Part shown: piece after piece, positions 1 to 20,837 of the stretch | Layout of the letters: each line of letters begins with the position of its first letter | Position numbering within the stretch: the stretch's first letter is position 1 | Source: a virus | Lineage: Duplodnaviria > Heunggongvirae > Uroviricota > Caudoviricetes | Direction: 5' to 3' (one strand) | Length of the DNA: 20,837 nucleotides | IMG/VR virus record: IMGVR_UViG_2537562191_000053 | Program-made: the position numbers and the translations under genes | The notes under the pieces: model-generated | What the model saw: only the letters and a program-made list of their open reading frames with translations | Told to the model about the DNA's origin: nothing | Database searches by the model: none

Positions 1-7480: not shown

Positions 7481-8114
7481 GTTCACAGATAAAACACTCT
7501 CCAGGAAACCCGGGGCGGTTCAATCAGGGCGATTAACATCGCCTTTTGCTGCTTCATAGCCTGCTTCTCCTTGCCTTTCGGCACGTAAGAGGCTAACCTA
7601 CATGTGCAAAGCATGAAATTGGCCTCAGATTAATGTTAAGCGTCTTGCCGGACGCGTAATGTTAACTGGGGCTTTTCTCTATCTGCCTTTTGGTGTTCAT
7701 GCCTGAGGCAGATAGCCTCAAGCACCCGCAGCAATTCTAACTATCCAATAGATCAATGCCAACTTCTTTTCCTGCAACATCTCTCATCAGAAGTGACCCA
7801 AATTCATCCAATCAGCACAAAAGAAACATTTAAAGCGTGAATGCTACCGAACGTTCATTTCAATTACATCGTTTTGATTTTTAACAGTTTTCACCTCAAC
7901 AAATCAAATGGCATTAGCATTCATCATGGAAGAAAGACTGATAAAAATGATCATTTTCAATGACTTATGATCACACCGGGTATTGCCAAGTCATTCCTTT
8001 TACGCCAGGATACCCACAAGTGAGTAGTCGAGGAGAGTTTGCCAATTTTTGCGATATAAATTTCAATGTCCGAAGAACCATTAATTGTTAATTGATTCTG
8101 TATAAGGTATTAAC

Positions 8115-9212
8115 ATGACAATTTCATATATTCCTATTCTGAAAGCGAAACGTTCTGAGTTATCAGCTTTATCGCAGCTATCCATTGAAAAGAAATCAAA
8201 AATTTTGCCATTACTCGAAATTGAACCAGTGCCAATTGACCCTGATTCAGGTATTGCCTTAAAGAGTTATAACGAGACTCTTATAGAGTTCGGAAAGAAA
8301 GTCTCAAAATCTTGCTCAGATATGCAAGGTGTTTATATTGATGGATTATTAATTGAAGAGCATTTTATTTCTCCTGAAGATCATTACCCTATAATAAATG
8401 CGGTTAATCAAGTTAGAGATATGGAGATAAGAGTTATTCCTGTCAGTTCACCAACTCGCCCATCTAACTATAAAAGAGCGATTGATGAATTAATGCAGAA
8501 TGAAATATGCTTGAGATTAACCACGTTAGATCTGGTTAACCCACAATTAATAACGCATTACATTAATCATCTGGGAATTCCTTTATCAAATATTGATATA
8601 ATTATTGACTTAAGAGATGAGTTAACCGAGGATAAAATTAATTCCGGCGAACTATATACTTTGGCAATGGGATTGATAAACAATCTGGCGCACCTCAATG
8701 AATACAGAAAAGTGATTCTTTCTGGGGGTTCATTTCCTACAGATCTCAGTGATATTTCTGTTGGTCTATATTCTCAACCTCGAATCGAGTGGATTTTATG
8801 GCAGAGTTTAATGAATAGAAAAGAACTTGCCAGAAATGTGATTTATAGTGATTATGGAGTACAGCACCCCGACTTTAATAGGCTTTCGACGCGATTCCCT
8901 AGCGTATCTGCCAGCGTCAGATACTCTGGAGATAATGACTTTTGGGTATTTCGAGGAAGAGTAGCTAATCGCTTTGGTTATGAACAATATGGTAAACATA
9001 GTGAGGATATTCTTGCTCATCGAGAATATTCAGGGCCTACATTCTGTGCGGGAGATAGAGACATAGAATATTATGCAAACGAGTATCAAGCCTACAAAGC
9101 CAATCCCTCTGGTAACTATAAATTTGGTAGCCCAGAGGTATGGCGTAGGATTGGGCAAAACCATCACATAACTAAGGTTGTTGAGCAACTCGCCACTCTT
9201 TACGGGCTTTAA
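8115..9212 (+). CDS. Hypothetical 365-aa protein in AT-rich island; candidate sensor/partner of a two-gene defence-like module (tentatively Beta-protein/sce7725-like, unverified)
   Basis: ATG with AAGGT RBS; codon-dense and strongly AT-rich; N-terminus MTISYIPILKAKRSELSALSQL. No Walker, HNH or methylase motifs seen. Family resemblance is from memory only. Confidence 0.75.
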   Translation: MTISYIPILKAKRSELSALSQLSIEKKSKILPLLEIEPVPIDPDSGIALKSYNETLIEFGKKVSKSCSDMQGVYIDGLLIEEHFISPEDHYPIINAVNQVRDMEIRVIPVSSPTRPSNYKRAIDELMQNEICLRLTTLDLVNPQLITHYINHLGIPLSNIDIIIDLRDELTEDKINSGELYTLAMGLINNLAHLNEYRKVILSGGSFPTDLSDISVGLYSQPRIEWILWQSLMNRKELARNVIYSDYGVQHPDFNRLSTRFPSVSASVRYSGDNDFWVFRGRVANRFGYEQYGKHSEDILAHREYSGPTFCAGDRDIEYYANEYQAYKANPSGNYKFGSPEVWRRIGQNHHITKVVEQLATLYGL

Positions 9213-9750
9213 GTTTAACTCGAACAGCTTCACGAAGCTCGCCAACATCCATACTATTGGCGAGTTTTGACCATAAGACGCGTTTAGGTTTATTTTTCAA
9301 ATTCTGTAGCTCCCCTACATCACTTAATAGGGAAAGCAATTCATCTTTCCAAAGAAGCATTGTTAAGGAAAGTTTGTCCACTTGTGGATTCAACTTGCTA
9401 GTTCGAATTGTTTTTAAATGGATACCTTGCCGTGCACCTTGCGTAACTTGCTTTATCCCCCACCATGATGGAACTATGCTTAAAGCATCATAAAGATGGC
9501 AATCAGAGACAACCAAAGTTACTTTATCCATCACTGATGAGTAATGTTGCACCTGCGCTGGTAATCTGAGCAAGTTATCACTCTTGCTCTTCAACTCATA
9601 ACCATGTATAAGCCCATTGATCACTGCTATATCAGCTCTGCTAGCCCCTAGATTCATCGTAAACTCATCAATGATTAGGGTGTCAGGATCTTTATGATGA
9701 TCTCTCAGAATCTTGGCATGCACAGCCTTTCTTACATCAATGTCTCTCAT
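9172..9750 (-). CDS. PD-(D/E)xK nuclease-fold protein (192 aa); candidate effector of the module (tentatively sce7726-like, unverified)
   Basis: N-terminal region MRDIDVRK...IIDEF...RADIAVINGLIHGYELKS carries the E...D...ExK restriction-endonuclease-like signature. Its 3' end overlaps the convergent 365-aa gene by 41 nt. Weak RBS. Confidence 0.75.
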   Translation of the reverse strand: MRDIDVRKAVHAKILRDHHKDPDTLIIDEFTMNLGASRADIAVINGLIHGYELKSKSDNLLRLPAQVQHYSSVMDKVTLVVSDCHLYDALSIVPSWWGIKQVTQGARQGIHLKTIRTSKLNPQVDKLSLTMLLWKDELLSLLSDVGELQNLKNKPKRVLWSKLANSMDVGELREAVRVKLKARKEWRVAQQP

Positions 9751-9782
9751 ACCATAGTTGCGCTTTCATCGACTCTCTCAAG

Positions 9783-9801
9783 CCATGATTCTATATCATG
9801 G
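9783..9801. promoter_or_regulatory. Palindrome CCATGAT-tctat-ATCATGG, 33-51 nt upstream of the nuclease gene; candidate operator overlapping a TAGAAT -10 element
   Basis: Perfect 7-bp arms read directly; the minus strand reads TGGCAT-N17-TAGAAT around it. Confidence 0.35.
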
Positions 9802-10055
9802 TTCGCATGAATGCCATTTGATATGACCAGTGGTTAAACATTGCACAGAAAAGTGGATGTGTATTTTAACAAAAGCAATGACGGCTAACCATGTTGGTAT
9901 GTCGATAAAATGTTTCAACGTAAGCATTATCTGTTCCGCCCTTTCAGACGGCCTCCTGATGTTCTGAGGGTGCAGAATCCCTCCGGTTAAGGGTTTAATA
10001 AAAATCGTTTCTGATTTAAATCTTCAGTATTTAGTTGTTAGTCGGTTTATAGCCT

Positions 10056-10367
10056 TTATGCTTCGGCCTTATTTCTCAGCCATACACAAACCGGGCCATC
10101 TTCGGTGTCATGTATTGAACCAATAAACCATCCATTGCCCTCTGGTCGTTCCGGTTCCCATGCAGAAATATCAGCATCACACGCATCAAGGTCAGCACAT
10201 CCTTCATCTCTGAAGCAGAGGACGTATTGAAGATTATTTTCCTCCATCCAGGCGTTAAACTCTTCCGTTGAAATATATTCCCGACCGTCACAGAATTTTT
10301 CATATTCAGGATGCGTCCAGCAGCCATATTCATCACGTACTACTGGTATTTCTTTAATTTCATTCAT
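10056..10367 (-). CDS. Hypothetical phage protein (103 aa, acidic, Cys-containing)
   Basis: Packed head-to-tail with upstream genes (8-nt overlap); normal GC. Confidence 0.55.
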   Translation of the reverse strand: MNEIKEIPVVRDEYGCWTHPEYEKFCDGREYISTEEFNAWMEENNLQYVLCFRDEGCADLDACDADISAWEPERPEGNGWFIGSIHDTEDGPVCVWLRNKAEA

Positions 10368-10614
10368 TTCTGTTCTCCCACGTTTTCAGACTTTCACCAC
10401 AGAACGGACAAAATGAAACCCGAACTGGTAATTTAGAAAATTCACCGGAACGCAACATCACAAAATCAGGACCGCGAGTTAAACTCTCATTCCAGATTTT
10501 GTATATCAGCAGACCTTTTCGCATCGTGTATTCAGCATCATGCTCAAGGGACTTTGCCAGTGCTGCACATGGTTCTATCTTGTTGCCATTAACCTGGCAT
10601 TTTGATTCACTCAC
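10360..10614 (-). CDS. Hypothetical phage protein (84 aa) with C-terminal CPFCG motif
   Basis: 4-nt overlap with the upstream gene; possible zinc-binding Cys pairs. Confidence 0.55.
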   Translation of the reverse strand: MSESKCQVNGNKIEPCAALAKSLEHDAEYTMRKGLLIYKIWNESLTRGPDFVMLRSGEFSKLPVRVSFCPFCGESLKTWENRNE

Positions 10615-11033
10615 CGCACCACCTCCTCAAAATTCCCCTGATAAAACGCCAGTACGCGCTGCATAACTTCGCTCTTCCGGCACTCGAGACAGATTATGTT
10701 CAGACGCCTGTCGTAGCGACGTATTTCTCCGTCAGGTAATGACCAGATAAGGTCCGGATCAACCGCAGATGGTTTCTTCAGCTTTGCCCTTGAGAGCTTT
10801 TTACGGGCATTTTGCCAGTCCTTACGCGCCTGTTCAGACGGGAATAACCCGTAACCAGAGTTGTATACATCGCCACTGGCAACCAGCTCTCTGGCCAGAA
10901 CGCTCATCAGATATCTTGTTGCCCCAGTTTTAGTTTCCAGTTGTCGTAACGTCTCGCGCCCACTCTGGCGTACGAGTTCAACAACCTGCCCTTTAATTTT
11001 CTCCTGCTCTTCTTGTGTAAAAACTTTTGCCAC
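10611..11033 (-). CDS. Hypothetical phage protein (140 aa), GTG start, in the replication operon
   Basis: GTG start preceded by AGGGGG; sits where lambda carries P/ren but has no helicase-loader motifs. Confidence 0.6.
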   Translation of the reverse strand: MAKVFTQEEQEKIKGQVVELVRQSGRETLRQLETKTGATRYLMSVLARELVASGDVYNSGYGLFPSEQARKDWQNARKKLSRAKLKKPSAVDPDLIWSLPDGEIRRYDRRLNIICLECRKSEVMQRVLAFYQGNFEEVVR

Positions 11034-11073
11034 AAGCCCTCCTGAAAATTACCTCATGACCAGAAATTAACAC

Positions 11074-12036
11074 TTACCCCCTGAAGCCCGGCGGAATTTC
11101 AGTGTCCGGTTCAGAAATGTGATTCACGCAACGCTGCGCAGGCGAACGCCCCAGGCGGATAACCAGTTCATCCCATTTTTCCCGGAGTTTTGCCGGACTC
11201 ATGATGTTTTTTACCCAGAACGAATCCCGCTGGAGACGCCCAAACATTTCACAAATTTGTCTGTGAGTTCTGCCATCCAGCATCCGCATTGTGCGAACGT
11301 CATTGGCCCATGCTGTCCAGTTGGGTTCTTTCGGTCTAGTGATCTCGCCATCATCGCTGGCCGCCTGCTCGTAAAGACTCACGATTCGTCCCCAGATCCA
11401 CTGTGCGCACACCAAATCTTCCTGACTTCCCCACTGGCGTTTTTTCGCACTGAACACAACCGCGTCAGGGTGTCGGGTTAAAAAATCCTGTTCAGCCGTC
11501 TGCGGGTCCGGTTGCGAAGCGTCCGGACAAGAAGATCTTTTATCTGACGGATCAGGTTTTAATACTGACGGATCGGGGTCAATCATCGCCCCCCTAATCG
11601 GCAGTTTTTTATCAACAGTTGATCCATCAAAATTTGACGGGTCAACCGTTGAGGGGTCAATATTTGACGGGTCAACTGTTAACGGGTCATTTTTTGCCGG
11701 GCTAATTTTTCTTTTCGGTTTATATGACTCACGCGCCGCCGCAGCAGCTGCTTCGAGTTTTTCCACATTAAGCCGATAGATATTGCTTACATTACGCCCA
11801 CCGACCTTACGCTCTTCCTTCGTCAGCCAGCCCTCTTTCGCCAGTTCTGCAATAGCCGATTTCACTGTGGATTCACTTCTTGCACCGATCTGACGCCGGA
11901 TAGTTTCAATGGCAGGCCATGACACGCCCTCGTCATTGCTGTAGTCTGCAAGACGGGCCATAACCGCCACCCTGGATAAGATCATGCCGGTGAAGGCGCA
12001 CCCTTCCCAGACAAGACCATGAAGCTTGCTGCTCAT
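11074..12036 (-). CDS. Replication initiator (lambda O-like / YdaU-like) with N-terminal HTH domain and internal origin
   Basis: Start moved to ATG at 12036 (GGGGG RBS 4 nt upstream; ORF track starts at GTG 12051). N-terminal winged-HTH-like segment, then repeated DPS peptides (NDPLTVDPSNIDPSTVDPSNFDGSTVD) encoded by the iterons. Confidence 0.75.
   Translation of the reverse strand: MSSKLHGLVWEGCAFTGMILSRVAVMARLADYSNDEGVSWPAIETIRRQIGARSESTVKSAIAELAKEGWLTKEERKVGGRNVSNIYRLNVEKLEAAAAAARESYKPKRKISPAKNDPLTVDPSNIDPSTVDPSNFDGSTVDKKLPIRGAMIDPDPSVLKPDPSDKRSSCPDASQPDPQTAEQDFLTRHPDAVVFSAKKRQWGSQEDLVCAQWIWGRIVSLYEQAASDDGEITRPKEPNWTAWANDVRTMRMLDGRTHRQICEMFGRLQRDSFWVKNIMSPAKLREKWDELVIRLGRSPAQRCVNHISEPDTEIPPGFRG
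11545..11730. repeat. Replication origin: about 6 iterons (core GACGG(G/A)TCAA) at roughly 15-16 bp spacing plus an adjacent AT-rich stretch, inside the O-like gene
   Basis: Repeats tgacggatcagg, tgacggatcggggtcaa, ttgacgggtcaac, tgaggggtcaa, ttgacgggtcaac, taacgggtcat read directly, followed by gtcattttttgccgggctaatttttcttttcggtttatatgac. Confidence 0.6.
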
Positions 12037-12058
12037 AAAACCCCCGAACACCGTGCTT

Positions 12059-12484
12059 TTAGTGCATCACCACAGCATTCCCTGCCGGGCCGCCGCGATT
12101 CATCTGGTCATACAAAACAACCGCTGACGCAACAAAATCATCGACATCCTTCACCAGCCGATCCCTCCGTTCGACGATCTCACGGTAATATTCAGAACTG
12201 TGGCTGCGCATACGGGCCACCAGCAAAGGCGGCATCGCCTTTTCGATCGCCGGTAACAGAGCCTGCATTTTTTCAACAGCATCAGGGGTGTCTTTATCCA
12301 GCCAACGGAAAATTTTCTGGGTATTACGGGCCAGGGCTTCCGGATGGCTGTCGTCATACAGTTCCGGGAACGTCATTCCCAGCTCGAAATACGCTTTGGT
12401 AATTTTCGCAGCCGGTACTTTTTCGCCGTCCGGATGCGCCCAGACATTCATCGCCATGCGGATGTGTTCATGCTTGATTTTCAT
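12059..12484 (-). CDS. YdaT-like / CII-position regulator (141 aa)
   Basis: Begins MKIKHEH; GGAG RBS; overlaps the upstream Cro-like gene stop (ATGA). Resemblance to Rac YdaT is from memory. Confidence 0.65.
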   Translation of the reverse strand: MKIKHEHIRMAMNVWAHPDGEKVPAAKITKAYFELGMTFPELYDDSHPEALARNTQKIFRWLDKDTPDAVEKMQALLPAIEKAMPPLLVARMRSHSSEYYREIVERRDRLVKDVDDFVASAVVLYDQMNRGGPAGNAVVMH

Positions 12485-12783
12485 GAATCAACTCCATCAG
12501 ATAAGCATGCACTACAATCACCTTCAGCATGAACTACATGTGTTTGCCCCAAACGAATGCCGCTCGCATACTCAGGCCAAATAAGCTCCCAATCATGGGG
12601 TCGTAGCTCCGCCCTACTTACTTGGCCTTCCGTCGCAGATTCGATCATAAGGGCGCGGGTTGGAGATATAGCTGTTCGTCCAGACGCCATTTGCGATAAG
12701 TAAGATGACGATACACCAAGTCTGGCCGCGAATTTCTTAGCATCACCAACCCTTAATGATTTAATAAACTCTTTTAATGTCAT
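12481..12783 (-). CDS. Cro-like / YdaS-like HTH regulator (100 aa)
   Basis: HTH segment AKKFAARLGVSSSYLSQMASG; GGAAGG RBS; first gene transcribed away from the divergent operator region. Confidence 0.7.
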   Translation of the reverse strand: MTLKEFIKSLRVGDAKKFAARLGVSSSYLSQMASGRTAISPTRALMIESATEGQVSRAELRPHDWELIWPEYASGIRLGQTHVVHAEGDCSACLSDGVDS

Positions 12784-12880
12784 ACCTTCCTCGGTTTAGT
12801 GTTTTTTTGCGAGTTTAGTGTTTAATAAACCATTAAGTCAAGTATTTGCTTGTTTAGTGATTACTAAAGATAATTACCAC
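12784..12880. promoter_or_regulatory. Divergent promoter-operator region (OR-like) with three GTTTAGTG(T/A)TT repeats
   Basis: Plus-strand TTGCTT-N17-GATAAT ends 6 nt before the cI-like ATG with no SD (leaderless). Minus-strand TTGACT-N18-TAAACT faces the Cro-like gene. Repeats at about 12797, 12813 and 12852; near-palindrome GTTTAATAAAC at about 12821. Confidence 0.55.
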
Positions 12881-13252
12881 ATGCAAAAAAAAGAAATTCG
12901 CCGTTTACGTCTCAAGGAGTGGTTTAAAGATAAAACTCTGCCACCCAAAGAGAAGAGCTACCTATCTCAACTAATGAGTGGGAGAGCCTCGTTTGGAGAA
13001 AAAGCTGCCAGAAGAATAGAGCAAACATACGGGATGCCGGAAGGGTATCTGGATGCGGAATACGCAGAACAACCGGGGGTTTCTCCACCACATGCAGGGT
13101 TAACGTCTAATCAACTGGAATTATTGCAGATTTTTTCAGCCTTCCCTGAGGATGAGCAACGCCAGATAATCAGCGAGTTAAAGCAGAAAAAAGAATCAAT
13201 GGAAGATCTCATAGCGAGATGGATTGCGGCGCAAAAATGCCGCCGCGCCTGA
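12881..13252 (+). CDS. cI-like phage repressor, HTH only (no S24 peptidase domain), apparently leaderless
   Basis: ATG at 12881 (ORF track begins at GTG 12818). HTH segment KSYLSQLMSGRASFGEKAARRIEQTYGMPEGYLD; divergent from the Cro-like gene. Confidence 0.7.
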   Translation: MQKKEIRRLRLKEWFKDKTLPPKEKSYLSQLMSGRASFGEKAARRIEQTYGMPEGYLDAEYAEQPGVSPPHAGLTSNQLELLQIFSAFPEDEQRQIISELKQKKESMEDLIARWIAAQKCRRA

Positions 13253-13272
13253 GTTATAAAACCGGAGGAAAC

Positions 13273-13464
13273 ATGAATAGAGCCCTTTCACCAATGGTTT
13301 CTGAATTTGAAACCATTGAACAAGAAAACAGTTACAACGAATGGCTGCGTGCGAAAGTAGCAACGAGCCTTGCAGATCCGCGCCCAGCAATTCCCCATGA
13401 CGAAGTTGAGCGCAGAATGGCAGAACGCTTTGCTAAGATGCGCAAGGAACGGAGCAAGCAGTAA
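13273..13464 (+). CDS. Type II antitoxin (ParD-like), 63 aa
   Basis: ATG with GGAGGA RBS; stop lies 1 nt before the toxin ATG. Confidence 0.65.
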   Translation: MNRALSPMVSEFETIEQENSYNEWLRAKVATSLADPRPAIPHDEVERRMAERFAKMRKERSKQ

Positions 13465-13465
13465 A

Positions 13466-13744
13466 ATGTTACCCGTGTTATGGCTTGAAAGCGCAGATAC
13501 CGACCTAGATGATATAACTAGTTATATTGCTCGTTTCGACATAGATGCGGCTGAACGCTTATGGCAGCGATTAAGGGGTTGTGTGCTGCCGTTATCCGAA
13601 CATCCGTATTTATACCCACCAAGCGACAGAGTACCTGGCTTGCGTGAGATTGTAGCCCACCCTAACTATATAATTCTATACCGCGTAACAACATCAAGCG
13701 TTGAAGTAGTAAACGTGATCCACGCAAGACGCCAGTTTCCCTAA
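13466..13744 (+). CDS. Type II toxin, ParE/RelE family, 92 aa
   Basis: MLPVLWLESADTDLDDITSYIARFDIDAAERLWQRL...REIVAHPNYIILYRV...VVNVIHARRQFP, the characteristic ParE/RelE pattern as I recall it. Confidence 0.75.
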   Translation: MLPVLWLESADTDLDDITSYIARFDIDAAERLWQRLRGCVLPLSEHPYLYPPSDRVPGLREIVAHPNYIILYRVTTSSVEVVNVIHARRQFP

Positions 13745-13809
13745 CTTTCACTACCAATAGAAACATAACAACCGCAACGACTTTATCAAAAGCGTTGTGT
13801 TTGTTATGT

Positions 13810-13860
13810 CCCGCGGTTTAGTTTTTACTTGACTTAAGTTTAATGTTTATTAAACTAAAA
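13810..13860 (+). promoter_or_regulatory. OL/pL-like region: operator-type repeats (GTTTAGTTTTT, GTTTATTAAAC) with TTGACT-N16-TAAACT promoter facing the early-left operon
   Basis: Same repeat family and -35/-10 hexamers as the OR-like region; GTTTATTAAAC is the reverse complement of the OR GTTTAATAAAC. Confidence 0.4.
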
Positions 13861-14179
13861 ATACCAACCCACCCCGCCCCACAGAACGCAGGGAAATACT
13901 TCGAGTTACCCGGCAGTGGTCAGGGGTTAAGTAGCCAGCCCGAGGCGTATGAACATGACGGCAGGGTTCAACTTTAATAACTATGCAGCAGGTTTTTGTT
14001 CCGCTACCCCGGCGTTAAGGGGAAACAGAGGGTTTCTCAGTGGGCGAAGTCAAACATCAGAATGGAAGGCATCCCGGGATCGGCAAAGAAGCAGCAATGG
14101 CGCTTTATATTGACATCAGCGCCATTGCAGGACAGGTAAGAGTTATCAGAGCGGTAACTAAGCGGTATGCGCCTTTACT

Positions 14180-14377
14180 TCAGAAAGTCTCTGGTGAGTG
14201 CACCGAAGATATTGTCAACGATTTCGTCATCGAACTGCGAGGACTCATCTTCAGTTTACAAGGTGAACCACAATTTTTGCAGATGGCTCCCGCGAAACTG
14301 TCAGAGCCCTGCGGCTTAAAGGATGTGTCAAAGACTTCGCCACCACATTCTGGGCAAGAAAACTTGATTGTATTCAT
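14180..14377 (-). CDS. Small zinc-ribbon protein (65 aa, CPEC...CKNC), antisense to the early-left leader
   Basis: ATG at 14377 with GAGAGGAAA RBS 7 nt upstream (ORF track starts at TTG 14383). Preferred over overlapping plus ORF 14040..14429, which has a GTG start and no RBS. Confidence 0.4.
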   Translation of the reverse strand: MNTIKFSCPECGGEVFDTSFKPQGSDSFAGAICKNCGSPCKLKMSPRSSMTKSLTISSVHSPETF

Positions 14378-14469
14378 AACCAATTTCCTCTCGAGTAACA
14401 GACCCCTCAGAGGATACCACCTCGCCTGACGTGGTTAAAAGCAGGCAACGCTAACCACAAGGAGCCGAC

Positions 14470-14688
14470 ATGCAGAAACGAGAACCCGTCATCATCGCGC
14501 CAGACTATACCGATGATGAACTTTATGAGTGGATGCACCAGAAAATTAATGCAGCGCAGGATCTGAAATGGGCCAATGAAGCCAGGGCTAAGCAGGCTGA
14601 AAATCTGTCCGCTCTGGAGCAGGATATCACCAATCTGGAAAAAGCAGCGGCATTAAGCATTGCCAGAATGATTACATACCCGCGTTAA
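14470..14688 (+). CDS. Hypothetical 72-aa early protein (predicted helical, acidic)
   Basis: ATG with AAGGAG RBS at ideal spacing. Confidence 0.6.
   Translation: MQKREPVIIAPDYTDDELYEWMHQKINAAQDLKWANEARAKQAENLSALEQDITNLEKAAALSIARMITYPR

Positions 14689-20837: not shown

What the first reader, a model, noticed from the sequence alone, without database searches (positions are those of the whole stretch)
7740..10055. AT-rich moron island in the nin-region hotspot carrying a candidate two-gene defence/conflict module (365-aa unknown protein + 192-aa PD-(D/E)xK nuclease-like protein)
Seen directly: GC content drops sharply here (8161-8220 is 19/60 GC versus 32/60 at 5401-5460). The island sits between the replication genes and the rusA/Q block, where lambdoid phages carry accessory cargo. 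It holds two long codon-dense ORFs. The 192-aa protein has a clear E...D...ExK signature (IIDEF / RADIAV / GYELKS); the 365-aa partner has no catalytic motif I can recognise. From memory they resemble the co-occurring Beta-protein/sce7725-like and sce7726-like families, and possibly the P4 gop-beta-cII type hotspot system, but I cannot verify this. The arrangement here is convergent with a 3' overlap and no third gene, so it may be an undescribed variant or a new system. A nuclease effector plus a large partner of unknown function fits a toxin/sensor abortive-infection design.
Basis: partly seen in the sequence, partly recalled or inferred. Interest (0 to 1): 0.85.

Follow-up and report, generated by a model that had tools for sequence, protein, structure and literature searches.

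The report
Gop-less beta/cII defence-type gene pair
An AT-rich insert in an E. coli O111 prophage carries two tail-to-tail overlapping genes, a TIM-barrel "beta" protein and a P4-cII-type nuclease. These genes are the conserved core of two known anti-phage systems, found here without the toxin genes those systems carry.

Summary
The GC counts, both ORFs (8115-9212 +, 365 aa; 9172-9750 -, 192 aa), the 41-bp 3' overlap and the E..D..ExK motif are all as described.

The family guesses were right. The 365-aa protein is Pfam Beta_protein and matches PADLOC PD-Lambda-2_C. The 192-aa protein is NCBIfam sce7726, which is Pfam Phage_P4_cII. It has invariant catalytic residues and a predicted PD-(D/E)xK fold. 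RefSeq and the Rac-SA53 phage record already name both genes this way.

The convergent layout is not a departure. P4's own beta and cII are convergent. All 80 scored pairs (76 of the 80 scan loci, plus P4, a Gordonia phage and two copies of this island), spanning many phyla, are convergent, and 77 overlap, always in one phase. gop, HigB and the Xre-peptidase are absent here, so this is the bare core.

Close relatives sit in the P2 gpA-gpQ defence hotspot, in a primase-bearing island and at a lambdoid Rz-Nu1 junction.

The most likely function is anti-phage defence with the nuclease as effector, but no experiment exists for the two-gene form. Verdict: a new variant of a known kind, of moderate interest.

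By-product: PD-lambda-2-type loci carry an unlisted fourth, convergent cII-family gene.

The parts
7740..8114 (+). AT-rich non-coding leader upstream of the beta gene, with an AAGG Shine-Dalgarno sequence about 8 nt before the ATG. The left junction of the insert is at 7739/7740.
   Evidence: GC is 0.353 over 7764-8114. Homology to phage vB_EcoS-640R1 ends at 7739. No nucleotide homology to other enterobacterial beta/cII loci lies upstream of 8112. The small ORFs 7841-7963 and 7960-8091 are not conserved. No promoter-like site at 9/12 or better was found on the + strand here. Sequence read.
8115..9212 (+). Beta family protein gene (365 aa, WP_000156210.1). Predicted divergent (beta/alpha)8 TIM barrel with a C-terminal helical extension.
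9172..9212 (.). 41-bp stretch read on both strands, where the 3' ends of the two genes overlap. It encodes the beta C-terminus (..VVEQLATLYGL*) on + and the cII-like C-terminus (..KARKEWRVAQQP*) on -.
   Evidence: In 77 of 80 homologous pairs the genes overlap by 11-158 bp (median 53), and the overlap length is always 2 mod 3. Independent gene calls agree. The overlap covers conserved residues of both proteins. No terminator-like hairpin is present.
9172..9750 (-). sce7726 / Phage_P4_cII family protein gene (192 aa, WP_001204666.1). Predicted PD-(D/E)xK nuclease domain followed by a helical C-terminal part.
9589..9666 (-). Codons of the catalytic signature: E29 (9664-9666), D40 (9631-9633), E52 (9595-9597), K54 (9589-9591).
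   Evidence: These residues are invariant in alignments A1 (23 sequences including P4 cII, a Gordonia phage and phage Mx4) and A2 (40 sequences). Coordinates are computed from the ORF start at 9750.
9751..9935 (-). Upstream region of the cII-like gene, with one promoter-like site (9817-9788, ATGGCA-18-TAGAAT). The right junction of the insert is near 9935/9936.
   Evidence: Promoter-like site, where the number of sites is no higher than in shuffles. Homology to the pair-less phage resumes at 9936. In phage Rac-SA53 an IS1 sits in this spacer, 166 bp upstream of the gene.
7523..7739 (-). Flank, not part of the module: the 5' part of the hokD/sok locus, cut by IS1203 (6213-7522).
   Evidence: Rfam sok at 7552-7727, 119.8 bits. 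The uninterrupted hokD lies next to beta in strain 2013C-3513. IS arms; 3-bp target duplication seen.

Best explanation
This is prophage accessory cargo: a self-contained two-gene anti-phage (superinfection-exclusion or abortive-infection type) module. It is the conserved core shared by the P4 gop-beta-cII system and the PD-lambda-2 system.

Shown:
- Both genes are intact.
- One is predicted as a TIM barrel, with conserved Asp, Arg and His residues at or just after strand ends, where TIM-barrel active sites normally lie.
- The other has the invariant E-D-ExK residues and a predicted PD-(D/E)xK fold.
- The two genes are inherited as a unit, always tail to tail and nearly always overlapping in one reading phase.
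- The pair travels between known cargo and defence slots of prophages and other mobile islands.

Inferred:
- In the lysogen each gene is transcribed from its own AT-rich flank towards the other. Convergent transcription, or pairing of the complementary mRNA 3' ends, would then tie their levels together.
- The beta protein acts as sensor or controller. It would either bind the nuclease or make or remove a phosphorylated ligand or a DNA feature.
- On infection by another phage (lambda-like or P1-like, by analogy with the validated relatives) the cII-type nuclease cuts DNA and stops the infection.
- gop (a 2-TM toxin) in P4, and HigB plus the Xre-peptidase in PD-lambda-2, are add-on effector or regulator cassettes that this locus lacks.
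For: - Family membership of both proteins.
- P4 cII belongs to the same family, and P4 beta and cII are also convergent.
- gop-beta-cII protects against lambda and P1 (PMC9122126) and kills cells on a phage trigger (bioRxiv 10.1101/2023.04.06.535777).
- Pairing: 76 of 80 loci seeded with sce7726 have a convergent beta gene, and two of the other four are cut by a contig end.
- In the beta-seeded plasmid search, 15 of 19 records have an annotated sce7726 gene overlapping the beta match.
- The two proteins diverge together: Mantel r 0.77, exceeded by 0 of 999 permutations.
- Catalytic residues are invariant, and the fold is predicted with confidence.
- Close relatives with no upstream gene sit in the P2 gpA-gpQ defence hotspot, in a primase-bearing island and at a lambdoid Rz-Nu1 junction.
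- In this window the pair occupies a variable slot with foreign base composition.
- Among enterobacterial copies, nucleotide homology is limited to the two coding sequences.
Against: - No experiment addresses the two-gene form.
- In P4 the demonstrated toxic component is gop, which is absent here.
- The validated PD-lambda-2 clone extends only 396 bp beyond gene C. In PD-lambda-2-type loci the cII start lies 415-607 bp beyond the beta stop. That defence may therefore not need the nuclease, although I could not read the ECOR42 sequence to check.
- No biochemical activity is known for either family, and no solved relative exists by sequence.
- The beta fold matches are generic TIM barrels.
- Promoter-like sites are no more frequent than in shuffled sequence.
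- PADLOC-type rules would not call this locus, because it lacks the partners they require.
Confidence: 0.5

Rival explanations
1. An addiction (toxin-antitoxin-like) module that stabilises the prophage. The cII-type nuclease would be the toxin, the beta protein its neutraliser, and the antisense overlap would set their ratio. No dedicated anti-phage role is implied.
For: P4 beta was described as the antidote to gop (cited in PMC9122126) and as a 'P4 phage antitoxin' (PMC9519451). The pair sits next to another killer locus, hok/sok, and relatives sit next to HicAB. Convergent complementary 3' ends could give RNA-level control.
Against: A 365-aa TIM barrel with about 25 invariant residues looks like an enzyme rather than a typical antitoxin. 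In two loci beta is degraded while the nuclease ORF stays intact (L064, L077), which a lethal unneutralised toxin should not allow. PD-lambda-2C is not needed to neutralise that system's toxin. Many toxin-antitoxin modules also act in defence, so this rival is not exclusive of the main explanation.
Confidence: 0.2
2. A restriction-modification-like pair. The TIM-barrel protein would mark or alter host DNA or nucleotides, as TGT/DpdA-type enzymes do, and the PD-(D/E)xK nuclease would cut unmarked incoming DNA.
Confidence: 0.1
3. Genes that serve the phage's own life cycle (lysogeny decision, replication or recombination) rather than conflict with other phages. This would fit the historical name cII and the position within the early-right region.
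For: The cII-like gene points the same way as the replication and nin genes. Phage Mx4 carries a solitary homologue inside a co-directional gene block. One Gordonia phage record annotates the homologue as 'exonuclease'. P4 cII was named from a plaque phenotype (my own recollection, not checked).
Against: Related lambdoid phages lack the pair at this slot and carry other genes there. Only 93 of 5426 complete E. coli genomes have it. The same pair occurs in several different slots of unrelated prophages and islands, in plasmids, and in chromosomal contexts across many phyla. P4's genes are described as non-essential.
Confidence: 0.1

Closest known systems
P4 gop-beta-cII (P4 hotspot system; Ghisotti 1990, Rousset et al. 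2022)
   Same: It has a Beta_protein-family gene and a cII/sce7726-family gene lying tail to tail. The catalytic E-D-ExK residues are shared with P4 cII. It is carried by a mobile element in an accessory slot.
   Different: There is no gop anywhere in the window. The proteins are distant: P4 cII is 28% identical over 55% of the query, and PADLOC's P4 'beta' model scores only E 1.5e-4. The cII-type protein here is 192 aa, against 264 aa in P4, and lacks P4's C-terminal extension. The genes overlap by 41 bp, where P4 has a 27-bp gap with a terminator. The host element is a lambdoid prophage, not a satellite.
PD-lambda-2 (Vassallo et al. 2022)
   Same: The beta protein matches the PD-Lambda-2_C models best (E 1.4e-40). 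PD-lambda-2-type loci in nature also carry the convergent, overlapping cII-family gene.
   Different: The window has no HigB-like A and no Xre-ImmA/IrrE peptidase B. The published system is defined as three genes without the nuclease.
NCBIfam sce7725 / sce7726 cassette
   Same: The 192-aa protein is a full-length sce7726 member (positions 1-183 of the 184-position model). The N-terminal motif of beta gives a faint match to sce7725 (residues 5-39, E 0.097).
   Different: The partner does not reach the sce7725 cut-off (12.3 bits against 60). It is a beta-family protein instead.
Stand-alone PD-(D/E)xK proteins: PDB 3dnx (SPO1766) and Pfam MmcB-like (PF06319)
   Different: Pfam gives no hit at E 0.1 or better in the local library. 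3dnx has no C-terminal helical part like the one here and no beta partner. That 3dnx belongs to the MmcB-like family, and that the family is linked to DNA repair rather than mobile elements, comes from my own knowledge.

Membership tests
gop-beta-cII (P4) | gop: a small 2-TM toxin gene directly upstream of beta | tested here: not met
   tblastn of P4 gop against the window gives nothing below E 0.04, and nothing near the pair. No same-strand ORF of 50 aa or more lies within 200 bp upstream of beta.
gop-beta-cII (P4) | beta: a Beta_protein (PF14350) family member | tested here: met
   PF14350 E 7.2e-52, 177 bits against a cut-off of 27, covering positions 1-341 of the 342-position model. PADLOC's P4-type 'beta' model scores only E 1.5e-4.
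gop-beta-cII (P4) | cII: a Phage_P4_cII / sce7726 family member | tested here: met
   PADLOC 'cll' E 2.4e-28. NF033832 at 191 bits. tblastn to P4 cII E 1e-5. It aligns with P4 cII and shares the invariant E29, D40, E52 and K54.
gop-beta-cII (P4) | beta and cII transcribed convergently | tested here: met
   P4: beta 651-1718 (+), cII 1746-2540 (-). Window: 8115-9212 (+), 9172-9750 (-).
gop-beta-cII (P4) | Protection against lambda and P1; cell death on a phage trigger | not testable with these tools
   This needs plaque assays. Literature only.
PD-lambda-2 | A: a HigB-like toxin gene | tested here: not met
   phmmer with a PD-Lambda-2_A-type HigB finds nine loci but nothing in the window.
PD-lambda-2 | B: an Xre HTH fused to an ImmA/IrrE peptidase, directly upstream of C | tested here: not met
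   An HMM built from ten PD-Lambda-2_B-type proteins has no hit in the window.
PD-lambda-2 | C: a P4-beta-like protein | tested here: met
   PDLC03983 E 1.4e-40 and PDLC03984 E 7.8e-38, both full length.
sce7725/sce7726 cassette (NCBIfam) | sce7726 family protein above the curated cut-off | tested here: met
   191.1 bits against a cut-off of 70.
sce7725/sce7726 cassette (NCBIfam) | an adjacent sce7725 family protein above the curated cut-off | tested here: not met
   12.3 bits against a cut-off of 60, and only residues 5-39 match.
PD-(D/E)xK nuclease superfamily | A conserved acidic-acidic-ExK signature on the core strands | tested here: met
   E29, D40, E52 and K54 are invariant in 23 and in 40 sequences. 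In the model they lie on strands 25-32, 37-44 and 48-54.
PD-(D/E)xK nuclease superfamily | The restriction-endonuclease-like alpha-beta-beta-beta-alpha-beta fold | tested here: met
PD-(D/E)xK nuclease superfamily | Metal-dependent nuclease activity | not testable with these tools
   This needs purified protein.
TIM-barrel enzymes | The (beta/alpha)8 barrel fold | tested here: met
Type II toxin-antitoxin module | Toxin and antitoxin co-transcribed in one operon | tested here: not met
   The genes are convergent here and in all 80 pairs scored.
Restriction-modification system | A DNA-modifying enzyme partnered with the nuclease | tested here: inconclusive

The most novel reading that the evidence does not exclude
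The tail-to-tail beta/cII pair is an autonomous, widespread and so far unnamed two-gene immune module. In this reading, gop-beta-cII and PD-lambda-2 are derived forms that bolt a membrane toxin, or a HigB/Xre-peptidase cassette, onto it. The fixed-phase 3' overlap, kept across bacterial phyla, would be a working part: an antisense or transcription-collision device that couples a TIM-barrel enzyme to a nuclease. This reading would also mean that PD-lambda-2 has been defined and studied without its fourth gene.
Probability: 0.3. Interest if true: 0.65.

Novelty: new variant of a known kind. Interest (0 to 1): 0.45.

Why it matters
Two experimentally validated E. coli anti-phage systems, gop-beta-cII and PD-lambda-2, contain a beta protein whose role is unknown. 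This locus shows the beta gene and a cII-type nuclease gene standing alone in EHEC prophages. The wider survey shows that this tail-to-tail pair is the constant part, while the toxins are interchangeable. That gives a minimal, clonable 2.2-kb unit for asking three things: what the TIM-barrel protein does, whether the nuclease is the effector, and whether the conserved gene overlap has a regulatory role. It also suggests that current PADLOC and DefenseFinder-style definitions miss the bare pair and omit a gene from PD-lambda-2. The locus itself is not surprising to a specialist, because both families are already named in RefSeq.

Tried and rejected
- A degraded gop or other small gene upstream of beta: no tblastn hit. 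The 40- and 43-aa ORFs at 7841-8091 are not conserved, and homology between enterobacterial copies stops at the start codons.
- A bidirectional terminator or stable hairpin in the overlap: the pattern scan finds none there, and fold z-scores are -1.15 and -1.32.
- Promoter assignment: one 9/12 site lies upstream of the cII-like gene, but the number of sites equals that in shuffled sequence. I do not treat it as evidence.
- A sequence relative of the nuclease with a solved structure: none.
The supplement gives only coordinates, and searches seeded with the Xre-peptidase did not return the E. coli locus.
- Literature on mechanism: nothing on sce7726, sce7725 or PF14350 mechanism.
- Separate clades for PD-lambda-2-type and bare pairs: mean distances do not separate them.
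- The first genome scan and the first structure job failed on input rules and were repeated.
Full report
WHAT IS THERE

The window is a lambdoid (Rac/Qin-like) prophage of enterohaemorrhagic E. coli. Its stretch 7481-10055 is 100% identical to O111:H- strain 11128 and many O111 genomes (query bases 43-2575 also to O26 genomes).

Reading the minus strand, RefSeq annotates the following order: a transcriptional regulator, a YdaT-family protein, an HTH replication protein, a DUF977 protein and two small genes. Then come the sce7726 family protein (-), the beta family protein (+) and hokD (-). After those lie DUF968, RusA, DUF1133, a methyltransferase, tRNAs and the lysis genes.

The GC counts are exact, 19/60 and 32/60. 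The stretch 7764-10055 has GC 0.38, against 0.525 to the left and 0.485 to the right.

The ORFs are 8115-9212 (+, 365 aa) and 9172-9750 (-, 192 aa). They are convergent and share 41 bp.

A related phage without the pair loses homology at exactly 7739/7740 and regains it at 9936. It carries other small genes in between. The insert proper is therefore about 7740-9935, and the slot holds variable cargo.

To the left lies a hok/sok locus (Rfam sok at 7552-7727). It has been split by a 1310-bp IS1203 at 6213-7522. In strains without the IS, hokD abuts the pair.

WHAT THE PROTEINS ARE

The 365-aa protein is a full-length Pfam Beta_protein (PF14350, E 7e-52). It matches PADLOC's PD-Lambda-2_C models (E 1e-40) far better than the P4-type 'beta' model (E 1.5e-4).

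About 25 residues are invariant across 33 homologues. Several polar ones (D76, R134, D165, R223, D246, R269) fall at or just after strand ends in the model, where TIM-barrel active sites lie. This is read from the secondary-structure string, not from coordinates.

The 192-aa protein is a full-length NCBIfam sce7726 member (191 bits, cut-off 70). It matches PADLOC's gop-beta-cII 'cll' model (E 2.4e-28). Its homologues carry Pfam PF26915, whose name is Phage_P4_cII, and RefSeq calls P4's own cII a sce7726 family protein.

E29, D40, E52 and K54 are invariant in alignments that include P4 cII, a Gordonia phage and phage Mx4. So are R38, D58, R62, Q66, E137 and R183.

The sce7726 family has 5,429 cluster representatives at 50% identity (E of 1e-3 or better) among 1.84 billion proteins. 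The best 150 are small proteins of 185-395 aa, most about 190-250 aa.

THE ARRANGEMENT IS THE RULE, NOT THE EXCEPTION

In P4, gop (+) and beta (+) are followed by cII on the opposite strand, so beta and cII are convergent there too.

I scanned one genome per species with sce7726 patterns. This gave 450 confirmed loci, and the best 80 came from many phyla: Proteobacteria, Firmicutes, Actinobacteria, Acidobacteria, Chloroflexi, candidate-phyla radiation lineages and Gastranaerophilales.

I called ORFs in those loci and searched them with beta and sce7726 HMMs. A beta gene lay next to the sce7726 gene in 76 of the 80 scan loci.
- Two of the remaining four loci are cut by a contig end.
- One of the four (Xenorhabdus koppenhoeferi) has kinase-like and PP2C-like genes instead.
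- Separately, phage Mx4, found in the phage search rather than this scan, has a solitary copy.

Adding P4, a Gordonia phage and this window brings the total to 80 scored pairs.
- All 80 are convergent.
- 77 overlap at their 3' ends, by 11-158 bp (median 53).
- Every overlap has a length of 2 mod 3, that is, a single reading-phase relationship.
- Independent gene calls give the same result, with overlaps of 41, 56, 59 and 158 bp.

In the window, the shared 41 bp encode conserved residues of both C-termini.

The converse also holds. A beta-seeded tblastn of plasmids returns 19 records, and 15 of them have an annotated sce7726 gene overlapping the beta match.

The two proteins diverge together: Mantel r is 0.77 over 69 pairs, and no permutation out of 999 reached that value.

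WHAT VARIES IS THE UPSTREAM GENE

Fourteen of the 80 scored pairs have a protein of about 380-425 aa (most about 405-420), an Xre HTH fused to an ImmA/IrrE peptidase, directly upstream of beta. Nine of these also have a HigB-like gene. PADLOC scores representatives of these (tested on L023, L040, L076 and L085) as PD-Lambda-2 A, B and C, with best E-values of 1.6e-41, 6e-159 and 8.5e-46. Natural PD-lambda-2-type loci therefore carry a fourth, convergent cII-family gene that the published three-gene definition omits.

The HigB/Xre-peptidase cassette also occurs alone or in front of unrelated cargo. It behaves as a separable module.

The window and its closest relatives have nothing upstream of beta. 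Between enterobacterial copies, nucleotide homology stops at the two start codons.

WHERE THE BARE PAIR LIVES

Close relatives (64-71% identical) are found in three kinds of place:
- P2-like prophages of Dickeya and Serratia, between the portal gene and replication gene A. Rousset et al. defined this interval as the P2 defence hotspot.
- Islands that carry a large primase gene (Zn-ribbon primase, Toprim and DUF927 domains).
- A second E. coli lineage of the pair, which lies between the Rz lysis gene and terminase Nu1 of lambdoid prophages.

The exact island of this window is present in 93 of 5,426 complete E. coli genomes. It is also in phage Rac-SA53, whose authors annotated the genes as 'beta' and 'CII phage-like protein'.

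HOW IT PROBABLY WORKS

Published work establishes the following:
- gop-beta-cII protects against lambda and P1.
- It causes cell death when a phage gene, orf184, is expressed.
- gop has two transmembrane segments (2 TM) and is reported to be toxic without beta.
- In PD-lambda-2 the beta-like C protein is required for defence but not for neutralising the toxin.

From this and the anatomy, I infer that the beta/cII pair is an autonomous conflict module. The PD-(D/E)xK protein would be the DNA-directed effector. The TIM-barrel protein would be the sensor or controller. The convergent overlap would tie the expression of the two together. I put about 0.5 on a defence role and less on the division of labour.

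Three points count against this reading:
- The two-gene form has never been tested.
- The known toxin, gop, is absent.
- The validated PD-lambda-2 clone ends 396 bp past gene C, whereas the cII start lies 415-607 bp past the beta stop in comparable loci. That defence may therefore not need the nuclease. I could not read the ECOR42 sequence to settle this.

Two loci have a degraded beta gene next to an intact nuclease ORF (L064, L077). This argues weakly against a simple model in which beta neutralises a lethal nuclease.

The rival explanations are an addiction module, a restriction-modification-like pair, and a function in the phage's own life cycle. Each is listed with its evidence in the rivals section.

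COMPARISON AND NOVELTY

The locus meets the beta, cII and convergence features of gop-beta-cII but fails the gop feature. It meets only the C feature of PD-lambda-2. It meets sce7726 but not sce7725. It is best described as the bare core of these systems: a new variant of a known kind, already carrying family names in RefSeq.

No paper in the searchable library discusses the mechanism of sce7725 or sce7726, the bare pair, or the fourth gene of PD-lambda-2.

VERDICT

Interest is moderate (0.45). The locus itself is ordinary for the field. The survey it prompted, however, yields three testable points: a universal fixed-phase gene overlap, an unlisted nuclease gene in PD-lambda-2-type loci, and a minimal 2.2-kb unit for working out what beta proteins do.

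Noticed in passing
L023, L040, L044, L046, L050, L060, L061, L076, L078, L079, L082, L084, L085, L094-L096; plasmid hits H102-H108: PD-lambda-2-type operons (HigB, Xre-ImmA peptidase, beta) are followed by a convergent, 3'-overlapping sce7726/P4-cII-family nuclease gene. This gene is not part of the published three-gene system. The validated ECOR42 clone extends only 396 bp beyond gene C, which would cut such a gene.
   Followed up: partly
L090, L092/L093, L097, L098: The conserved HigB plus Xre-ImmA/IrrE peptidase cassette also occurs alone, or in front of unrelated cargo (AAA_15/AAA_21 ATPase plus DUF4276). It looks like a portable regulator or toxin cassette for different effectors.
   Followed up: partly
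window 6213-7522 and 17051-18360: Two 1310-bp IS1203 (IS3-family) copies, 100% identical and in inverted orientation. The first splits hokD, with a 3-bp target duplication. The second splits the prophage exonuclease gene into 15641-17053 and 18385-19419. Strain 11128 has only the first copy. The inverted copies bracket the immunity and replication region and the beta/cII island, so they could invert it.
   Followed up: partly
L014:6001-7810 (Xenorhabdus koppenhoeferi): Here an sce7726 gene has no beta partner. It is followed on the same strand by a Ser/Thr-kinase-like ORF and a PP2C-phosphatase-like ORF, which may be an alternative partner set.
   Followed up: no
L005:3992-4561 (Myxococcus phage Mx4): A solitary cII-family gene lies inside a co-directional block of small phage genes, with no beta gene within 4 kb.
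   Followed up: no
L064:6512-6841 and L077:2562-3757: The beta gene is truncated (L064) or frameshifted (L077), while the neighbouring sce7726 ORF is intact.
   Followed up: partly
L086-L088 (E. coli lambdoid prophages): A second, distant E. coli lineage of the pair (206-aa cII-type protein, 355-aa beta, 59-bp overlap) sits between the Rz lysis gene and terminase Nu1. This is a different cargo slot from the one in the window.
   Followed up: partly
window 1387-1446 (+), 1448-1656 (-), 14946-14997 (+), 1769-1842 and 1926-1998 (-): Rfam matches above gathering score: AgvB (anti-GcvB sRNA), STnc100, DicF, and two tRNAs (Arg and Ile in the RefSeq record). A RelB/RelE pair lies at about 13273-13744 (+) by transfer from the RefSeq annotation.
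   Followed up: no
L106:3894-4659 (phage Rac-SA53): An IS1 is inserted 166 bp upstream of the cII-like gene in an otherwise 99.5% identical copy of the island. It may cut the gene off from its promoter or from read-through of the early operon.
   Followed up: no

Follow-up and report, generated by a model that had tools for sequence, protein, structure and literature searches.

A convergent beta-family and P4-cII-like nuclease gene pair of an Escherichia coli prophage shares a conserved antiparallel dual-coding junction

The window analysed here, the whole stretch of 20,837 nucleotides of virus record IMGVR_UViG_2537562191_000053, is a lambdoid (Rac-like) prophage of E. coli O111. It carries a beta-family gene and an sce7726/P4-cII-like gene which run towards each other and share their last 41 bp (Table 1). 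This tail-to-tail overlap had been predicted from the nucleotide sequence, and it is borne out by the ORF coordinates as well as by the RefSeq/PGAP annotation of E. coli O111:H- 11128 and strain C311, where both genes have identical ends and their products are named 'beta family protein' and 'sce7726 family protein'. As the stop codons set the 3' ends, the overlap is independent of the choice of start codons. Inside it, codon position 1 of one gene faces position 1 of the other, position 2 faces 3 and position 3 faces 2, and the wobble base of either gene is located opposite the second codon base of its partner. Of 5,426 complete E. coli genomes, 93 carry the two genes, which always occur together.

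Table 1: Features of the beta–nuclease locus in window coordinates.
Feature	Position	Strand	Description	Basis
Region upstream of beta	7524–8114	+	non-coding, between the IS1203 end and the beta start; must hold the beta promoter	
Beta-family gene	8115–9212	+	365 aa; stop TAA at 9210–9212	ORF listing and sequence
Dual-strand 41-bp segment	9172–9212	both	beta T353–L365 and stop; nuclease L180 (part)–P192 and stop	
Doubly constrained core	9186–9204	both	beta Q358-L359-(A/S)360-x-L362 opposite nuclease R183-x-x-W186-R187-x188	
sce7726/P4-cII-like gene	9172–9750	-	192 aa; stop at 9172–9174	ORF listing and sequence
Intergenic region upstream of nuclease gene	9751–10055	-	305 nt; weak sigma-70-like site, hexamers spanning 9817–9788	

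The beta protein matches the Pfam profile PF14350 (Beta_protein) with an E value of 7e-52 and 177.4 bits (cut-off 27), its residues 5–356 aligning with positions 1–341 of the 342 in the profile. The closest PADLOC model is PD-Lambda-2_C (1.4e-40), and the 'beta' model of the same collection gives a weak match (1.5e-4). According to its AlphaFold2 model (pLDDT 91.9) the protein is TIM-barrel-like and has a long C-terminal helix (residues 340–363) that bears W343, N349-H350-H351, Q358, L359 and L362, and the alignment of homologues reveals the family-wide motif W....NHH...V..QL..L in this helix. A Foldseek search with the model returned generic TIM barrels only (E about 4e-5) and gave no specific function from the fold. 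The BLASTP alignment with the beta protein of P4 (23% identity, E=1e-8) extends through the C-terminal helix. At its extreme C-terminus the window's beta is variable, and the model has low confidence there.

The gene on the opposite strand encodes a predicted PD-(D/E)xK nuclease, with a restriction-endonuclease-like fold and the D...(D/E)xK motif, in which E29, D40 and E52-x-K54 are invariant. It scores 191.1 bits against NCBIfam NF033832 (sce7726_fam, cut-off 70), where residues 1–184 align with profile positions 1–183 of 184, and its homologues carry Pfam PF26915 (Phage_P4_cII). The family is large, with 5,266 representatives of 50%-identity clusters at an E value of 1e-3 or better. The protein was modelled by AlphaFold2 with a pLDDT of 93.7. 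Close to its C-terminus is the motif L180-K181-x-R183-x-x-W186-R187 (L-K-x-R-x-x-W-[RK]) with K181, R183 and W186 being invariant, and the final five residues, VAQQP, are variable and modelled with low confidence. On the basis of the profile matches and the AlphaFold2 models both ORFs are genuine genes.

For a view across the family we compiled about 238 loci from genomes, viral contigs and metagenomes (GC 29–71%), using the best 80 hits per scan. Hosts include Proteobacteria, Firmicutes, Acidobacteria, Chloroflexi, Myxococcota, candidate-phyla-radiation bacteria and Gastranaerophilales, and an actinophage is represented as well. All pairs have their two genes in convergent orientation, and about 232 of the roughly 238 loci show an overlap, of 11–266 nt and always with a length of 2 mod 3; these loci share ancestry, so that their counts are not independent events, and given the best-80 sampling remote members such as P4 cII may deviate more often than the counts suggest. 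The recurrence of a convergent 2-mod-3 overlap is far beyond chance. With the nuclease alignment as seed and one genome per species, 77 of 80 loci contained the pair, all of them convergent and 75 overlapping (11–158 nt). Viral contigs, searched with the nuclease alignment and P4 cII, gave 83 pairs, again all convergent, of which 79 overlap by 11–110 nt. A candidate-phyla-radiation homologue as seed for the metagenomes resulted in 75 pairs from 80 loci, every one convergent and overlapping (26–266 nt), and the search from the beta side with two distant beta homologues (27–30% identity) added three pairs, all convergent and overlapping, with overlaps of 44 and 29 nt. The viral loci without overlap are three P4-like ones with gaps of 26–27 nt and one with a 14-nt gap. 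Among the genome loci without beta, L017 and L050 have no more than about 200 nt of sequence beyond the nuclease gene, and in L010 no beta ORF was detected in the about 2.8 kb downstream of it; of the metagenome loci lacking beta, four break off 88 nt or less from the nuclease gene. Beta and the nuclease are adjacent in all loci with space for both, and the two can indeed be called partner genes, as the original prediction had done. That the overlap would be an oddity of one locus is contradicted by the survey, since it is an ancient feature of the whole family.

Some members of the collection deserve a separate mention. Homologues of sce7726 that have no detectable adjacent beta are found in Myxococcus phage Mx4 (L084, 2992–3561), where the gene belongs to a co-directional operon, and in L010 and L125 (Xenorhabdus koppenhoeferi); they are possibly stand-alone nucleases or loci after beta loss. 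In L251/L252 (2395–2997) and L253 (866–1477) an unannotated gene of about 200 aa abuts or overlaps the start of a distant beta homologue (27–30% identity) and may encode another partner of the beta–nuclease core. In Xenorhabdus vietnamensis (L011, about 1733–2752) the beta ORF is seemingly frameshifted just before NHH and the C-terminal helix continues in the +1 frame, reflecting either a pseudogene or a sequencing error.

A comparison of the C-termini contradicted the possibility that homologues end earlier and the overlap lies past the conserved domain, as the C-terminal motifs of both proteins are conserved across the family and fall inside the overlap. The register between them is preserved to the nucleotide in every lineage sampled. 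The codon-to-codon distance from beta H351 (9165–9167) to nuclease W186 (9193–9195) is exactly 30 nt in 69 of the 79 genome pairs, over the GC range of 29–71%; Gordonia phage Powerball and at least 63 of the 75 metagenome pairs share this spacing. Exceptions are three pairs with 33 nt, Sorangium with 54 nt and an enterobacterial expansion clade with 69 nt. Two genome loci with a spacer have distances of 70 and 71 and have also lost the phase, as expected because non-coding DNA parts their genes.

The per-position information content was determined from 52 non-redundant pairs with no more than 85% identity to each other across the junction. Single-coded wobble sites flanking the core contain about 0–0.2 bits, and the wobble sites of either gene at 9186–9204 are nearly fixed where they lie opposite a constrained base of the other gene. 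Nuclease Arg187 is encoded by CGA or AGA in 48 of its 49 occurrences, also at 60–70% GC, the variable codon 188 has T as third base in 50 of 52 pairs, and in 48 of 52 the third base of beta codon 359 is C. At beta codon 360 all 52 pairs have GCC or TCC; the Ala/Ser at this position is forced because W186 and R/K187 lie opposite. Where alternatives occur, at 9192 (G/T) and 9189 (C/A), they are those preserving the amino acids. Within the shared nucleotides both frames are therefore under purifying selection, and each gene freezes synonymous sites of the other.

A natural test of this constraint is found in an enterobacterial, Vibrionaceae and prophage clade (L012–L016, L132, L134, L150 and L162), in which the two motifs are moved apart by an in-frame expansion of 39 nt and the distance grows from 30 to 69. 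Overlap of the ORFs persists, with lengths of 11 or 59 nt. In this clade beta residue 360 is changed to Y, T, N or S, codon 359 to TTA, CTA or CTT and nuclease codon 187 to AAA or AAG, and L359, W186 and K/R187 are retained. That the motifs are kept despite the relaxed cross-strand constraint indicates that either protein requires its own motif, and the additional restrictions seen in the main type are thus by-products of dual coding. Examining a tandem duplication of the junction as origin of the expansion, we found its halves in L013 to be about 33% identical by eye, and a relic TGG is present at the ancestral position in L013 and absent from L015.

Convergent overlapping pairs in prokaryotes have been analysed before (Rogozin 2002; Palleja 2008), and the junction described here shares with them phase 1 (1-1, 2-3, 3-2), the commonest phase of natural convergent overlaps longer than 4 nt. 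Genuine long convergent overlaps are rare in bacteria, and those reported are conserved mostly among very close species. In contrast, the beta–nuclease junction holds its register to the single nucleotide in all lineages sampled and contains conserved residues of both proteins. Our literature search found no paper describing it.

In the prophage, the nuclease gene is co-oriented with the early operon, in which the replication genes are followed by DUF977 and then by the nuclease gene. Minus-strand genes occupy 9172–12051 of the window, opposite in direction to beta, and also in L250 beta is alone on its strand amid early-operon genes, with hok, DUF968, RusA and DUF1133 after the nuclease gene. 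Since beta is alone on the plus strand in the early operon, read-through upon induction would run antisense across it. The sigma-70-like site upstream of the nuclease gene comes from a scan that was not above shuffled expectation. Upstream of beta, in 7524–8114, no ORF of 50 aa or more was found, the ORFs there having 43 aa at most, and the consensus scan gave no promoter-like hit; this region is conserved solely in close E. coli prophages. An IS1203 copy (IS3 family; 6267–7480, plus strand, its end near 7523) separates a hok-like gene from the region upstream of beta and lies about 590 nt from the beta start. The same locus in E. coli C311 is free of IS1203 and shows hokD, then 552 nt, then beta. 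A second IS1203 copy (17093–18306, minus strand), flanked by plus-strand ORFs at 15641–17053 and 18385–19419, appears to split a prophage exonuclease gene that is intact in strain 11128 as a 2466-nt CDS (L001, 17242–19707); the downstream fragment has an Rv2179c-like 3'-5' exonuclease domain. According to the RefSeq annotation of L001 (14874–15345), a RelB/RelE-type toxin–antitoxin pair is located in the immunity-side region at about 13273–13744 (plus strand) of the window.

The two genes form the two-gene core of the P4 gop-beta-cII/PD-lambda-2 defence family, the module being a full member of neither system. It resembles P4 gop-beta-cII (Rst_gop_beta_cll in DefenseFinder; Ghisotti 1990; Rousset 2022) in having adjacent and convergent beta and cII homologues on a mobile element. 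The window nuclease matches P4 cII with E=2e-17 and the PADLOC model 'cll' with 2.4e-28, and P4 cII has the RefSeq name 'sce7726 family protein' and the Pfam family PF26915. The P4 locus itself has been shown to protect against lambda and P1, and its gop and beta behave like a toxin/antitoxin pair (Rousset 2022). It differs from the window in its gop gene, in a cII of 264 aa with an extra C-terminal region and in a 27-nt gap between the genes, which is occupied by a strong cII terminator and leaves no dual coding. A tblastn search of the whole window with P4 gop gave no hit near beta, the best one (E=0.04) being at 5093–5239.

PD-lambda-2 (Vassallo 2022) was published as three genes, a HigB-like A, an Xre-M78 peptidase B and a beta-like C, without a nuclease. 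The window has the C-like component and differs by having neither A nor B, as the A and B proteins of L019 found nothing at E<1 in a tblastn search against it. With no gop, HigB-like or Xre-peptidase homologue in the window, the module here consists of two genes. Of 79 homologous loci, 17 have PD-Lambda-2 B upstream of beta and nine of these also A, the nuclease being convergent and overlapping; in L019 (4001–7122) and 16 other loci such a PD-lambda-2-type operon is accompanied by a convergent cII-like nuclease gene that overlaps C by up to 158 nt. The published ECOR42 clone of PD-lambda-2 (QOYB01000002, 228989–232396) reaches only 396 nt past the C gene, and a convergent nuclease gene, if there is one in ECOR42, would be truncated in it. 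As HigB and ImmA/IrrE pairs on plasmids often occur without beta, that pair is a separable module.

How could such a junction have persisted? We consider it likely, from the sequence comparisons, that the overlap in the prophage is the local copy of an ancient antiparallel dual-coding junction which joins the core genes of a defence module and persists mainly by lock-in. About 30 nt encode the last turns of the beta helix (Q358-L359-x-x-L362) and, on the opposite strand, L-K-x-R-x-x-W-R, and any indel, inversion or deletion at the junction would damage both proteins. Separation of the genes would require an in-frame duplication or insertion, an event that seems to be rare and to be represented by the 39-nt clade, Sorangium and P4. 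Due to the shared junction beta and nuclease are inherited as one unit. The wide range of overlap lengths, 11–266 nt, shows that the stop codons shift along the sequence, and what lies outside the core is probably for the most part neutral read-on. Dual purifying selection together with mutational lock-in can account for the conservation without any regulatory role, and the overlap is not required for function because P4 defends with a spacer and a terminator. Lock-in and positive selection for the overlap cannot, however, be separated from sequence alone.

As the original prediction had pointed out, there is no space for a terminator between the genes, and the consensus scan found no terminator-like site near 9172–9212 either. 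Each transcript must therefore run antisense into the partner gene. Reciprocal antisense transcription would be expected to dampen expression and might help to set the ratio of beta to nuclease. In a rival reading, which takes up the coupling of expression suggested by the original prediction, the overlap would itself be a selected regulatory device: colliding RNA polymerases and/or RNase III cleavage of a duplex of the 3' ends would cause mutual repression, with a balance that shifts when infection or prophage induction changes transcription through the locus. We regard this as possible but rather unlikely. It would explain why no terminator fits or is detected and why convergence is universal, even in P4 and L011–L016, which have lost the core overlap (spacing of 39 nt or less), and it would fit beta as the only plus-strand gene in a long minus-strand early operon, with read-through antisense across it, as well as the resemblance of P4 gop and beta to a toxin/antitoxin pair. 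On the other hand, there is no conserved RNA structure, the conservation is codon-shaped and fully accounted for by the two protein constraints, P4 has its strong cII terminator between the genes, and promoter-like sites in the window are no commoner than in shuffled sequence.

Convergent units with complementary 3' ends are found in the type I toxin–antitoxin systems txpA/RatA and bsrG/SR4 of B. subtilis and in lambda cII/oop, where the duplex triggers RNase III-dependent decay and one partner is a non-coding RNA. By analogy, they could be a model for how the junction might act at the RNA level, although here both partners are conserved protein-coding genes and a non-coding antitoxin is not part of the pair. 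A bolder proposal, which we think doubtful, makes the locked-in junction also a functional protein-coding cis-antisense switch, kept in phages and in all bacterial lineages of the survey, in which transcription of beta and of the nuclease would oppose each other and phage takeover or read-through of the early operon would tip the balance to the nuclease; its corollary would be that gop-beta-cII and PD-lambda-2 form one superfamily around the beta–nuclease core, PD-lambda-2 having an unrecognised fourth gene.

The highly conserved nucleotide block at 9186–9204 might suggest a conserved DNA or RNA element, for instance a bidirectional terminator or a protein-binding or recombination site, that is merely crossed by the tails of the ORFs. 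This is very improbable, as the conserved positions are first and second codon positions of one or the other frame, the block splits into two retained protein motifs in the 39-nt clade, and RNAalifold found no consensus structure on either strand in 52 aligned junctions; together with the consensus scan this led us to reject a terminator or RNA element at the junction. Least credible of all is a recent, lineage-specific read-on past the true C-termini after stop loss and without significance, since the differing overlap lengths (11–266 nt), the variable terminal residues of low model confidence in both proteins and the finding that most long convergent overlaps are 3' extension artefacts (Palleja et al. 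2008) are outweighed by the invariant K181, R183 and W186 and the conserved Q358, L359 and L362 inside the 41 bp, by the same register in every lineage sampled and by protein identities down to 25–45% at GC contents of 29–71%, which show that the loci are not contaminants or recent transfers of one sequence. The suggestion that the tails could be dispensable or lineage-specific extensions is contradicted by these residues, and the alignments together with the register analysis ruled out that they are non-conserved.

In summary the beta–nuclease junction offers a clean natural model of antiparallel dual-coding constraint on two folded proteins, with the uncoupled clades as a built-in control, and it raises the question whether obligatory antisense transcription sets how strongly an effector and its partner are expressed. 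Annotation pipelines must leave this convergent overlap as it is and not 'correct' it, even at more than 40 bp. The overlap is also a simple genomic signature for finding the beta–nuclease core, and beta together with a cII-like nuclease is the minimal core common to gop-beta-cII and many PD-lambda-2-like operons.

Follow-up and report, generated by a model that had tools for sequence, protein, structure and literature searches.

A palindrome at the candidate promoter of the cII-like gene in a two-gene, gop-less prophage cassette of Escherichia coli

The perfect palindrome that precedes a predicted nuclease gene in a lambdoid prophage of Escherichia coli is probably the core of a sigma-70 promoter belonging to a two-gene cassette homologous to the beta and cII genes of phage P4, and its dyad symmetry, which is specific to one lineage, is most likely incidental. 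Judging from sequence comparison, the left arm would cover the TG of an extended -10 element, the -10 hexamer would be formed by the loop together with the initial bases of the right arm, and the remainder of the right arm would fall in the discriminator and start-site region. With such a promoter, expression of the cII-like gene in the lysogen would not depend on the early operon of the phage, which is repressed, and this is what one would expect of a moron-like defence cassette carried as prophage cargo. The symmetry, in turn, would be an accident of one leader rather than a conserved regulatory site.

As a regulatory finding, this matters little and adds one more case of a short palindrome overlapping a promoter. 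Its context is of more use: the window, i.e., the whole stretch of 20,837 nucleotides analysed here (IMG/VR record IMGVR_UViG_2537562191_000053), carries a widespread, gop-less two-gene relative of the P4 gop-beta-cII locus that appears to have its own conserved promoter of the extended -10 type. The module itself, gop-less, convergent and with overlapping 3′ ends, is more interesting biology than the palindrome. The defined cassette (approximately positions 7747-9901) and its promoter region are now available for cloning the module, and the outer arm positions of the palindrome are the bases whose mutation would separate promoter function from any operator function.

A beta-sce7726 cassette in a variable prophage slot

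At 99.97% identity, the window corresponds to a lambdoid (Rac/Qin-like) prophage located beside potC in E. coli O111:H- strain 11128, the sole difference being an extra inverted IS3-family copy at 17051-18363 of the window. The spacer that holds the palindrome (9751-10055) is bounded on one side by the sce7726 family (P4 cII-like) gene and on the other side by a 103-aa gene (10056-10367), the last one of the phage replication-side operon. Homology to the prophage backbone, which is found in thousands of E. coli genomes, stops at 7739-7746, just past hok/sok, and starts again at 9902 or 9936. The DNA between these limits encodes beta and the sce7726 gene plus only unannotated ORFs of 40-43 aa, so that the earlier remark that no small regulator gene lies nearby was accurate. 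Positions 9751-9935 are found only together with the cassette (93 of 5426 genomes), and the palindrome is therefore part of the cassette's own leader, not of the phage backbone. Together, the beta and cII-like genes make up a cassette of 2.2 kb, housed in a variable slot of an E. coli O111/O26 lambdoid prophage, and the same slot carries different cargo in other prophages.

The slot spans positions 7740-9935, between the replication-side genes and hok/sok, varies across E. coli lambdoid prophages (loci L179 and L180) and looks like a cargo or defence hotspot: in strain M8, it is occupied by a NACHT-domain protein and elsewhere by a DUF7167 gene and others. In the window, the DUF7167 gene (ATG at 9927) is truncated by the cassette after ~8 codons, which leaves a chimeric 43-aa ORF whose TGA stop codon sits inside a palindrome arm. 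This ORF has no RefSeq annotation and is probably not a gene; as a candidate small regulator it was rejected, being a DUF7167 start fused to cassette DNA, with the ATG changed to ATT in strain C311. The backbone part of the spacer (9902-10055) has no Rfam match and no terminator-like site, and its RNA fold is no better than those of shuffled sequences. A segment of ~64 nt within it (9936-9999), just upstream of the DUF7167 start, shows ~92% conservation across thousands of prophages of E. coli and in a few phage records, one of them labelled Actinobacillus phage, with nothing annotated beneath the match; the segment has neither an Rfam match nor an unusual RNA fold.

Elsewhere in the window, two IS3-family copies (IS1203-like) lie in inverted orientation at 17051-18363 and 6209-7522, each with an ALIL frameshift pseudoknot. 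The former copy interrupts the prophage exonuclease gene, leaving ORFs 15641-17053 and 18385-19419, and the junctions show a 3-bp overlap. Rfam matches outside the cassette (1387-1998, 7552-7727 and 14946-14997) comprise the sRNAs STnc100 and AgvB, sok, DicF and tRNAs; STnc100, AgvB and two tRNAs lie near the left end of the window, and the sok antisense RNA adjoins hok.

Both cassette genes encode members of recognizable families (Table 1). The 365-aa protein, annotated in RefSeq as "beta family protein", matches PF14350 (Beta_protein; E = 7e-52), its only Pfam hit, as well as the PD-Lambda-2_C (E = 1.4e-40) and beta models of PADLOC, and P4 Beta used as a tblastn query matches its gene with E = 4e-7. 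The AF2 model of this protein (pLDDT 91) retrieves TIM-barrel proteins in Foldseek searches, and Beta is predicted to be TIM-barrel-like, without a recognizable DNA-binding domain, which speaks against the suggestion, made in the first-pass annotation, that it might bind the palindrome. The 192-aa protein, annotated in RefSeq as "sce7726 family protein", matches NCBIfam model NF033832 (sce7726_fam; E = 1.7e-56), the PADLOC model 'cll' for the P4 cII-like component (E = 2.4e-28) and P4 cII itself (tblastn, E = 6e-15, 28% identity), and has no Pfam domain hit of any kind. Its residues E29, D40, E52 and K54 are invariant in 47 homologues and correspond to the E...D...ExK pattern of PD-(D/E)xK nucleases. 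The AF2 model of the 192-aa protein (pLDDT 94), which includes a C-terminal four-helix domain, matches MmcB-like "DNA repair" proteins, UL24, Mrr and other PD-(D/E)xK proteins in BFVD, with E-values from 5e-14 to about 1e-2, and Foldseek searches of the PDB returned weak hits (E above 0.1), mostly to PD-(D/E)xK nucleases; sequence searches against solved structures gave no match for this protein or for Beta. Thus, the 192-aa protein is predicted to have a PD-(D/E)xK nuclease fold and, given the invariant residues together with the fold matches, calling it a nuclease, as was done before, appears reasonable.

Table 1. Coordinates of the cassette, its genes and the elements of the cII-like leader
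Feature	Positions	Strand	Basis or remarks
Cassette-specific DNA (beta, cII-like gene, their leaders)	7747..9901 (boundaries approximate)	.	limits of backbone homology
beta family protein gene, 365 aa, P4 beta homologue	8115..9212	+	Pfam, PADLOC, AF2
3′-end overlap of the convergent beta and cII-like genes, 41 nt	9172..9212	.	
sce7726 family / phage P4 cII-like gene, 192 aa	9172..9750	-	NCBIfam, PADLOC, tblastn
Perfect palindrome CCATGAT-tctat-ATCATGG	9783..9801	.	arms 9783-9789 and 9795-9801
Candidate -10 block TGATATAGAAT	9788..9798	-	promoter scan, 4-way alignment
Candidate -35 block ATCAAATGGCAT	9811..9822	-	ATGGCA 9817-9812; TGGCAT of the first-pass annotation 9816-9811
Chimeric 43-aa ORF (DUF7167 start running into cassette DNA), probably not a gene	9796..9927	-	ATG is ATT in strain C311
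Prophage backbone: 3′ flank of the upstream 103-aa gene, DUF7167 leader and first codons	9902..10055	-	

The association of the two genes is not peculiar to this prophage: beta is adjacent to and convergent with the gene for the sce7726 relative in 171 of the 181 homologous loci that encode one, across many phyla. The 3′ overlap of 41 nt, which is conserved in Enterobacterales, is the same in five further loci (L011, L012, L014, L302 and L303) and is found in cassettes from Enterobacter, Dickeya, Kosakonia and metagenomes. No terminator was detected between the convergent beta and cII-like genes, and convergent transcription or antisense control may be the real regulatory feature of the two-gene module. 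A gop homologue is absent: P4 gop as a tblastn query gives nothing in 7747-8114, its best match in the window (E = 0.04) lies outside this segment, and cassettes of the P2 type leave no room for a third gene.

The three-gene gop-beta-cII locus of P4 protects E. coli against phages lambda and P1 and behaves as a defence system of the toxin-antitoxin type (PMC9122126). The P4 locus, recognized as 'Rst_gop_beta_cll' by DefenseFinder and PADLOC, and the cassette described here share convergent homologues of beta (PF14350) and cII (sce7726 family), a position within a mobile element, in a variable slot for cargo or defence genes, and an element of the TGCTATAAT type, which in P4 lies upstream of cII. 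Unlike the P4 locus, however, the cassette lacks a gop homologue, its cII-like protein is 192 aa long, compared with 264 aa in P4, and only 28% identical, and the 3′ ends of its two genes overlap by 41 nt, whereas in P4 a gap with a terminator separates them. Furthermore, P4 cII lies directly downstream of int, and its -10 element has no palindrome beyond a 4-bp dyad. The beta-like component C of the PD-lambda-2 system is described as related to a P4 antitoxin and is needed for defence (PMC9519451). The match to the PADLOC model of this component links the 365-aa protein to PD-lambda-2 as well, but the partners of the beta-like protein in that system are HigB-like and Xre-peptidase proteins, which are absent here, and no sce7726 protein is involved.

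The palindrome and the candidate promoter

The palindrome reads CCATGATATAGAATCATGG in the orientation of the cII-like gene and consists of 19 bases, namely, two 7-nt arms that are 100% complementary and a 5-nt spacer. Its reported place, 33-51 nt upstream of the ATG at 9750 that starts the minus-strand 192-aa ORF, proved exact. Its geometry is operator-like, with arm centres 12 bp apart and a span from -18 to about +1, and it overlaps TAGAAT at 9793-9788, such that the dyad symmetry falls on the candidate core promoter. Statistically, the palindrome is unremarkable and no rarer than chance. Over the whole window of 20.8 kb, a count of perfect inverted repeats (arms ≥7 nt, loops of 0-12 nt) gave 47 hits, which represent 31 distinct repeats, or ~1 per 670 nt, compared with 18 ± 5 in Markov-1 random sequence; with a loop of exactly 5 nt, there are 2 repeats in the window against 1.4 expected.

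The promoter scan yielded a single sigma-70-like match on the minus strand of the spacer upstream of the sce7726 gene, ATGGCA-N18-TAGAAT (9817..9788), with 9 of 12 positions matched; across positions 9000-10500, promoter-like hits number 4, compared with 3.5 ± 2.2 in shuffled sequences. For the same site, TGGCAT-N17-TAGAAT had been proposed initially. The -10 hexamer of that proposal and its overlap with the palindrome hold, but its -35 register is the poorer one, with only 2 of 6 matches to TTGACA, and moving the register by one base, to ATGGCA, raises these to 4 of 6. The -10 block itself can be read in two ways, as TAGAAT (9793-9788) or as TG-n-TATAGA (TG at 9798-9797 and hexamer at 9795-9790), neither of which is perfect: in TATAGA, the final T is missing, and in TAGAAT, the TG lies two bases farther upstream than it should. 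The resemblance to extended -10 (TGn) sigma-70 promoters consists in the conserved TGnTATA(A/G)(A/G)AT, located at an appropriate distance from the start codon, and in an imperfect -35 block 17-18 nt upstream; the difference is that the TGn-associated hexamer in the window is TATAGA, whereas the better hexamer, TAGAAT, is offset by two bases from the TG. Transcription from this promoter would start at about 9779-9784.

In two other strains, an IS1 is found just upstream of the cII-like promoter region, at ~9898-9902 (SA53/Rac-SA53 and CAU16175; L018). In SA53 and CAU16175, the insertion lies ~150 nt upstream of the gene and leaves 147 nt of the leader intact, so that the cII-like gene is cut off from upstream phage transcription while gene and leader are still intact.

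Conservation of the promoter blocks and of the dyad

We collected ~180 homologous loci for comparison of the leaders. The exact palindrome is present only in near-identical E. coli copies (30 loci), and the dyad is missing from all homologous leaders for which the encoded protein is at most 81% identical; leaders with 82-98% identical proteins were not found in the collections searched. The leaders from the window, strain C311, Enterobacter roggenkampii (L011) and a metagenomic contig (L302), with proteins 78-100% identical, were aligned four ways. In all four, the blocks ATCAnATGG (-35) and TGnTATAnnAT (-10) are invariant and equally spaced, and the sequence between and around them diverges. 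The closest diverged leaders, those of E. roggenkampii (protein 81% identical) and of the metagenomic contig (78%), contain no dyad: the left arm, CCATGAT in the window, is GTGTGCT in the former and CTCTGTGCT in the latter, and opposite the right arm, ATCATGG, the two have ATCATTGG or ACGATTGG, displaced by an insertion of 4-5 nt. The -10 element reads TGaTATAGAAT in the window and TGcTATAAAAT in E. roggenkampii, and without gaps the two leaders share 20 identical bases over the 30-nt promoter block (hand count, alignment A3).

The -10 motif extends well beyond these close relatives. TGnTATA is present upstream of the gene in every lineage with at least 64% protein identity, and of 45 independent upstream clusters, 9 contain TGCTATA, compared with 0.42 in shuffled sequences (maximum 3 in 300 shuffles). 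Moreover, TGCTATA(A/T) is found again where the genomic surroundings are unrelated, among them P2-like prophages and P4; in the latter, TTGCTATAAT lies ~40 nt upstream of the cII start. Taken together, these comparisons are good, though indirect, evidence of a genuine, ancestral promoter element of the extended -10 type at this site and point to promoter activity of the cII-like leader. Thus, of the earlier idea of an operator-controlled promoter of the nuclease gene, we retain the promoter, on account of the blocks conserved in four leaders and the recurrent TGCTATA, but not the operator.

It is quite unlikely that neither element functions, i.e., that both the promoter match and the palindrome arose by chance in an AT-rich leader and that the gene is expressed by read-through only. 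Such a reading would accommodate the weak promoter match (9/12), the lack of enrichment of such hits over shuffles, the chance-level frequency of palindromes and the failure to find an upstream terminator, but it leaves unexplained why otherwise diverged leaders keep two promoter blocks at a fixed distance from each other and why TGCTATA(A/T) recurs in unrelated contexts. It also fits poorly with the IS1 insertions of SA53 and CAU16175, which cut off upstream transcription with gene and leader intact, and with the likely need of a defence cargo gene for expression in the lysogen.

The symmetry behaves differently from the promoter blocks. We considered a family-wide dyad at the -10 with a lineage-specific sequence, which would point to autoregulation, and rejected it for want of enrichment across homologues: among 53 representative homologues, the best arm of upstream inverted repeats averages 4.0 nt, compared with 3.7 nt in shuffles, and dyads centred on the -10 score 3.9, compared with 3.6 elsewhere, and are thus no better. 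Within the E. coli lineage, the 185-nt leader has 16 variable sites, and 1 variable site falls in the 14 arm positions against 1.2 expected, which gives no hint of constraint on the arms, at the low power afforded by 16 variable sites. In strain CAU16175, 9784 G>A breaks one arm. In strain C311, both hexamers are unchanged, and the four closest substitutions lie in the spacer just upstream of the left arm, a pattern that fits promoter constraint and operator constraint equally.

Not everything sits comfortably with a promoter whose dyad is incidental. To derive the dyad from a leader of the Enterobacter or metagenomic type would take about four left-arm substitutions and a deletion of 4-5 nt, and this multi-step origin could reflect selection for symmetry. 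In addition, the geometry is that of a site for a dimeric repressor, the variation within the lineage (16 sites) is too small to detect constraint, and the promoter match is 9/12, with neither -10 register perfect. Weighing these points against the absence of the dyad from all diverged leaders, we infer that the symmetry is without function, and we favour the promoter with an incidental dyad.

Cassettes of the P2 type (L012-L015, L046-L051 and L100-L103) have a distinct, well conserved cII-like leader, from about -90 to -1, of the form AAAAAAnnCGTGCTATAAC...(G/C)(A/G)TTTAAAGT...AAAAACGACC, in which a second TATA-like element often follows 9-10 nt after the first.

Binding factors, regulons and RNA-level roles

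Operators of repressors and antitoxins can overlap the -10 element, as in the autoregulation of type II toxin-antitoxin systems or in LexA- or TrpR-type sites. The palindrome resembles such operators in that a 19-bp perfect dyad lies over the -10 and the start site, with a potentially toxic gene downstream; it differs from them in that no cognate DNA-binding protein is recognizably encoded with it, sites are not repeated and the symmetry is not conserved in orthologous promoters. On the operator model, a dimeric protein, whether encoded by the host, by the prophage or by the cassette (either protein alone or both in complex), would bind the palindrome, occlude the -10 and keep the expression of the nuclease-fold gene low. 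The classical position of the dyad, the several changes relative to related leaders that created it, the C-terminal four-helix domain of the sce7726 protein and the expectation of tight control, given that the related P4 gop-beta-cII locus is toxin-antitoxin-like (PMC9122126), all speak for this model, which we nevertheless regard as unlikely. The symmetry is not conserved in any homologous leader and dyads are not enriched at the family level, the pattern of substitution is neutral, with one arm broken in the natural strain CAU16175, and the frequency of such palindromes is unremarkable. As to the binder, no cognate DNA-binding regulator is recognizable, by Pfam or in the structure models, among the two cassette proteins: Beta is modelled as TIM-barrel-like, the sce7726 protein has no Pfam hit, and neither of the two matches a solved structure by sequence, although the helical C-terminal domain of the sce7726 protein may still have a part in binding.

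Searches for further copies of the site give the same picture. The window contains 2 matches at up to 3 mismatches, compared with 1.4 expected, i.e., no second copy beyond chance. Scanning IMG/VR for CCATGAT-N5-ATCATGG, we found at least 120 places, of which this cassette accounts for 17 loci; the other recurrent groups (loops GTTCA and GTTTA) encode in frame, according to our reading of the flanks, a conserved peptide (AMMFNHGD, for example), and this cassette is the only recurrent non-coding context that emerged among these places. A regulon sharing the site was rejected on these two grounds. The operator role put forward in the first-pass annotation is thus not borne out, the dyad being unconserved in homologues, without a second site and without regulon-like recurrence. 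Control by the prophage repressor was likewise rejected: the immunity region between the divergent cro-like and cI-like genes (12790-12875) contains three TTTAGTG(T/A)TT repeats, presumed to be the prophage operators, which are unrelated to CCATGAT. One of these repeats lies within the palindrome TTTAGTGATTACTAAA. The spacing of the palindrome under study does not seem to fit the consensus sites of Fur, FNR or ArgR.

A narrower variant of the operator model holds that the dyad is a recent, lineage-specific operator through which the cassette regulates itself, bound by the C-terminal domain of the sce7726 protein or by a complex of Beta and the nuclease. We consider this very doubtful; if true, it would amount to toxin-antitoxin-like autoregulation that sets the ratio of nuclease to Beta in a convergent two-gene defence module.

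The palindrome can also be considered at the RNA level. As a hairpin, it has a folding energy of -8.0 kcal/mol when read on the sense strand, compared with -10.6 kcal/mol for the plus strand, and the 91-nt leader folds slightly better than its shuffles (z = -2.0). The stem is A+T-rich, and no T-run follows the palindrome on either strand; lacking a U-run behind it, the hairpin is therefore not an intrinsic terminator. No terminator-like sites were found in 9000-10500, and Rfam gave no match even at E ≤ 1, so that an intrinsic terminator or a known RNA element was rejected. Given that no terminator was found upstream of the cassette or between the convergent genes, read-through is plausible. 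A transcript initiated at the predicted promoter would begin within the right arm and include only half of the palindrome; the hairpin could matter only for read-through transcripts. Such transcripts, coming in the sense direction from the phage early-right operon or, on the plus strand, from beta as antisense through the cII-like gene, might form a hairpin of 7-9 bp that serves as a processing or stability element. Although the folding energies, the fold of the leader and the plausibility of read-through are in line with this proposal, it is highly improbable, considering that the hairpin has no U-run, does not sequester the start codon region, is only half transcribed from the predicted promoter, is not conserved in homologues and has no Rfam match. 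The promoter with an incidental dyad remains our preferred reading.

Two minor features of the leaders deserve mention. An inverted repeat with 15 of 16 positions matched (ATCAAATGGCATT) connects the beta leader (7900-7915) with the cII-like leader (9810-9825), where the repeat, CAAATCAAATGGCATT, contains the -35 block. It was rejected as the terminal inverted repeats of the cassette, being located 80-155 nt inside the boundaries and one of many similar pairs within the same 2.4 kb; it was not seen in the Enterobacter beta leader, read by eye, and is probably due to chance. The second feature is a short upstream ORF of 10 codons, MKAQLWYERH (9737-9769, minus strand), which is preceded by GAGAGAG, starts 19 nt before the cII-like ATG and overlaps it out of frame; this ORF may reflect translational coupling, or nothing. 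The arrangement differs in the Enterobacter leader, where an upstream ATG is in frame.

Follow-up and report, generated by a model that had tools for sequence, protein, structure and literature searches.

The closest described relative of the locus analysed here is the PaaR2–PaaA2–ParE2 immunity switch of the cryptic prophage CP-933P (Sp12) of Escherichia coli O157:H7, in which PaaR2 is the analogue of the lambda repressor CI, YdaS that of Cro and YdaT that of CII (Jurenas et al. 2021, mBio, PMC8630535). Transcription starts, leaderless translation, DNA binding, the regulation of the promoters, a bistable response and the stabilisation of a plasmid have all been shown there, on DNA identical to that considered below. 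The organization is that of lambda in many respects: the divergent promoters PR and PRM share operators, a further set of operators lies about 1 kb away at PL, the PRM transcript of the repressor is leaderless, the repressor forms octamers and at low levels activates its own synthesis, and there are a Cro-like competitor, a CII-like activator of a PRE promoter, and cargo genes between the repressor and OL. It differs from lambda in that no sequence similarity to CI, Cro or CII is detectable, PaaR2 has no S24 domain and thus no RecA-mediated induction, the operators have the form GTTTA-N8-TAAAC, the cargo is a ParE-family toxin–antitoxin (TA) pair instead of rexAB, and YdaT is a POU-type tetramer (PMC9986795). 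A paaR1-paaA1-parE1-type locus, present in another E. coli prophage, is found at the corresponding place of a lambdoid immunity region. The PaaA and ParE of that locus are 95% and 93% identical to the proteins described here and the C-terminal 57 aa of its regulator are 53% identical, but the N-terminal domain of that regulator is an unrelated HTH_3 and its motif, ACTTTAAAAGT, occurs in three copies at OR and OL. Since both the HTH domain and the motif differ, the two cassettes are heteroimmune. The likeness to Rex-like exclusion systems is one of position only, the TA pair standing where lambda has rexAB; PADLOC gives no match for PaaR2, PaaA2 or ParE2.

The present locus belongs to a stretch of 20,837 nucleotides (the window). 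It is the published PaaR2–PaaA2–ParE2 switch of CP-933P and is already known. The interval is almost certainly an immunity cassette (lysis/lysogeny switch), carried by a lambdoid prophage of E. coli O111:H8 and essentially the CP-933P/Sp12 allele. The 26 CP-933P-specific primers used by Jurenas et al. all match exactly, among them those for the EMSA, footprint, PRM, PR, PL and PRE fragments, and through these primers the promoter positions were compared with the published ones. Genes and gene order are the same, no base differs in the promoters or in either operator region, and PaaA2 and ParE2 are identical. Between 12700 and 13900, the window and O157:H7 strain TX 265-1 show three differences, none of them in the operator regions. 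These three SNPs in 1.2 kb comprise the only difference in YdaS (S26 here, P26 there), the only one in PaaR2 (V67 here, G67 there; 122/123 residues identical) and a silent change in PaaR2. Residue 67 of PaaR2 sits just after the domain solved in PDB 7nkv. Serine is the majority residue of the YdaS family at position 26, and S26 was rejected as a mark of a defective Cro. Apart from the host (O111:H8 here, O157:H7 for CP-933P/Sp12), the prophages differ in that the excisionase is complete here and the integrase gene runs uninterrupted to the window end, whereas a disrupted integrase has been reported for Sp12. The initial annotation had read the interval 12784–13860 as an immunity region, and the published roles of PaaR2, YdaS and YdaT bear this out; the reading is supported because its main elements agree with experiments published for DNA without a single base difference in either operator region. 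The locus is that of a published model of a lambda-like bistable switch with an embedded TA pair, for most parts of which structures are solved.

The OR region is the 97 bp intergenic segment between ydaS and paaR2 (12784..12880), equal in length to the published distance and corresponding to the published EMSA fragment, whose primers FL1 and FL2 match 12784-12803 and 12859-12880. It is identical in strain TX 265-1. EMSA and DNase I footprints have established that PaaR2 and YdaS bind this region, over about 78 and 65 bp, respectively, and both proteins repress PR, PRM and a PL-like promoter with OL sites (PMC8630535). Binding of the repressor to the OR repeat cluster, an earlier proposal, is thus already on record for base-identical DNA. 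PR933P (12812..12841, minus strand) consists of TTGACT (12841-12836), an 18-nt spacer and TAAACT (12817-12812) and drives ydaS-ydaT; its prediction agrees with 5′ RACE (PMC8630535). PRM933P (12846..12874, plus strand), as read from the sequence, consists of TTGCTT (12846-12851), a 17-nt spacer and GATAAT (12869-12874). The comparison was extended to 27 related loci in other species (18 without a leader insert and nine leadered), and the window was aligned with 16 related loci. In this 17-row alignment, the −35 element of PR (GTCAAG on the plus strand) is nearly invariant and the position of PRM is conserved. A TTGACT/TAAACT promoter had been assigned to each motif cluster. Both promoters are present, but the one at OR lies on the minus strand and faces ydaS, not the repressor.

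The repressor gene paaR2 (12881..13252, plus strand) encodes 123 aa. Its ATG stands 6 nt past GATAAT and is preceded by no Shine–Dalgarno-like sequence, as first noted from the sequence. On the base-identical O157:H7 DNA, 5′ RACE places the start of the PRM transcript on the A of this ATG (12881), so that paaR2 is translated without a leader; N-terminal sequencing gave MQKKE, and a product of 123 aa agrees with the mass measured (PMC8630535). The idea of a leaderless repressor is supported by these data. The geometry of this rare arrangement is conserved across genera: exactly 6 nt separate the −10 hexamer from the ATG in 15/17 rows of the alignment, and 14/17 rows are devoid of any SD-like sequence. 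One could instead suppose that the motif clusters are chance occurrences in AT-rich promoter DNA and that translation starts conventionally, behind a leader, at the in-frame GTG 12818. The region is indeed AT-rich and the ORF listing gives a longer frame of 144 aa (12818-13252), but the published N-terminus and mass, together with homologues that all align from residue 1 or 4, rule out the GTG as the paaR2 start. Nor does chance account for the clusters, given five motif matches against 0.18 expected, a score of five reached by 0/100 shuffles, and site positions conserved across genera. Taken as a whole, this alternative is barely conceivable.

The motif in question, GTTTARTKWTT, was scanned for in the entire window and has five matches, all on the plus strand, at 12794, 12813 and 12852 (first cluster) and at 13816 and 13838 (second cluster). 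A repeat search places all five in one family. The claim of five copies in two clusters is hence correct, and its interpretation as operator holds in so far as the bound regions are published, but the motif is only one half of an 18-bp palindrome, GTTTA-N8-TAAAC. Partner half-sites on the minus strand are found at 12822-12830, 12861-12869 and 13847-13855. In OR, the distal operator is the palindrome GTTTAGTGTTTAATAAAC (12813..12830), which overlaps the −10 element and spacer of PR and is probably the published IR3, and the proximal operator is GTTTAGTGATTACTAAAG (12852..12869), which lies inside the PRM spacer and is probably IR1. The third copy combines GTTTAGTGT with a degenerate right half (12794..12811) and, matched by position only, is probably IR4. 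In OL, the distal site GTTTAGTTTTTACTTGAC (13816..13833) overlaps the −35 element of PL and the proximal operator, the palindrome GTTTAATGTTTATTAAAC (13838..13855), overlaps its spacer and −10 element.

Whether direct or inverted repeats are recognized by PaaR2 and YdaS was left open, both being considered possible (PMC8630535). The comparative data favour GTTTA-N8-TAAAC as the recognition unit. In loci without a leader insert, this palindrome occurs at −67/−68 from the ATG in 17 of 18 cases and at −29/−30 in 15 of 18. In the nine leadered loci this pair of sites, spaced by about 37-38 bp, lies further upstream, and a third site is found downstream of the repressor operon in 22/27 loci, where chance would give 0.1-0.5 sites per locus. 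The competing view is that the units are five direct repeats on one strand (GTTTAGTGTTT), to which oligomeric PaaR2 binds head-to-tail. It can draw on the five strict copies sharing the plus strand and on the octameric state of PaaR2 in solution, direct-repeat use being a possibility admitted by the authors (PMC8630535). However, the −67 site of most related loci is GTTTATTAAACACTAAAC, the reverse complement of GTTTAGTGTTTAATAAAC, and therefore the GTTTAGTGT half stands on the other strand in most relatives, while the outer pentamers GTTTA and TAAAC are invariant in the alignment. Moreover, the 12794 copy has no counterpart outside E. coli in the 17-row alignment, and a minus-strand partner half-site is present at every conserved site. 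Direct repeats are thus an unlikely unit, and the palindrome would be what PaaR2 recognizes.

At the other end of the cassette, PL933P (13829..13856, plus strand) consists of TTGACT, a 16-nt spacer and TAAACT and reads towards ydfC-dicF-dicB, away from parE2. Either PaaR2 or YdaS lowers the activity of the published reporter fragment, located by primer match at 13745-13862, about 100-fold by repression (PMC8630535). The suggestion of a second, OL-like cluster with its own promoter thereby finds its published counterpart, a repressed PL933P with OL sites. The PL architecture is conserved in the related loci, most of which have an OL-distal-like site just upstream of the −35 element. On the opposite side, ydaS (12481..12783, minus strand; 100 aa) encodes the Cro analogue, with Pfam matches to YdaS_toxin and HTH_3, and ydaT (12059..12484, minus strand; 141 aa; YdaT_toxin PF06254; primers F/R-YdaT exact) encodes the CII analogue, an activator of PRE933P (PMC8630535; PMC9986795). 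The YdaT operator OM, TTGATTTTCATGAATCAA (12474..12491), spans the ydaS/ydaT junction and matches exactly the site TTGATT-N6-AATCAA published in PMC9986795. The YdaT-activated PRE933P reporter fragment (12456..12575, plus strand; primers F-PRE/R-PRE exact) is directed towards paaR2.

If these elements act as in CP-933P, PaaR2 would bind the GTTTA-N8-TAAAC operators at OR (12794-12869) and OL (13816-13855), repressing PR (leftwards, ydaS-ydaT) and PL (rightwards, ydfC-dicF-dicB). At low concentration, it would stimulate its own weak promoter PRM, the transcript of which would begin at the A of the paaR2 ATG for leaderless translation. YdaS would compete with PaaR2 for the same DNA, which would make the switch bistable, and YdaT bound at OM would activate PRE. 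The paaA2-parE2 pair would be co-transcribed behind paaR2, in the slot held by rexAB in lambda, and would form an addiction module with labile PaaA2 neutralising ParE2. An effect of stationary phase on the switch has been reported (PMC8630535).

The repressor is short, as anticipated. No Peptidase_S24 match was found in Pfam for its 123 aa (three sub-threshold, unrelated matches only at E ≤ 10), and only 57 residues follow the DNA-binding domain. This absence is meaningful because the same search detects S24 in the CI of a sibling prophage cassette and in five long PaaR2 relatives (E = 2e-16 to 3e-29). It agrees with the published report that PaaR2 has no S24 autocleavage/peptidase motif and does not react to mitomycin C (PMC8630535). 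Without an S24 domain, RecA-stimulated autocleavage cannot occur; the antirepressor route suggested in the initial annotation is a hypothesis. The helix-turn-helix itself is faint in Pfam (best match HTH_31, E = 0.06, below threshold; E = 0.004 in a 76%-identical relative); it was reported from HHpred (PMC8630535), and the DNA-binding domain has solved structures (7nkv, 8c3k, 8c3l), residues 1-66 being identical to PDB 7nkv/8c3k, ‘Phage repressor protein CI’. The five long relatives (L020, L025, L026, L029 and L030, from Yersinia, Mycoavidus, Acerihabitans and others) have PaaR2-type N-terminal domains, 46-76% identical, and agree with the E. coli locus in OR/OL layout, in divergent promoters and in leaderless spacing. 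A divergent ydaS homologue accompanies four of them and was not found in L029. They differ by a C-terminal S24 domain, with 209-222 aa in total, and carry other or no cargo in place of paaA2-parE2. The same DNA-binding domain with and without S24 thus provides a natural pair for SOS-dependent versus SOS-independent prophage control.

The cargo here is paaA2 (13273..13464, plus strand; 63 aa), whose product is identical to PDB 3zbe/5cw7 over residues 2-63, and parE2 (13466..13744, plus strand; 92 aa), identical to 5cw7_B at 92/92 positions. The description of this pair as ParDE-like is half right. ParE2 belongs to the ParE family (ParE_toxin PF05016, E = 1.9e-16, with weaker matches to the ParE structures 3kxe, 6x0a and 5ceg), but the antitoxin matches only PaaA2 (PF21217) in Pfam and no ParD-type ribbon-helix-helix family. 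PaaA2 is without a DNA-binding domain and the operon is regulated by PaaR2; the pair stabilises an unstable plasmid, as an addiction module does, and physiological activation of ParE2 was seen in neither switch state (PMC8630535). A stabilising role, already suspected from the sequence, accordingly has published support in the plasmid experiments.

These properties raise the question of what PaaR2 primarily is. As first described (Hallez et al. 2010, summarised in PMC8630535), it regulates a three-component TA operon with a split antitoxin, and the resemblance to an immunity switch would be secondary. An antitoxin without DNA-binding domain in an operon repressed by PaaR2 fits this description, as does the second regulator preceding paaA-parE, with its related C-terminal domain (53% over 57 aa). 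Yet neither paaA2 nor parE2 is present in any of the 27 related loci of other species, 22 of which keep a divergent ydaS homologue and nearly all of which keep the OR + OL layout; some relatives are full HTH + S24 repressors, and PaaR2 also represses PR and PL (PMC8630535). Furthermore, a sibling E. coli prophage (L003) has the whole cassette exchanged for a classical Cro/CI one. Its identity to the window is 99.8% as far as 12490 and 98.8% from 13858 onwards, and in between it has a different cassette with a P22-type Cro, an HTH_3 + S24 CI and no TA. The exchangeable cassette so delimited (12491..13857) extends from ydaS through the PL −10 element. A primary role in TA regulation is consequently very improbable, and the immunity switch is preferred. 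With 0/27 relatives carrying paaA2-parE2, the TA pair looks like lineage-specific cargo, which indicates an insertion into a variable slot of an otherwise conserved cassette.

The clade to which PaaR2 belongs keeps one operator set, divergent promoters and leaderless PRM geometry, and its repressors end in either S24 or a short oligomerisation domain. An open cargo slot lies between repressor and OL and is filled by paaA2-parE2 in E. coli. A broader and tentative proposal, which we regard as rather doubtful in its entirety, is that a CI clade widespread in Gamma-/Betaproteobacteria has a swappable C-terminal module and an open cargo slot, that PaaR2 is one of its derived, SOS-blind members, and that the TA pair may lock the cassette or exclude phages. 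Speculatively, the pair might prevent heteroimmune cassettes from displacing this one, or may exclude phages in the manner of Rex. As the SOS response is induced by ParE2 overexpression, it is also tempting to speculate that ParE2, once released, could activate SOS-inducible prophages residing in the same cell, Stx phages for example.

Finally, at gathering thresholds Rfam recognizes no RNA family inside 12784-13860, and a long inverted repeat forms a hairpin between the parE2 stop and OL (13763..13809, plus strand). The 86-nt stretch containing it (13745-13830) folds at −24 kcal/mol (z = −4.84). No U-run follows the hairpin and an intrinsic-terminator scan did not flag it; by analogy, it could possibly mark the end of the operon, where lambda has t_imm. 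In the heteroimmune sibling cassette, a GC-rich hairpin followed by a T-run is visible by eye at the same position. Further downstream, the PL leader (13863-14030) was rejected as a structured RNA, folding no better than shuffles (z = +1.23). This leader is conserved between heteroimmune prophages.

The immunity region belongs to a known system that has been characterised in detail. Jurenas et al. (2021, mBio, PMC8630535) studied the same locus in the E. coli O157:H7 cryptic prophage CP-933P of strain EDL933. ORF 13466-13744 encodes a toxin that matches PDB 5cw7 chain B, ParE2 of E. coli O157:H7, at 92 of 92 residues; the antitoxin encoded at 13273-13464 is likewise identical to the PaaA2 of 3zbe and 5cw7, as are residues 1-66 of the repressor PaaR2 (12881-13252) to 7nkv and 8c3k, deposited as 'Phage repressor protein CI'. 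YdaS, YdaT, PaaA2 and ParE2 each match their named Pfam family. E. coli O111:H8 strain 7-54 11A carries a prophage with 100% identity across the whole window. Between 12700 and 13900, the copy in O157:H7 strain TX 265-1 differs at three positions, none of them in either operator region: 12708 (YdaS S26 in the window, P26 in TX 265-1), 13003 (PaaR2 unchanged) and 13080 (PaaR2 V67 in the window, G67 in TX 265-1). Among 5,426 complete genomes of E. coli, about 595 carry this 1.2-kb stretch over at least 80% of its length. All 26 CP-933P-specific primers of PMC8630535 match the window exactly, and the published constructs can thus be placed on its coordinates, i.e. the EMSA fragment (12784-12880), the footprint fragment (12742-12930), the PRM and PR reporters (12808-12881), the PL reporter (13745-13862) and the PRE reporter (12456-12575).

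Pattern search of the whole 20,837-base window finds five matches to GTTTARTKWTT, all on the plus strand (12794, 12813, 12852, 13816 and 13838), for an expected count by shuffling of 0.18 and with none of 100 shuffles reaching five; a repeat search groups the same five copies as one family. Minus-strand partner half-sites, detected with a looser half-site pattern, occur at 12822-12830, 12861-12869 and 13847-13855. Therefore, the motif is one half of 18-bp palindromes. The initial annotation had described two clusters of this motif with promoters, and a repressor ATG placed 6 nt after GATAAT without a Shine-Dalgarno sequence, and the sequence bears this out. Promoter-like TTGACT/TAAACT pairs do lie in both clusters, one reading rightward (13829-13856); that of the first cluster (12841-12812) is on the minus strand, towards the divergent gene, and the repressor's own promoter, as read from the sequence, is instead TTGCTT (12846-12851) and, 17 nt further, GATAAT (12869-12874). 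This hexamer is separated by 6 nt from the ATG at 12881, and no Shine-Dalgarno-like sequence precedes the start codon.

Published experiments support the interpretation as well as the observation, and all the tests initially proposed are already in the literature. Predicted PR933P and PRM933P agree with 5' RACE starts, the paaR2 start codon is the PRM transcription start, and N-terminal sequencing of PaaR2 gives MQKKE, with a consistent measured mass (PMC8630535); the repressor is leaderless, as had been suggested, and the mapped start leaves no 5' leader. Binding of the repressor at the OR cluster is likewise established with the EMSA fragment and by protection of about 78 bp of the 97-bp intergenic region, compared with about 65 bp for YdaS, the Cro analogue (PMC8630535). 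Four 18-bp palindromes (half-site consensus GTTTAGTAA) and three 'operators' are offered there as candidate recognition sequences. PR and PRM are repressed by PaaR2 and by YdaS, PRM is stimulated by low PaaR2, PaaR2 octamerises, and the region is bistable, its state being set in stationary phase (PMC8630535). A PRE-like promoter is activated by the CII analogue YdaT (PMC8630535), whose operator TTGATT-N6-AATCAA (PMC9986795) is found at 12474-12491.

Related loci also occur outside E. coli. A scan of one genome per species, with E-values relative to candidate stretches only, yields 27 loci encoding PaaR2 relatives (43-76% identity) in, among others, Xenorhabdus, Photorhabdus, Arsenophonus, Yersinia, Erwinia, Raoultella, Enterobacter, Morganella, Mycoavidus, Glomeribacter and Massilia; organism names on short contigs (e.g. 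a 5-kb 'Martelella' contig) are unconfirmed labels. A divergent ydaS homologue is present in 22 of the 27. Among the 18 loci without a leader insert, 17 have the palindrome GTTTA-N8-TAAAC (searched with at most one mismatch, and expected at 0.1-0.5 sites per locus) at -67/-68 and 15 have it at -29/-30. Past the end of the repressor operon, 22 of 27 loci have a further palindrome (+445 to +2293 from the ATG), nearly everywhere in the same PL layout of distal site, TTGAC/TTTAC and a palindrome overlapping TAAACT. In an upstream alignment of 17 rows (the window and 16 unleadered loci), the elements that vary little or not at all are GTTTA...TAAAC, GTCAAG (PR -35, other strand), TTTGCTTGTTTAG (PRM -35 and operator half) and ACTAATCAAAAT (operator half and PRM -10). 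The latter stands exactly 6 nt before the ATG in 15 rows, and 5 and 7 nt before it in the other two; a Shine-Dalgarno-like sequence is missing from 14 of the 17, and in the remaining three its end is only 0-1 nt away from the ATG. In Xenorhabdus and Photorhabdus, nine loci (L006, L007, L009-L013, L017 and L019) carry 48-310 nt inserted between promoter and ATG and are presumably leadered, with the same two palindromes, about 37-38 bp apart, further upstream. As judged from sequence, the same switch appears to exist in leaderless and leadered forms.

These relatives also bear on the recognition unit. The -67 site in most of them is GTTTATTAAACACTAAAC, the reverse complement of GTTTAGTGTTTAATAAAC in the window, and the aligned related loci outside E. 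coli hold no counterpart of the 12794 copy. Thus, a same-strand direct repeat is not conserved whereas the outer pentamers are, and this comparison makes the palindrome the better candidate for the unit recognized.

PaaR2 matches no Pfam family above threshold, nor Peptidase_S24 even at E <= 10. This negative is meaningful because the CI of a sibling cassette (E = 2e-16) and five PaaR2 relatives (3e-17 to 3e-29) do score. A short repressor devoid of the S24 autocleavage domain, as initially annotated, agrees with the published absence of a peptidase motif in PaaR2, described as not reactive to mitomycin C (PMC8630535). Proteins with the PaaR2 DNA-binding domain are of two architectures, an S24 type of 209-222 aa and a type of 104-135 aa with a short C-terminal domain, with the same operators and the same leaderless spacing. 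The short C-terminal domain shares 53% identity with its counterpart in a PaaR1-type regulator, which differs by an unrelated HTH_3 N-terminal domain and another repeated motif (ACTTTAAAAGT). In the E. coli PaaR1-type locus L005 (2053-2076), a TAAAAT hexamer is followed after 6 nt by an in-frame ATG (2065), which precedes the annotated start by 9 nt; by this spacing, its regulator may be leaderless too, despite the unrelated DNA-binding domain.

Cassette boundaries emerge from other E. coli prophages (L003 and L004) in which ydaT and the replication gene are the same. Identity between L003 and the window is 99.8% up to 12490 and 98.8% over the PL leader (13858-14025), but between these points L003 encodes a different cassette, with a P22-type Cro, an HTH_3 and S24 CI and its own palindromes, and without the TA pair. 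Thus, the immunity module that can be exchanged spans 12491-13857 and includes every one of the five motif copies, as would be expected of a repressor and its own operators. Such exchange is the heteroimmune recombination against which the TA pair is proposed to protect the cassette (PMC8630535). The distance from repressor stop to OL site varies from 65 to 1,661 bp across relatives, and this slot is either empty or occupied by unrelated genes (e.g. for DUF4236 and Arc-like proteins, or ORFs without matches). None of the 27 loci has paaA2 or parE2; in the scan of one genome per species the TA pair fills the slot only in E. coli, supporting the authors' suggestion that it was inserted into the immunity region. 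The stabilising role initially suggested for the pair is consistent with stabilisation of an unstable mini-F plasmid by the locus; neither switch state shows toxin activity, SOS is induced when ParE2 is overexpressed, and ClpAP and ClpXP degrade PaaA2 (PMC8630535). Downstream, 13745-13830 folds far better than shuffles (z = -4.84). Its hairpin (13763-13809) has no U-run and is not flagged by a terminator scan, but may mark the operon end; at the corresponding place the sibling cassette has, as read by eye, a GC-rich hairpin followed by a T-run.

The untranslated 168-nt PL leader (13858-14025) is 98.8% identical between heteroimmune prophages, but its folding is no more stable than that of shuffles (z = +1.23) and Rfam has no match in it. 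Roughly 1,000 additional E. coli genomes that lack the cassette match its first ~40 nt, and no annotated feature lies under the match. PL933P reads into ydfC (14470-14688), the DicF sRNA (14946-14997, plus strand, Rfam 76.7 bits) and dicB (15172-15360). With DicF lying between ydfC and dicB, the PaaR2/YdaS-repressed PL probably drives a Qin-like ydfC-dicF-dicB cell-division-inhibitor operon.

Two inverted IS1203 copies flank the immunity region. One (6267-7480, plus strand) lies between the hok coding sequence (6089-6229, minus strand) and the sok/leader region (7552-7727, minus strand; sok at Rfam 119.8 bits), and the hok/sok module is therefore probably inactivated. The second (17093-18306, minus strand) interrupts an exonuclease gene, split into 15641-17050 and 18349-19419; as this gene is intact in most O111 strains (e.g. 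strain 11128), the insertion is polymorphic. The replication genes and hok/IS1203 are separated by a convergent pair (8115-9212, plus strand; 9172-9750, minus strand) that may be a defence-related insert, one gene encoding a 'beta family protein' (Pfam Beta_protein; PADLOC PD-Lambda-2_C, E = 1e-40) and the other an sce7726-family protein (PADLOC 'cll', E = 2e-28). At the late-region end of the prophage are an anti-sRNA, AgvB (scoring at its gathering threshold), the sRNA STnc100 and genes for tRNA-Arg and tRNA-Ile, at 1387-1446 (plus strand), 1448-1656 and 1766-1998 (both minus strand). Finally, about 14097-14398 is a frameshifted hypothetical gene in the RefSeq annotation; O157:H7 has an indel near 14257 and an ECs_2282-family zinc-binding protein annotated instead on the opposite strand, and the window has a minus-strand 67-aa ORF with CxxC motifs at 14180-14383.
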